Shown here one piece after another: positions 1-64,000 of a stretch of DNA of 64,000 nt. The notes under the pieces are model-generated. The model was given only the letters and a program-made list of their open reading frames with translations. It was not told where the DNA came from and made no database searches. The translations under genes and the position numbers were made by a program. This DNA is from Dehalococcoidia bacterium (GTDB lineage Bacteria > Chloroflexota > Dehalococcoidia > GIF9 > DYGU01), in NCBI GenBank assembly GCA_042408205.1, contig JBHOQK010000024.1:18708-82707 (forward strand), in the 5' to 3' direction. Numbering within the stretch: position 1 is the stretch's first letter; the number at the start of each line of letters is the position of its first letter.

Positions 1-807
1 ACTACAAATACTATCTAAAAGAGAAACAATGCCAATACCAGTCAAAGCTGAACCAGTAAGAATCGGGATTATTTTCTTCTGAACTATGCTTTGGCTTAAA
101 CCACGACTTATTTCTTCCTCACTTATTTCTTCTCCTTCCAGGTATTTAGCAATGAGCGCATCGTCTTCTTCCACAGCAACCTCTACCAGTTTTTCCCGAT
201 AGGCTTTAGCTTGTTCATAAATTGAAGGTGGTATTTCAATTTCCTGCGATGAAATTCCATGACCCTTCAAAGTTAACAGGTCAACGATACCCTTTAGCTC
301 TTTTTGGGAACCTATAGGTAATTGAAAGGGCAGACATTTCTGGCTTAATTTGGACTGAATCTCTTCCACAGTACGAAAAAAATCAGCATTATCTCGGTCC
401 ATTTTGTTAATCCAAATCAGACACGGAAGACCAGCATCAGTAACATACTTCCAGACTTGTTCTGTTCCCACCTCAACACCAGAAGCAGCACAAACCACAA
501 TAATAGCTCCCTCGCTCACTCTTAAGCCGGCTTTCACTTCACCAACAAAATCAGGATAACCAGGGGTATCAATGAGATTCAGTTTGATATCTTTCCAAAC
601 ACAAGGAAGAATAGATAAGTTAATACTAATTTTGCGCTTTATTTCCTCCGGGTCAGAATCAGAAGTAGTGGTGCCCTCATCTACTTTACCCAGACGATTA
701 ATAGTCCCAGTAGCAAAGAGGATTGCTTCTGTTAAAGATGTCTTACCGGCACCAGAGTGAGACAGGAAAACTACATTCCGAATTTTCTCTATCGGATAAT
801 GATGCAT
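1..807 (-). CDS. fusA: Elongation factor G paralog (EF-G2-like), N-terminal part; runs off window start
   Basis: Not in ORF track. Manual minus-strand translation from ATG at 807: MHHYPIEKIRNVVFLSHSGAGKTSLTEAIL...LIDTPGYPDFVGEV...INKMDR (G1, G3, G4 motifs; non-canonical G1 SHSGAGKTS). Confidence 0.9.
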   Translation of the reverse strand, partial: MHHYPIEKIRNVVFLSHSGAGKTSLTEAILFATGTINRLGKVDEGTTTSDSDPEEIKRKISINLSILPCVWKDIKLNLIDTPGYPDFVGEVKAGLRVSEGAIIVVCAASGVEVGTEQVWKYVTDAGLPCLIWINKMDRDNADFFRTVEEIQSKLSQKCLPFQLPIGSQKELKGIVDLLTLKGHGISSQEIEIPPSIYEQAKAYREKLVEVAVEEDDALIAKYLEGEEISEEEISRGLSQSIVQKKIIPILTGSALTGIGIVSLLDSICS

Positions 808-838
808 TTTACCCCCACCTTAATGACAATACTTTCTC

Positions 839-867
839 ATTATAACCCCCACCTGAAGTAGAGGCAA
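839..867 (-). promoter_or_regulatory. Sigma70-type promoter for fusA paralog
   Basis: Minus strand TTGCCT-N17-TATAAT. Confidence 0.6.
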
Positions 868-871
868 CAGG

Positions 872-901
872 ATGACAAGGGGAAATATCTGATGATATAA
901 T
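872..901 (+). promoter_or_regulatory. Sigma70-type promoter for gatCA
   Basis: ATGACA-N18-TATAAT with extended -10 TG at 893-894. Confidence 0.55.
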
Positions 902-931
902 TCCTATCATCTCACTAACAATAAAAGCAAA

Positions 932-1225
932 ATGAAGTTAAGTAAAGAACAAGTTCAACATGTGGCTTTATTAGCTAGACTTGGTTTAACCGAAGCCGAA
1001 ATTGAAAAATTTCAGCAACAATTATCTAATATTTTACACAATTTTGAAATTCTCCAGGAAGTAGATACAACTGATGTTCCCCCTACTACCCAACCTATTG
1101 CCCAGTATAATGTCTTCCGAGAAGATAGAGTTGTCGAATCCTATCCCCGGCGAGATATTTTAGCTAATGCACCCTCCCAAGAAGACAATTGCTTTAAAAT
1201 TCGAGCTGTTTTAGAAGAGTTGTGA
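932..1225 (+). CDS. gatC: Asp/Glu-tRNA amidotransferase subunit C
   Basis: [10 protein letters not shown] motif, 97 aa, overlaps gatA start. Confidence 0.95.
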
Positions 1226-2679
1226 CTAAACTTCACGAGCTAACTATTCACGAAGCGCACCAGCTACTTAAAGAAAGGAAAATTTCTGCCTCGGAATTAA
1301 CCAAGGCAGTGTTAACCCGATTGTTTGAGGTAGAAGATAAAATTCGTGCTTGCGTCACTATTGACGAAGACTTGGCTTTAAAGCAAGCAGCAGCGGCAGA
1401 TGAACATATAAAAAGCGGTCAAATTCAACCTTTGACTGGCATACCGATTTTAATTAAGGACAATATATGTACCAAGGATTTAAGAACTACCTGCTCATCA
1501 AAAATGCTGGAAAACTTTATTCCCATCTACGATGCCACAGTGGTAAGTAAATTAAAGACTGACAAAGCAGTGATAATTGGTAAAACCAATATGGATGAAT
1601 TTGCTATGGGATCCTCAACCGAAAATTCGGCTTTTTTCCCAACACGAAATCCTTGGGACTTAGACCGTGTTCCTGGAGGTAGCAGTGGCGGTTCAGCTGC
1701 AGCTGTAGCTGCTGATGAAGCGATTTGTGCCCTTGGTTCTGATACTGGAGGAAGCATCCGTCAGCCAGCTGGGTTTTGCAATGTTGTTGGTCTTAAACCA
1801 ACTTATGGGAGAGTTAGCCGTTTTGGTTTAGTTGCTTTTGCCAGTTCTTTAGATCAAATTGGACCTATAACTAAAGATGTTACTGACTGTGCCTTAGTTA
1901 TGAATACTATTGCTGGACATGACCCCCTTGATTCTACATCCCTCCCTTATCCAGTTCCTGACTATACTAATTCTCTTATTCCCCATCTCAAAAATTTGCG
2001 CATTGGCATACCAAAAGAATATTTTATAGAAGGAATACAAGAAGAAGTCAGAGCTACCTTAAAATCAGCGATAAATAAACTTAAGGAATTGGGAGCAGAG
2101 ATAGACGAAGTATCTTTACCTTATACTAAATATGCTCTAGCTGTTTACTACATCTTAGCTCCTTCGGAAGCCTCGGCTAATTTGGCTCGGTATGATGGAG
2201 TAAAATATGGCTTCTCTTACCAAGGAACAAACAATATGTGGGAAGCTATGGAAAAGACAAAGCAATTTGGTTTTGGACCTGAAGTTAAAAGACGAATTAT
2301 GTTAGGTACCTATGCCTTATCCGCAGGTTATTATGATGCTTATTACCTTAAAGCCCAAAAGGTGCGCACTTTAATAAGAAGAGAGTTTGATAGTGTCTTC
2401 GAGAAATATGATGCTCTAGTTACGCCAACTTCGCCCACTGTCCCCTTCAAACTTGGTGAAAAATTAGAAGACCCTTGGCAAATGTATTTAAGCGATGTTT
2501 GTACTATCCCGGCAAATATCGCCGGTATTCCAGCTATTTCCATTCCAGCTGGCTTTGCCAATGGTTTACCTATAGGTATGCAAATAATGGCAAAACCTTT
2601 AAGGGAAGAAATATTGTTTCGCATTGCCTTTGCTTATGAACAAGTTACCGACTGGCATAAACGGAAACCGCCAATTTAG
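1222..2679 (+). CDS. gatA: Asp/Glu-tRNA amidotransferase subunit A
   Basis: Amidase signature [36 protein letters not shown]. Confidence 0.98.
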
Positions 2680-2684
2680 TTTAG

Positions 2685-2909
2685 ATGTATCAGCAATTAA
2701 CTAAGGTAAAGTGTTACTCTGGCTACACTTATCCCCAGGAACCAAAATCTTTTCTGTGGCAAGGGGAGGAATACAAAGTATTCTCCATAGAAAAAGAATG
2801 GCAAGAGCCAGGTAGGAAATTTTTTAAAATTCGCACTAAGGATGAGAGAGTCTTTGAACTTTGCTACAATCAGATAGAAGACCAGTGGTTAGGCACTGAA
2901 TTAATCTAA
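2685..2909 (+). CDS. Small hypothetical protein, DUF6504-like
   Basis: P-x-F-x-W-x-G...W...F-x-V/I...FEL-x-Y...W pattern; 5 nt after gatA. Confidence 0.65.
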   Translation: MYQQLTKVKCYSGYTYPQEPKSFLWQGEEYKVFSIEKEWQEPGRKFFKIRTKDERVFELCYNQIEDQWLGTELI

Positions 2910-2986
2910 AATAAACCCAGTAGAATATAACATTTCAAACAATATCTATGATGGGTTAAAAAAGAAAGGAGGTATCTATCAAAAGA

Positions 2987-3478
2987 ATGACACAGGAAGT
3001 AAAACAAATCCTTGAAATCTTAGAAAATAATGCCCGAGCCACTCCGGAACAAATTTCCGCTATGACCGGCATTCCTGCTGCCGAAGTAGAAAGAATAATC
3101 AAGGAAGCTGAAAAGAAACGAACTATCCTAAAGTATAAAACTACTATTAACTGGAGTAAATTAGGGGAAGAACAAGTCTGGGCTTTGGTAGAGGTAAAAG
3201 TTACACCCCAGCGGGGAGTAGGTTTCGATGCTGTAGCCGAACGTATTTACCGTTTTCCAGAAGCTCGGTCTGTTTACTTAGTCTCAGGTACTTATGACCT
3301 GGCAGTATTAGTAGTCGGCAAAACTATGCAAGAAGTGGCTCTTTTCGTTGCCGAAAAATTAGCTCCTCTGGAACAAGTTCAAGGGACGGTGACCCATTTC
3401 CTCTTAAAGAGATACAAAGAAGATGGTGAAATATTGGAAGGTGAGGAAGGAATTAAACGCTTACTAATAAGCCCGTGA
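2987..3478 (+). CDS. Lrp/AsnC family regulator (YugG/AlaR-like)
   Basis: N-terminal HTH, VYLVSGTYDL, THFLLKRYKEDG; SD AAGGAGG; paired with aminotransferase. Confidence 0.9.
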   Translation: MTQEVKQILEILENNARATPEQISAMTGIPAAEVERIIKEAEKKRTILKYKTTINWSKLGEEQVWALVEVKVTPQRGVGFDAVAERIYRFPEARSVYLVSGTYDLAVLVVGKTMQEVALFVAEKLAPLEQVQGTVTHFLLKRYKEDGEILEGEEGIKRLLISP

Positions 3479-3505
3479 CAAATTGTGAGTAAAAAGGTGA
3501 CTAAT

Positions 3506-4699
3506 ATGTCCATATCTCAACCAGATCCAGTTAAAACTGAAGCGAAAGTCGTTTCTGAGCGGGTAAACAATATTTTACCTTCCGGGATAAGGAAATTCTT
3601 CGACTTACTCTCCTCCATGGAGAATGTTATTTCTTTAGGAGTTGGAGAACCAGATTTTATTACTCCGTGGCATATTCGGGAAGCTGCTATTTACTCTATT
3701 GAAAAAGGTTATACTATGTATACCTCTAATTACGGACTATTAGAATTAAGGCAGAGAATAGCTAAATATTTCCTATCTCGATATAAACTAAGCTATGACC
3801 CCTATCAAGAACTTCTTATAACTACTGGCGTCAGCGAAGGACTGGATTTGGCTTTAAGAGCTATTATCAACCCAGGTGACGAGGTTATTATGCCTGACCC
3901 TTGCTATGTTTCTTATCCAGCGTGCACTATCCTGGCTGAAGGTAAACCGATATTAGTACCAACTACCGAAGAGAACAACTTCGTTATTAACGCCGAAGAT
4001 ATTGAGAGTAGGATTACTCCAAAAACTAAAGCTATTCTCATCGGCTATCCGGCAAATCCAACAGGTGCAGTGATGACTAAAAAACAATTGGAATCGATCG
4101 CCAAAGTGGCCCGCCAGTATGACCTTATAGTAATTTCTGATGAAATCTATGAGCGGCTCGTTTATAACACCGAGCATACATGCTTTGCCAGTCTTGACGG
4201 AATGAAAGACCGAACCATCTTACTTGGTGGTTTTTCCAAGGCTTATGCTATGACAGGTTGGCGAATTGGTTATGCCGCTGCCAGACCTGAGATTATCGAA
4301 GCCATGACTAAAATTCACCAGTATACCATGCTCTGTGCCCCAATAATGGCTCAAATGGCAGCTATAGAAGCTTTAGACAGAGGTGAGAAAGAAGTGGAGA
4401 TTATGGTTAAGGAATACGACCGTCGGCGTCGGGTTATGGTTGAAGGATTGAAAAATATTGGACTTTCCTGCTTTGAACCCAAAGGGGCTTTCTATGCTTT
4501 TCCATCTATAAAGATTACGGGGATGACTTCCGAAGAATTTGCCCAAAAACTCCTATTTGAGGAAAAAGTGGCTGTGGTTCCTGGGTCAGCCTTTGGAAAA
4601 TGTGGTGAAGGTTACATCCGGTGCTGCTACGCTACTTCTTTAGAATATATTGAGGAAGCTTTAAGACGAATGGAGCGTTTTATAAAAAGGTATACCTAA
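3506..4699 (+). CDS. PLP-dependent class I/II aminotransferase (YugH/AlaT-like)
   Basis: SLGVGEPDF, SDEIY, SKAYAMTGWRIG; start moved to ATG 3506 behind AAGGTG. Confidence 0.92.
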   Translation: MSISQPDPVKTEAKVVSERVNNILPSGIRKFFDLLSSMENVISLGVGEPDFITPWHIREAAIYSIEKGYTMYTSNYGLLELRQRIAKYFLSRYKLSYDPYQELLITTGVSEGLDLALRAIINPGDEVIMPDPCYVSYPACTILAEGKPILVPTTEENNFVINAEDIESRITPKTKAILIGYPANPTGAVMTKKQLESIAKVARQYDLIVISDEIYERLVYNTEHTCFASLDGMKDRTILLGGFSKAYAMTGWRIGYAAARPEIIEAMTKIHQYTMLCAPIMAQMAAIEALDRGEKEVEIMVKEYDRRRRVMVEGLKNIGLSCFEPKGAFYAFPSIKITGMTSEEFAQKLLFEEKVAVVPGSAFGKCGEGYIRCCYATSLEYIEEALRRMERFIKRYT

Positions 4700-5491
4700 T
4701 GTGGTTAATAAACTAATAAATTCCGCCTGAATTTTTTCATTGGCAGCAATTATATCCGTAGTATGAATATCAGCCTCAATTCCATCCCAATTGGCTACCT
4801 TACCCCCAGCCTCCTTAACTAATAAAATGCCACTGGCAATGTCCCACGGATACAGGAAACGATGAAGGTAAAGGTCAATCCGACCACAAGCCACGTAAGC
4901 CAATCCTAAAGAAGCTGACCCCATAACCCTCAGAGCATGAACTTTAGTCCAAAGATTAATCATTATGTCAAGGGTTTCTCGACCTCGGTGAGCATCATAA
5001 CCAAGATCAAGACCGACTAAACAATCCTGGATCGAAGTCTTTTTTGAAACATAAAGGGGTGAACCATTAAGATAAGTACCTTTCCCCTTTTCAGCATAAA
5101 AAAGTTCCTTTCGCAATGGGTCATAAGTTATTCCAAGGAGGATATTTTTATCACCAACCAGAGCTAAATTTACACAAAAAAAGGGAATGCCAAAAACATA
5201 GTTGTTAGTGCCATCCAAGGGATCAATTACCCACACAAAACCTGAATCTGGAAAAAAATGATTTGATTCTTCTGAAACAAAAGCAAAATCCGGATATTCA
5301 TCCTTAAGAATTTCAATCATAGCTGTTTCAGAAAGTATGTCTACTTCGGAAACCAGATTGCCCCTACCCTTTGACCTGGTCTCTGTCTGAAACTGAAATG
5401 AGTTAATCAGAATCTCTCCAGCTTGTTTAGCTGCTTTAACAGCCACTTCCAGGACATTTTTTCCACTTCGGGATAAAGGCAAATTCGTCAT
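4661..5491 (-). CDS. suhB: Inositol monophosphatase family protein (SuhB-like)
   Basis: WVIDPLDGTNNY, WDIASG. Confidence 0.88.
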   Translation of the reverse strand: MTNLPLSRSGKNVLEVAVKAAKQAGEILINSFQFQTETRSKGRGNLVSEVDILSETAMIEILKDEYPDFAFVSEESNHFFPDSGFVWVIDPLDGTNNYVFGIPFFCVNLALVGDKNILLGITYDPLRKELFYAEKGKGTYLNGSPLYVSKKTSIQDCLVGLDLGYDAHRGRETLDIMINLWTKVHALRVMGSASLGLAYVACGRIDLYLHRFLYPWDIASGILLVKEAGGKVANWDGIEADIHTTDIIAANEKIQAEFISLLTTLGIPFYKTLHSS

Positions 5492-5522
5492 AGGCTTTGT
5501 TTATATACCACCGATAAGGATA

Positions 5523-6527
5523 TCATTCATATACTTTTTCTGGTAGGGGACGCTTAAGAAGACCTATTTTATCCTTAACCTCCTTTAAAGTCTCTTTAGC
5601 AATAGCTTGAGCTCGACAGGCTCCTTCAGCCAAAACCTCCATAACATAATTCGGTTTTTTAGCCAGAATAGCCCGTCTTTCTCGGAAAGGAGCTAAAGAG
5701 GTATTAATACTTTGAGCTAAGAGAGTTTTGCAATCCACACAGCCAATATTCGCGGTGCGACAATCAGAAGCAATCTCTTCCACACGACCAGAGCTAAAAT
5801 AATGATGTAATCGGAAGACATTACACACCTCAGGATGTCCAGGATCAGTGCGATAGCGACGCGCCGGGTCAGTCACCGCTGTCATAACCCGCTTTAATGT
5901 CTCTTCCGGTGTAGCTGCCAACTCAATATGATTATTGTAACTTTTGCTCATTTTCTGCACTCCGTCCAATCCAATAACCAGAGGAAAAGAGGTAAGTTTA
6001 GCCTGAGGCTCAGGAAAGGTATTTCCGAAAATAGAATTAAATCTTCGGACTATTTCTCGTGCCAGTTCCAGATGAGGTAATTGGTCTTCTCCAACAGGAA
6101 CGACTTCGGCTTTGTAAAGAACAATGTCTGCTGTCATCAATACCGGATAGCCAACCAGTCCATAATTAACATTGTGAGGCTGCATTCGGGCTTTTTCCTT
6201 AAAAGTTGGCACACGCAATAACCAACCAAGAGGGGTAACCATGCTAAGCAAGGTATGAAGTTCCATCACTTCAGGAACATGAGACTGAACAAAGAGAATA
6301 CTTTTTTCTGGGTTAAGACCAGCAGCTAACCAATCAAGCATCATTTCATAGGTATTTTCCTGAAGTTTAGCCGTGTCTTCAAGGGTAGTTAAAGAATGGA
6401 TATCTACTATACAGTAAATGCAATCGTAATCTTCCTGAAGAGCCACATAATTTTGAATTGCACCTAAATAATTACCAATATGTTGCCTACCAGTAGGTCT
6501 GGCGCCAGAAAAAACTCGTTTCCTCAT
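5523..6527 (-). CDS. trpS: Tryptophan--tRNA ligase
   Basis: HIGN, VPVGEDQLPH, KMSKS. Confidence 0.97.
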   Translation of the reverse strand: MRKRVFSGARPTGRQHIGNYLGAIQNYVALQEDYDCIYCIVDIHSLTTLEDTAKLQENTYEMMLDWLAAGLNPEKSILFVQSHVPEVMELHTLLSMVTPLGWLLRVPTFKEKARMQPHNVNYGLVGYPVLMTADIVLYKAEVVPVGEDQLPHLELAREIVRRFNSIFGNTFPEPQAKLTSFPLVIGLDGVQKMSKSYNNHIELAATPEETLKRVMTAVTDPARRYRTDPGHPEVCNVFRLHHYFSSGRVEEIASDCRTANIGCVDCKTLLAQSINTSLAPFRERRAILAKKPNYVMEVLAEGACRAQAIAKETLKEVKDKIGLLKRPLPEKVYE

Positions 6528-6656
6528 TTATTCTGGAAAAGTTTAGCATAAAGGTAAATTACTAACAACTTGGGGTTCTTCCCACAATGCCAAAATAGGT
6601 AACTTTTGTATAGGTGCTGCTGGAGCTTTAGTTAATGACGAGAAATTTTAACGAGC

Positions 6657-8315
6657 TTACATTTTTTCTGGAGCGGATATCCCCATAAGATTTAAGGTTT
6701 TAGCCAGCACAATCTGAGCGGCTTTTACTAATTTGAGACGAGCCCGGGTTAAAGCATCGTCATTAGATATAACCCGGCACTGCTTATAAAAGCTATGAAA
6801 AACAGTGGCTAAATCCTGGGCATAGTAAGGAAGATGATGAGGTTCTAAAGTTGTAGCTATTGTCTCTACAATTTCTGGAAGCATAGTCATCTTTCGGATT
6901 AGAGCTAACTCAGGTTCAGTAGTAAGTAAGGAAACATCGCCTTGACTGTAATCAATCCCCTTCTCCTTAGCTAACCGAAGAATGCTGGCAATACGAGCGT
7001 GGGCATATTGAATATAATATACGGGGTTATCTGCTGATTGTTTCTTAGCCAGTTCCAAGTCAAAATCCATCTGACTATCAGGAGAGCGAGATAGAAAGAA
7101 AAAGCAGCAGGCATCTTGTCCCACTTCCTCAATAAGTTCTCTTAATGTAATAATATCACCACTTCTTTTAGATACGCGGAGTATTTCATCACCCCGACGT
7201 AAAGTTACCAGCTGACAAATTATTACTTTTAGCCGCCTTACATCCACCCCTAAAGCAGCCACAGCAGCTCTCAGGCGAGAAACATGCCCCTGGTGGTCAG
7301 CACCCCAGATATTTATTACCAGGTCAAAATGACGCTCCAAAAATTTGTTATAGTGGTAAGCTATGTCTGAAGCAAAATAAGTAGGAGTGCCATCACTACG
7401 CACTAAAACATTGTCTTTATCTTCCCCTAAAGCACTGGAAACAAACCATACGGCATTTTCCTTTTCAGTTACAAAGCCTCCCTGCCAAAGTAATGCCATG
7501 ACTTTATCATATTGACCACCTTGATATAAACTTCGCTCACTAAACCAGACATCAAAAGAAACACCTAACAATTCTAAGTCCTGCTTTATTTTTTGCAGGA
7601 TCTTATTAATGCCAATTTCCCCAATTTTGGAAATAGCTTCCGCTTCCGGAAGAGCCAAAAAACGGTCGCCTTCTTCTGAAACAATCTCCCGAGCTAACTC
7701 TATCATATAATTCCCGAAATAACCTTCCGTGGGCATCTCAGCCTCTATCCCTAAACTTTGTTTATATCGCACATATAAAGAGCGATTAAAAGCTTCTATT
7801 TGACTACCAGTATCATTAATATAGTACTCTCGAGATACAGAATAGCCAGCTAAACTAAGAACATTAGCTAAAGTAGCCCCTAAAACAGCACCCCTACCAT
7901 GTCCAACATGAAGGGGACCAGTGGGGTTCACACTAACAAACTCTATCTGGACAGAACTACCTTTGCCTAAGTCAATGGAACCATATTTATCACCCATAGC
8001 CAAAATGTGGTCCACTTGAGAGGTAAGCCAACCCTTTCCCAAAATAAAATTGATAAAACCCGGAGAAGCTATGCGAATTTCAGCTACTTCCGGAATAGGA
8101 GGCAAGAGTGTAACAATCTCTTTAGCCAATAATAAAGGGTCATCACCAGTAACCCGGGACAATCGTAACGGAAGGCTGGAAGCATAATCCCCATGTTCAG
8201 GATTCTGGGGGCATTCCACACTTACTTCAGGAAGAGTTGTAGAAAAAATAATTCCTTTTTGCTGAGCTATTATTATGGCTTTTTCTAACAGCTCAGCTAA
8301 TTTCCGCTTTAGCAT
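6657..8315 (-). CDS. argS: Arginine--tRNA ligase
   Basis: EFVSVNPTGPLHVGHGR, YIQYAHAR, C-terminal APEKM. Confidence 0.97.
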   Translation of the reverse strand: MLKRKLAELLEKAIIIAQQKGIIFSTTLPEVSVECPQNPEHGDYASSLPLRLSRVTGDDPLLLAKEIVTLLPPIPEVAEIRIASPGFINFILGKGWLTSQVDHILAMGDKYGSIDLGKGSSVQIEFVSVNPTGPLHVGHGRGAVLGATLANVLSLAGYSVSREYYINDTGSQIEAFNRSLYVRYKQSLGIEAEMPTEGYFGNYMIELAREIVSEEGDRFLALPEAEAISKIGEIGINKILQKIKQDLELLGVSFDVWFSERSLYQGGQYDKVMALLWQGGFVTEKENAVWFVSSALGEDKDNVLVRSDGTPTYFASDIAYHYNKFLERHFDLVINIWGADHQGHVSRLRAAVAALGVDVRRLKVIICQLVTLRRGDEILRVSKRSGDIITLRELIEEVGQDACCFFFLSRSPDSQMDFDLELAKKQSADNPVYYIQYAHARIASILRLAKEKGIDYSQGDVSLLTTEPELALIRKMTMLPEIVETIATTLEPHHLPYYAQDLATVFHSFYKQCRVISNDDALTRARLKLVKAAQIVLAKTLNLMGISAPEKM

Positions 8316-8336
8316 TCAACTTATAAAATTTAAATT

Positions 8337-8411
8337 TTACTTTTTAGGTGCTGCTTTTTGAGTTGTTTTCTTTTTGCCAGTTTCCTTTTTAGTCTTTCCA
8401 CACTTTGGCAT
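8337..8411 (-). CDS. Putative 24-aa Lys-rich small protein MPKCGKTKKETGKKKTTQKAAPKK
   Basis: SD AAGGAGG a few nt before ATG; fills the recG-argS gap on the same strand. Confidence 0.65.
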   Translation of the reverse strand: MPKCGKTKKETGKKKTTQKAAPKK

Positions 8412-8427
8412 ATTTTTCCTCCTTTCT

Positions 8428-10884
8428 TTAGCTCCATTCAGCACCGGTCTTCCATACTCGAGCCAATTCTCGCACCAAAAGAGTATGCTCGGGGGATTTT
8501 AGACCGGGATCTTTTTCAAAAAGATAAGCAGCCTCCTTCCGAGCTAATTCTAATAGACTTAGATCAGAAAGCTTTGCCAGACGAAGATCAGGCAACCCAC
8601 TTTGCCTTGTACCAAAAAATTCTCCCGGACCACGCATCTTTAGGTCTGCTTCAGCTAAAGCAAATCCATCATAGATCTCCTCAATTAATTTTAAACGTTC
8701 TCTGCCTTCGGGGGAAGGGTTTTCAGCTACCAATAAACAATAACTTTTTTCTTTTCCTCGTCCAACCCTTCCCCGAAATTGATGCAATTGAGAAAGCCCA
8801 AAACGATCAGCTCCTTCCACTAACATCACTGTGGCATTAGGAACATCAATCCCCACCTCTACTACCGGTGTTGACACTAAAATATCAAGAAAACCATCCC
8901 GGAATAAGCGCATGGTTTTCTCCTTATCCTCCGCCGACATCCGACCATGGAGCAATCCTAACCTAAATTCAGGAAAAACTTCTTGAGATAATCTTTTATA
9001 TTCGGCTACAGCTGCTTTAGCCTCTATATTTTCTGATTCTTCAATAAGAGGGCATATAATAAATGCCTGCCGCCCTTTACTAATTTCCCGTTTGAGGAAA
9101 GCATATGCTTGCTCTCTTTGTTCCGGTTCAAGCCATCTTGTCTTAACCCTCTGCCTCCCCGGAGGTAATTCATCAATAACCGAAAGATCCAGATCTCCAT
9201 AAAGAGTTAAAGCTAAGGTTCTGGGGATAGGAGTAGCAGTCATCACCAATACATGAGGATTAAATCCCTTCTGTCGAAGTGCTGACCGCTGCAAAACACC
9301 AAAGCGATGTTGCTCATCAATTACCGCCAATACCAGATTCTTAAATTCTACTCCTTCTTGAATTAAGGCATGAGTACCAATAACTATGTCCACCTCGCCC
9401 TTACTGATTCGGTAACGAAGCTCATCTTTCTCCTTTCCAGAAAGACTACCAATAAGCAAGGCCACAGTAAGAGGATGCGATAAAAGACCAAAAAAACAAT
9501 GTAAGTTTTTTGTTTCTTTTTTCCCCGAACCTAATTGATGGAAAAACTGGCAAATATTATCAAAGTGCTGTTCAGCTAAAATTTCGGTAGGTGCCATTAG
9601 AGCAGATTGATAATTGTTAGCTGCAATAATTAATAGTGCAATAGCTGCTACTATTGTTTTCCCGCTACCCACTTCCCCTTGGAGGAGACGTGACATAGGT
9701 TTTGACTTCTCAAGGTCGTTTAAGATCTCCAGAAGCACTCTTTTTTGTGCCGAAGTTAAAGTAAAAGGTAGACTCCTTAGAAAATTATTAATTAATGCCC
9801 AATCTATGACTAATGCCTTACCGGGTTGACCTTCCATCCAATTATATTTTTTTGATAATACCCCCAACTGAAGCAAAAATAATTCGTCAAAAGCCAAACG
9901 TTCCCGAGCTTTATCTTTACTTTGCAAATTATCCGGGTAATGAGCTTGAATAATAGCTTCAGGAAGATCCAAAAGCTGACATCTTTCTTTAATATCTTTA
10001 GGTAAAAAATCCGTTATCTCCCAGACTCGCTCATCAATAACTCTTTTAATTAACCTCCTTAACTGGCGTTGGTATAAGCCTTGAGTCAAAGGATAAACAG
10101 GAACCAGCCGCCCAGTATGGATTAGCTCCTCATTCTTAACCAGCTCCCACTCGGGGGATTCAAAAACTCGCTGCCCCTTAAAAATATTTACCTTCCCACT
10201 AATTACAATTCGAGCATTGGTAGGTAAATTTTTAGCCAAATAAGGTTGATTAAACCACACTGCACGGACATTTCCAGTATCATCGCCAATAATCGCTTCC
10301 GTACCTTGTCGACCACCAAAAGTAGCCACTCGGGCTTGCCAGACTATGCCTAAAATAGTCTGCTCTTCTCCTTCTTTTAGTTCAGCAATAGATTTTCTTT
10401 GGCTGTAATCCAGATGACGCCTTGGAAAGAAATAAAGCAAGTCGCGGATTGTCTTTACCCCGAGCCTGGAAAATTTGGCAGCCAGAGCTTTAGACACACC
10501 TTTAACAGTGGTTACTGGTAAATCCAATCCTCTCTTATCCTCACTAGATAAGGATTTAGGAGAGAATTTTGATGGTTTGGAGACTAAAGCAGGAGAGACA
10601 AGTGCTAATGTCCCTTTTTTAATCTTTGATTGATTAACCTCGGTTAACCAGTCAAGAACTTGACTGACCCATCTCCGTCGTTGCTCTAAGTTCCAATGTC
10701 TATAGTCTGAATTAGACAGCTGAAGTTCATTAAAGCGACGAAGCAAAGCTGGATCGTTTATTTCCTCTTTGACCTTGCCTGCCCACCTCTGGAGATATTT
10801 ATCTAAGCCACCAATAACAGCACGGTCAGTATAGCCCTTTTCCCGCTCCAATTCAAGAATAGCCTGTAAGGACTCAATATTCAT
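8428..10884 (-). CDS. recG: ATP-dependent DNA helicase RecG with N-terminal extension
   Basis: LLQGEVGSGKT, DEQHRFGV, MTATPIPRT, QLHQFRGRVGRG. Confidence 0.97.
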   Translation of the reverse strand: MNIESLQAILELEREKGYTDRAVIGGLDKYLQRWAGKVKEEINDPALLRRFNELQLSNSDYRHWNLEQRRRWVSQVLDWLTEVNQSKIKKGTLALVSPALVSKPSKFSPKSLSSEDKRGLDLPVTTVKGVSKALAAKFSRLGVKTIRDLLYFFPRRHLDYSQRKSIAELKEGEEQTILGIVWQARVATFGGRQGTEAIIGDDTGNVRAVWFNQPYLAKNLPTNARIVISGKVNIFKGQRVFESPEWELVKNEELIHTGRLVPVYPLTQGLYQRQLRRLIKRVIDERVWEITDFLPKDIKERCQLLDLPEAIIQAHYPDNLQSKDKARERLAFDELFLLQLGVLSKKYNWMEGQPGKALVIDWALINNFLRSLPFTLTSAQKRVLLEILNDLEKSKPMSRLLQGEVGSGKTIVAAIALLIIAANNYQSALMAPTEILAEQHFDNICQFFHQLGSGKKETKNLHCFFGLLSHPLTVALLIGSLSGKEKDELRYRISKGEVDIVIGTHALIQEGVEFKNLVLAVIDEQHRFGVLQRSALRQKGFNPHVLVMTATPIPRTLALTLYGDLDLSVIDELPPGRQRVKTRWLEPEQREQAYAFLKREISKGRQAFIICPLIEESENIEAKAAVAEYKRLSQEVFPEFRLGLLHGRMSAEDKEKTMRLFRDGFLDILVSTPVVEVGIDVPNATVMLVEGADRFGLSQLHQFRGRVGRGKEKSYCLLVAENPSPEGRERLKLIEEIYDGFALAEADLKMRGPGEFFGTRQSGLPDLRLAKLSDLSLLELARKEAAYLFEKDPGLKSPEHTLLVRELARVWKTGAEWS

Positions 10885-10892
10885 GGCTACAA

Positions 10893-11729
10893 TTACTCAG
10901 CTTCAAGAACAGATACAGCTAAAACATGTGGTCCAACATGAGCCCCAACTACTGGACTAACTTTACTCTTATAAATATTTGCCTCCGGAACTAAGCTTGC
11001 AATGCGCCTATATAAGATTTCCAATTCATCAGGCGTTGTCGCATCTTCTATGATAATGCTATCTATTTTGGGAAAACCAGCAACAAAATCCACTAAGAAA
11101 TTAATTGCCTTTTCCCTACTTCGGACTCTCCCAAAGGGAAAAGCCTCACCATTCTTTAAGCCCAGAATTGGATTGACTTTCAATATCCCTCCTAAGAAAG
11201 CTTGTGCTTTGCCAATGCGTCCTCCTCGCTGCAGATACTCAAGAGTGTCAAAAGACACCCGAACATGAACTCGGGGGATAGCATTTTCCACCATATTCTT
11301 TATTTCGTTTAGATTAGCCCCGGCTTGAGCTGCTTTAGCAGCTAAAATGACCAGAAGCATTTCTCCACCTATCCCAGACATTGAGTCAATAACCTCAATC
11401 TGGCAACCTGTTTCTACCATATTTTTGGCCTGAAGGGCTGACTCATACATTGCACTGAGTTTCTTACTTACAGTAATAACTAAAATCTCCCCGGTTTCCT
11501 GAGCTAATTTGGTAAAAGTCTCAGCCAAAATACCAGGACCCGGGGCTGAAGTAGCAGGAAATATATGGCTTATTGCCAATTTACGATAAAATTCTTCGGT
11601 AGTTAAGTCAACATGGTCACGATAAACTTCATTACCAAAGCGAACATACATGGGTACTATTGTAACGCCCAATTCCTTGGCTAAATCCAATGGTAAATCA
11701 GAAACACTATCGGTAACAATTTTCACCAT
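10893..11729 (-). CDS. DegV family fatty-acid binding protein (FakB)
   Basis: KIVTDS, LEYLQRGGRIG, SPVVGAHVGP. Confidence 0.93.
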   Translation of the reverse strand: MVKIVTDSVSDLPLDLAKELGVTIVPMYVRFGNEVYRDHVDLTTEEFYRKLAISHIFPATSAPGPGILAETFTKLAQETGEILVITVSKKLSAMYESALQAKNMVETGCQIEVIDSMSGIGGEMLLVILAAKAAQAGANLNEIKNMVENAIPRVHVRVSFDTLEYLQRGGRIGKAQAFLGGILKVNPILGLKNGEAFPFGRVRSREKAINFLVDFVAGFPKIDSIIIEDATTPDELEILYRRIASLVPEANIYKSKVSPVVGAHVGPHVLAVSVLEAE

Positions 11730-11754
11730 AGATCACCAGCCTAACTTAGAATTT

Positions 11755-13383
11755 TTATTCTAAGGAAATTATGTAATTATAATGAGGTTGACCACCATAA
11801 ACTAATTCAATTTGTTTTCTTGGGTACTTAGTTGTTATTTCTTGAGCTAATTTTTCAGCTTCTTCAGCTTTAGTCCCAGCACCCCAATAAATAGTGACCA
11901 CTTCAAACTCATCAATTCCAGTTTTACTAATAGCTTCAAAAATGACTTTCTCTATATTATCTCCGGCAGCCACTAATTCTTCATCATCCACTATGGCAAT
12001 AATTTGCCCTTTTTTAATGGACAACCCCTTAAGTTGAGCGGTTCTAACAGCTTGGGTAATTCCTATAGTTTTTACCCTCTGTATAGCTTCTTCCATAACT
12101 CTGACATTTTCTTCCAAATCAGCCAAATAGGAAAAAGCCAAGAGAGCAGAAACTCCTTGGGGAACGGTTTTCGTCGGCACTACTACTACCTTCTTAGAAG
12201 TTAAAGATTGAACTTGAGAAGCAGTTAAGATGACATTTTTATTATTAGGCAACACAATGATTTTATCTGAGGGCACCATCTCAACAGCCTGAAGTAGTTC
12301 ACGAACGCTCGGATTCATAGTTTGCCCTCCAGGAACAATAGCTGCCACACCGAGGCTTCGGAAAACTTCTTCTATTCCTTCCCCAGTAACTACAGCAATA
12401 ACAGCAATATCCATCAATGGCACTCTCTGCTTCTGCATTTCCAGAAACTGCTTATGTTGATCATCCATATTTTTAATGCTAATTTGATGAAGAGTGCCTA
12501 AAGATGTAGCATAGCGAAGCACACTTCCGGGATCACGAGTATGGATATGAACCCGAACATTTGTTGCATCACCGATTACCATCAAAGATTGACCCTTTGT
12601 TTCCAGACGTTTCCTAATTTTATGGAGGTTAAGATTCTTCCCTTTAATGATAAATTCAGTGCAATATCCATAAGGCATTCCTTCTTCCTGGCTAATCGTA
12701 ATTATCTTAGGAGTTAAAGTTAAAGCTGGAGCCACTATTTGAGGCTTACGAAAAGGGGCTTCTTTGGCTTCATCTTTGAGATAGCGGAGAACGCCTTCCA
12801 GAATTACATATAAACCTTGCCCCCCAGCATCCACTACCCCAGCTTCTTTCAATATGGGCAATAATAAAGGAGTTCGAGCCACTGATTCTTTAGCCGCATT
12901 AACAGAAGCCTCCAGAACCCCTATTAAGTCTTCAAATCTTTCTTTAACTACCCTCTCAGCGGCTTTCGCTACATCCCGTATTACCGTCAAAATAGTCCCT
13001 TCTACAGGACGAGACAACCCCTGATAAGCAGTGCTGGCTGCTTCAGCCAAGGCTTTAGCTAAATCTTGTCCAGTCAAAGAATCCTTGCCTTCAAGCCCCC
13101 GAGCCAAGCCTCGAAAAATTTGAGAGAGAATGATCCCTGAATTACCTCGAGCTCCCATAAAAGCACCGTTAGCCATACCTTTAAGAACAGAGGAGACGCT
13201 TAAATCGGGAGATTGATAAGCTTCCTCTATAGCCGAGCGCATAGTCAGAAGCATATTCGTCCCAGTATCCCCGTCCGGGACCGGGAAAACATTTATAGCA
13301 TCAATATCAGCAGCACTCTTCTCCAACCATTGAGTGCTAGCGGCAAACATCTCTCTCACATCCTGACCAGTGAGTTGTTTCAT
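11755..13383 (-). CDS. DAK2-domain fatty acid kinase subunit A (FakA/YloV)
   Basis: NVFPVPDGDTGTNM, GARGNSG, GGQTMNPS, GGQPHY. Confidence 0.94.
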   Translation of the reverse strand: MKQLTGQDVREMFAASTQWLEKSAADIDAINVFPVPDGDTGTNMLLTMRSAIEEAYQSPDLSVSSVLKGMANGAFMGARGNSGIILSQIFRGLARGLEGKDSLTGQDLAKALAEAASTAYQGLSRPVEGTILTVIRDVAKAAERVVKERFEDLIGVLEASVNAAKESVARTPLLLPILKEAGVVDAGGQGLYVILEGVLRYLKDEAKEAPFRKPQIVAPALTLTPKIITISQEEGMPYGYCTEFIIKGKNLNLHKIRKRLETKGQSLMVIGDATNVRVHIHTRDPGSVLRYATSLGTLHQISIKNMDDQHKQFLEMQKQRVPLMDIAVIAVVTGEGIEEVFRSLGVAAIVPGGQTMNPSVRELLQAVEMVPSDKIIVLPNNKNVILTASQVQSLTSKKVVVVPTKTVPQGVSALLAFSYLADLEENVRVMEEAIQRVKTIGITQAVRTAQLKGLSIKKGQIIAIVDDEELVAAGDNIEKVIFEAISKTGIDEFEVVTIYWGAGTKAEEAEKLAQEITTKYPRKQIELVYGGQPHYNYIISLE

Positions 13384-13480
13384 CCCTTTCCTTTATTTAC
13401 TTATTACTTAAATAATGATATTATTATTTAGACTGACCTATATTATCCTAAAATGCTTTTAGCGTAAAGAGGATTTAACT

Positions 13481-13666
13481 TTGTCTCCAAAATGTGATCT
13501 TTGCGGAAAAACTGCCCAATATGGTTATAATGTAAGCCATTCTAAACGACACACCAAACGGCGTTGGCTACCTAATATTCACACCAAGACAATTATTGTA
13601 GATAATAAGCCAAAGAAGGTTAACCTTTGTACCCGATGCTTGCGAACTCAATATAAATCAGCTTAA
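13481..13666 (+). CDS. rpmB: 50S ribosomal protein bL28 (Zn-binding, two CxxC)
   Basis: CDLCGK...NVSHSKRHTKRRWLPN...CTRC; TTG start after GAGG. Confidence 0.95.
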   Translation: MSPKCDLCGKTAQYGYNVSHSKRHTKRRWLPNIHTKTIIVDNKPKKVNLCTRCLRTQYKSA

Positions 13667-14391
13667 CCAACTGCCGATTTTATCTTCCTTAACGCTTCAG
13701 TAATACTTTCACTTGTATTAAATATAGCAGTTCCAGCCACCAGTACCCGGGCACCAGCTTCAACCACCTTAGGCGCAATTTGAGCCGTAATCCCACCATC
13801 AACCTCCAATTCTATATTCAGTTGCTTTTGATCAAGTATTTGTCGTAAACGCCTTATCTTATCCAACATCTCAGGAATAAAAGGCTGTCCGCCAAAACCA
13901 GGATTGACTGTCATTAATAATACCAAATCAATAAACGGTAAAATTTCGTCTATTAAATTTAATGGACTGGCTGGATTGAGAGCTACCCCAGCTTTTATCT
14001 TTTTACCTTTTATCTGTTGTATCAAACGATGAAGATGAGGACAGACTTCGGCATGAACAGTAATAATATCAGACCCAGCTTCAGCAAATTGATCGATGTA
14101 CCGTTCTGGATGTTCAATCATCAGATGAACATCCAAAGGCAAATTGGTTAATGGTTTAATTGCTGCCACTACAAGAGCGCCTACAGTAATATTAGGTACA
14201 AAATGCCCATCCATTACATCAACGTGAAGGTAATCAGCCCCAGCTCGGGTCACTTCCATAACCTGTTCCCCAAGACGGCTAAAATCGCAAGAAAGAATCG
14301 ACGGAGCTATTTTAATTTGACCGACTTTGGTCTTCCCTGTCGCCCTTTCCTGAATATTTGAGGATAGAGGTTGGTCAATCACAACCTTCAC
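13663..14391 (-). CDS. rpe: Ribulose-phosphate 3-epimerase
   Basis: IAPSIL, HVDVMDGHFVPN, MTVNPGFGGQ, EVDGGI; exact start uncertain. Confidence 0.95.
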   Translation of the reverse strand: MKVVIDQPLSSNIQERATGKTKVGQIKIAPSILSCDFSRLGEQVMEVTRAGADYLHVDVMDGHFVPNITVGALVVAAIKPLTNLPLDVHLMIEHPERYIDQFAEAGSDIITVHAEVCPHLHRLIQQIKGKKIKAGVALNPASPLNLIDEILPFIDLVLLMTVNPGFGGQPFIPEMLDKIRRLRQILDQKQLNIELEVDGGITAQIAPKVVEAGARVLVAGTAIFNTSESITEALRKIKSAVG

Positions 14392-15772
14392 TACTCCTGC
14401 TAATGATAGCTTTAGCTCGAACCAAGGCTTCGGCTACTTGCTCTGGAGCTGTACCCCCATAAGATTTATGAGCCGCAACAGATGATTCTAAACTAATGCC
14501 GTATATATCTTCAGCAAACTGGGGGGAAAAACGATGATATTCTTCCAGACTCAACTCAGAAAACTTTTTACCTTCCCTTGAAGCATATTTCACTATTTCA
14601 CCGACAATATTATACGCCTGTCGAAAAGGAATCCCTTTCTTAACTAAATAGTCAGCCAAATCAGTAGCCAATAAATAACCTGACTCAGCCGCCTGAGAAA
14701 TTCTCCCGCGATTAACTTTTAAAGTTCTTACCATCTCAGTAAATACCTCCAAACTGGAACAGAGGATATCCACAGTAGAAAAAAGTCCTTCTTTATCTTC
14801 TTGCATATCTCTATTGTAAGTTAAAGGCAAAGCTTTCATTATGGTCAAAATACTCATCAAATTACCGTAAATTCGCCCGGTTTTACCCCGAATTAACTCA
14901 GCCACATCCGGATTTTTCTTCTGAGGCATAATGCTACTTCCTGTAGTGAAAGCCTCATCAAGCTCAATAAAACCAAACTCGGCGGAAGACCACAGAATAA
15001 TTTCTTCAGCAAATCGGGAGAGATGCATCATAGCTATAGCTGCTGCTGCTTCATATTCTATAACAAAATCTCTATCCGAAACGGCGTCCATGCTATTAGA
15101 ACTTACCCCACTAAACCCCAACTCTTGGGCTAAGAAATCCCGGTCAATAGGATAAGAAACTCCGGCTAAAGCACCACTACCTAAAGGTAAAATATCAGTT
15201 CGCTTTAAGCAATCCCCAAACCTTTCTTTATCGCGTTGAAACATTTCAAAATAAGCCAAAATATGATGAGCCAATAAAATGGGTTGTGCCCGTTGCAAAT
15301 GGGTATAACCAGGCATAATTACATCCTGATTAGCTTCGGCAAAACTTAATAAGGCTTTTTGAAAATTAGTAATCCGATTAATGGTTTCTAAAATCGCTTC
15401 CTTAAGGAAGAGGCGTAAATCTAAAGCTACTTGGTCATTCCTGGAGCGAGCAGTGTGAAGCTTGCCAGCAACTTCACCTATTTTCTCAAAGAGACGAGCT
15501 TCAATATTCATATGAACGTCTTCAAGCTCAAGTTTAAACTTAAATTCGCCTCGCTCAATTTCTTCCCGAATAGAAATAAGTCCATTAATAATAGTATCGG
15601 CTTCAGTATCACTAATTATTTTTTGTTTAGCCAGCATTCTAACATGGGCAATACTCCCAGCAATATCATAACGATATAGCCGATAATCAACAGGTACTGA
15701 AGCTACATATGCCTCAGCTAAAGGGTGAAGTGACTTATCAAAAGCCTTGCGTAAAAACTCTTTATTCCCCAT
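14375..15772 (-). CDS. argH: Argininosuccinate lyase
   Basis: HTARSRNDQV, GSSIMPQKKNPD. Confidence 0.97.
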   Translation of the reverse strand: MGNKEFLRKAFDKSLHPLAEAYVASVPVDYRLYRYDIAGSIAHVRMLAKQKIISDTEADTIINGLISIREEIERGEFKFKLELEDVHMNIEARLFEKIGEVAGKLHTARSRNDQVALDLRLFLKEAILETINRITNFQKALLSFAEANQDVIMPGYTHLQRAQPILLAHHILAYFEMFQRDKERFGDCLKRTDILPLGSGALAGVSYPIDRDFLAQELGFSGVSSNSMDAVSDRDFVIEYEAAAAIAMMHLSRFAEEIILWSSAEFGFIELDEAFTTGSSIMPQKKNPDVAELIRGKTGRIYGNLMSILTIMKALPLTYNRDMQEDKEGLFSTVDILCSSLEVFTEMVRTLKVNRGRISQAAESGYLLATDLADYLVKKGIPFRQAYNIVGEIVKYASREGKKFSELSLEEYHRFSPQFAEDIYGISLESSVAAHKSYGGTAPEQVAEALVRAKAIISRSSEGCD

Positions 15773-15775
15773 CTT

Positions 15776-16408
15776 CTATTCGCCTTCGATTAATTTGCAA
15801 ATAGTTTGATAAAGCCAAGACCAGCTTGGAGCCAGCCTTAAGGCTTGAGCTAATTCCAATTCTGCCAAGTGATATTTTTTCTCATCCCGATACAATATTG
15901 CTCGCTCAAGATGTTCCTGAGCTACCTCAGGCTGGGACTGAGTATTTGTTCCCGCTTCTAATTGCTTCAATTCTCGCTTAGCATAAGACTTAAGCAACCT
16001 ATCCCCAATTAAGGAAATAGCAGGAATTTTAAGGACAGTCTGAAAAGCTTCTCTTGCCTTTTCTATCTCCCCCAAATACCGATAAGCTTCCCCTAATACT
16101 AAATAAGCCTCTGAACAATTGGGATCAAGACGAAGGACTTCTTTCAACTCCTCAATCCCCAAAGAAAGACAATCCCGTAATTTTATCCCGCTAACTCCGT
16201 GACTAATTGCCAATAAGGGCGCGGCTATATAAGCCCTTCCTAATTCACTATGATATTTGGGATTATTTGGATTTAGTTTGATAGCTTCTTTAAAGTTGTG
16301 TATAGCTAAGGCAAGATTAAATTCTTTATTTTTGCGGTTACGATGACGCTTCCCTTGTTGGAAGCATTTTTCAGCTTCGTCCTGAGACAATCTACAAAAT
16401 AATGGCAT
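15776..16408 (-). CDS. Tetratricopeptide repeat protein
   Basis: Repeated TPR-like helices (EAIKLNPNNP, EAYLVLGEAY...A..AF, ALRLAP). Confidence 0.8.
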   Translation of the reverse strand: MPLFCRLSQDEAEKCFQQGKRHRNRKNKEFNLALAIHNFKEAIKLNPNNPKYHSELGRAYIAAPLLAISHGVSGIKLRDCLSLGIEELKEVLRLDPNCSEAYLVLGEAYRYLGEIEKAREAFQTVLKIPAISLIGDRLLKSYAKRELKQLEAGTNTQSQPEVAQEHLERAILYRDEKKYHLAELELAQALRLAPSWSWLYQTICKLIEGE

Positions 16409-16413
16409 AGGTG

Positions 16414-17628
16414 TTACTCCATTCCTTTTTCTTTATCCCTAGGTTGCATCTGTGCCTGAATTTTTACTGGTAATCCCCAAATATGAATAAATCCGGGGGA
16501 AGCACTTTGGTCAAAAATATCTCCTTTGTCGTAAGTAGCTAAACTATAGCTATATAGAGACACCGGTGATTTTCGACCTACTATCAAGCAATTTCCTTTA
16601 AATAGCTTTACTTTCACCGTCCCAGTGACAAACCGTTGAGAACTTTCCACATAAGCAGCTAAATCATCTCGCAATGCCGAAAACCAAAGTCCATTATAAA
16701 TAAGATCAGCATACTCGGTGGCTACTTTTTCCTTAAAACGAAGTTGGGAACGAGATAGTGTCATGGCTTCAAGAGCTTGATGAGCTTTAAGGAGAACTGT
16801 AGCTGCCGGCGCTTCATAGACCTCCCTTGACTTTATTCCCACCACCCTGTTTTCTAAATGATCAATCCTACCTACCCCATGTTCTCCAGCCAGCTGATTC
16901 AGTTGCTGAATGAGACTAACACCATCTAATTCCTTACCATTTAAACTCACCGGGATTCCTCTCTCAAAACCAATCTCAATATAACTTGGTTCATCCGGGG
17001 TTTCCTTAACCGGTTTTGTCCAAGAAAAGACCTCTTCCGGTGGTTCCAGCCAAGGGTCTTCCAGAACCCCACATTCAATACTCCTCCCCCAAAGATTTTC
17101 ATCAATAGAGTAAGGATTGGTTATAGTGATAGGTACAGGAATATTATGTTTATGAGCATAAGCAACAGTCTCCTCCCTACTCATCCGCCATTCCCGCGCC
17201 GGAGCTATAATTTTGAGCTCAGGAGCTAACGCAGCGATGCTGACGTCAAAACGAACCTGGTCATTGCCTTTGCCCGTGCACCCATGGGCAACAGCCTGAG
17301 CACCCTCTTTTTTAGCAATATCAACCAAAAGCTTAGCTATAAGAGGACGAGCTAAAGCAGTGGCTAATGGATATTGCCCTTCATAGATTGCGTCAGCCTT
17401 AAGAGCTGGGAAAACAAAAGAATCAACAAAAAGCTTTTTAGCATCCAGGGTTATAGCCTTTTTTGCCCCAATTTTCAGCGCCTTTTCTTGAATGGTTGCC
17501 AAATCACGAACACCCCCAATATCAGCAGTAAGAGTAATTACTTCCATACCATACTTCTCCATCAACCATTTTATAGCTACCGAAGTATCCAGACCACCAC
17601 TATAGGCTAAGACTACTTTCTCTGCCAT
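16414..17628 (-). CDS. argG: Argininosuccinate synthase
   Basis: LAYSGGLDTS, HGCTGKGNDQVRF. Confidence 0.98.
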   Translation of the reverse strand: MAEKVVLAYSGGLDTSVAIKWLMEKYGMEVITLTADIGGVRDLATIQEKALKIGAKKAITLDAKKLFVDSFVFPALKADAIYEGQYPLATALARPLIAKLLVDIAKKEGAQAVAHGCTGKGNDQVRFDVSIAALAPELKIIAPAREWRMSREETVAYAHKHNIPVPITITNPYSIDENLWGRSIECGVLEDPWLEPPEEVFSWTKPVKETPDEPSYIEIGFERGIPVSLNGKELDGVSLIQQLNQLAGEHGVGRIDHLENRVVGIKSREVYEAPAATVLLKAHQALEAMTLSRSQLRFKEKVATEYADLIYNGLWFSALRDDLAAYVESSQRFVTGTVKVKLFKGNCLIVGRKSPVSLYSYSLATYDKGDIFDQSASPGFIHIWGLPVKIQAQMQPRDKEKGME

Positions 17629-17629
17629 T

Positions 17630-18826
17630 TTAACAACTCCTTTCCCTCTGTTCCTTCAAAACTTCAAATAAGATATTTAAAGCTTGGTCAACCTCCTTTT
17701 GAGTAATGATAAGAGGTGGCATAAAACGAAGAGCATTAGGCTTTACTTGGTTGACAAGGAGACCTTTTCTTAGACAAGCTAAGGTTACTGCCTCCCCTAT
17801 ATCATTGGAAAATTCCAATGCTATTAAAAGTCCTCGCCCCCGAACATCAGTAATAAAGTCAAACTGCTGCTTTAAATTTGTTAGCTGACTTATAAAATAT
17901 TGCCCTACCTGTTTAACCTTCTCAGGTATATTATTGTCAATAATAAATTTTAAAGTAGCCGAAGCTACCGCACAAACCAGAGGATTACCCCCAAAAGTAG
18001 AACCATGCTCTCCGTAGTTAAAGGCAGAAACCTTTTCTTTAGCTAAAAGAGCACCAATAGGTACCCCACCCCCTAAACCTTTAGCCAAAGTCATTATGTC
18101 AGGTTCAATGTCAAATTGCTCATAAGCAAAAAGAGTCCCTGTTCGACCGATCCCAGTTTGGATTTCATCAAGAATAAGGAGAATATTTTTCTCATCACAC
18201 CAAGCACGCACCTTTTTTAGGTAGTCAATGTCAGCCACATTTACGCCACCTTCCCCTTGAATTGGCTCTAACATGACAGCACAGACTTCCTCATGAGTTG
18301 CCTTTCTAATAGCTTCAATATCATTATAAGCTACATGGACAAAACCATCAGGCAAAGGAAAATAAGGCTCTTGATACTTTTGTTGACCAGTAGCCGCTAC
18401 CATGGCTAAAGTCCGACCATGAAAAGAATTATGGGCAGTAATTATTTTATAAGCCCCCTTTAGATATAATTTCCCATATCTTCGAGCCAGTTTAACAGCA
18501 CCTTCATTAGCTTCAGCCCCACTATTACAAAAGAAAACTCTATCTAAGCAGCTATTCTTAGCTAAAAGCTCGGCTAACTCAAGCTGAGGGATAGTATAAA
18601 ATTGATTGGAAACCTGGATTAAAGTCTTGGCTTGTCTTTGGAGAGCCTGGACCACCACCGGATGACAATGTCCCAAACTATTCACGCCCCAACCACCAAC
18701 AAAGTCAAGATATCTTTTACCTTCATCATCCCAAACAAAAGCCCCTTTACCCCGGACTAATGTCACAGGCATACGCTTGAACGTTCTCATAAATAGTTTT
18801 TGCTCTAATTCTTGCCAATAGTCCAT
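17630..18826 (-). CDS. argD: Acetylornithine aminotransferase
   Basis: NSGAEANE, SFHGRT, DEIQTG, AKGLGGG; in arg cluster. Confidence 0.93.
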   Translation of the reverse strand: MDYWQELEQKLFMRTFKRMPVTLVRGKGAFVWDDEGKRYLDFVGGWGVNSLGHCHPVVVQALQRQAKTLIQVSNQFYTIPQLELAELLAKNSCLDRVFFCNSGAEANEGAVKLARRYGKLYLKGAYKIITAHNSFHGRTLAMVAATGQQKYQEPYFPLPDGFVHVAYNDIEAIRKATHEEVCAVMLEPIQGEGGVNVADIDYLKKVRAWCDEKNILLILDEIQTGIGRTGTLFAYEQFDIEPDIMTLAKGLGGGVPIGALLAKEKVSAFNYGEHGSTFGGNPLVCAVASATLKFIIDNNIPEKVKQVGQYFISQLTNLKQQFDFITDVRGRGLLIALEFSNDIGEAVTLACLRKGLLVNQVKPNALRFMPPLIITQKEVDQALNILFEVLKEQRERSC

Positions 18827-18830
18827 TTTC

Positions 18831-19622
18831 CTACCCTGAGATAATCGTAGTCCCCCCAGCTTTCCCTTTCATTTCACTAAGTAAAATATGGGGAACTCTA
18901 CCATCAATAATCCTGGTTAAGGGCACCACAGTTAAAGCTTTTAAACAAGCTTGCACTTTGACCAACATTCCTTCAGAAGCTATCCCAGATTCTACCAATT
19001 CCTTAGCTTCAGTTGAGGTTAAACGGGAAATCAACTTTCCTGAGCTATCATAAATACCTGGAACATCGGTCAAAAAGATGAGCCTTTCCGCCTTTATAGC
19101 TACTGCTATTTCACCAGCCACGGTATCGCCATTAATATTAAGTATTTTTTTTCCTCCATCTCTTTTATCAGAACTTAAACCTAAAGGAGCAATTACTGGA
19201 ATATAGCCTTTGTCTAATATCATCTGAAGCAGTGACCCATTGATTTTAACTACTTCCCCTACATAACCTAACTCCGGAGCTTTCACCCGAGCTTCAATTA
19301 AACCACCGTCAACACCGCTCATACCAATAGCCTTGCCACCAAAAGACTGAATAGTGGCCACTAATTCCTTATTAACTAAACCAGCCAAAACCGCGGTAAC
19401 CACTTCTAAGGACTTAGCGTCAGTTATTCTTAAACCGCTCGCAAAATTGGCAGCTATGCCCATCTGACCTTGCCATTCTGAAATTGTCTTTCCACCACCG
19501 TGGACAACCACTACCGATATGCCTCTCCTCTGCAGCGTCACCAAATCCTCTATAGTAGTATCTTGGCTACCTAAGGTACTTCCGCCAATCTTAATCACAA
19601 TAGGTTTCTTAAGCTTAGGCAT
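18831..19622 (-). CDS. argB: Acetylglutamate kinase
   Basis: VIKIGGS, VHGGGK, GLRITD, NINGD. Confidence 0.94.
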   Translation of the reverse strand: MPKLKKPIVIKIGGSTLGSQDTTIEDLVTLQRRGISVVVVHGGGKTISEWQGQMGIAANFASGLRITDAKSLEVVTAVLAGLVNKELVATIQSFGGKAIGMSGVDGGLIEARVKAPELGYVGEVVKINGSLLQMILDKGYIPVIAPLGLSSDKRDGGKKILNINGDTVAGEIAVAIKAERLIFLTDVPGIYDSSGKLISRLTSTEAKELVESGIASEGMLVKVQACLKALTVVPLTRIIDGRVPHILLSEMKGKAGGTTIISG

Positions 19623-19637
19623 TTTCTTTATCGCAAC

Positions 19638-20837
19638 CTAAGTAGTATAAGCACTATTGATAGTAACATATTTTTCCGAAAGGTCACAGCCAAAAGCTAT
19701 AGCTTTTCCCCTCCCTATATTAAGGCTTAGCTTTAACACTATATCTTTATTATTTAAACTCTCAGCTAACTTCGCTCTATCAAAAATAACTGGGGAACCG
19801 GCTTTGAAAACACAAAATTGGTTTATATAAAGGTCAAGTTTTGATTCCACTACTTCCACCCCGCTCCGACCTAAAGCAACCACAATGCGTCCCCAGTTAG
19901 GGTCACTACCATAAATTGCTGACTTAACTAAAGGGGAACTGGCTATAGTCCGAGCTGCTTGACGAGCCTCAGTTTCAGTTAAAGCTCCCTCAACTATTAC
20001 CTCGATAAACTTGGTTGCTCCTTCCCCATCCCGGACAATAGACTTAGCCAGATAAAGACAAACCTCGTTTAAAGCTTCTTGAAAAATTTCACCATTCCCA
20101 CTGTTAATTTCTTCGTTTTTAGCTAAACCATTAGCCAACAAAAACACTGAATCATTTGGACTAGTCTCACCATCAATAGTAATCATATTAAACGATATAT
20201 TTACTGCTTTCTGTAAAGCAGAATGCAAAAATTCAGCCTCCACAGAAGCATCAGTGGTTAAAAAACATAACATGGTTGCCAGGTCGGGATGGATCATCCC
20301 AGCTCCCTTAGCTACACCTCCAATGATAAATCCCTCTTTTCCAGGAACTCTAACTGCCACTTCCTTAGGAAAAGTATCCGTAGTCATTATCGCTTTAGCC
20401 AGTTCATGACCACCTTCTTTATATAACACTATCTTCTGAATACCAGCTTTTATCTTCTCCATAGGCAGAGGTATACCTATTGTGCCAGTACTGGCTAATA
20501 AGACTTCTTCAGGCAAAATACTTAACTTTTTTGCTACTAAATTTGCCATCTCTTCCGCATCCATCATTCCCTGCTCTCCAGTACAGGCATTAGCACAACC
20601 CGAATTTACCACTATTGCCCGGGCTCTCCGGTTCTTTAAGTGCCTTTGAGATAAAGTTACTGGTGCTGCCTTAATTTTATTTTTAGTAAATAGACCAGCA
20701 GCCATCGCCGGCACCTTGGAATAAAGAAGAGCTAAATCCAGTTTCTCTGGATTCTTTATTCCCATGCTAACCGCTCCAGCGTAAAACCCTTGGGGGGAAG
20801 TGACAGTACCAAATTCAATTAATTGCCAGTTCGGCAT
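19638..20837 (-). CDS. argJ: Ornithine acetyltransferase / N-acetylglutamate synthase
   Basis: NSGCANACTG, KGAGMIHPDLATML, DGEGATK, DPNWGRI. Confidence 0.97.
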   Translation of the reverse strand: MPNWQLIEFGTVTSPQGFYAGAVSMGIKNPEKLDLALLYSKVPAMAAGLFTKNKIKAAPVTLSQRHLKNRRARAIVVNSGCANACTGEQGMMDAEEMANLVAKKLSILPEEVLLASTGTIGIPLPMEKIKAGIQKIVLYKEGGHELAKAIMTTDTFPKEVAVRVPGKEGFIIGGVAKGAGMIHPDLATMLCFLTTDASVEAEFLHSALQKAVNISFNMITIDGETSPNDSVFLLANGLAKNEEINSGNGEIFQEALNEVCLYLAKSIVRDGEGATKFIEVIVEGALTETEARQAARTIASSPLVKSAIYGSDPNWGRIVVALGRSGVEVVESKLDLYINQFCVFKAGSPVIFDRAKLAESLNNKDIVLKLSLNIGRGKAIAFGCDLSEKYVTINSAYTT

Positions 20838-20979
20838 CTCTTTCTTACCATTATAAACATAAGCAAATCAATTTTGCCGCGTGTCCTCACAAAAATTAAT
20901 AAAACCCTAAACAAAAAGTTTATTTTTTCGTTTCAAGAATAGGAAATAAACAAAAAATAAGAAAGGAGGGAAACAAATT

Positions 20980-21936
20980 ATGCAATGGAAAAAATTACTA
21001 CTTATTGGCAGTGTAGTCATCCTTTGTAGCAGCCTTTTTGGTAACGCTGTCTACGCTCAAGAAGAAAAATTACCCAAGCCAAGCATTACACCTGACAGCC
21101 CCTTTTATTTTGTTGATATCTTAGGTGAAAAGATAAGTCTTCTCCTTACTTTTAATGATCAAACCAAAGTTAAGAAAACTTTACAATACGCTGAAGAGAG
21201 ATTAGCTGAAGCTTATGCTATGTCAACTAAGAATAAACCCAAAGAAGTAATCCAAGCCATTAATGACTATAAAGAATACCTTAATAAAGGTGTCTTAGGT
21301 ATAAAACAAGCCCCAGCTAAAATGGATATAGTAGATATAGCAGCTATAGCTAAAAACTTATCAACTTTAGACAAAGTTGAAGAAGTTGCTCCTGAAAAAG
21401 CCAAAACTGCCATTAGCCAAGCTAAAGAAACATCTCTCCTTGGGCACAAAGAGGCGCTAAAAGCACTTACTAAAGTAAATCCAGAAAAAGCTACTGAGAT
21501 TAACTTAAAGGCGATCGAAAGTCGGCTAAAGAAAGTCACAGAAATAATAACCTCTTACGAACCAACTCATGATGTTAAAGAAGATGTCAAAGCTATAACC
21601 TTACAAGTTGCTTTAAGGCACTTTGAGGAGCTAAATAAATTTGGAGAAGAAATCTGCCAAATAGCTCGAAAGCTGGGCAAAGATACAACCCCAGTAGAAA
21701 AATTAGTTGCTCAGTCAACAGCTATTCACCTGGCTGTCTTAACGGATGTTTATGAAAAATTGCCTGAGCCAGCTAAAACAAAAATAGAAAAACCAATAGA
21801 AGTAGCTATAGTTAGCCATACCCAAGCCGTTGAAGCCTTAAAGCAGAAAGGAGCTATAACTGAAATTCCAAAAATTTCAGAAACAAAAATCCCAGAAAAA
21901 GTCAAAAGGGTAACCCTCGATGAACCCAAAAAATAA
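20980..21936 (+). CDS. Secreted helical protein, DUF5667-like
   Basis: Signal peptide ending AVYA; PSITPDSPFYF...E...AEERLAEA motif; SD AAGGAGG. Confidence 0.75.
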   Translation: MQWKKLLLIGSVVILCSSLFGNAVYAQEEKLPKPSITPDSPFYFVDILGEKISLLLTFNDQTKVKKTLQYAEERLAEAYAMSTKNKPKEVIQAINDYKEYLNKGVLGIKQAPAKMDIVDIAAIAKNLSTLDKVEEVAPEKAKTAISQAKETSLLGHKEALKALTKVNPEKATEINLKAIESRLKKVTEIITSYEPTHDVKEDVKAITLQVALRHFEELNKFGEEICQIARKLGKDTTPVEKLVAQSTAIHLAVLTDVYEKLPEPAKTKIEKPIEVAIVSHTQAVEALKQKGAITEIPKISETKIPEKVKRVTLDEPKK

Positions 21937-21956
21937 AGGAGATTACTGCTGTACAT

Positions 21957-23141
21957 TTATATTACCTGTTGCTGTCTGAGCTTCTGAATTTCGTCAAAGC
22001 TCATTCCTAAAATCTGAGTCAAAATTTCATCGGTATTTTCCCCCAGTCCCGGGCAGGTGCCTTCTACCTGGCAAACTGTCCGGGACATTTTAATAGGTGT
22101 GTTTACTACCTTTACCCTACCTATCCCCGGTTGATTTATTTCGGTAATCATATTACGAGCTATTACTTGAGGGTCAGTAGCTACTTTGTCAATAGTATTT
22201 ACTGGAGAACAAGGAATTTCTACCTTTTCGAATTCCTCGATCCATTCGCTCGTAGTCCGGCTTTTCATAGCATTAGCCAGAATTGGCTCCAGTAAAGAAT
22301 AATTCTCAGTGCGCAAGGCACCAGTAGCAAATCTGGGGTCATCAATAAGCTCAAGACAACCAATGGTAGCACAAAATAAGGGCCACTGATGTCCTACAAT
22401 AGCCACAGCAATATAATCATCTTTAGTCTCAAAAACCTGGAAAGGGGAAAATATAGGATGTCTGGTACCTAAAGCTCGAGGCACTTCTCCCGTAGCAAAA
22501 TAACGAGCAAAGGCATTCTCTAAAACAGCAACTTGACAATCCAGCATGCTAATATCAATCATCTGTCCTTCCCCACTCTTTTCCCGCTCCACCAAAGCAG
22601 CTAAAATGCCAATACAAGCAAAAAGACTGGCGATAATATCCCCAAAGGAAACTCCTGGTCTTACTGGAGGTCCTCCAGGCTGCCCAGTGATACTCATAAT
22701 TCCCCCTCTGGCTTGGATGACGATATCAAGGGCTGGCTTTTTCGCTTCAGGTCCAGTTTGACCAAAGCCGGAAATAGCCACATAAATAATCCTCGGATTA
22801 CGCCGTTTAATTATGTCATAACTAAGACCAAGTTTTTCCATAGTCCCAGGGACAAAGTTCTCCACAACTACATCAACCTTTTCCGCTAATTTTAGGAATA
22901 TTTCCTTCCCTGGCTCAGTAGTCAGATCCAGAGTGAGACTCTTTTTACCTCGATTAAGACTGAGAAAGTAAGAACTGATATTGTCAATAAAGGGACCATT
23001 ACCACGAGCTACGTCACCTATTTTTGGTCTTTCCACTTTAATTACCTCAGCCCCGAGGTCCTTCAAAACCATGGTGGCATAAGGTCCAGATAATATCCAG
23101 CTCAAGTCAAGAACCTTTATTCCAGCTAATGGACCTCTCAT
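21957..23141 (-). CDS. CaiB/BaiF family III CoA-transferase
   Basis: LAGIKVLDL, DLGAEVIKVE, NRGKKSLTLDL, ISGFGQTGP. Confidence 0.93.
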   Translation of the reverse strand: MRGPLAGIKVLDLSWILSGPYATMVLKDLGAEVIKVERPKIGDVARGNGPFIDNISSYFLSLNRGKKSLTLDLTTEPGKEIFLKLAEKVDVVVENFVPGTMEKLGLSYDIIKRRNPRIIYVAISGFGQTGPEAKKPALDIVIQARGGIMSITGQPGGPPVRPGVSFGDIIASLFACIGILAALVEREKSGEGQMIDISMLDCQVAVLENAFARYFATGEVPRALGTRHPIFSPFQVFETKDDYIAVAIVGHQWPLFCATIGCLELIDDPRFATGALRTENYSLLEPILANAMKSRTTSEWIEEFEKVEIPCSPVNTIDKVATDPQVIARNMITEINQPGIGRVKVVNTPIKMSRTVCQVEGTCPGLGENTDEILTQILGMSFDEIQKLRQQQVI

Positions 23142-23245
23142 ATCTTACCTCCCTGTTTATATCCAAAATATTATCATAAAATAACTTGCAAATTTGTCTT
23201 AAGTAGGTGACAATAAAGTTTTGATGCTCGAAGAAAAAAGCTGAA

Positions 23246-24241
23246 ATGAACCAGTTAAGCATTGGTAAAATACGAGGTTTACAGCAGATTTCCACCAAGG
23301 ATGGAATCTTTGCTATTTGTGCCCTGGACCATCGGGATTCCTTCCGGCTAATGCTTAATAAAGAAGCTCCAGAAAAAGTAGACTATCACCAAATAGTCGA
23401 GTATAAGTTAGAATTATGTCAGACTTTAGCTCCCTACGCCAGTGGTATTTTACTTGACCCCAATTATGGCGTCGCTCCTTGCATTGCTGGAAATGCTCTG
23501 CCGGGAAATACTGGCTTATTAGTAAGTATAGAAGAAAGTGGTTATATTGGGGATAAAGAAGAACGCCTAAATACTTTGCTTGAAGGCTGGGATGTAGAGA
23601 AAATTAAGCGTTTAGGAGCTTCCGCAGTTAAGTTCTTAGTCTTCTATCGCCCTGACCTAATTTCAGCCGCAGCAAAACAATTATCCACAATAAAAAGAAT
23701 AGCTGAAGACTGTCTAAAATATGAAATCCCTTTTCTGGTTGAGCCCAGAAGTTATCCGGTGGGTAAAAATGAATCAGAACCAGCTCAATTTGCCCTTAAG
23801 AAACCTGAAATAGTAATAGAGACAGTCCGTCAGATTTCCACCTTACCTGTAGATGTTCTCAAAGTCGAGTTTCCCACCGACCCGAATTACGAAAAAGACA
23901 AAAATAAACTTTTAGAATTATGCCACCGATTAGACCAAGCTTCACCAATACCTTGGGTCATTCTCAGTGCTGGAGTTGACTATGAAACTTTTTGTAAAGA
24001 AGTTGAGATTGCTTGCCAAGCAGGTGCCTCCGGCTTTTTAGGTGGACGAGCAATATGGCAAGAAGCTATCCTGATAAAAGATGTTCCCCAGAGAATTAAG
24101 TATTTGGAAACTGTAGTTGTTGATAGATTAAAAAGACTAACTGAGATTGCTGTTAAATATGGTACACCCTGGTATCAGAAGCTCAGACTCAAAAAGCATC
24201 AGTTAGCCTCGATTTCTGAAAATTGGTACCGGATTTACTAA
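23246..24241 (+). CDS. Class I aldolase of LacD (tagatose-1,6-bisphosphate aldolase) family
   Basis: ALDHRDS, SGILLDP, DVLKVEFP, ILSAGV, GASGFLGGRAIW. Confidence 0.85.
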   Translation: MNQLSIGKIRGLQQISTKDGIFAICALDHRDSFRLMLNKEAPEKVDYHQIVEYKLELCQTLAPYASGILLDPNYGVAPCIAGNALPGNTGLLVSIEESGYIGDKEERLNTLLEGWDVEKIKRLGASAVKFLVFYRPDLISAAAKQLSTIKRIAEDCLKYEIPFLVEPRSYPVGKNESEPAQFALKKPEIVIETVRQISTLPVDVLKVEFPTDPNYEKDKNKLLELCHRLDQASPIPWVILSAGVDYETFCKEVEIACQAGASGFLGGRAIWQEAILIKDVPQRIKYLETVVVDRLKRLTEIAVKYGTPWYQKLRLKKHQLASISENWYRIY

Positions 24242-24251
24242 AGTCAAAAAT

Positions 24252-25697
24252 ATGCCGCCTAAAATAGCTCCAAATAATCTATCGCCACGGACAAAGATAA
24301 TTGCCACTATTGGTCCAAGTAGTGGCTCCATCCCAGTAATAACAGAGATGCTACAAGCTGGAATGGATGTAGCCCGGCTTAATTTATCCCACGGGACCCA
24401 CCAGCAGCATGCCAAATATTTGAGAATGTTGCGCCAAGCTGCTACGCAAATAGGTAAACCCCTTGCCATAATGTTAGATTTACCAGGCGCTAAAAATAGA
24501 ACCGGTAAACTTAAAAAAGGTCAGGTAGAGCTCAAAACCGGTGCTAAATTCATTCTTACTACTAAAGAAGTCCTGGGAGATGAACACCGAGTATCCATTG
24601 GCTTACCTTCCCTTGTGCAAGCCGTAACTAAAGGAGATATCATCTTTCTCGATGACGGGGCTATAAAACTGGAAGTGATAGCCGCTAATGGTAGTGATAT
24701 TGAATGTCGGGTAATAGTCGGTGGTTTTTTAGGGGAAGACAAAGGTATTAACGTTCCTGGAGTTGCTTTCAGAACGCCTTCTTTTACTGAGGAAGATCAA
24801 AAACATCTCCTTTTCGGGCTAAAGCAACAAGTAGACTTTATTGCCATTTCTTTTATCAAGCGGGCTTCAGATATTCTTAAGGTGAGACAATTCCTTCATC
24901 AAAGGGGTGGGGAAATGGGACTAATCGCTAAAATTGAAACCCAGGAAGCTGTGGCTAATGTGGATGAAATTCTTGAAGTCGCAGATGGAGCCATGATCGC
25001 CCGTGGTGACCTGGGACTGGAGATTCCTATTGAAAAAGTTCCGGTAGTCCAAAAAGAAATCATTCGTAAATGTAATCTTTTGGGAAAACCAGTTATTGTA
25101 GCCACTCAAATGCTGGAATCTATGGTTAGAGCCCCTCTACCCACTCGGGCTGAAGTTACAGATGTCGCTAATGCAGTAATTGACGGGGCTGACGCTTTAA
25201 TGCTTTCAGAAGAAACTGCCATTGGCAAGCATCCGGTAGCAGCGGTAAAAATGATGGCCCAAATTGCCTTGGAGGCAGAAGCTACTCTTCCTTACCAACA
25301 ACTCCTAATAGAGAAAGGGAAAGAACTTCCGGCAAAAACAGACGAGGCTATTAGTTACGCCGCTTGCCATATTGCTCATCAGTTAGAGGCAAAGGCTATT
25401 ATTGCCACCACTTCCTCCGGAAGCACTGCTCAACGAGTATCTAAATATAGACCCAAAGCTTTCATTTTAGCTATTACCCCCAGTGAGACGGTGCTAAGAA
25501 AACTTTGTTTGTTCTGGGGGGTTCGTGCCTATAAAATTAACGAACCTTTACCCTTATCGGAACTTTTTGTTCAAGGTGCTAGGATAGCTAAAGAAATGGA
25601 TATAGCCCGAAGTGGTGACCTGGTGGTTATTACTGGGGGTGTGCCCATTGGTGTTCCGGGAACTACTAACCTTCTCAAAGTAGAAAAAGTAAAATGA
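24252..25697 (+). CDS. pyk: Pyruvate kinase
   Basis: TKIIATIGP, IAKIE, ARGDLG, ATQMLESM, PTRAEVTDVANA. Confidence 0.97.
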   Translation: MPPKIAPNNLSPRTKIIATIGPSSGSIPVITEMLQAGMDVARLNLSHGTHQQHAKYLRMLRQAATQIGKPLAIMLDLPGAKNRTGKLKKGQVELKTGAKFILTTKEVLGDEHRVSIGLPSLVQAVTKGDIIFLDDGAIKLEVIAANGSDIECRVIVGGFLGEDKGINVPGVAFRTPSFTEEDQKHLLFGLKQQVDFIAISFIKRASDILKVRQFLHQRGGEMGLIAKIETQEAVANVDEILEVADGAMIARGDLGLEIPIEKVPVVQKEIIRKCNLLGKPVIVATQMLESMVRAPLPTRAEVTDVANAVIDGADALMLSEETAIGKHPVAAVKMMAQIALEAEATLPYQQLLIEKGKELPAKTDEAISYAACHIAHQLEAKAIIATTSSGSTAQRVSKYRPKAFILAITPSETVLRKLCLFWGVRAYKINEPLPLSELFVQGARIAKEMDIARSGDLVVITGGVPIGVPGTTNLLKVEKVK

Positions 25698-26629
25698 TTG
25701 CCACGGTAACTTTAAATCCAAGTCTGGACAAAACCCTCACTGTAAGAGGACTAGTCATAGACGAAGTCAATAGGTGGACTACTCTTCGCCGTGACCCAGG
25801 TGGCAAAGGAATTAATGTCTCTCGGGTTATCCACGAACTTGGGGGCAAAACCATTGCCTATAGCTTTATCGGTGGTGACGATGGCGAAATAATGAAACGA
25901 CTTTTACGAAAAGAAGGTGTACCTTTTGATTTTGTCCCTATCCGACGAGCTATTCGGAGCAATATTATAATCACTGATATTAAAACCCACCAGCAAACCA
26001 GGATTGATGCCCCCGGTCCTTATATTTCACCAGCAGAACTTCAAAAGCTTAGGAAAAAAATAAAGAACATAGAGCCAAAACCAGACTTTATAGTCTTTGC
26101 CGGCAGTGTCCCTCCGGGTATACCCGATAATATTTACTATGAACTGGTAACAGAAGCTAAAGCTAAGGGGATAAAGACCGTTGTGGATTCAGAAGACATA
26201 TGGCTGAAGGAGGGGGTGAAAGCTAAACCATATTTAATTAAACCTAATGTTCGTGAGGCCGAACAGTTATTAGGAATAGAATTAAAGGATGATAAAGCAA
26301 TTATAAAAGCTATCCATTACTTCCTTGAACTCGGTATTGAAATAGTAGTTATTTCCCAGGGTAAGGGAGGACTTGTTGCTGCAAAACAAGGTCAAATGCT
26401 AAAGGCAGTACCACCTCAAGTAAAAGTAAAAAGCACTGTGGGGGCAGGGGATGCCACTGTTGCTGGGTTAGTACTAAAATTGAGCCAAGGAGCCAGCTTA
26501 GAAGAAGCTTGCCATCTGGCAGTAGCCGCTGGGACAGCTACCGTTCTCACCCCTGGAACTCAACTCTGCCGCCGTCAAGATGTAGAAAAAATATTACCTC
26601 AAGTTAAGATAGAACCAATAATATTTTGA
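25694..26629 (+). CDS. 1-phosphofructokinase / tagatose-6-phosphate kinase family (PfkB)
   Basis: TVTLNPSLD, GGKGINVS, IKPN, STVGAGD. Confidence 0.9.
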   Translation: MIATVTLNPSLDKTLTVRGLVIDEVNRWTTLRRDPGGKGINVSRVIHELGGKTIAYSFIGGDDGEIMKRLLRKEGVPFDFVPIRRAIRSNIIITDIKTHQQTRIDAPGPYISPAELQKLRKKIKNIEPKPDFIVFAGSVPPGIPDNIYYELVTEAKAKGIKTVVDSEDIWLKEGVKAKPYLIKPNVREAEQLLGIELKDDKAIIKAIHYFLELGIEIVVISQGKGGLVAAKQGQMLKAVPPQVKVKSTVGAGDATVAGLVLKLSQGASLEEACHLAVAAGTATVLTPGTQLCRRQDVEKILPQVKIEPIIF

Positions 26630-26672
26630 CGAACTTGAATAAGTTTTTAAAAAGTCTGAAGCAATTTTTTAG

Positions 26673-26754
26673 TGGGGAAGAGGGGACTCGAACCCCTACG
26701 CCTTGCGGCACATGATCCTAAGTCATGCCTGTCTGCCAGTTCCAGCACTTCCCC
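26673..26754 (-). tRNA. tRNA-Leu (anticodon TAG), CCA not encoded
   Basis: Acceptor GGGGAAG/CTTCCCC, anticodon arm CATGA-CTTAGGA-TCATG, long variable arm, GGTTCGAGT T-loop. Confidence 0.96.
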
Positions 26755-26830
26755 AAAGAGGTTTAATTTATTTTATGCTGTAATTGATTTTCAAAGCAAC
26801 TTTTAAGGTTCATTCAATAACTCTGGTTGT

Positions 26831-28135
26831 TTATTCTCTCGTCACCATTTTAGAAATTAAGAATAAAACTTCAAGCCAAATAGCCCTCCCCAACCATTTA
26901 AGATGGGAATTGATAAAATCATAAGGAATAGCTAATTGGGGCAGAGATAACTTTTTATGATATTCAAGGCGTAGCTTTTGAATCATAGCTGGAATGTCTA
27001 TGCTTAAAGGACAATTCTGATAACATTTATTACAGGTAAGGCACAAATCAAGCCCAGTCCAGTCTTGGACAGTTTCTTTAGTGGAAAGTTTTGAGTAAAG
27101 TACTCCCCGACCCCCCAAATTGATATCACTACCAAAATCATTCCCATAAACATTATAAGCCGGACAAACCAGCAAACATTCCCCACAGCCAATACAATAT
27201 AATAATTCCCGGTATTCGCTATTTACAATCTGACTCCGACCATTATCCAATAGAACTAAAACTATTTCTTTTGGTCCATGGATGCCTTTAATTAACTTTT
27301 TTTCAATATCTGCTGTCTGGCTTGCTCCGCCTAATATAGTGATAAAAGAGGTTATTAACGAGCCAGTAGCATAAAATATTTGTAATTTAGCCATATTTAT
27401 GGCTTCTTCTAAGTTGGGATATATTTTATCTATCCCAGTAATAATTAAGAGTTTTTTGGGACGCATCGCTACTTCTATTATGTTTCCTTCGTTGTGGACA
27501 AGAACAATAGCCCCCTCTTCTGCAGTCACGGCATTGGCGCCAGCAATACCAATAGTAGCCTCATTTAGGTAAGTAGATACTTCTTTTTTAACTATTTCAG
27601 TTAATCTCTCCGGAATTGGTTCTATTTCCTGGTTGAAATGTTTAGACAAAACCTGAGCTATATCATAGCGAGATAGATGACTTGCCGGACCCGTTGGATG
27701 AGAGGGCGTCTCTCCGCAGAGCTGGATTATTCTATCCCCAATATCTGTCTCCACAACCTGAATTCCTTCCAATTCCAAAGCTTTAACTAAATCAATTTCC
27801 TTAGTCGCATTGGATTTAGACTTAACTATCAATTTCTCCCCTTTTACTTCCTGGAAAATAAAAGAGAGAGCTTCTTCCTTTGTCGTAGCTAAGAATACCT
27901 TCATTCCATTTTGAGTCAAGTTGTATATAGCTTGGTTCAAAAGTTTTTCATCCCCAACACACTTTTCTCTGGTACGCCTCAACCTTCCTTTTCTCTCTTC
28001 GATGTCGAACATTTTCCCCATATTTCCTTGCTGCCTCTCTCGAACTAATCTGAAGGCATTTCTCATAGCTTTAACTTGTTTTGCTTTCTTGAAAAAGGCG
28101 GGGGATTTATTAATTCGGAAACTTCGCCAGCTCAT
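26831..28135 (-). CDS. LUD-domain / LutB-like Fe-S protein
   Basis: KSKS, ETDIGDRIIQL, SHPTGPASHL, NEGN, ADIE, GIHGP, CIGCGECLLVCP and CLTCNKCYQNCP; true start may be downstream. Confidence 0.85.
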   Translation of the reverse strand: MSWRSFRINKSPAFFKKAKQVKAMRNAFRLVRERQQGNMGKMFDIEERKGRLRRTREKCVGDEKLLNQAIYNLTQNGMKVFLATTKEEALSFIFQEVKGEKLIVKSKSNATKEIDLVKALELEGIQVVETDIGDRIIQLCGETPSHPTGPASHLSRYDIAQVLSKHFNQEIEPIPERLTEIVKKEVSTYLNEATIGIAGANAVTAEEGAIVLVHNEGNIIEVAMRPKKLLIITGIDKIYPNLEEAINMAKLQIFYATGSLITSFITILGGASQTADIEKKLIKGIHGPKEIVLVLLDNGRSQIVNSEYRELLYCIGCGECLLVCPAYNVYGNDFGSDINLGGRGVLYSKLSTKETVQDWTGLDLCLTCNKCYQNCPLSIDIPAMIQKLRLEYHKKLSLPQLAIPYDFINSHLKWLGRAIWLEVLFLISKMVTRE

Positions 28136-28151
28136 CGGTATAAAAATTAAA

Positions 28152-28224
28152 TGAGCCGCAGAGGACTCGAACCTCTAACCGGCTGATTAAGAGTCAGCTG
28201 CTCTGCCTGTTGAGCTAGCGGCCC
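28152..28224 (-). tRNA. tRNA-Lys (anticodon CTT), CCA not encoded
   Basis: Acceptor GGGCCGC/GCGGCTC, anticodon arm GCTGA-CTCTTAA-TCAGC, GGTTCGAGT T-loop. Confidence 0.96.
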
Positions 28225-28344
28225 TATGTAGCTATATTAGCATCTTATAATGATTGAAGTCAAACTGCCTGGAGCCATTTAGCTTTATTTGGCTTAAGAC
28301 ATCAAAGTTGATATAATGAGTTCACCGAAATTAGGTTGAGCTAA

Positions 28345-28764
28345 ATGAGAAAAACTTTTGAATTTATTAATCACACCGCAGATATTGGTATTATCGCCTA
28401 TGGGAATGATATCAAGGAAGCCTTTGCCAATGCTGCGGTTGCTTTATTTAGTATTATTATAGATTTAGATACGGTGAAGGAAAATTTACATCATGATATT
28501 AAGTTATCAGCTGACAACCAAGAGAGCCTCCTGGTAGAGTGGCTTAATGAACTTATTTATCTTTTTGATGCTGAATATCTTATCTTTAGAAGATTTGAGA
28601 TCGACCGGCTAACTAAAGACAAGCTGGAAGCCCGATGCTTTGGCGAAAAAGTAGAGCCATCCCGGCATAAGATAAAAAGAGGAGTTAAAGCAGCCACCTA
28701 CCATATGCTAAAAATAGATAAAGAGAACGGTACCTATAAGGTTCAAGTCATCTTTGATGTCTAA
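28345..28764 (+). CDS. Archease
   Basis: HTADIGI, WLNELIY, VKAATYH, C-terminal FDV. Confidence 0.93.
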   Translation: MRKTFEFINHTADIGIIAYGNDIKEAFANAAVALFSIIIDLDTVKENLHHDIKLSADNQESLLVEWLNELIYLFDAEYLIFRRFEIDRLTKDKLEARCFGEKVEPSRHKIKRGVKAATYHMLKIDKENGTYKVQVIFDV

Positions 28765-28778
28765 AAGGAGGTAAAGAA

Positions 28779-30236
28779 ATGGCACGATGGCAAGGACCAC
28801 TTAACAAAATAGACGACTATCGCTGGGAAATCCCACAAAGTTATAAGCGAGGAATGAGAGTTCCCGGTTTAATTTATGCCGATGAAGATATGCTGGAAGC
28901 TATCCGGGAGGATAATGCTCCCGAACAAGTAGCTAATGTTGCCTTTCTACCGGGCATAGTTGGGCGTTCATTAGCCATGCCCGATATCCATTTAGGTTAC
29001 GGTTTTGCTATTGGTGGTGTGGCTGCTACTACTGTTACTGACGGTGTCATTTCCCCTGGGGGTGTCGGCTATGACATTAACTGTGGTGTCAGATTATTAA
29101 GAACCAACCTCAATGAAGAAGAAGTCAGACCAAAGATTAAAGAACTTATTAATGAGCTTTTCAATAATGTTCCTTCTGGAGTTGGCTCCGAAGGGAAGAT
29201 ACATATCACTGATAGAGAAATGACAGAAGTATTAACTAAGGGAGCAATCTGGGCAGTGGAACATGGTTTTGGACTACCGGAAGACTTAGAAGTTACCGAA
29301 GAAGGTGGCTGCTTAAAAGGGGCTGACCCAGATAAGGTAAGTACCAAAGCCAAAAAACGAGGCATGCCCCAGTCTGGAACATTGGGCTCAGGAAACCACT
29401 TTCTCGAAGTCCAAGTGGTTAAGGAAATTTATGACATAAAAGCGGCTAAGATTATGGGTATAGAAAGAGTTGGACAGATATTATTACTCATCCATACCGG
29501 CTCAAGAGGATTAGGACACCAGGTTTGCGATGACTATCTAAGAATAATGGAGGGGGCAGTAGCAAAATATGGCATTAATCTACCAGACAAAGAGCTGGCT
29601 TGTGCTCCAATATCTTCTCCTGAGGGAAAAGATTATTTAGCAGCTATGGCATGTGCTGCTAATTATGCCTGGGCTAATCGCCAATGCATTGCCCATTGGG
29701 CTCGAGAAGCTTTTATTAAGGTTTTTGGGAGAAGTCTTGAAGATTTAGGACTAAAGCAAATATATGATGTAGCTCATAATATCGCCAAAATAGAAGAACA
29801 TCAAGTCAATGGACAGAAAGTTACTGTTTGCGTTCATCGCAAGGGAGCAACCCGAGCCTTTCCCCCAGGACATAAGGACGTTCCACAACGATATAAAGAG
29901 ATAGGACAACCTGTTCTTATTCCCGGCGATATGGGTCGTTGCTCCTTCATCGCTGTAGGCACTGAAAAAGCTATGGAAGAAAGCTTTGGTTCAACTTGTC
30001 ATGGTGCTGGAAGGACGCAAAGTCGAGCAGCAGCCAAGCGGAGCTTACGAGGCTCGGATGTGGCTCGCCAATTGGCTGAAAAGGGTATATGGGTTAAGAC
30101 TGGAAGCATCGGAGCTTTAGCTGAAGAAGCCTCCGAGGCATACAAGGATGTAACCCATGTAGTTGAAGTAACTCATAAAGCTGGTATCTCCCGAAAAGTA
30201 GCTATGGCAGTCCCTATCGGAGTCATTAAAGGTTAG
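28779..30236 (+). CDS. rtcB: RtcB RNA ligase
   Basis: MPDIHLGYG, GYDINCG, GSGNHF, HTGSRG, HN, HRKGAT, HGAGR, EAYKD. Confidence 0.97.
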   Translation: MARWQGPLNKIDDYRWEIPQSYKRGMRVPGLIYADEDMLEAIREDNAPEQVANVAFLPGIVGRSLAMPDIHLGYGFAIGGVAATTVTDGVISPGGVGYDINCGVRLLRTNLNEEEVRPKIKELINELFNNVPSGVGSEGKIHITDREMTEVLTKGAIWAVEHGFGLPEDLEVTEEGGCLKGADPDKVSTKAKKRGMPQSGTLGSGNHFLEVQVVKEIYDIKAAKIMGIERVGQILLLIHTGSRGLGHQVCDDYLRIMEGAVAKYGINLPDKELACAPISSPEGKDYLAAMACAANYAWANRQCIAHWAREAFIKVFGRSLEDLGLKQIYDVAHNIAKIEEHQVNGQKVTVCVHRKGATRAFPPGHKDVPQRYKEIGQPVLIPGDMGRCSFIAVGTEKAMEESFGSTCHGAGRTQSRAAAKRSLRGSDVARQLAEKGIWVKTGSIGALAEEASEAYKDVTHVVEVTHKAGISRKVAMAVPIGVIKG

Positions 30237-30256
30237 TCAAAGGAAAGTCAGCTCCA

Positions 30257-30859
30257 ATGGAAATTATCAAATTACCCCCTCCAAATTTTAAAAGTAAAAT
30301 GTCCGTTGAGGAGGCTATCTATAAGCGTTGTTCGGTTAGAAAATATAAGAATGAACCTTTAACTATTGACCAAGTGTCCCAAATCCTTTGGTCAGCTCAA
30401 GGTATAACTGAGCGCGGCCGCAGGGCAGTCCCCAGTGCCGGAGCTACTTACCCTCTGGAAATTTTTCTGATGACTGGCGATGGTACCGTTAAGGGTTTAG
30501 AAGCGGGTATATATCACTATAATGTAGATAGCCATTCCTTAAGCCGGCAGAGGCTTGGAGATTTTCGGAAAGAGTTAGCCCGAGCTGCCCTGGACCAAGG
30601 ATTTATTGCTGTAGCACCTATAAATATCATTGTCTGTGCCCTTTACCAGCGAACTTGCTATAGATACGGCAAGCGAGGCGAAAGATATGTTCATATGGAG
30701 GTAGGGCATGTGGGGCAAAATGTCCACCTTCAAACGCTAACTTTAGGTTTAGCTACAGTCATGGTAGGCGCTTTTGAAGACGATGAGGTAAGAACACTTC
30801 TCGGTTTAGATGAAGTTATTAAACCCCTATACATAATGCCAGTAGGTAAGCCTAAATAA
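30257..30859 (+). CDS. SagB/ThcOx family nitroreductase-like protein
   Basis: PSAGATYPLE, GIYHY, MEVGHVGQN, GAFEDD. Confidence 0.88.
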   Translation: MEIIKLPPPNFKSKMSVEEAIYKRCSVRKYKNEPLTIDQVSQILWSAQGITERGRRAVPSAGATYPLEIFLMTGDGTVKGLEAGIYHYNVDSHSLSRQRLGDFRKELARAALDQGFIAVAPINIIVCALYQRTCYRYGKRGERYVHMEVGHVGQNVHLQTLTLGLATVMVGAFEDDEVRTLLGLDEVIKPLYIMPVGKPK

Positions 30860-30963
30860 AAGGTCAGGTTAAAAATCCCACCCCACAAACCCACAAAGTA
30901 AAGCACCAAAAACAAAAGGGCTTTCAACGAAAGAAAAGTCCAATCCTTGATTTAAATAAACTT

Positions 30964-32556
30964 TCAGCCTTTAGCTTCAGTTTTTTTGAGGAGCCAATAT
31001 TCCAAACTATCAGCTAAGGCAAACCAGCTGGCTTCAATAATATTAGTTGAGCTACCAACTGTCCGCCATTGTTCCTTGCCATCGGTAGATTCAATAAGCA
31101 CTCGCACCGAAGATGCAGTGCCAGAACTTTCATCAAGAATACGAACTTTGTAGTCAATAAGTTTGACACAAGTTAAATCAGGGTAAAACTGAAATAAAGC
31201 TTTACGCAAAGCCTGGTCAAGGGCATTTACTGGACCATTACCTTCAGCTGCAGTATGCATTATTTGGTCGCCTACCTTCACTTTAACCGTAGCCTCAGCC
31301 AAAAGTTCTCCACCGCCAGCACTGGTAGGACGACGATGCTTCTCCACCACCACCATAAAGTCTACCAGCTCAAAAGGTGGCTGATAATCAGGTTGAGCCC
31401 GCCGTAATAGCAATTCAAAAGAGGCTTCAGCACCTTCATATTGAAAACCACGACTTTCTAAGAGTTTGACTTGGTTTAATAATTGCTGTATCTGTTTACC
31501 TTCAGCAGGCAAAGTTAATCCTCTTTCCTTAGCCTTATACAGAATATTTCCTTTGCCTGATAATTCGGAAACCACAACCCGAGGACGATTCCCTACCAAT
31601 TCCGGATCAATATGATGATAACTTTCTTTCCATTTCAATATACCAGAAACATGAAGACCAGCTTTATGAGTAAAAGCACTCATACCTACATAAGGTAGAT
31701 GATCATCTGGGACGAGATTAGCTATTTCACTTACATAATGGGAGACTTCACTGAGTTTAACTAATTGTTCATCAGTAAGGCAAGGAATGCCTAATTTAAG
31801 CTTCAAATTAGGGATAATAGAGCATAAATTAGCATTACCACATCTTTCCCCATAACCGTTAATCGTGCCTTGGACCTGAGTCACCCCCGCCGCAACAGCA
31901 GCTAAAGTATTAGCCACCGCTAGTTCAGCATCATTATGGGCATGAATACCAAGGGGAATAGTCACTTTCTGACGAACTTTTCTAACAGCCGAAGTAACTT
32001 GATTAGGTAAAGAGCCACCATTAGTATCACAAAGAACTACACAGTCAGCCCCAGCTTTAGCCGCAGTTTTAACCACTTCAAGAGCATATTCAGGATTACT
32101 TTTAAACCCATCAAAGAAATGTTCAGCATCAAAAAAGACGATGAGCTCTCTTGATTTGAGATAACCTATTGACTCGGTGATCATCTCCAAATTTTTTGCC
32201 AAGGTTGTTTCCAAAACTTGAGTCACATGTAAATCCCAGCTTTTACCCACGATAGTCACTACCTTAGTATTGGCATTCACCAAAGCCTTAAGATTATCAT
32301 CATCCTCAACTTTCACCTCAGGATGTTTGGTACTGCCAAAGGCAACTAATGTTGAATTGGTTAAGTTAAGCTTTTGAGCCCTGACAAAGAATTCGGTATC
32401 TGTTAGATTAGAACCTGGCCAACCTCCTTCAATAAAATGGATGCCCAGTTCATCCAGCTTTCGGGCAATTTTCAGCTTGTCTTCAACCGAAAAAGAAATG
32501 CCTTCCCTTTGAGCCCCGTCTCGCAGAGTTGTATCATAAAGTTGTATTTGTCGCAT
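30964..32556 (-). CDS. cimA: Citramalate synthase
   Basis: DTTLRDGAQREG, GGWPGSN, DAEHFFDG, LCDTNGG. Confidence 0.92.
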   Translation of the reverse strand: MRQIQLYDTTLRDGAQREGISFSVEDKLKIARKLDELGIHFIEGGWPGSNLTDTEFFVRAQKLNLTNSTLVAFGSTKHPEVKVEDDDNLKALVNANTKVVTIVGKSWDLHVTQVLETTLAKNLEMITESIGYLKSRELIVFFDAEHFFDGFKSNPEYALEVVKTAAKAGADCVVLCDTNGGSLPNQVTSAVRKVRQKVTIPLGIHAHNDAELAVANTLAAVAAGVTQVQGTINGYGERCGNANLCSIIPNLKLKLGIPCLTDEQLVKLSEVSHYVSEIANLVPDDHLPYVGMSAFTHKAGLHVSGILKWKESYHHIDPELVGNRPRVVVSELSGKGNILYKAKERGLTLPAEGKQIQQLLNQVKLLESRGFQYEGAEASFELLLRRAQPDYQPPFELVDFMVVVEKHRRPTSAGGGELLAEATVKVKVGDQIMHTAAEGNGPVNALDQALRKALFQFYPDLTCVKLIDYKVRILDESSGTASSVRVLIESTDGKEQWRTVGSSTNIIEASWFALADSLEYWLLKKTEAKG

Positions 32557-32558
32557 CG

Positions 32559-33656
32559 TTATTTAGCTATTTCTTGGGCAATAAAATCGCCCATTTCTTT
32601 GGTTCCAATTTGAATTTTGCCCGTTTCCATTATATCATAGGTACGATAACCCTTTTCCAAAACAACAGCCACAGCCCTCTCCACCGCCTCCGCCTCCCTA
32701 GCCAAACCAAAGGAATAGCGTAGCATCATACCCGCACTTAAGATGGTTGCAATAGGATTAACCAAATTTTGACCAGCACGTTTGGGAGCACTTCCATGAA
32801 TTGGTTCGTACAACCCAAAAATATTAGCAGCGTCCCCTTTGGGAATTTCGCTCAGACTAGCTGAAGGTAGCATACCCAGAGAACCAGCCAACATAGAGGC
32901 TTCATCAGTAAGAATATCTCCAAAAGTATTCTCAGTAACTAGGACATCAAAATCGGCTGGACGCTGTATCAAACGCATGGCACAGGCATCCACTAACATA
33001 TGCTCTAATTCCACATCGGGATAATCTTGAGATACTTCTATAGCTATCTGTCGCCAAAGGCGAGAAGTTTCTAAGACATTGGCTTTATCCACAGAAGTTA
33101 ATTTTTTACGACGCCGCCGAGCCAATTCAAAGCCAACTCTCAATATGCGCTCTATCTCTAACTCAGAATAAGCCATAGTGTCAACAGCTTGTCTCCCTTT
33201 ACTTGTTTGCCATTGTTTTTTGGGTTTTCCAAAGTAAAGCCCTCCAGTTAATTCCCGGACAACTATTAAATCAACTCCCTTAATTACATCTGGTTTTAAA
33301 GTCGTTGAATTTATAAGTTCAGGGAAAACTTTTACTGGACGGAGATTAGCAAATAACCCCAACTTTTTTCTCAAAGCTAAAAGTCCATCTTCAGGGCGAA
33401 CCTTTGCCTTCGGGTCATCCCATTTTGGTCCGCCAACAGCACCTAAAAGGACTGCGTCACATTGCCGACACATTCTAAGGGTTTCTTTAGTTAAAGCTAT
33501 CCCGCATTCATCTATGGCAGCCCCACCTATAAGACCATAATGAAACTGAAAACTATGTCCATATTTTTTGCCTATGGTTTCCAAAATTTTAACCGCTTCC
33601 GCTGTAACTTCAGGACCAACCCCGTCACCAGGTAAAACAGCTACGTCGTATTTCAT
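32559..33656 (-). CDS. leuB: 3-isopropylmalate dehydrogenase
   Basis: [25 protein letters not shown]. Confidence 0.97.
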
Positions 33657-34160
33657 TCAAAAACCCCGCCTCTTTAATTTTTGTTTAGTGTATTCAATCA
33701 ACCCACCGGCATTAATTAACTCCATTAAAAAGTCAGGATAAGGTTTAGCTTTAAAGCTTTTATTTTTAGTAATGTTATTTATTTCTCCTTTACTCAAATC
33801 AATTTCTAAAACATCTCCAGTTTCACTATTGTCCACAGCCTCACTACATTCCAATAAAGGAAGGCCGACGTTTAAGGCATTACGGAAAAAGATACGAGCA
33901 AAGCTTTTGGCAATAATACAAGATATACCATAGGCTTTAATAGTCAAAGGAGCATGCTCTCGAGATGAACCACAACCGAAATTGGTCGTGGCCACTATAA
34001 TATCCCCTGGTTCCACTTGTGAAACAAATTCGGGTTTAATACCTTCCATACAGTGCTTAGCCAATTCAGCAAGGTCAGATACATTTAGATAGCGCGCTGG
34101 AATAATTACATCAGTATCTACATTAGCACCAAACTTGTGGACTTTACCTTTTATTTTCAT
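33657..34160 (-). CDS. leuD: 3-isopropylmalate dehydratase small subunit
   Basis: [24 protein letters not shown]. Confidence 0.95.
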
Positions 34161-35413
34161 TAGACCACCTCATCAGGAGAAGCAATTCTACCTAAAACCG
34201 CACTTGCCGCAGCTACTGCGGGGTTAGATAAATAAACCTCAGATTCAGGACTTCCCATCCTGCCAACAAAATTACGATTGGTAGTTGACAAACAGCGTTC
34301 CCCAGAAGCTAACACTCCCATGTGACCCCCTAAACAAGGACCACAAGTAGGGGTACTAACCACAGCCCCAGCTTTAATAAAAATTTCCAAAAGTCCTTCC
34401 TGTAAGGCTTTCAGGTAAATTTCTTGAGAGCCCGGAATAATGATACATCTTACATAAGGATGTACTTTCCTACCTTTAAGAATTTTAGCCGCAATACGAA
34501 GGTCAGAAAGGCGTCCATTAGTGCAACTACCAATGACTACTTGGTCTATTTCAATTTTGCCAATTTCAGTTACCGACTTAATATTGGACGGAAGAAACGG
34601 CAAAGCTACCTGGGGTTGAATTTGGGAAACATCGTATTCTATTATTTTAGCATATTCGGCATCCTCGTCAGGTTTATACACTTTATATTTACTCTTAGCT
34701 CTCTTTTTTACATAATCAAGAACCTTACGATCGACGTGGAAAATGCCAGCTTTAGCCCCAGCTTCAATTGCCATATTAGCCATAGTAAATCGCCCATCCA
34801 GAGATAAAGCATCAACGGCTTCTCCAGTAAATTCCATAACCGAATACAGCGCACCATCAACCCCAATATTGCCAATGGTATAAAGAATTAAGTCTTTTCC
34901 GTCTACCCACTTCTGTAGTTTCCCATAATAAATAAATTTTATTGTCGGCGGTACTTTCATCCAAATTTCACCAGTAGCCATAGCTACAGCGATATCTGTA
35001 GAACCCATACCGGTAGCAAAAGCCCCTAAAGCACCATAAGTACAAGTATGAGAATCAGCACCGACTATAACCTCCCCAGGAAGAACTAAACCTTGCTCTG
35101 GCAAAAGTACATGCGCAATACCCATTCGCCCCACCTCAAAATAAATTAACTGATGCTCTCGGGCAAACTCCCGCATTTCTTTTGCCTGTTCTGCTGAAAG
35201 AATATCCTTGTTAGGGCAAAAATGATCAGGTACCATCACAATTCGGTGAGGGTCAAAGACCTTATTAACACCAAGCCGCCGAAATTCCTTTATGGCTAAA
35301 GGTGCTGTAATATCATTTGCTAAAACTAAGTCAACCCTGACATCTATAAATTCGCCAGGACTAACCTTTTCTTTATTTGAATGAACCGCTAATATTTTTT
35401 CAGCTAAAGTCAA
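34160..35413 (-). CDS. leuC: 3-isopropylmalate dehydratase large subunit
   Basis: [27 protein letters not shown]. Confidence 0.95.
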
Positions 35414-35434
35414 ATTTTTGAACCTTGAGTCTAC

Positions 35435-35839
35435 CTATTCACGAATTTTAGGCAACATTAATACTCCTACAGTAACCCCAGTGACAACAAGGGCTACCAG
35501 ATACATACCTGTTCCAGCAGCTAAGCCTATAGCAGCAGTAGTCCAGATACTGGCAGCAGTAGTTAAGCCTACTATTCCATTTCCACGAAGACCCCGGAGA
35601 ATAACTCCAGCTCCCAGAAAACCAATCCCAGTTACTACTCCCGCAGCTACCCGAGAGGGGTCGACGCCAACACCAAAACCAAAGAGAGAGACCAATGTAA
35701 ATAAAGCTGAGCCTAAACAAATCAGAGCATGGGTTCGCAACCCAGCAGGTTTGCCCGCTTTCTCTCGTTGAAAACCAACAGCTGCGCCCAAAAACACAGC
35801 TAATAGAAGCCTCCAGAGTACTTCCACTTGGGGAGACAT
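35435..35839 (-). CDS. MgtC/SapB family membrane protein (short form)
   Basis: AGLRTH, DPSRVAAGVVTGIGFLGAG, GLTTAASIW. Confidence 0.92.
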   Translation of the reverse strand: MSPQVEVLWRLLLAVFLGAAVGFQREKAGKPAGLRTHALICLGSALFTLVSLFGFGVGVDPSRVAAGVVTGIGFLGAGVILRGLRGNGIVGLTTAASIWTTAAIGLAAGTGMYLVALVVTGVTVGVLMLPKIRE

Positions 35840-35840
35840 C

Positions 35841-37373
35841 TCAGTTTCCTTGTTTCTTAGTTAGACCTTTAGCTATTAGAAGACGATTTAATGCGTTCAT
35901 ATAGGCTTTGGCACTGGCAACAATAATGTCTGTAGAAGCACCACGACCAGTATAAGTGACTCCATCACTCTCAATCCTTATCACCACCTCTCCAATAGCA
36001 TCAAGACCCTCGGTAACTGATTTAACTGAAAACTCAATAAGCTTGTTAGGTACCCCAATTATTCGGTTGATAGCCCGGTAGACAGCATCCACAGGTCCAG
36101 TGCCCAGAGCAGCGTCGGCTAAAACTTGTCCATCAGGAGCAATAAGTCGAACTGTCGCTGTAGGAATACTTCGGTTACCACAAGAAACCTCTACATGGTC
36201 AAGATGATAAACCTCAGAAGTAGCACGTAACTCTTCGGCTATCAAAGATTCTATATCTTTGTCAGTGACTTCCTTTTTCTTGTCAGCCAATTCTTTGAAG
36301 GCTATAAAAGCACGCTCAAAAGCTTCTTCACTTAAACTATAGCCAAGTTCAGCCAACCTTTCTTTAAAGGCATGGCGACCACTCAGTTTTCCTAAAACCA
36401 AGCTACTGGAAGGAACTCCTACTGACCTTGGGTCAATTATCTCATAAGTTATAGGTTTCTTGATTACTCCATCCTGATGTATGCCTGACTGATGGCGAAA
36501 GGCATTAGCACCAACAATAGCTTTATTAGGTTGAACGACAAAACCGGTAAGCTCACTTACCAATCGGCTTGTTTTATAAATTTCAGTAGTATTTATATTT
36601 GTAGTTAAACCAAAAAAATCATAACGGGTCTTAAGCCCCATCACAATTTCTTCTAAAGAAGCATTACCAGCTCGCTCCCCAATACCATTAATAGTACATT
36701 CAACCTGCCGTGCTCCCCGTCGGATGGCTTCAAGACTATTAGCTACTGCCAAACCTAAATCATTATGGCAATGAACACTGACAATAGCCCGATGAATATT
36801 GGGGACATTATTAAAAATACCCTCAATTAAATCGCCAAATTCCTGGGGAATGGCATATCCTACTGTATCTGGAATATTCACCGTCGTAGCTCCGGCTTCA
36901 ATCACTGCTTCTAAAATGCGATAAAGATAACTTGGCTCGGTGCGACTGGCATCCATGGGGGAAAATTCGACATCACTCAAGTATTTCTTCGCCCGAACAA
37001 CCATATCCCGAGCGATTTCCAGAATTTCTTCCCGGGTTTTTCTTAACTGATAAAAAAGGTGAATATCGGAAGCAGAAAGAAAAACATGGATTCGGGGTTG
37101 GCTGGCTTCTTTAACAGCTTCCCACGCTCTGTCTATAGCCTCGGGATTAGCGTGAGAGAGAGCACAGATTATAGGTTGGCGTATTTCTCGGGCAATAGTT
37201 CTAACTGCCTCAAAATCACCCTGGGAGCTTATGGGAAAGCCAGCTTCTATAACATCCACCCCAAGCTTTTCCAATTGCCGAGCAATTTCTAACTTTTCCT
37301 GAACATTAAGCGCCGCTCCCGCCGCCTGTTCCCCATCTCTTAAAGTAGTATCAAAGATAATAACCCTGTTCAT
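35841..37373 (-). CDS. leuA: 2-isopropylmalate synthase
   Basis: [22 protein letters not shown]; start set at MNRV behind GGAGG. Confidence 0.96.
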
Positions 37374-37386
37374 AGGTACCTCCATC

Positions 37387-38379
37387 TTAAGCTTTTAACC
37401 AGGGCATCATTTCCCTTAATCTTTTACCGATAATTTCAATCTCATGCTCGGCTTCTTTGCGTCGCAATGCGTTAAAGCAAGGACGCCCAGCTTGATTTTC
37501 TAAAATCCATTCCCGGGCAAAACTACCATTTTGAATTTCAGCCAGGATTTGTCGCATCTCCTCTTTCACCAATTCATTGATTACTCGGGGGCCTCGAGTA
37601 TAATCCCCATATTCGGCAGTGTCACTTACTGCAGCACGCATCCGAGTCAAGCCTCCTTGATAAATAAGGTCTACAATAAGCTTTAGTTCATGAAGACATT
37701 CAAAATAGGCAACTTCCGGTTGATAACCAGCCTCAATCAAAGTTTCAAAAGCAGCCTTGATTAGAGAAGACACTCCCCCACAAAGCACTGTCTGTTCACC
37801 AAAAAGATCAGTTTCAGTTTCCTCGGCAAAAGTAGTTTCAATAACTCCAGCTTTGGTGCAGCCTAAACCCTTAGCATAAGCTAAGGCAATATCTTTTGCT
37901 TTCCCGGAAGCATCCTGATGAACCGCAATTAAGGCCGGAGGACCTAAACCTTCAGTATAAAGGCGCCGTAACATGTGCCCAGGGCTTTTCGGAGCAATCA
38001 TAGTCACATCAATATCCAGTGGCGGGATTATCTGCCCGTAATGAATATTAAAACCATGGGCAAACATTAGCATTTTACCTGCTGACAGTTCCTTCTCAAT
38101 CGCCTGTGAATAAACCTTTGGCTGTAAGTTATCCGGCACTAACATAACTATTACAGATGCCTCTTTAGCTACCTCAGCAGCCAAAGCTACTTTAAATCCA
38201 GCATTCTGAGCATTTCTCCAGCCTTCGGTGCCCGGCGCTTCAGCTACTATTACTTGACAGCCACTATCCCTTAAATTCAAGGCATGGGCATGTCCTTGAT
38301 TTCCATAGCCAATAATACCGATTAACTTTCCCTTAATTAAGTCTAAATTAGCATCCTGGTCATAATAGATTTTGGCCAT
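37387..38379 (-). CDS. ilvC: Ketol-acid reductoisomerase
   Basis: [27 protein letters not shown]. Confidence 0.97.
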
Positions 38380-38407
38380 TTGTCTCCTTTCTGTGACTTC
38401 TACTGAT

Positions 38408-38974
38408 TTACCAGTTAGGGGCGGCTTCTGTTTCCGGTGGTAACGGCTTACGTAACAGTTTTGGCACTTTCACTTCTTCTTCAACTATTAGTGGACCAGC
38501 ACTGCCACGAGTTAAAGCAATACGACCAGTCCTTGCCATTTCTTTTATCCCAAATCCCCGAAGCAAATTAAAGAGAGAATTAATTTTATCTTCATCTCCA
38601 GTAACTTCTATTATCAAGGAGTCACTAGCCACATCTACTATGCTGGCTCGGAAAATATCCACAATTTGAATTATTTCACTCCTAGTAGAGGCAGTTGCCT
38701 TCACCTTAATTAAAGCCAACTCCCGCTCTACTACATCTTGATTAGTTATGTCAACTATTTTAATTACCTCAATAACCTTGTCTAGCTGCTTTCTGACTTG
38801 TTCTACTTGAGCACTATCACCTTCCACCACGATAGTCATCCGCGACCGGTTTGGTTGTTCAGTATGCCCAACAGCAATACTTTCAATATTAAAACCACGC
38901 CGGCGAAAGAGGCTGGCAACTCGATTTAAGACCCCAGGCTTATCTTCTACTAAAGCAACTAAAGTATGTTTCAT
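38408..38974 (-). CDS. ilvN: Acetolactate synthase small subunit
   Basis: [28 protein letters not shown]; short Pro-rich C-terminal tail. Confidence 0.95.
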
Positions 38975-38985
38975 TGTTACCTAAA

Positions 38986-40671
38986 TTAACTAATCCTTTC
39001 AGGCTTTGGCTCCTTTATCATTTCAGCTAAGGTAGCTCCAGGAGGCACCATAGGAAAAACGTTTTCTTCCGGTGCCACCATAAAGTCTATAAGAAAAGGA
39101 CCTTCATGAGCCATGGCTGTTTCAATTGCTGGAATTACTTCCTTCTTGTTTTTAACCCTCAAGCCAGGAATTCCATAAGCCTCAGCTACCTTGACAAAAT
39201 CAGGTCCTAAGAGAGGAGTGGCAACGTAACGTCGCCCATAAAAAAGTTCCTGCCATTGCCTTACCATTCCTAAATAGCCATTGTTAATAATAGCTATTTT
39301 AATAGCTACATCCTCTTGAACTACAGTAGCTAACTCTTGGATAGTCATTTGAAAACCACCATCGCCAGCAATACACCATACTGTTTCATTAGGGCAACCT
39401 ATCTTGACTCCAATAGCTCCAGGAAGTTCAAAACCCATAGTGCCCAACCCGCCAGCAGAAATAAGACTGTTAGGTTTAGTATAAATAAAGTGCTGTGCTG
39501 ACCACATCTGATTCTGACCAACACCAGTAACTATAATGGCGTCACCCTGGGTAACTTCATAAATCTGGCGAATAACATATTGGGGTAAAAGTTCTTCACA
39601 ATCCCTTATTTCCATTGGATGTTCTTGACGCCATTGGTCTATTTGACGCAGCCAATCTATATGCTCATTAGACATAACATGCTTATTTAGAGCCGTAATA
39701 ACATTCTTGACATCACCAACAATGGGTATGTCAACTCGAACGTTTTTACCAATTTCTGCTGGGTCAATATCAATGTGGATAATACGAGCTTGAGAAGCAA
39801 AAGTGCTAACTTTCCCCGTTGCCCGGTCATCAAACCTCATTCCTATAGCAATAATTAAATCAGCATTAGTTACAGCCATATTCGCATGAAATGTGCCATG
39901 CATCCCCAACATCCCCAAACTAAGAACATGATTTTCCGGAAAACAACTGATCCCGAGAAGAGTGGTAGCTACAGGTATTTGAGCTTTCTCAGCTAATTCT
40001 TTAAGTTCAGCATAAGCCTTAGAAATGATCACACCCCTCCCAGCAATAATCACCGGTCTTTGAGCATTGTTAATAAGCTCAGCACCTCGCCTGATTTGAG
40101 CCGGGTGCCCGTTAAGAGTAAACCTATAACCAGGTAGGTCAACTTTATCAGGGTAAACAAATTCAGCACTTTCCTGTAAAACATCCCTAGGAATATCAAT
40201 AAGTACCGGTCCCGGTCTGCCAGTTTGAGCAATAAAGAAAGCTTCCTTAACTGTTTTTGCTATTTGAGCCGCCTCTAAGACAAGATAATTATGCTTAGTA
40301 ATAGGAACGGTAATACCAGTGATATCTACTTCTTGAAAGGCATCCTTACCAATAAAAGGTCTTGCTACTTGACCGGTAATAGCAATTACCGGAGAAGAAT
40401 CAAGATAAGCATTAGCAATGCCAGTCACTAAATTAGTTGCTCCCGGACCTGAAGTACTAACACAGACCCCTACTTTCCCAGTCGCCCGAGCATAACCATC
40501 AGCGGCATGAGCCGCTCCCTGTTCATGACGGACTAAAATATGTCGCAGCTGAGGATATTGGGAAAGAGTATCATAAAAAGGTAATATAGCCCCACCAGGA
40601 AAACCAAAAATAACTTCAACACCTTCCCGAATCAAGCTTTCACATAAAATCTGGGCACCAGTCTTTACCAT
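38986..40671 (-). CDS. ilvB: Acetolactate synthase large subunit
   Basis: [33 protein letters not shown]. Confidence 0.96.
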
Positions 40672-42347
40672 TCCTTCCCCGCTCTAACAAAAACAGCTCC
40701 TTTACTGGCTGAGCCAACTTTTTCTATGTAACGTCTAAGATAAGGAGTAGTAATTTTTGGTTTGAATTCAGGTAACTGGGATAGACGCTTCTCTATTTCC
40801 TCTTTAGATATATCTATTTCAAGTTTACGCTCCGGAATATCAATTCTAATGATGTCCCCATCACGCACCAAAGCAATAGTCCCCCTACTGGCAGCTTCTG
40901 GGGAAACATGACCTATAGCCGCTCCTCTGGTTGCTCCAGAAAAACGCCCATCAGTCACCAAAGCTACTTCTTTATCCATTCCCATACCACTAAGAAGAGA
41001 AGTTGGAGTTAACATCTCAGGCATTCCTGGTCCGCCCTTTGGTCCTTCATATCTTATAACAATTACCTCCTTAGGTCTGATATTGCCTTGCATTATAGCC
41101 TTTGTCGCCGCTTCCTCACCATCAAAAACACGAGCTTTACCTTCATGCTTAAGCATCTCCGGAATTACGGCAGCACTTTTAACTACGGCACCCTCAGGAG
41201 CTAAGTTGCCAAAAAGAATGGTAATACCCCCAGTAGGTGAATAAGGTTGAAATATTGACCGAATTATTTGAGAATTCTTAACCGAAACTTTATCTATAAC
41301 TTGAGCCAAGGGCTTACCCAGGACTGTTTTAGCCTGGAGCTTTAAAAAGGGGGATAGTTCTTTCATTATTGCTGGTATACCCCCAGCCCGATCCAAATCT
41401 TCCACATGATAATCACTCGCCGGGCTAATTTTACAAAGAGTAGGAATACGGGAACTGATTTCATTCACTAAAGATAAAGGAAAATCTATCTCGGCTTCAT
41501 AAGCTATTGCCATAAGGTGGAGTACTGAATTAGTGCTACCACCTAAAGCCATGTCCACAGCAAAAGCATTATAAAGAGAGTCATAGGTTATGATATCTCG
41601 AGGACGAATATTCTGTTCTAAGAGCTTCATAATTTTTTGCCCAGTCTCATAAGCCAAATTAATACGCCGAGCCTCCACCGCTGGTATTGTTCCATTGCCA
41701 GGCAAAGCCATTCCTAAAGCCTCAGTTAAACAATTCATAGTATTGGCAGTAAACATCCCAGCACAACTACCATAGCCAGGACAAGCAACCCTCTCTAACT
41801 CTTCCAGCTCAGTTTCGGTCATTTCTCCCTTAGCCACTCTCCCCACAGCCTCAAACACGGACTTAAGATCTACAGATTTGACACTACCATTAGAATACCA
41901 TTGCCCAGCTAACATCGGACCACCACTTATAAAAATAGCTGGAATATTTAATCTCACTGCCGCCATAAGCATCCCCGGAACCATCTTATCGCAATTGGGT
42001 ATAAAGACAAGTCCATCAAAAGCATGACCTTCAGCTATAAGTTCCACCGAATCAGCAATTAGTTCTCGGCTAGGAAGACTATATCTCATCCCCGGATGAT
42101 TCATAGCAATGCCATCACAAAAAGCTATGGTATTAACTTCAAAACCAATACCTCCCTGGCTTTGGATTCCTTCCTTGACTGCCTGAGCAATAGTCCTAAG
42201 ATGAACATGCCCAGGAACAATCTCACTAAAGCTATTAATTATGCCAATAAAAGGCTTATTTAAGTCTTTTTTAGAAATACCTAAAGCATACAATAAAGCC
42301 CGATGAGGTGCCCGCTCAATACCTTTTTTAATGATTTCACTTCTCAT
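40665..42347 (-). CDS. ilvD: Dihydroxy-acid dehydratase
   Basis: [32 protein letters not shown]; start set at MRSEIIK. Confidence 0.96.
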
Positions 42348-42405
42348 AGTTTTGTCCTTATATTTAAAGCTTAAAAGAGAACAATTGCCAAAATAACATA
42401 GTCCA

Positions 42406-42861
42406 CTACTTACTGTCAAGAAAAGTTGTCTCTAATTGGTATACTTTGTGTAACCGATTTAAATGCCGACCACCCTCAAATTCAGTGGTAAGGAAAACCT
42501 TTACTATTTCCAAAGCAATCCCTTGCCCAACAATATCCCCCCCAAGAACTAAAACATTAGCATCGTTATGCTGACGAGACCTAATGGCGCTGAAAATATC
42601 AGAGCAAAGAGCTGCCCTGATGCCTTTTATCTTATTAGCCGCTATACTCATTCCAATGCCTGTACTACATATTAAAATTCCCCTTTCAAATTTCCCAGCT
42701 AATATTTCTTGACAAACTTTTACCGCAATATCAGGATAATCCACCGGAGTTAAATCGTAACAACCAAAATCTTTAAATTCATGGCCAGCTTCGGTAAGAA
42801 AAGGAATAATTTTTTGTTTTAACTCAAATCCCCGATGATCACAACCTAAAGCTATTTTCAT
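42406..42861 (-). CDS. rpiB: Ribose-5-phosphate isomerase B
   Basis: GCDHRG, DYPD, CSTGIG, HNDAN, FEGGRH. Confidence 0.94.
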
Positions 42862-43499
42862 AGCTTATCCTCCAACTTTATGTTTAAGACTCTCTCTATT
42901 TCTTCTTTGGATATCAAACCTTGTCGCAATATTCTGGGAACCTCCTGGCTAATATCAACTATAGTAGACTCAACCCCACCAGGACATCTACCACCATTAA
43001 TAATAAGGCTTATTTTCCCACCTAATTGAGCCTCTACTTCTTCAGCAGTCAAAGCACTGGGCTGACCACTAAGGTTAGCACTGGTACCAATCAACGGAGC
43101 TCCTAATCCATTTATGAGAGCCAGGGGCACCGGATGATTGGGAATTCTCACAGCTACAGTAGTACCTCCACAAGTAAGATAGTCAGGTAAATTAGTTTTC
43201 TTAGGTAAGACAACAGTCAACCCCCCAGGCCAAAAATGCTTCATCAGAAGCCAGGCAATTTCAGGTATATAACCAGCTACATCGGCTACTTGATTAATAC
43301 TGGCAAGAAGTAAAGGAAAAGCAAGTTGCCGCGGACGTTTCTTTATCTCGTAAATTTTTTCTACCGCCTCCCTGTTAAAGGCATTGGCGCCTAAGCCATA
43401 AACAGTATCCGTAGGATAGGCAACTAAACCTCCTTCCTTCAAAATTTGAACTCCTTTTTGGATTTGTTGAGCTATTATTGATAAAATTTCCAGCTCCAT
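42858..43499 (-). CDS. tsaC: L-threonylcarbamoyladenylate synthase (TsaC/Sua5 YrdC domain)
   Basis: PTDTVYGL, KKR, WPGGLT, TSANLSG, ESTIVD; start set at MELEI. Confidence 0.92.
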   Translation of the reverse strand: MELEILSIIAQQIQKGVQILKEGGLVAYPTDTVYGLGANAFNREAVEKIYEIKKRPRQLAFPLLLASINQVADVAGYIPEIAWLLMKHFWPGGLTVVLPKKTNLPDYLTCGGTTVAVRIPNHPVPLALINGLGAPLIGTSANLSGQPSALTAEEVEAQLGGKISLIINGGRCPGGVESTIVDISQEVPRILRQGLISKEEIERVLNIKLEDKL

Positions 43500-43513
43500 T
43501 TTTCCTTGACGAG

Positions 43514-43545
43514 AGTATATCACAGTGGTAAGCTGTGGGTATACT
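43514..43545. promoter_or_regulatory. Probable symmetric divergent promoter between tsaC and guaA
   Basis: Imperfect inverted repeat AGTATATCACAG-N7-CTGTGGGTATACT places a TATACT hexamer on each strand. Confidence 0.45.
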
Positions 43546-43555
43546 AGGAGGTGGA

Positions 43556-45214
43556 ATGACAAAGAAAAGTCACCGCTTGGCTATAAGCGATGATATTGAA
43601 GTTTCGACTTATTTAGAAATCGCTAAAGAACTTCAGGGGGAAACAACCATAACTGAAAAGGAGCCAATACCTTCCTCAGGGTTAGAAACAATAGTTGTTA
43701 TCGATTTTGGCTCCCAATATAGTATGCTAATTGCCCGTCGGGTCCGGGAATGTCACGTTTATTGTGAACTAGTTCCTCATACTACTCCATGGCAAAAGAT
43801 AGCTTCCTTGAATCCTAAAGGGTTTATCCTTTCTGGTGGCCCAGCGAGCGTTTATGAGCCAGGAGCACCTTTAGCGCCTTCTTATGTTTATGAAAGTGGC
43901 TTACCTGTTTTAGGAATTTGTTACGGCATGCAAGTACTGGCTCATCAGTTAGGTGGACAAGTAGCTTCAGGAACAAAGCATGAATATGGACACGCTATCT
44001 TGTACTTGAGTGCTACCGATTCCCCCCTCTTTACCAATCTCCCTCCCTCACTGCCCGTATGGATGAGTCATGGAGACCAAATAATCAAATTACCTCCTGG
44101 TTTTCAAACGTTAGCCTATACTGACAATTCTCCCATTGCCGCTATGGGCACTACCAATATCTTTGGTCTGCAATTCCACCCCGAAGTAGTCCATACTCCC
44201 CACGGGAAAACAATACTTCAAAACTTTCTTTACCAAGTTTGTGGTTGCAAAGGTAATTGGACTCCCAGTAACTTTATTGCTGAAAGTATCGCCAAAATCA
44301 AACAACAGGTAGGGAAAGGTAAAGTTATCTGTGCCCTTTCTGGAGGTGTTGATTCAGCTGTAACAGCTACACTTATTCATAGAGCTATCGGCGACCAATT
44401 AACTTGCATCTTTGTCAACAACGGTCTGTTACGTCGTGAAGAACCAGAACGAGTTCTTAACACCTTCCAGCGTAATCTTCGTATGAATATAATTTATGTC
44501 GATGCCTCGGAAAGATTCCTGAAAAGATTAGAAGGAGTCATTGACCCTGAAGAAAAGCGTCGTATTATAGGTGAAGAATTTATTAAAGTCTTTGAAGAAG
44601 AGGCTAAGAAATTAGGCAAAGTTGATTTCTTAGCCCAAGGCACTCTCTATCCCGATGTTATTGAAAGTACAACTGCCCAAACGAAAGTTTCAGCCAAAAT
44701 TAAAACTCACCATAATGTTGGTGGCTTACCTACCCGCATGTCTTTAACTTTAATTGAACCATTACGCAATTTGTTCAAGGACGAAGTCCGACAGGTAGGA
44801 TTAGCCTTAGGATTACCTGAAGACATTATATGGCGACAACCTTTCCCCGGACCAGGATTAGCTATTCGCATTATTGGTGAAGTAACTAAAGAACGCCTTG
44901 AGATACTTCGAGCGGCTGACTGGATTGTAATGAATGAAATCAAAAAAGCTAAATTATATCGAGAATTGTGGCAAAGTTTTGCCGTGCTCACTAATGTTAA
45001 AAGTGTCGGGGTAATGGGGGATTATCGAACTTATGGATACTTGGTAGCCATTCGAGCTGTGACCAGTGAAGACGCCATGACAGCTGATTGGGCACACCTC
45101 CCTTATGAAATCCTGGCTCGTATTTCCAACCGCATTGTTAATGAAGTCCCGGGCGTTAATCGAGTAGTCTATGATATTACGAGTAAGCCACCAGCAACTA
45201 TAGAATGGGAATAA
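43556..45214 (+). CDS. guaA: GMP synthase (glutamine-hydrolysing)
   Basis: [32 protein letters not shown]; start at ATG behind AGGAGGT. Confidence 0.97.
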
Positions 45215-45240
45215 TATGCCAAGCTTAAAACCTCACAACT

Positions 45241-45309
45241 ATGGCACGCCGACCAAAACTAAAAGGGGTTAAAAGAACTCGAGGTAAACATAAAAAGAAG
45301 AAAAAATGA
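45241..45309 (+). CDS. Putative 22-aa basic peptide MARRPKLKGVKRTRGKHKKKKK
   Basis: Its TGA overlaps the purD ATG (ATGA); no clear SD of its own. Confidence 0.45.
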   Translation: MARRPKLKGVKRTRGKHKKKKK

Positions 45310-46571
45310 GGGTAATGGTTATTGGTAACGGAGCCCGGGAACACGCTTTGGCTTGGAAAATTAGCCAAAGCCCAAAAGTAAAAGAACTTTACGTTGTCCC
45401 AGGGAATGCCGGAACAGCTCTTATTGCTTATAACCTTAACCTGCGTCCCACTGATATAGAAAATATTGGCAGAGCCGCTATAGAAAAACAGATTGACTTA
45501 GTAGTAGTGGGTCCTGAAGCCCCTCTGGCTTTGGGTATTGTTGACCATTTCCAGAAATTAGGCATTCCCATTTTTGGTCCGACTAAGACAGCAACTCAGA
45601 TAGAATCAAGTAAGGTTTTTGCTAAAAAGCTTATGCAAAAATACAAAATTCCTTGCCCTCAGGGTATTACTTTTGACTCTTACACTGAAGCTCGCCAATA
45701 TCTGGAAAATCAAAAACCTCCCATTGTTATTAAAGCTGACGGGTTAGCTGCTGGTAAAGGCGTAACTGTGGCTAATTCTAAAGAAGAGGCTTTAACTGCC
45801 CTTTCCCAAATTATGGAGGCAAAAATTTTCGGCTCAGCCGGTGACAAAGTGGTTATCGAAGAGTGCCTCACTGGCAAGGAAGTTAGTTTACTTGCCTTTA
45901 CTGATGGAAATACCGTGATACCTATGGTGCCGGCTTGCGATTATAAGAGAGTTTTTGATGGTGACCGAGGTCCCAATACGGGAGGGATGGGAAGCTATAG
46001 TCCTCCAGGCTTTTTTAATGCTACCTTAACTCAGAAAGTAACAGAAACTATATTAACACCCGCAATTAAAGCTATGGCTAAGGAAGGCATGCCTTACAAA
46101 GGGGTTCTTTATGCCGGTTTGATGCTTACCCCAGAAGGACCAAAAGTGCTCGAGTTTAATGCCCGGTTTGGTGACCCAGAGGCGCAAGCTATCTTACCTC
46201 GCCTCAAAACCGATCTAGTAGATATTTTATTAGCCGTAGTTAATAACAAGCTTCATAGCATTAATATAGAATGGAGTGATGAAGTTTGCATTGGCGTAGT
46301 AATGGCGTCAGCGGGTTATCCGGGAAATTATCGCACTGGATACCCAATTGAAGGATTGGATAAAGTAGATAGAGAAATTTTGATCTTCCACGCCGGCACT
46401 AAACTGGGAGAGAACAAGAAAATATATACGGATGGTGGCAGGGTGCTTACCGTCACAGCTACCGGCAAAACTATGGCTGAAGCCAGAGCTAAAGTTTATA
46501 ATAATTTATCCCGGATTCACTTTGAAGGTTGCCATTATCGCACCGACATCGCAGCTCGAGAGGTGAACTAA
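45306..46571 (+). CDS. purD: Phosphoribosylamine--glycine ligase
   Basis: GAREHAL, KADGLAAGKGV, GPNTGGMG, EFNARFGDPE. Confidence 0.97.
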   Translation: MRVMVIGNGAREHALAWKISQSPKVKELYVVPGNAGTALIAYNLNLRPTDIENIGRAAIEKQIDLVVVGPEAPLALGIVDHFQKLGIPIFGPTKTATQIESSKVFAKKLMQKYKIPCPQGITFDSYTEARQYLENQKPPIVIKADGLAAGKGVTVANSKEEALTALSQIMEAKIFGSAGDKVVIEECLTGKEVSLLAFTDGNTVIPMVPACDYKRVFDGDRGPNTGGMGSYSPPGFFNATLTQKVTETILTPAIKAMAKEGMPYKGVLYAGLMLTPEGPKVLEFNARFGDPEAQAILPRLKTDLVDILLAVVNNKLHSINIEWSDEVCIGVVMASAGYPGNYRTGYPIEGLDKVDREILIFHAGTKLGENKKIYTDGGRVLTVTATGKTMAEARAKVYNNLSRIHFEGCHYRTDIAAREVN

Positions 46572-47030
46572 ATGCCATTAGTTAGTGTCATTATGGGTAG
46601 CCGAAGTGACGAACCCTTGATGCAACCGGCATTAGATTTGCTTAAGCAACTCGGTATTGACTTTGAAGTTTTGATTATGTCAGCCCATAGAAATCCAGAA
46701 AAAGTAAGAGAATATGCCTTAAAAGCAGAAGAGCGTGGAATAGAAGTTATTATTGCTGGCGCTGGATATGCTGCCCACCTTCCTGGTACCTTAGCCAGCT
46801 GGACAACATTACCTGTCATCGGTATCCCCTTGCCAACCAGCGAACTTAGAGGTATTGACTCCCTTTATTCCATTGTCCAAATGCCTGCTGGAGTGCCAGT
46901 TGCCTGTGTTGGTATTGGCACTTCAGGAGTTAAAAACGCCGCCCTCTTAGCAGCGCAAATCTTGTCCTTAAAACACGGTCAGATAAAAGAAGCCTTCCAA
47001 AAATATCGCCACAGTCTTAGGGAAAGTTAA
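46572..47030 (+). CDS. purE: N5-CAIR mutase
   Basis: MGSRSD, SAHR, AAHLPG, SIVQMPAGVPVA. Confidence 0.96.
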   Translation: MPLVSVIMGSRSDEPLMQPALDLLKQLGIDFEVLIMSAHRNPEKVREYALKAEERGIEVIIAGAGYAAHLPGTLASWTTLPVIGIPLPTSELRGIDSLYSIVQMPAGVPVACVGIGTSGVKNAALLAAQILSLKHGQIKEAFQKYRHSLRES

Positions 47031-47121
47031 CGCTTAAACAAAGAAAAGCCGAAGGTAAAAAGTTTATAATATTAAGCTAACCAAAATAGCCAGTGAAGGC
47101 AAAATCGAAGAGGAGGTGGCT

Positions 47122-48465
47122 GTGATTGAGCGTTATTCCCGTCCCCAAATGAAAAAAATTTGGGCAGAGAAAAATAAATTCGACAAATGGCTAGAGATAG
47201 AAATAGCTGTATGTGAAGCTTGGGCAGAACTTGGTGCTATACCCAAAGAAGCTATTCCTAAAATTAAAACTGCTTCTTACGATTTAGAACGTATTGCTGA
47301 ACATCTCAAAATTACCCATCATGATATGACTGCCTTCTTACGCTCTGTTTCCGAAAGCCTGGGTGAAGAATCCCGCTTTATCCATCTTGGGCTTACCTCT
47401 TCCGATATCATGGATACTGCTTTGAGCCTCCAGTTAGTGGAGGCATGTGACCTTTTAGCTCAAGATATTGATAAACTCATTAACGTTCTGGAAGAGCAGG
47501 CGATAAAGCACAAATATACCATTATGATCGGACGAACCCATGGGGTTCACGCCGAGCCAATTACCTTTGGTCTTAAATTGGCTTTGTGGGTGGAAGAAAT
47601 GAAGCGAAACGCCCAGAGATTGGCTGAAGCCAAAAAAGCCATTGCTGTAGGGAAAATCTCGGGAGCAGTGGGGACTTATGCTACCGTCCCCCCGGAGATC
47701 GAAGAAAAGGTTTGCGCTAAATTAGGACTAACTCCAGCTTCCATATCCAGTCAGATAATTCCACGAGACCATCACGCTCACTTTGTTACTACTTTAGCCA
47801 TTATCGCTAGTTCCCTAGAAAAATTCGCCACTGAAATTAGAAGTCTACAACGGACAGAAATTCGGGAAGTTGAAGAGCCCTTTGAACCTGGGCAAACAGG
47901 CTCCTCAGCAATGCCTCACAAACGAAATCCGGAACTATGCGAGCGTATCTGTGGCTTAGCTCGACTTATCCGTAGTTATGCTATCACTTCCTTAGAAAAC
48001 ATCGCTTTGTGGCATGAGCGGGATATCAGCCACTCTTCCACAGAGCGGGTTATTTTGCCTGATTCCTGCCTTGTTTTAGATTATATTCTTAACTTATTCA
48101 CTTCGGTAATGAAAGGACTTCAGGTTTACCCGGAAAATATGCGCCGTAACCTTGATATTACTCAAGGCTTAATCTTTTCCCAGAGAGTAATGCTGGCTTT
48201 GATTGAAAAAGGAGTAGACCGGCAAAAGGCTTATCATATAGTCCAAAGAAACTCCATGAAAGCTTGGCAGGAAAAAGTTCCCCTTTTAGACTTACTTAAA
48301 ACTGACCCAGAAGCAACTATTAATCTATCACCTCAGGAACTGGAGTCTCTTTTTAATTATGACTATTATTTGAAATATGTAGATAAAATTTTTGCTCGGT
48401 TAGGACTCAAAGAAAAGGAAAGAGCGCCAATAACCGTGAGCGAACTGGCTCCAAGAGCTGTATAA
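47122..48465 (+). CDS. purB: Adenylosuccinate lyase
   Basis: GRTHG, GSSAMPHKRNP; GTG start at 47122 behind AGGAGG. Confidence 0.96.
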   Translation: MIERYSRPQMKKIWAEKNKFDKWLEIEIAVCEAWAELGAIPKEAIPKIKTASYDLERIAEHLKITHHDMTAFLRSVSESLGEESRFIHLGLTSSDIMDTALSLQLVEACDLLAQDIDKLINVLEEQAIKHKYTIMIGRTHGVHAEPITFGLKLALWVEEMKRNAQRLAEAKKAIAVGKISGAVGTYATVPPEIEEKVCAKLGLTPASISSQIIPRDHHAHFVTTLAIIASSLEKFATEIRSLQRTEIREVEEPFEPGQTGSSAMPHKRNPELCERICGLARLIRSYAITSLENIALWHERDISHSSTERVILPDSCLVLDYILNLFTSVMKGLQVYPENMRRNLDITQGLIFSQRVMLALIEKGVDRQKAYHIVQRNSMKAWQEKVPLLDLLKTDPEATINLSPQELESLFNYDYYLKYVDKIFARLGLKEKERAPITVSELAPRAV

Positions 48466-48474
48466 GGGGTAACT

Positions 48475-49380
48475 ATGCTTCTCTCTGAAACTAATTTACC
48501 TCTACCTCTATATCGACGAGGTAAAGTTCGTGATACTTATGACCTTGGTGACAAGTTGCTCATAGTGGCTACAGACCGTATTTCTGCTTTTGATGTAGTC
48601 CTACCTAATGCCATCCCTAATAAAGGGCTGGTGCTTAATCAACTTTCCGCCTTTTGGTTTGAAAAGACCGCCCACCTCATGCCCAGTCATCTAATAAGTG
48701 TGGTTACCAGTACCAATCAAATCTCCTCGTATCTTCCTTCTGAAATCTGCCCAGATTACATTTTAGGTCGCTCTATGATAGTTAGGAAAGCCAAACGAAT
48801 ACCCATCGAGGCTGTTGTCCGAGGCTATCTCTCCGGCTCAGCCTGGGCAGAATACAAAGAAAAGGGCACTGTTTTTGGTCTTCCTTTGCCAGAAGGGTTG
48901 AAAGAGAGCCAGGAACTTCCTTCCCCCCTCTTCACCCCTACTACTAAAGCTGAGTCTGGGCATGATTTACCACTAATTAAAAAAGACTTAGAAAAATTAA
49001 TTGGCAAGGCTTTAGCTCAAAAAATTGAGCAAGCAAGTTTAACTATTTATAATTACGCCCGAAACTATGCCCAAAAAAGAGGGATTATTATTGCCGATAC
49101 TAAATTTGAGTTTGGTATTGTTGAGGATAAACTTATCCTTATTGATGAACTTTTAACTCCTGACTCAAGCCGGTTCTGGGACAAGAGCCAATATGTTGAA
49201 GGCAGACCCCAACCCAGTTTTGACAAACAACCAGTCCGTGACTGGCTTATAGCTTCCGGCTGGAATAAAGAACCCCCTGCCCCAGAGCTACCACCAGAAA
49301 TAGTCCAGCAGACATCACAAAGATATCAGGAAGCTTATCGTCGCCTCACTGGGAAGGAGCTACAGTTTGTATCTGGCTAA
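48475..49380 (+). CDS. purC: SAICAR synthetase
   Basis: GKVRD, DRISAFD, ADTKFEFG, TPDSSRFW. Confidence 0.96.
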   Translation: MLLSETNLPLPLYRRGKVRDTYDLGDKLLIVATDRISAFDVVLPNAIPNKGLVLNQLSAFWFEKTAHLMPSHLISVVTSTNQISSYLPSEICPDYILGRSMIVRKAKRIPIEAVVRGYLSGSAWAEYKEKGTVFGLPLPEGLKESQELPSPLFTPTTKAESGHDLPLIKKDLEKLIGKALAQKIEQASLTIYNYARNYAQKRGIIIADTKFEFGIVEDKLILIDELLTPDSSRFWDKSQYVEGRPQPSFDKQPVRDWLIASGWNKEPPAPELPPEIVQQTSQRYQEAYRRLTGKELQFVSG

Positions 49381-49621
49381 AGTCTATATAACCCTTAAGC
49401 CCACGGTTAATGACCCCCAAGGTTTAACTATCAAGGGGGCTTTGCATAATTTAGGTTATACCACTGTCAACAGTGTTCGCGCTGGCAAATACTTAGAAAT
49501 CCAGATTAATGAAAACGACCTTCATAAAGTCCATTCTCAAATCCAAGAGATGTGCCACAAACTCCTGGCTAATCCGGTGATTGAAAATTATCACTTCGAG
49601 CTGGAAGAAATCTCCACCTGA
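49367..49621 (+). CDS. purS: FGAM synthase subunit PurS
   Basis: LKPTVNDPQG, VRAGK, LLANPVIE. Confidence 0.95.
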   Translation: MYLAKVYITLKPTVNDPQGLTIKGALHNLGYTTVNSVRAGKYLEIQINENDLHKVHSQIQEMCHKLLANPVIENYHFELEEIST

Positions 49622-49653
49622 AGTTTCTGGACAAGTAAAAAGGAGGAAGATAT

Positions 49654-49990
49654 ATGATAAAGATGGACGAACTTGTAAGCACCCGATTTGAGGAAATATG
49701 TGAGAAATACCCTAATAATACAGCCTTAATTTATTTAGGTGAGAAATATTCTTACATGCATGCTTAATCACTCCGGTGCCGAAACTGTAATCTGTCAAGA
49801 TACGAATTTCAGCTATGTGAGGGAGGTTTTTCCAAAGACTGGTTTGAAAAGGGTTATTGTAGTAAACCTTGTTGACCTTCTCCCCTGGTGGAAGAAAATT
49901 ATTGGCACTCTTTTTGACAAAGTTCCCCACGGAAATGTTGATAAATCTTTGAAACTATTTAAACAGAAATCTATACTCCCCCTTTCCTAA
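49654..49990 (+). pseudogene. Remnant of a long-chain acyl-CoA ligase (N-terminal fragment, internal deletion plus frameshift, truncated)
   Basis: SD AGGAGG, then MIKMDELVSTRFEEICEKYPNNTALIYLGEKYSY (stop at 49765-49767). A second frame continues MLNHSGAETVICQDTNFSYV...KRVIVVNL and stops at 49990; no AMP-binding motif. Confidence 0.72.
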
Positions 49991-50007
49991 TTGTCAAGAT
50001 TAAGGGG

Positions 50008-50148
50008 TTATTTACTTTTTCTTAGTCTTTTCACAATAATATTGAGGTAAATTTCACGGAGGCTTTCGCCCCGAATTTGAAACTGGCGCCGAGTTTTCTT
50101 CTGCTCCCGACGCTCAGTTTTAGTCTTGATATCTTCGTTATCTGTCAT
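50008..50148 (-). CDS. Putative 46-aa small protein MTDNEDIKTKTERREQKKTRRQFQIRGESLREIYLNIIVKRLRKSK
   Basis: Start overlaps the acyl-CoA ligase stop (ATGA); open for 47 codons. Confidence 0.55.
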   Translation of the reverse strand: MTDNEDIKTKTERREQKKTRRQFQIRGESLREIYLNIIVKRLRKSK

Positions 50149-51704
50149 GAGGAGCCATATTGCTCGCGGAGAAGTCTCTTAAGGACTTTACCCATAGGAT
50201 TGCGAGGGAGAGCATCCACAAAGATAACGGAGCGGGGACGCTTAAAACTGGCTAATTTTTGGTGGCAGAATTCTATTATTTCTTCAGCGGTAGCTGTCTC
50301 TCCTTTTTTAAGAACCACTATAGCTCGGGGTTGCTGACCCCACTCCGGGTCTGGAACACCAATTACAGCAGCTTCTTCAATTTTAGGATGAGAGTAGAGA
50401 ACATTTTCTATCTCTTCAGGAGAAATATTTTCACCACCCCGAATAATAAGATCATCCCCCCGCCCAACAAGATAAAAATAACCCTCTTCGTCCCGATAAC
50501 CCATGTCCCCAGTGCGTAACCAACCATCTTTAGTCAGAGCTTGAGCCGTTTTTTCCGGGTCTTTCCAATAACCACTCATTACCCGAGGCCCCCGAGCTAC
50601 AATTTCGCCTACTTGTCCAGGCGGCAGTTCATTACCTTCTTCGTCCATAATAGTCATCTCTACATCCGGTAACGGTCTGCCTATGGAGGAAGCCAGCCTT
50701 TTTAGCTTCTTCTCTTTCTCCTCTTCGGTACCAGTGATAATATGGTCTTCAGGACCAAGAGCAGTAATAGTAGAGGCAGTTTCTGTCTGCCCAAAGGCAT
50801 TAATAAAGCGAACTTGGGGCATAAGTTCAATAGCTTTTTTGATAACTTCCAAAGGCATAGGAGCAGCCCCATAGGTAATAACTTTTAAACTGGAAAGATC
50901 ATATTTACTGAAATTAGGATGGTCTATAACCCATTTAAGCATAGTCGGGACAAGCATAGCTCGAGTTGCTCTTTCTTTCTCAACAGTTCTTAACCACTCT
51001 TCGGTATCAAATTGCCTCATTATAACCAAGGTTCTACCACCGTAAATAGCTGCCAGCAAAGCTTGTATTCCTGCCACATGATACAAAGGAACAGTAATAA
51101 GATTGGTCTCGCTAATTTCCGGACTTGCTGGCTCCACATTATTTAAAACATAAGAAGAAAAGCTATTGTGAGTTAAGGGCACTCCCTTGGGACGCCCAGT
51201 AGTACCTGCCGTATACATTAATATAGTAACATCGTTATCCTCTATTTCAGTAAAGACTTCTTCAGTAGAAGCCGAAGCCAGTAAGTCTTCATAATAAATA
51301 AAGCCATCACTCCTTTTATCTATAGAAATATAATTCTTCACTGAGTTAAGTTGAGGTCGCATAACATTTACCATATCAAGATAACGCTCCCCAACAAATA
51401 AAGTATTGGCCTCAGCATGATTAATCATATAAGTGAGTTCGTCTACCTTAGCTCTAAAATTTAACGGAACAAAAATGGCTCCTGTTTTTGCCGCAGCGAA
51501 ATAACTTTCCAGATATTGAGGACAATTAACCTGAAGAATAGCAAGCCGGTCACCCTTCTGGATTCCTAATTTGAGCAGAGCATTAGCTAAGCGATTTATC
51601 CGGTCATTTATTTGAGCATAGGAAAATCTTTTCCCTTCAAAAATAACACAATCCCGCTCAGGAACAATAGCTGTGGCAATACTAAGAAAGTCAACAGTAG
51701 TCAT
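50145..51704 (-). CDS. Long-chain acyl-CoA ligase (AMP-binding)
   Basis: YTAGTTGRPKG, FGQTET, RTGD, GGENISP, PRNPMGK. Confidence 0.93.
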   Translation of the reverse strand: MTTVDFLSIATAIVPERDCVIFEGKRFSYAQINDRINRLANALLKLGIQKGDRLAILQVNCPQYLESYFAAAKTGAIFVPLNFRAKVDELTYMINHAEANTLFVGERYLDMVNVMRPQLNSVKNYISIDKRSDGFIYYEDLLASASTEEVFTEIEDNDVTILMYTAGTTGRPKGVPLTHNSFSSYVLNNVEPASPEISETNLITVPLYHVAGIQALLAAIYGGRTLVIMRQFDTEEWLRTVEKERATRAMLVPTMLKWVIDHPNFSKYDLSSLKVITYGAAPMPLEVIKKAIELMPQVRFINAFGQTETASTITALGPEDHIITGTEEEKEKKLKRLASSIGRPLPDVEMTIMDEEGNELPPGQVGEIVARGPRVMSGYWKDPEKTAQALTKDGWLRTGDMGYRDEEGYFYLVGRGDDLIIRGGENISPEEIENVLYSHPKIEEAAVIGVPDPEWGQQPRAIVVLKKGETATAEEIIEFCHQKLASFKRPRSVIFVDALPRNPMGKVLKRLLREQYGSS

Positions 51705-51713
51705 TTGTTTTTT

Positions 51714-52487
51714 TTACTCCCTAGATAATTTATTTTTAACTTTTTCCATAATTTTGGTCATTACCTCACCAGCTTTGCCTCTAATAAGGACAGTCGCCTG
51801 AGCATCAAGAGGAGTAGGGCTTAGATTAATTATAATAAGCTTAGCACCAGCTTCTTTAGCATACATAGGTATAAAAGCAGCGGGATAAACAACTAAAGTA
51901 GAACCAATAACCATAAACAAATCACAATGACGAGAACGCGAAATAGCTTCTTTTAAAATTTTCTCAGGAAGAGGTTCACCGAAAAAGACAGCATCTGGCT
52001 TAATGATACCCCCACAGTGGGAACATTCGGGAGATTGGAAAGATTCTTTTAGTTTCTTAATAATGTCTTCCATGGGGAAACGCCGGTCACATTTAAGGCA
52101 TAAGGCTTGTCTCATATTGCCATGAAGTTCAAAGACTTTTTCTGGAGAGTTCCCGGCTTTCTGATGAAGGTTATCTACATTTTGAGTAACCACGCAATCA
52201 AGTTTCCCTAAACGCTCAAGTTCAGCTAAGGCATAATGGGCTGGGTTAGGCTGGGCATTAATCAAAAGCCCACTTTCAATTAGCATTCCCCAGATTTTGC
52301 GTCTTGTTTGGGGTTCCGTGACAAATTTTTGGAAGGTGAAATCTTCCGGGTCATATTTACTCCAAATACCTCCAGGACTACGAAAATCGGGTATGCCTGA
52401 CTCAGTACTAATCCCCGCCCCAGTAAAAGCCACCACTTTTCTTGACTTGACAATGAGCTCAGCAGCCTGATTAGCTTGGTAACTCAA
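51714..52487 (-). CDS. NAD-dependent protein deacylase (sirtuin, CobB/SrtN type)
   Basis: GAGISTESGIPDFR, TQNVD, HG, two CxxC, GSTLVVYPAA. Confidence 0.94.
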   Translation of the reverse strand: MSYQANQAAELIVKSRKVVAFTGAGISTESGIPDFRSPGGIWSKYDPEDFTFQKFVTEPQTRRKIWGMLIESGLLINAQPNPAHYALAELERLGKLDCVVTQNVDNLHQKAGNSPEKVFELHGNMRQALCLKCDRRFPMEDIIKKLKESFQSPECSHCGGIIKPDAVFFGEPLPEKILKEAISRSRHCDLFMVIGSTLVVYPAAFIPMYAKEAGAKLIIINLSPTPLDAQATVLIRGKAGEVMTKIMEKVKNKLSRE

Positions 52488-52505
52488 TTCTTGGATGTCT
52501 ATGGC

Positions 52506-53246
52506 TTAATCTCCTTCCAAATTAGCGATAGTTAAAGCTAAAGTAGCTAATTTTCTTTCCACTTCTAATCCCTGAAATAACGGTAAGTCTAGCCCTTGAC
52601 AAACAGCTTGCTTAACCCATCTTACCACGAAGGGATTGAAATTAGCAATCTTTCGAGCTAACCCGTAAGCAATAGATAAAAGTTCGCGCTTAGGAACGAT
52701 TTTATTAATTAAGCCTAATTGGTAAGCCTGTTGAGCATCAAGCCAGTTACCAGTAAAAAGCATTTCCAATGTTTTAGCTTTGCCGATTAGCCGAGGCAAA
52801 GTTTGAGTACCGCCAGCAGCTGGTATAATGCCTAATCCCGTTTCCGGTAAACCAAACCGGACATCCTCAGAAGCAAGCCTTAGGTCACAACACAAAGCTA
52901 TTTCTATTCCTGAGCCTAAAACATAACCATGGAGAGCCGCTATCAAAGGTTGAGGCAAACTAAGGAATAAACCCCAGACATCTCTCTCCCAGCGAACTTG
53001 CCGGGCAATGATTGGAGTTGGTGCTGTAAGGAATTCAGAGAGGTCAGCCCCAGCACAGAAAGCCTTTTCTCCGGCACCACTAAATATAGCTACTTTCACT
53101 TCCTTATCATCTTTAATAGCACCTAAAACCTGGTATAACTCATCTCGCATCTTGAGGTTATAAGCATTTAACACCTCAGGACGGTTGAGAGTAACCAAAG
53201 CGATATCATCTCTTTTTTCGTAAATTACAGTATCAAAGCCATTCAT
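52506..53246 (-). CDS. Enoyl-CoA hydratase/crotonase family
   Basis: AFCAGADL, GSGIEIAL, FGLPETGLG (both catalytic Glu present). Confidence 0.92.
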   Translation of the reverse strand: MNGFDTVIYEKRDDIALVTLNRPEVLNAYNLKMRDELYQVLGAIKDDKEVKVAIFSGAGEKAFCAGADLSEFLTAPTPIIARQVRWERDVWGLFLSLPQPLIAALHGYVLGSGIEIALCCDLRLASEDVRFGLPETGLGIIPAAGGTQTLPRLIGKAKTLEMLFTGNWLDAQQAYQLGLINKIVPKRELLSIAYGLARKIANFNPFVVRWVKQAVCQGLDLPLFQGLEVERKLATLALTIANLEGD

Positions 53247-53252
53247 AAAATT

Positions 53253-54053
53253 TTACTTCCCTTCAAAGCGGGGTGATCTTTTTTCGCGAAAAGCAGTAAT
53301 CCCTTCAGTTCTATCTCGAGTAGTATGAAGTAAAAAATAAAGGTCAGCCTCTAAACGTAATCCCTGCTCTAAAGTCAAGTCCAGCCCTTTAATAATAGCT
53401 TCTTTAGCATATTTGAGAGCAATGGGCGCCTTTTCTTTTATTTTCTTAACTATCCGGTCAGTCTCGGAAGACAATTCTTCAGGGAAAACAACTTGGTTTA
53501 CCAGACCAATTTTTAAAGCTTCATCAGCGCTTACCAATTCACCAGTCAAAAGCATTTCTAAACTTTTACCTTTGCCAATAAGTCTCGGCAAACGCTGAGT
53601 ACCTCCATCCATAGGCAGAAGCCCATAGCTAATATAGGGAAAACCAAAATTAGATATTTTTGAAGCTATTCTGATATCACAACTAAGGATTAATTCTAAG
53701 CCTTGCCCTAAGGCATCACCATTGATAGCAGCTATAACGGGATAACGAAGGTTGGCAACTACAGAGCTAAGATTGTATTTTAGAATAAGGTTTTCAGCTT
53801 CAATGACTGATAAGGGCTGAGTTTTTTTTCCCTGAGCAGCAGCTTGCTCCACTTCATTACCAAGGCAAAAAGCCTTACTCCCGGCGCCCTTAATAACTAT
53901 AACCCGAATAGTTTCATCCTGTTCTATACTATGACACGCCTGGCGCAATTCCTGAGCTAACTCTTCATTTATAATATTGCCTACTTCAGGACGATTAAGA
54001 GTTAAATAAGCTACAGATTCCTTTACCTCATAATGAAGACAACGATACACCAT
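53253..54053 (-). CDS. Enoyl-CoA hydratase/crotonase family, degenerate active site
   Basis: TLNRPE, AINGDALGQGLE, GGTQRLPRLIG; but AFCLGNEV and FGFPY replace AFCAGAD and FGLPE. Confidence 0.88.
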   Translation of the reverse strand: MVYRCLHYEVKESVAYLTLNRPEVGNIINEELAQELRQACHSIEQDETIRVIVIKGAGSKAFCLGNEVEQAAAQGKKTQPLSVIEAENLILKYNLSSVVANLRYPVIAAINGDALGQGLELILSCDIRIASKISNFGFPYISYGLLPMDGGTQRLPRLIGKGKSLEMLLTGELVSADEALKIGLVNQVVFPEELSSETDRIVKKIKEKAPIALKYAKEAIIKGLDLTLEQGLRLEADLYFLLHTTRDRTEGITAFREKRSPRFEGK

Positions 54054-54263
54054 ACTTTCTAATTTTGCCCATTCGCCAATAACGAAAAAATGTTAATAAA
54101 CTTATCCCTGGGCGTCAAGATGAAGTATTGCCTCCCCAGAAATATAGTTAAACTATCGTTCAAGAGTATATTTAAAATCTTATCCACTTGTTGAGAGCCA
54201 ACAATTTTTAACAAAAATTTTTAAAAAATTTTTAAAAAATAACTAAAATCAAGGCAAAAGGTA

Positions 54264-54291
54264 TTGACAAATACCAGAAGCTTTCTATAAT
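54264..54291 (+). promoter_or_regulatory. Consensus sigma70 promoter of the dcw operon
   Basis: TTGACA-N16-TATAAT. Confidence 0.8.
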
Positions 54292-54325
54292 GGTAAGTAG
54301 TGGTAAAAAGTGGTAAAGAGGGGGG
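54290..54325 (+). promoter_or_regulatory. MraZ binding repeats
   Basis: 10-bp periodic ATGGTAAGTA/GTGGTAAAAA/GTGGTAAAGA/GGGGGG, matching the GTGG-N6 repeats known upstream of mraZ operons. Confidence 0.75.
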
Positions 54326-54328
54326 ACA

Positions 54329-54673
54329 TTGACAGAATTAGTTACTGATTTGAAAGAAACTGATGAATTGAACTCTTTTATAAAGAGACATGGTAATACT
54401 CCGGCTAAGCTTCAAGTACTCCTTTTCTGGGGAAGGCATCCCCGAGGCAGGTTTACTATTGATTGTATAGTTGATGCCCTTGATACCAGAAAGCTCTACT
54501 TGAAAGATGCTATTGAAACCCTAGTCGCTGAAGGGGTCCTCAGGAAACAGCAGGATAATGGTATCACCTTCCTTTCTATAAATCCCAGCTATCGCAATCA
54601 ACTTGAAGCCCTAATAAAACTTAAGGGATACCAAGTCAAATACTGGGCGAATTATTATACTCAAGAACTTTAA
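54329..54673 (+). CDS. Hypothetical protein, probable winged helix
   Basis: TTG start after GAGGGGGG; helix-helix-turn-helix then LVAEGVL and a beta-hairpin-like segment. Confidence 0.7.
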   Translation: MTELVTDLKETDELNSFIKRHGNTPAKLQVLLFWGRHPRGRFTIDCIVDALDTRKLYLKDAIETLVAEGVLRKQQDNGITFLSINPSYRNQLEALIKLKGYQVKYWANYYTQEL

Positions 54674-54700
54674 GTGTCAATATTGGATAATTAAAAAACT

Positions 54701-55126
54701 ATGTTTTTTGGCGAATATGAATATAAAGTTGATGAAAAGGGAAGAGTTCCTATACCACCTAAGTTTAGATATGAATTTAGAGAAGGGATGACGTTAACCC
54801 GAGGAGTTGAAAAATGTATTTTAGTCTATCCGATAGCTGAGTGGCAGCGTTTGGCTGAATCCTTAGCTGCCCGAGTTATGACACCAAGTAAATTAAGAAG
54901 ATTAAACAGAATTCTTTTTGGTGGCGCTTTCAGCTTGACGCTGGACGCGCAGGGAAGAGTAACTTTACCCACTCCTTTAAAAGAATATGCTGAAATCAGC
55001 GATACTGCGGTTATTGTTGGAGCCAATACCTATGTTGAAATATGGGACAAGAAATTATGGAACTCGGAAAAAACAGCTGCCGAAGAACAATTCTGGCAAA
55101 TCATAGAAAGTCTTGAGGCAAAGTAA
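54701..55126 (+). CDS. mraZ: Transcriptional regulator MraZ
   Basis: MFFGEY, DEKGRVPIP, DAQGRV, VEIWD. Confidence 0.96.
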   Translation: MFFGEYEYKVDEKGRVPIPPKFRYEFREGMTLTRGVEKCILVYPIAEWQRLAESLAARVMTPSKLRRLNRILFGGAFSLTLDAQGRVTLPTPLKEYAEISDTAVIVGANTYVEIWDKKLWNSEKTAAEEQFWQIIESLEAK

Positions 55127-56058
55127 TGAGTTTGACTGAGGTTTTGCCAACCCATATTCCAGTTTTGGTTAAAGAAGTTGTTCACGCCTTGCAAGTTCAA
55201 CCCGGGTGTAACTATATTGATGCTACTATCGGCTTAGGTGGACATGCCATAGCTATCTTAAAACAAGCTCCCCAAGTTAAACTTTTGGGTATTGACATTG
55301 ATCCTGAAGCTATAAAAATTGCTCAAACCAGGCTTAACCAGTATAAGGAGACGATTATCCTTGTAAATGATAACTTTATCAACATATCAACCATTTGCCA
55401 AAAATATAATTTTTCCCCAGTTCACGGTATTCTTTTCGACCTCGGTGTTTCGTCTTTACAACTGGATACGGCGGAACGGGGGTTTAGCTTTCAAAAAGAT
55501 GCCCCTTTAGATATGCGTTTTAGCCCAAATCAGAAATTGACTGCCGCTGAACTTGTTAACACCCTCCCTGAATTTGAATTAGCAGAACTCCTTCGCAAAT
55601 ACGGGCAGGAACGTTATAGTCGACAAATAGCCCGACAAATCGTTCGCCACCGTCCAGTGGAGACTACCACAAAGTTGGCTAAAATTGTTGAACAGGTTTA
55701 TGGCAACCGCCGAGGTAAAATCCACCCCGCTACTAAGACTTTTTTAGCTTTGCGTCTCTTTGTCAACAAAGAGCTGGAAAATTTATCTACAGCTTTGAAA
55801 CAAACTATTAACCTTCTCGCCCCCAAAGGTAGACTGGCAATAATTAGTTATCACTCTTTAGAAGACCGCATCGTTAAAGATTTCTTAAAACAAGAAACTA
55901 AAGGCTGTCTCTGCCCTCCCGAAACTTTAGTTTGCCAGTGTGGCCATATACCTACTTTAAAACTAATATCCAAGAAAGTAATTAAACCTACCTTGGCAGA
56001 AGTGGCTTCTAATCCTCGCAGTCGCAGTGCTCGGCTGAGAATAGCCGAGCGCTTATGA
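55126..56058 (+). CDS. rsmH: 16S rRNA m4C1402 methyltransferase
   Basis: HIPVL, DATIGLGGH, DLGVSS, HSLEDRIVK, NPRSRSARLR. Confidence 0.97.
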   Translation: MSLTEVLPTHIPVLVKEVVHALQVQPGCNYIDATIGLGGHAIAILKQAPQVKLLGIDIDPEAIKIAQTRLNQYKETIILVNDNFINISTICQKYNFSPVHGILFDLGVSSLQLDTAERGFSFQKDAPLDMRFSPNQKLTAAELVNTLPEFELAELLRKYGQERYSRQIARQIVRHRPVETTTKLAKIVEQVYGNRRGKIHPATKTFLALRLFVNKELENLSTALKQTINLLAPKGRLAIISYHSLEDRIVKDFLKQETKGCLCPPETLVCQCGHIPTLKLISKKVIKPTLAEVASNPRSRSARLRIAERL

Positions 56059-56120
56059 ATAAAAATTTTCAATGATTAGGGAGGCTCAGGTCAGTAAAGA
56101 AAACACTAAGGAGGAGAAAA

Positions 56121-57344
56121 ATGGCAAGAAAAATCATTTCAGCAATTGATGTTGGTACCACTAAAGTATGCACTATTGTTGCTAATCTCGATTCCTGGGG
56201 TGGTATCCAGGTCTTAGGGGTTGGCGTGGTGCCTTCTCATGGCATGCACAAAGGTGTAGTAGTTAATGTAGAAGAAGCTAAAGAATCTATTGCCGAGTCT
56301 GTAAAAAGAGCTCAACAAGCCAGTGGCGTAAGTGTTGAGTCAGCTTATGTTGGAGTTACTGGCAGACATATAACTTCCCTAAACAACCGGGGAGTAATTG
56401 CTATCCCACGTAGCGACCGTTTAGTCCGTCCTGAAGATTTAAAGCGCGTCTTAGCTGCTGCCCGAAGCATCACCATTCCCGAAGACCGAAAGATACTTCA
56501 TGCTATCCCCAGGTACTATACTTTAGATGGTCAGGAAAAAATTAAAAGTCCTGTGGGAATGCATGGTTTTAGACTTGATGTGGAAACTCATATTATTACC
56601 GCTTCTATAGCTTCAGTTCAAAATTTGGTCAAGTGCGTCAGAGGTGTGGGCATCGAAATTGAAGACCTTATCTTAGAGCCGTTAGCCAGCGGTGAAGCCG
56701 TCCTAACTCCAGAGGAAAGAGAGATTGGAGTTATCTTGGCTGACATTGGCGGTGGTACTACAGATATAGCTGTTTTCAAGGACGGAAGCATTTATCATAC
56801 CTCTATCCTCCCCGTTGCTGGATATCAAGTTACTAGTGATATATCGATTGGCTTAGGATTACCCTTTGAAGTTGCTGAAGCTATGAAAAAGAAATACGGA
56901 AATGTGACTCCCGAGCCTGACCCCCGTAAAGAAGAAATCACCATAAGTGTTGAAGATGGTCATAGTATTTCCTACAGAGATTTGTGCAATATTATCAGGG
57001 TCCGCATGGAAGAGTTAATGCGACTCATTTTATTGGAAATGCCCAGTTCTAATTATACTTCTTTAGCTCCGTCAGGTTTAGTTCTCTGTGGTGGTACCTC
57101 CAATCTTCCTGGTCTGGAAGCTTTAGCCCGCTCAATCCTCCGTATCCCCGTAAGAATTGGTCAACCTATGGGAGTTTATGGAATTACTGATGTTCTTCAT
57201 AATCCGGCTTACGCCACCAGCGTTGGACTTCTCCTTTGGGGAATTAGAAACAAAGGGCAACCAGCCTGGCAAGCTAAAAGACAAGGCGGAATTTTTGGTA
57301 ACTTCATTACCTTAATTAGAAAGTTTTTTGGCTTTGGAGGTTAG
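56121..57344 (+). CDS. ftsA: Cell division protein FtsA
   Basis: DVGTTKV, DIGGGTTD, YATSVGL. Confidence 0.96.
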   Translation: MARKIISAIDVGTTKVCTIVANLDSWGGIQVLGVGVVPSHGMHKGVVVNVEEAKESIAESVKRAQQASGVSVESAYVGVTGRHITSLNNRGVIAIPRSDRLVRPEDLKRVLAAARSITIPEDRKILHAIPRYYTLDGQEKIKSPVGMHGFRLDVETHIITASIASVQNLVKCVRGVGIEIEDLILEPLASGEAVLTPEEREIGVILADIGGGTTDIAVFKDGSIYHTSILPVAGYQVTSDISIGLGLPFEVAEAMKKKYGNVTPEPDPRKEEITISVEDGHSISYRDLCNIIRVRMEELMRLILLEMPSSNYTSLAPSGLVLCGGTSNLPGLEALARSILRIPVRIGQPMGVYGITDVLHNPAYATSVGLLLWGIRNKGQPAWQAKRQGGIFGNFITLIRKFFGFGG

Positions 57345-57380
57345 ACAAAATTAATCAAAAACTATGAGAAGGAGGCAAAA

Positions 57381-58499
57381 ATGGCAAAAACGTCTTTTAC
57401 AGCAACACCAGCACGTATAAAGGCTATCGGCTTGGGAGGTGGTGGCTCCAATGCTATAACCCGTATGGTTCGCGAGGGTATTAAAGGGGTAGAATTCATC
57501 GCTATGAACACCGATGCTCAAGCTTTAGCCTTGGCTGAAGCACCTATCCGAATTCAATTGGGAGAAAAGCTTACTCGAGGTTTAGGTGCCGGCGGTGACC
57601 ATATAATTGGCGCCAAAGCCGCTGAAGAAAGTCGCCAGATTATTCAAGAGGTTGTTAGCGGTGCCGACATGGTCTTCCTAACTGCAGGTATGGGTGGCGG
57701 TACTGGCACCGGCAGTATACCCATAGTCGCCGAGATAAGCCGCCAGTGTGGTGCTCTTACTATCGCTATTGTCACCAAACCTTTTAGTTTCGAAGGCGCT
57801 CGTCGGGCAAGAGTAGCTGAGGAAGGAATCCTTCAACTTGCTGATAAAGTAGACACTCTCATTATTATTCCTAATGACCGCCTTCTTGAATTGTGCGACG
57901 CTAAAACCAGTGTTGATAGTGCCTTCCGAATGGCTGACGATGTCCTTCGCTTAGGAGTCCAAGCCATCGCCGAAGTGGTTACTGTTCCCGGTCTGATTAA
58001 CCTAGACTTTGCTGATATTAAATCCATAATGAAAGACGCCGGACCAGCCTGGATGTCTGTCGGAAGAGCCAGTGGACAGAATCGGGCTGCTGAAGCTGCC
58101 CGAGCTGCCTTAGCCAGTCCCCTCTTAGATGTCTCTATAAGTGGTGCTAAAGGAGTGTTGTTTAATGTCACCGGTGGTAGCAGTCTTACTCTTTTTGAAT
58201 GCAACGAAGCCGCTGAAGTCATCGCTCAAGCCGTAGACCCGGAAGCTAATATTATTTTTGGTGTTGTCTTTGATCCAAAAATGGACAATGAAGTCCAGAT
58301 TACTATTATTGCCACCGGTTTTACTGCTCATTATGGAGCGGGAGCACCAACTGAATCAGAACTAAGACGAATGTTACGAGGAGTTGCCGAAGACAGCCTT
58401 GATGTTCCCTCCTTTTTGCGCCGTTCCCCTCGTTACCCCTATGGAAAACCAGTGCCTCCCCAACCAACTAAATCGCCATCACCGAAAATACCTGCTTAA
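57381..58499 (+). CDS. ftsZ: Cell division protein FtsZ
   Basis: [30 protein letters not shown]. Confidence 0.98.
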
Positions 58500-58532
58500 T
58501 ACCTGAAAATATCAATCAAAAAACCACCCCCT

Positions 58533-58571
58533 GCCAAAAGCCACCCACCCCCGGGTGGCTTTTGGTATTTT
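58533..58571 (+). terminator. Intrinsic terminator after ftsZ
   Basis: Stem GCCAAAAGCCACCC / GGGTGGCTTTTGGT followed by ATTTT. Confidence 0.75.
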
Positions 58572-58641
58572 CCTTCTATCCTTAGCTACTCCTTAATTAC
58601 AGAATGTGGACTAAATTACCCTCGCTGAATAAATCCAAGAC

Positions 58642-58670
58642 TTGACAAAAGATTAAAAATGATATATACT
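58642..58670 (+). promoter_or_regulatory. Sigma70 promoter for the T-box/trpB2 transcript
   Basis: TTGACA-N17-TATACT. Confidence 0.8.
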
Positions 58671-58689
58671 TTTTCCAAAATTAAATACG

Positions 58690-58970
58690 GTAAAGGCTGA
58701 GAACAAGACTAGTACACCTCAAAGCGGAGCTACAGAGAGTCGGGATAGGTGAGAGCCGATGCTAGCGCAGAGGTGGAATGGACTTGGGAGCCGCAAACCG
58801 AAAGGGAAAATACCCGAGTAGGCTTTGACGCAAGGGTAGCGTTATCACAACCCAGGGTATCGTCCTGAAATCAGGACCGTACCTATAACGAGATGGCTGA
58901 AAAAGCCAAGAAGGGTGGCACCGCGAAGGTAAAAAACCTCTCGCCCCTTACGCGAGAGGTTTTTAATTTT
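58690..58970 (+). ncRNA. T-box riboswitch, Trp specifier (transcriptional)
   Basis: Stem I with AGTA, AGAGA and GGTGAGA motifs; specifier GAA-TGG (TGG at 58779-58781); T-box AAGGGTGGCACCGCG at 58911-58925; terminator AAAAACCTCTCGC...GCGAGAGGTTTTT. Confidence 0.93.
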
Positions 58971-58983
58971 AAGGAGGGTAACA

Positions 58984-59016
58984 ATGTCAACTATGTCATG
59001 GACATGGCGTTCATAA
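58984..59016 (+). CDS. Putative Trp-containing leader peptide MSTMSWTWRS
   Basis: SD AAGGAGGG at 58971-58978, ATG at 58984, two TGG codons, TAA at 59014-59016. Confidence 0.7.
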   Translation: MSTMSWTWRS

Positions 59017-59079
59017 GGAAAGGCTGGAGCTATTTTTGACTAAGCTGATTTTAAAAAATAATTAAGTTAAGGAGGAAAA

Positions 59080-60435
59080 ATGAAATTTACTAAATTTATG
59101 TTAACAGAAAAGGAAATGCCAACTCATTGGTATAACGTCTTGGCTGACTTGCCTGAGCCATTACCACCTTTGCTTCACCCAATGACCCACGAGCCTACAA
59201 TCCTGCCACCACCTCTTTTCCCAAACGCCCTTAATGAGCAGGAATTTAGCCAAGAGCGCTATATTGAAATACCTGAAGAAGTTCAAGATATTTATAAAAT
59301 GTATCGTCCGACGCATCTTCACCGAGCTTACCGCCTGGAAAAGGTCTTAGGCACACCAGCTAAAATTTTCTATAAGTACGAAGGAACTAGTCCAGCAGGA
59401 AGCCACAAGCTTAACACAGCTGTAGCCCAAGCTTACTACAACAAAAAAGAGGGGGTAAAACGGCTGACTACAGAAACTGGAGCTGGGCAATGGGGAAGTG
59501 CTTTAGCCTTAGGTTGTCGCCTGTTTGATTTAGAGTGCAAAGTCTATATGGTGAAAGTTAGTTATTATCAGAAACCTTACCGACGCATTCTTATGGAGGC
59601 GTGGGGCGCTAATGTAGTACCCAGCCCCAGCCCCGACACCAATATTGGCCGGACTATATTAAGCCAAGACCCCGATTCGCCCGGCAGTTTAGGAATTGCC
59701 ATAAGTGAAGCTGTTGAAGATGCTTTTAGCCGAGATGATACTAAATATTCCTTGGGTAGCGTTCTCAACCATGTCTTACTCCATCAGACTATCATTGGCC
59801 AAGAAGCCAAAAAACAGATGGAAAAAGCTGATGCCTATCCAGATATTATTGTTGGCTGTATTGGGGGTGGCAGTAATTTTGCTGGCCTCTTTCTCCCCTT
59901 TATACCTGATAAATTAAAGGGGAAGAAAATAAAAATTATTGCGGTAGAGCCTGAAGCTTGTCCCAGTGTTACTAAAGGAATTTATACTTGGGACTACGGT
60001 GATGTTGCCGGACTGGCACCATTAGTCAAAATGTATACTCTGGGACATACTTTTATTCCACCTAAGATTCACGCCGGTGGACTTCGTTATCACGGTATGG
60101 CACCAATAATTTGTCATCTCTATCGTCTTGGGCTTATTGAGGCAAGAGCTGTCCACCAGATACCAGTTTTCAAAAGCGCTGTCGAATTTGCCCGAGCTGA
60201 AGGCATTATCCCAGCTCCAGAGCCTTCCCATGCTATAAAAGTAGCTATTGACGAAGCTCTAGCCTGCAAAGAATCAGGAGAAAGCAAAACGATTCTTTTG
60301 GCTCTCAGTGGACATGGTCATTTTGACCTTCAAGCTTATGACGAATACCTCAGTGGGAAACTCGAAGATTATGAGTACCCCAGAGAACTGGTAGCAGAAG
60401 CTCTATCCCATCTGCCCAAAGTAGAGATAAAGTAA
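59080..60435 (+). CDS. trpB2: Tryptophan synthase beta chain, TrpB2 type (stand-alone)
   Basis: [46 protein letters not shown]. Confidence 0.94.
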
Positions 60436-60464
60436 AAATTTGTTTCATTACTGGAATTGGGGGC

Positions 60465-61235
60465 TTAGACATTCACTTTCATACCCTCATACCCAATCCT
60501 AATGTCAGCCCCCAATTCCATAGCCACTTCGGTTATTTCTGCCTTAATTTCTTCCTCAAACTGAGGCACAGTATGAATAACTATAATAGGAGGTAAATAC
60601 CCTTTGAGCTGACGAAACTTTATTAGTTCCTGTTTCAGTAGTTGAGACGAAAGATGCCCTGCCTTTTGCAGTTTTTCTTCCCAGGAGTTAAGACCGCTAA
60701 CTTCGGTAATAAGTAACTGAGGGGAAATGCGTTCCCAACACGCCTCCAGTCCCGGACCAGTATCAGCAGTATAAAAAAAGCTTCTTCCTTCGGAAGAAGT
60801 AACCAAATAACCAACGGAAGGAACCGGATGATTTACCGGGAAAGGTAATACTTTGTACCCTTCAATAATCTCCTCCTTATAAGGCTCAATAATGTTAAAC
60901 TGTAAGGATGGCTTTTCTTTAATAGGAAACTCAGCCACCTTAAAATAAATCTTACCGTCAAGCAAACATAAGTTAAGAATATCAAAAGTTTCCTTAAGAG
61001 TATAAACTTTTACCGGAGACCAAAAAGCAGAATTCATCCCTAAAGTTAAAAGGTCACGAACATGGTCGAAATGATGATGGGTAATTAAAAGAGCTTTAAT
61101 TTTCTTTTGTTCGGCGAAGGACAAACTAACTGTTAGCCCCCCAGCATCTATAGCTAAAACACCATCAACTAATAAGCTAACCAAGCGTGTCTTTTCAGAT
61201 TCAATACAATGAGCCCCTAAAATACAGATCTCCAT
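60465..61235 (-). CDS. Metallo-beta-lactamase fold hydrolase (class II cAMP phosphodiesterase-like)
   Basis: IDAG, THHHFDH, HPVP, YTADTG, GHL. Confidence 0.8.
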   Translation of the reverse strand: MEICILGAHCIESEKTRLVSLLVDGVLAIDAGGLTVSLSFAEQKKIKALLITHHHFDHVRDLLTLGMNSAFWSPVKVYTLKETFDILNLCLLDGKIYFKVAEFPIKEKPSLQFNIIEPYKEEIIEGYKVLPFPVNHPVPSVGYLVTSSEGRSFFYTADTGPGLEACWERISPQLLITEVSGLNSWEEKLQKAGHLSSQLLKQELIKFRQLKGYLPPIIVIHTVPQFEEEIKAEITEVAMELGADIRIGYEGMKVNV

Positions 61236-61334
61236 TCCCTTTCTCCTTAAAATTAACTATATTAACGGCGGTAAATTCTACCATAGGTTAACATTAATTT
61301 AGAATCCCTTTTATGTTAAAATAACGGTAATACC

Positions 61335-62438
61335 ATGAAGAGACGAAAAAAAATCAACTTAATCCTACTCACTTCCCTCCTTTTTACAAGCCTGATTATA
61401 ACAGGAATAAATTGCCTTTATCCTTCACCTAAAGTAATAGAACCACCACTTTCAATTAAGCCAACAAGCAATTATACCTCAGGCATACCAATAGATCCTG
61501 CTTGGACACCTCCTCCTCAAAAAAGTGAATCAGTTCAGCCTACTTTATCTATTCCCGAAATAGTTAAGAAGGTATCTCCCAGTGTCGTAGCTATCCAAAC
61601 CGAAGTAATCGCTTATGACATATTTCTTCAGCCGATCCCCCGTCAAGGTGCTGGTACCGGTATTATTATTGACAGTCAGGGCTATATTGTGACTAATAAC
61701 CATGTCGTCGAAGGTGCCAAAAATATAAAAGTTACTTTAAACGATGGCAGACAATTTAACGCCATTAAAGTAAATCGAGATCCTTATACCGACCTAGCTG
61801 TTATCCAGATTGAAGCTACAGGTCTACCTAAGGCAGAGCTGGGACGCTCTGAAGATTTAGTTGTTGGTGAAGGTGTTGTGGCTATCGGCAATGCCTTAGC
61901 TTTACCTGGTGGACCCACTGTCACTTCTGGCATTATTAGTTATCTGGGACGCTCTATTAGAGTGCCCACTGGGATTGTTCTTTATGACCTTATCCAGACT
62001 GATGCTGCTATCAACCCAGGTAACAGTGGGGGACCTCTGGTAAACATGTCCGGACAGGTTATTGGAATTAACACTGCTATAATTGCTGAAGCTCAGAATA
62101 TTGGTTTTGCCATAAATATTACCTCAGCTCTTCCAGTTATAGAACAATTAATTCGAAAAGGGTCAGTCGCTCATCCTTATTTAGGGGTAATTGTTCGTGA
62201 TTCTCCTACAGGTGAAGGCGTCATCATTGATTATGTTGAATTGGACAGCCCTGCCGATAAAGCTGGTCTTAGAAGAGGCGATATTATCATTCGCTTTGCT
62301 GGAGAAAATGTGACCACAGCACAGCAATTAGTAAAACTAATAAGATCCCAGGAGGTGGGTAAAAAGGTAGAAATAGTATTTATAAGAGAAGGAAAGGAAC
62401 ACCGAACTACAGCTATATTAATAGCCAGAAGACGATAG
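61335..62438 (+). CDS. HtrA/DegP-like serine protease with one PDZ domain
   Basis: N-terminal membrane/signal segment, TNNHV, DLAV, IQTDAAINPGNSGGPL. Confidence 0.94.
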   Translation: MKRRKKINLILLTSLLFTSLIITGINCLYPSPKVIEPPLSIKPTSNYTSGIPIDPAWTPPPQKSESVQPTLSIPEIVKKVSPSVVAIQTEVIAYDIFLQPIPRQGAGTGIIIDSQGYIVTNNHVVEGAKNIKVTLNDGRQFNAIKVNRDPYTDLAVIQIEATGLPKAELGRSEDLVVGEGVVAIGNALALPGGPTVTSGIISYLGRSIRVPTGIVLYDLIQTDAAINPGNSGGPLVNMSGQVIGINTAIIAEAQNIGFAINITSALPVIEQLIRKGSVAHPYLGVIVRDSPTGEGVIIDYVELDSPADKAGLRRGDIIIRFAGENVTTAQQLVKLIRSQEVGKKVEIVFIREGKEHRTTAILIARRR

Positions 62439-62448
62439 GTTTATATTT

Positions 62449-64000
62449 TTAAATTTTCCTCACTCCCAACACTACTTTACTACCGTTAATATTACAAGTC
62501 TCGGTATAAATTCCCGGTTCCGGTATGCCTTCAATAAGTTGTTCCGATAAAGTTTCTTGCCTGATATAGTCAGCAAACTTTTCTATTATTGGTCTAACAC
62601 CTTCCCCATAATAATACGTAATAATATGATCAGCAATATTAAAACCGGCAGAGCGGCGTATCGTTTGTATACGGCGAACTAACTCCCGAGCCATTCCTTC
62701 AGCTATTAATTCCGGAGACAATTCAGTGCTTATAGCTACCCAATAATCTCCTTCACTCGCAATAGCATAACCTAGCTTGTCACCGGAAAATTCCGCTTCC
62801 ACAAACTCTACTTCCTTAATGTTAAGTTCATCAAGAAGTTGCCAGGAAAGCTTATGTAAAGCTTCTTTTTCTTCCTTGGATCGGGTTTTAATTATTATCT
62901 TAGCTAACGGCTGACGCACTTTAATTTTAGCCTGACTCCGAGCAGCTCTCCCCAAGCTTGATATTCTCATGACCAGCCTGGTGTTAGCCATAAGAGACCA
63001 ATCAATTTGAGATTCATCCCCTACCGGAAAATCAGTTAAGTGAACACTTTCCGGAGCCTTTAAATCAACAGAGCGAACTAAATTTTGATAAATTTCCTCA
63101 GCAATAAAGGGAGTAAAAGGAGCTAAAAGTTTAGATAAAGTGACCAAGCAATGATATAAAGTAGTATAGGCTGCCATTTTATCAGCATCATTTTCGCTTT
63201 TCCAAAAGCGTCGGCGGCTACGCCTCACATACCAGTTCGAAAGGTCATCAACAAAATTAGCAATCATTCGCCCAGCGCTGGTTGGATCATAATTATCCAA
63301 AGCTTTTGTCACTTCAATAATCAGATTATTCAGTTCCGAAATAAGCCATTTGTCCAAGTCAGAAACCGATACTACCATTTGTGCTTTGGGATCAAACTGA
63401 TCAATGTTAGCATAGATAACAAAGAAGGAATAAGTATTCCACAAAGTAAGCAAAAAATTCCGTAAAGCTTCAACCACCATTTCTTCAGAGAAACGTCGTA
63501 CATTACCCGCGGGGGAAGAAGTAAACAAATACCAACGCAAAGCATCACTACCATACTTATTGAATATTAGCCAAGGATCAACTACATTTCCTTTGGCTTT
63601 GCTCATCTTTTCACCTTTAGCATCTAAAATATGACCGAGGCAAATCACATTCTTAAAACACGGGCGGTTAAAAATTAGAGTAGACAAAGCATGAAGGCTA
63701 TAAAACCAGCCCCGAGTTTGATCAACAGCTTCACAAATAAAATCTGCCGGAAAGGTCTCCTCAAACCTTTCTTTATCCTCAAAGGGGTAATGCCATTGAG
63801 CAAAAGGCATAGCCCCAGAATCAAACCAACAATCAATAACTTCACTTACCCGGCGCATCGTGTCTTGCCCATGGCTTTCCCCAAGTTTTGACTTAGGGCA
63901 CTTCAAAATCAAGTTGTCGATAAAGGGACGATGTAAGTCTTTTAAACATTCATCCAGAGAAAACCCTTCTTTTGCCATAGCTTCATGGTGAGCTAACCTT
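62449..64000 (-). CDS. ileS: Isoleucine--tRNA ligase (type 2), C-terminal part; starts beyond window
   Basis: DCWFDSGAMP, ADFICEAVDQTRGWF, KMSKA, NWYVRRSRRRFW. Confidence 0.95.
   Translation of the reverse strand, partial: RLAHHEAMAKEGFSLDECLKDLHRPFIDNLILKCPKSKLGESHGQDTMRRVSEVIDCWFDSGAMPFAQWHYPFEDKERFEETFPADFICEAVDQTRGWFYSLHALSTLIFNRPCFKNVICLGHILDAKGEKMSKAKGNVVDPWLIFNKYGSDALRWYLFTSSPAGNVRRFSEEMVVEALRNFLLTLWNTYSFFVIYANIDQFDPKAQMVVSVSDLDKWLISELNNLIIEVTKALDNYDPTSAGRMIANFVDDLSNWYVRRSRRRFWKSENDADKMAAYTTLYHCLVTLSKLLAPFTPFIAEEIYQNLVRSVDLKAPESVHLTDFPVGDESQIDWSLMANTRLVMRISSLGRAARSQAKIKVRQPLAKIIIKTRSKEEKEALHKLSWQLLDELNIKEVEFVEAEFSGDKLGYAIASEGDYWVAISTELSPELIAEGMARELVRRIQTIRRSAGFNIADHIITYYYGEGVRPIIEKFADYIRQETLSEQLIEGIPEPGIYTETCNINGSKVVLGVRKI

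Follow-up and report, generated by a model that had tools for sequence, protein, structure and literature searches.

A conserved tryptophan-codon leader ORF as a candidate second tryptophan check behind the T-box of trpB2 in Dehalococcoidia

The leader of trpB2 in the 64,000-nucleotide stretch of Dehalococcoidia DNA analysed here (the window) may well consult tryptophan supply twice. Behind a tryptophan T-box lies a 10-codon open reading frame (ORF) with two Trp codons, and comparison with related leaders inclines us to place it in a conserved family of trpB2 leader ORFs with Trp codons, which would provide a second, ribosome-read Trp check. Amino-acid supply is usually sensed by a T-box or by a leader peptide and not by both, and to our knowledge the Bacillus subtilis rtpA leader is the only studied case of the two in series. 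If functional, the trpB2 leader would add another, independent instance in which tRNA-Trp is sensed in two tiers, with uncharged tRNA read on the RNA and charged tRNA read on the ribosome. No printed description of a module made up of a T-box and a trpB2 Trp-codon ORF was found in the literature searched.

The features of the window described here all lie on the + strand. The gene upstream of the unit is ftsZ (identified by Pfam), and its intrinsic terminator at 58532-58567, a 15-bp stem followed by a T run, forms the upstream edge. A promoter-like site at 58642-58670 (TTGACA, 17-nt spacer, TATACT; 11 of 12 consensus positions, a consensus match only) is located about 20 nt 5' of the Trp-specifier T-box leader at 58690-58951. 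The latter matches Rfam RF00230 over the whole model (positions 1-219 of 219) with 107.4 bits, against a gathering score of 93, and an E-value of 2.1e-23. Its specifier loop reads GAA-UGG-A at 58776-58782, the Trp triplet UGG at 58779-58781 being followed by a purine, and the T-box sequence GGGUGGCACCGCG occupies 58913-58925, with the UGGC bulge at 58916-58919. Score, specifier and T-box sequence all identify 58690-58951 as a T-box leader, and of the 74 T-boxes of relatives in the alignment, 73 have TGG in the specifier column. The T-box terminator (58932-58969) has, in its minimum free energy fold, a 13-bp stem (58932-58944 paired with 58952-58964) and then a U-rich tail; terminator and antiterminator are predicted to be mutually exclusive, the antiterminator pairing being that of the model alignment.

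The leader mini-ORF (58984-59016) starts 15 nt past this U-rich tail and encodes MSTMSWTWRS in 10 codons before its stop. It is preceded by a strong Shine-Dalgarno (SD) sequence, AAGGAGGG, at 58971-58978, 5 nt 5' of the ATG at 58984, and its two TGG codons are codons 6 and 8 (58999-59001 and 59005-59007). An earlier note on this DNA had placed the Trp T-box, the SD and the two-TGG ORF at these same positions. The last Trp codon lies 75 nt from the start of trpB2; between the stop and the trpB2 SD (AAGGAGG, 59069-59075) there are 52 nt, and between the stop and the trpB2 ATG at 59080 there are 63 nt. The trpB2 gene (59080-60435) encodes a TrpB-like PLP enzyme of 451 aa, assigned by the NCBIfam models NF009057 (729 bits, cut-off 366) and TIGR01415 (665 bits, cut-off 519); no other TrpB homologue was found in the window's genome. 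The intervening AT-rich spacer (59017-59068; C 10%, G 19%) is without significant structure. A search of 58966-59080 for terminator-like sites found none, and the stretch between terminator and trpB2 folds no better than its shuffles (z = -0.04), which bears out the earlier view that no strong second terminator is present. Judged from its sequence, the window copy retains its SD, its frame and both Trp codons and has lost the hairpin found in relatives. More specifically, it possesses the strong SD, the short ORF and an in-frame TGG within codons 6 to 9, some 60-100 nt from trpB2, that mark the module, and it lacks the GC hairpin of 5-9 bp starting at the last TGG.

The main evidence for a family comes from an unbiased sample of 61 genomes of the same order, which contain 44 T-box leaders of trpB2 and 28 T-box leaders of trpE. 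A strong SD, a short ORF that has TGG as one of its codons (mostly codon 8 or 6) and a hairpin occur together in 33 of the 44 trpB2 leaders, distributed over 19 genera and four of the five sampled families, and in two further leaders, those of the window and of L044, the Trp-codon ORF is found without a strong hairpin. In contrast, none of the 28 trpE leaders possesses such an ORF. This distribution supports the proposal of the earlier note that a second, ribosome-read Trp sensor acts in series with the T-box; that proposal was to fall if SD, short ORF and in-frame Trp codons were not conserved in related leaders, and their conservation in 33 of 44 leaves it standing. The result is replicated in metagenome contigs, where 15 of 26 new T-box leaders of trpB2 carry the module. 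The combination of T-box and leader ORF is conserved in Dehalococcoidales-type genomes of at least 19 genera, and a few Atribacterota records show it too. Homologous ORFs with the same start, MSTMSW.W, in the same place are found in L070, L009, L046, L158, L110 and L193; a relative of the window's own genus was sought in the metagenome contigs and not found, the best TrpB2 identity there being 82%.

The reading frame is conserved along with the Trp codon, which speaks for the TGG being translated. Among 54 aligned leaders, 49 have the start codon 4-11 nt past the strongest SD in the frame of the hairpin TGG and 2 have it in another frame, and the SD spacing of the mini-ORF is kept in relatives. 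In 30 leaders the hairpin TGG is the eighth codon of the ORF, in 14 the sixth and in 7 the ninth. Two or more Trp codons (W-x-W or WW) are present in 22 of the 54 ORFs, and outside the anchoring one there are 23 Trp codons in 874, compared with a frequency of 0.98% in the long ORFs that these loci contain. In eight of the 44 T-box leaders of trpB2 a strong SD precedes a tiny ORF that has no Trp codon (MS-stop, MF-stop or ATG-stop), so that a ribosome-loading site without Trp codons is tolerated as well.

A GC hairpin of 5-9 bp begins exactly at the in-frame TGG in the 33 T-box leaders of trpB2, and of the 2,384 other TGG sites that these loci contain only 5.2% have a comparable hairpin. In the aligned leaders the TGGC is invariant, stems measure 5-9 bp and loops 3-7 nt, and the mean energy is -12.1 kcal/mol, figures that are descriptive because the 54 leaders, all but that of the window, were picked by a visible hairpin. 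At the fourth stem position 46 leaders have C-G and 7 have G-C, a compensatory change; the covariation comes down essentially to this single pair and to differences in the length of the stem. Among the 54, only the window lacks the hairpin, and the hairpin at the last TGG that is usual in the family was invisible from the window alone. The ending W-T-W-R-S, in which a likeness to proteobacterial TrpL had been seen, is not conserved; in relatives the residues after the last Trp follow from the GC hairpin (WP.. or WR..).

The module is also found away from T-boxes. In four loci (L158, L170, L228, L180) it lies between trpA and trpB2 with no adjacent T-box, and in L103 it stands behind a promoter-like site without an adjacent T-box. 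Because ORF and hairpin occur without an adjacent T-box, they look like a module that is autonomous and goes with trpB2. The leader ORF is also portable. If the leader is functional, the gene for indole salvage, trpB2, would be marked as unusually elaborately controlled, and the hosts, that of the window included, may depend on external indole.

Anatomy and conservation together suggest how the two checks might be coupled. As in other members of the T-box family, uncharged tRNA-Trp would stabilise the antiterminator and allow transcription to pass the terminator at 58932-58969. A ribosome would then load at the strong SD and decode UGG codons 6 and 8, and where charged tRNA-Trp is scarce it would stall at a UGG about 75 nt 5' of the trpB2 start. 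In most relatives this stall site would be the 5' base of the GC hairpin, and a stalled ribosome should keep the hairpin open; a ribosome passing the UGG would let it re-form. On this view trpB2 would be ON while the ribosome is parked and the hairpin open, and the closed hairpin would act negatively on trpB2, perhaps through premature termination, through pausing, or through cleavage and decay of the mRNA. Since the hairpin has been lost in the window, at most the parked-ribosome half of this device could act there.

Several candidate outputs were considered, and none of the specific mechanisms that could be computed found support. Accessibility of the trpB2 SD was calculated from the partition function for 51 leaders, each taken without a ribosome, with one at the Trp codon and with one at the stop; the respective means are 0.62, 0.62 and 0.63, with Wilcoxon p values of 0.58 and 0.47. 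Folding with a ribosome footprint, which had been recommended as a check, thus reveals no shift in SD accessibility across the 51 leaders, and SD sequestration of the ermC kind is rejected as a general mechanism. A search for conserved long-range structure with RNAalifold in 46 leaders returned 0 pairs, a weak negative given that the MAFFT alignment puts the hairpins out of register. As for a second intrinsic terminator in relatives, no U run follows their hairpins. A regulated frameshift at the hungry UGG was also rejected, the +1 and -1 frames not being conserved as open ones; the +1 frame of the window reaches to 14 nt before the trpB2 start, and the family median is 37.5 nt with wide scatter. 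Pairing of a hairpin arm with the T-box terminator was dropped on inspection by eye, as hairpins of the GGCGCC type occur without a matching change in the terminator.

A second Trp sensor is well supported, and its output is what we infer. If functional, the leader would offer a tractable case of ribosome-dependent control that uses neither a terminator nor SD sequestration. A wider interpretation, which we advance only tentatively, is that the family represents an undescribed, autonomous and terminator-less Trp attenuator specific for trpB2. A ribosome parked at the hairpin foot by a hungry UGG, or parked constitutively in the start-stop variants, might gate the indole-salvage enzyme in a manner unlike trpL, rtpLP, tnaC and ermC, and might do so equally behind a T-box, between trpA and trpB2, or behind a promoter.

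The closest precedent, the B. subtilis rtpA leader, resembles that of trpB2 in that a Trp T-box is followed by a short Trp-codon ORF as a second ribosome-read check. In that system the rtpLP stop adjoins the rtpA SD, and the terminating ribosome blocks the SD sterically. The stop in the window, however, is neither next to nor overlapping the SD of the regulated gene, lying 52 nt away from it (family median from stop to trpB2 start, 51 nt), so that this architecture cannot work by the steric block of rtpLP; the expectation that any second step would have to work differently is thereby confirmed. RtpLP has three Trp codons and its complete translation prevents that of RtpA, as described in PMC2311275. 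The Trp codons of the window ORF, in contrast, are not consecutive, a hairpin stands at the last TGG in the trpB2 family, what is controlled is trpB2 and not the gene of a regulator, and the module exists without a T-box too.

The classical trp attenuators (proteobacterial trpL and the trp leaders of Corynebacterium and Streptomyces) share with the trpB2 leaders a short ORF and a regulatory UGG in the 5' arm of a hairpin, and trp leader peptides with double or triple UGG are reported in PMC1262725. Unlike these, neither the window nor its relatives exhibit a GC-rich terminator with poly-U or an alternative antiterminator 3' of the ORF, and the sole terminator here is that of the T-box, 5' of the mini-ORF. 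The suggestion that the ORF is a relic classical attenuator therefore finds no support, as in no relative is a 2:3/3:4 alternative or a terminator seen. The leader of E. coli tnaC and candidate cys leaders of Mycobacterium are similar in that regulatory codons lie in a leader ORF and an intrinsic terminator is lacking, and Rho is encoded in the window's genome (G000) and in 58 of the 61 relatives. In tnaC, however, it is free Trp that is sensed, at the stop codon, whereas the conserved feature of the trpB2 leaders is the internal UGG, at a variable distance from the stop. The spacers of the 54 trpB2 leaders are A-rich, with C about equal to G (15% and 14%; C exceeds G in 25 of 54), and do not look rut-like; a Rho-dependent leader of the tnaC type would be expected to have a C-rich, G-poor, unstructured region after the ORF. 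For terminator-less cys leaders Rho has been proposed (PMC1262725). As in ermC, a stalled ribosome would melt a hairpin whose 5' arm it covers. A ribosome stalled in the short leader ORF of ermC melts the hairpin, and the freed arm re-pairs to release the downstream SD; in the trpB2 leaders, by contrast, the predicted SD accessibility is unaffected by a ribosome at the Trp codon or at the stop.

Other explanations must be weighed against a working second check in the window. The window ORF could be a decaying relic of an element that works elsewhere, adding nothing beyond the T-box once the hairpin was lost, a reading that we consider unlikely. It would account for the window being the sole hairpin-less leader of 54 (-2.9 kcal/mol in the hairpin region, against the family mean of -12.1), for the absence of a match between the window leader and model R1 at E <= 1 and for leader structure not above that of shuffles. 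Further degenerate copies do exist (L029, its frame broken by a 1-nt deletion; L204, with the TGG replaced and the hairpin decayed; L207, with the hairpin broken), and TrpE (PF00425) and TrpA (PF00290), sought in the window's genome (95.7% complete), were not found. Yet the SD AAGGAGGG at its 5-nt spacing, the ATG, the frame and both TGG codons are intact, and the first eight codons, MSTMSW.W, are shared with relatives from other families (L070, L009, L158, L193); a neutral stretch of 33 nt in a spacer drifting towards AT would not be expected to show this. Hairpin-less Trp-codon ORFs moreover recur independently (L170, L207, L044), suggesting that the ORF alone retains a use. Alternatively, the site may serve to park a ribosome irrespective of Trp, about 50-75 nt 5' of trpB2, protecting the transcript from nucleases or Rho or providing coupling, with the TGG kept mainly as part of the UGGC hairpin. 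Extra in-frame Trp codons outside the hairpin (22 of 54), Trp codons that persist after hairpin loss (window, L170, L207), the frame kept in 49 of 54, and tiny start-stop-type ORFs that read MLW-stop (L183, L188, L191, L192) all make this quite improbable, even though ATG-stop or 2-3-codon ORFs without Trp, each behind an SD, lie at the same distance in T-box leaders (L032, L034, L035, L052, L069, L071, L073, L114), in many T-box-less trpB2 loci (for example L082, L088, L093, L095, L116, L117, L124) and in 10 T-box-less metagenome loci (9 new, 1 already in the set). The comparison of L090 with L180 also favours parking, as the start ATG is ACG and a compensating change keeps the stem.

Two further readings remain. 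The inverted repeat at the TGG of relatives could be a DNA operator for a dimeric regulator, the ORF being incidental, and both its near-perfect palindrome (TGGCCC-N4-GGGCCA) and the symmetric changes GGCGCC/GGCGCC, which would also fit co-evolving half-sites, are in keeping with this. Fixed half-site spacing would, however, forbid the observed variation in loops (3-7 nt) and stems (5-9 bp), the repeat stands in fixed register with the SD and an in-frame start codon, and the explanation is inapplicable to the window, which has no repeat; we therefore regard it as very improbable. That a short frame with two TGG codons merely happens to follow a purine-rich stretch is hardly credible: intergenic DNA often contains short ORFs, and chance could not be dismissed from the window by itself, but homologous ORFs in the same position in dozens of genomes, with SD spacing and frame conserved, contradict it. 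With respect to variants of the conserved Trp-codon ORF, L159 seems to have Trp as its second codon, probably an artefact of a contig end that continues L024, and L180 is a real ATG-TGG variant.

The trpB2 leader region of the window lies downstream of mraW-ftsA-ftsZ (Pfam), past an ftsZ terminator at 58532-58567 and a promoter-like site, TTGACA-17-TATACT, at 58642-58670. The sole Rfam T-box there (58690-58951; 107.4 bits against a gathering score of 93) carries the specifier loop GAA-UGG-A, with its UGG at 58779-58781, the T-box sequence GGGUGGCACCGCG at 58913-58925, and a terminator composed of a 13-bp stem and a U-rich tail (58932-58944/58952-58964). Six bases past this tail starts an SD, AAGGAGGG (58971-58978), and five bases past the SD is the ATG (58984) of a mini-ORF, MSTMSWTWRS*, that ends at 59016. 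An AT-rich spacer of 52 nt separates the mini-ORF from the trpB2 SD (59069-75), and trpB2 itself begins with the ATG at 59080 and encodes a TrpB-like PLP enzyme of 451 aa (NF009057, 729 bits; TIGR01415, 665 bits; both above cut-off). From the T-box terminator to trpB2 no terminator-like site was found, and this stretch folds no better than shuffled sequences (z = -0.04). The earlier note's observation of a T-box, an SD and a mini-ORF with two TGG codons ahead of trpB2 is exact, because these features and the lack of a second terminator all match it.

The distribution of such leaders was followed in 61 genomes, G000 (the window's own assembly) and 60 relatives of the same order, by a T-box search in which every match was retrieved. 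A T-box was found in 58 of the 61 (75 matches in total), and the T-box core lies within 74 of the 75 retrieved stretches, the exception being L075, a 269-nt fragment (L numbers denote single leader loci from relatives, named records or metagenome contigs). The specifier column reads TGG in 73 of the 74 and CGC in L038; the gene downstream is trpB2 in 44, trpE in 28 and another gene in one (L038), and one T-box is followed by the contig end (L024). The start codon in the 28 trpE leaders comes directly after the terminator, 59-88 nt from the T-box core, and none of them contains a W-containing ORF. The 44 trpB2 leaders were classed partly by hand from their sequences, and 33, spanning 19 genera and four of the five sampled families, possess a strong SD, a short ORF with in-frame TGG (W-ORF) and a GC hairpin starting at that TGG. 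This conservation ahead of trpB2, and not trpE, supports the two-tier Trp control that had been read from the T-box and leader peptide of the window. Two further leaders (the window and L044) have a W-ORF without a strong hairpin, and a strong SD is followed by a tiny W-less ORF (MS*, MF*) in four (L032, L034, L035, L052), by ATG-stop in three (L069, L071, L073) and by MMQDT* in one (L063). The hairpin is intact in the one leader left, L029 (genome G057); relative to L027 (G005), an early single-base deletion takes its TGG out of the Trp frame, a loss that is genuine unless the assembly is wrong at this base.

Pooled with named MAG records, the T-box leaders of trpB2 comprise 75 unique sequences, 40 of which were assigned to the W-ORF and hairpin class by an automatic rule and ten more by inspection, the latter having been missed because a wrong nearby ATG was taken or the terminator misplaced. 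Metagenome contigs, a partly independent replicate of the same-order genome sample, yielded 26 new leaders of this kind: 15 with W-ORF and hairpin, one start-stop and 10 others, among them degenerate W-ORFs (e.g. L175, L204 and L207).

Alignment on the hairpin TGG was made with 54 leaders, 53 picked for a visible hairpin plus the window, and the hairpin figures are descriptive: TGGC is invariant in the hairpins, stems are 5-9 bp, loops 3-7 nt and the mean energy is -12.1 kcal/mol, with the window (-2.9 kcal/mol) the sole hairpin-less row. The fourth pair of the stem is C-G in 46 rows; 7 rows have G-C there, both sides having changed. Of 2,384 further TGG sites in these loci, 5.2% show a comparable hairpin. 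In 49 of the 54, the start codon located 4-11 nt after the strongest SD shares the frame of the TGG; in two it is out of frame. The codon that the TGG occupies is most often the eighth (30 leaders), then the sixth (14) and the ninth (seven), with the seventh and the thirteenth once each, a count in which the L098 row is mis-assigned to a long upstream frame. Two or more W are encoded by 22 of the 54 ORFs, mostly as W-x-W or WW right ahead of the hairpin, and W apart from the anchoring W accounts for 23 of 874 codons, compared with a frequency of 0.98% among the long ORFs that these loci contain. The peptide is variable elsewhere, yet MSTMSW.W recurs over several families (the window, L070, L009, L046, L158, L110, L193); the residues past the last W (P, G, R, A) are dictated by the GC stem. 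The distance from W to the stop varies (6-87 nt), that from W to the trpB2 start is fairly constant (median 76, interquartile range 70-82.5), and the median from stop to trpB2 start is 51. The hairpin's UGGC in the relatives is identical to the T-box UGGC bulge (in the window, within the T-box sequence at 58913-58925), which pairs with the 3' end of tRNA; this sharing is probably a by-product of a Trp codon combined with a GC stem. At L046 (G002:C22, a same-family genome) the MSTMSWSWPREGQR ORF is set apart from the SD that follows the T-box terminator by an insert of about 190 nt; this insert carries GC-rich inverted repeats and is possibly a small mobile element or a repeat.

Judged by its placements, the W-ORF/hairpin module looks autonomous. 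A search with R1, a covariance model of the TGG-hairpin region, revealed beyond the known leaders a copy in genome G040, encoding MSTMSWSWPQEGQEQFQSH, that sits after the end of trpA and ahead of trpB2, 6 kb downstream of the T-box of its operon, and this placement is repeated in the metagenome contigs L170, L228 and L180. In L103 the W-ORF directly follows a promoter-like TTGACA-17-TAATAAT, with no T-box within 1,200 nt upstream. The locus L165 (G160:C3, a genome of another family) has a Trp T-box, a W-ORF (MLIMLNRWWPLWGPKK...) and a hairpin before a carbon-nitrogen hydrolase-like gene rather than trpB2 (element and gene at about 1450-2892 of the locus, the T-box partly masked by N); the gene encodes 387 aa, with weak amidase, formamidase and nitrilase matches, all below cut-off. 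A longer model, R2, matched 5 of 151 genomes drawn across the class, 4 of the 5 in the window's order, and this is a lower bound because R2 misses GGCGCC-type copies. The module is also found in records titled Atribacteria/Atribacterota (L129, L144) and in metagenome contigs (L233, L244) with similar mini-ORFs.

By sequence and conservation, a translatable Trp-codon frame is shown to follow a Trp T-box in series, and the 5' arm of the relatives' hairpin begins in its last UGG. A ribosome short of Trp-tRNA would stall with this UGG in the A site and hold some nine bases beyond the start of that codon in its mRNA channel, so that the 5' arm would stay single-stranded and no hairpin would form; normal passage and release of the ribosome would let it re-form. 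The hairpin would thus be a negative, Trp-replete element that a parked ribosome relieves. It is read as negative because start-stop and 2-3-codon variants without W, which occupy the same place as the W-ORF, have no hairpin, and nearly all W-ORFs are accompanied by one. Sequestration of the trpB2 SD, a conserved alternative structure, rut-like composition and a frameshift frame were not found, nor was a second terminator, either in the window or in relatives. The output may possibly be Rho- or pause-dependent termination, or RNase Y-dependent decay; both can be considered because Rho (in G000 and in 58 of 61 relatives) and RNase Y (700 bits in G000) are present and the spacer, at about 70% A+U, is unstructured. 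RNase J gave nothing over cut-off in G000, where RNase E/G was not found. That copies exist within operons and directly after bare promoters speaks slightly for a step independent of the T-box and the 5' end.

The combination of T-box and Trp leader peptide is of a known kind, the rtpA precedent being outlined in the accessible text of PMC2311275, and the trpB2 leader is a variant of it; there is a fair chance that the W-ORF leader is a new kind of terminator-less attenuator. A T-box ahead of a 'trpB-like' gene in Dehalococcoides is already published (PMC2494555), in whose accessible text 'leader peptide' does not occur. A description of the trpB2 W-ORF element was not found in the literature searched, which covered few subscription journals and no supplements, and an earlier mention is possible.

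Within this family, the copy in the window is atypical in having no hairpin. Compared with its closest relative, L070/L078 (TrpB2 identity 88%), it retains the SD, the frame and MSTMSW.W, with AT-richer sequence in place of the GC stem and a stop two codons past the last W. The hairpin is lost but the W-ORF retained in L170, L207 and L044 also, which would fit slow decay as well as a remaining role for the ORF by itself; no same-genus relative was found among metagenome contigs. The nearest named TrpB2 records are MAGs titled Dehalococcoidaceae, Dehalococcoidales or Dehalococcoidia (top identity 88%). The G000 assembly (1.18 Mb, 32 contigs, 95.7% complete) has one T-box and one TrpB homologue, TrpB2; TrpE (PF00425) and TrpA (PF00290) were not found in it, which at this completeness does not imply their absence. 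TrpB2 may be the only route of G000 to tryptophan, from indole, and given that neither TrpE nor TrpA was found its supply would hinge on indole salvage or uptake. A T-box of the isoleucyl-tRNA-ligase gene, which the accessible text of PMC2494555 reports in Dehalococcoides, was not found in G000.

Many trpB2 genes are preceded, about 50-60 nt before their start, by a strong SD and an ATG with immediate stop (L082, L088, L093, L095, L116, L117, L124, L069, L071, L073, L114). These start-stop leaders occupy the W-ORF position with or without a T-box, often directly after trpA; among 11 metagenome loci of the start-stop class, 10 lack a T-box and one has it. Tiny ORFs of start-stop type, ATG-TTR-TGG-TGA (MLW*), with a single Trp codon just before the stop, occur in L183, L188, L191 and L192 and link the start-stop class with the W-ORF class. 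In L180, ATG-TGG lies inside the stem AUGUGGC..GCCACAU; L090 has ACG in place of this ATG and a compensating change in the opposite arm, so that the stem is retained and the start codon lost.
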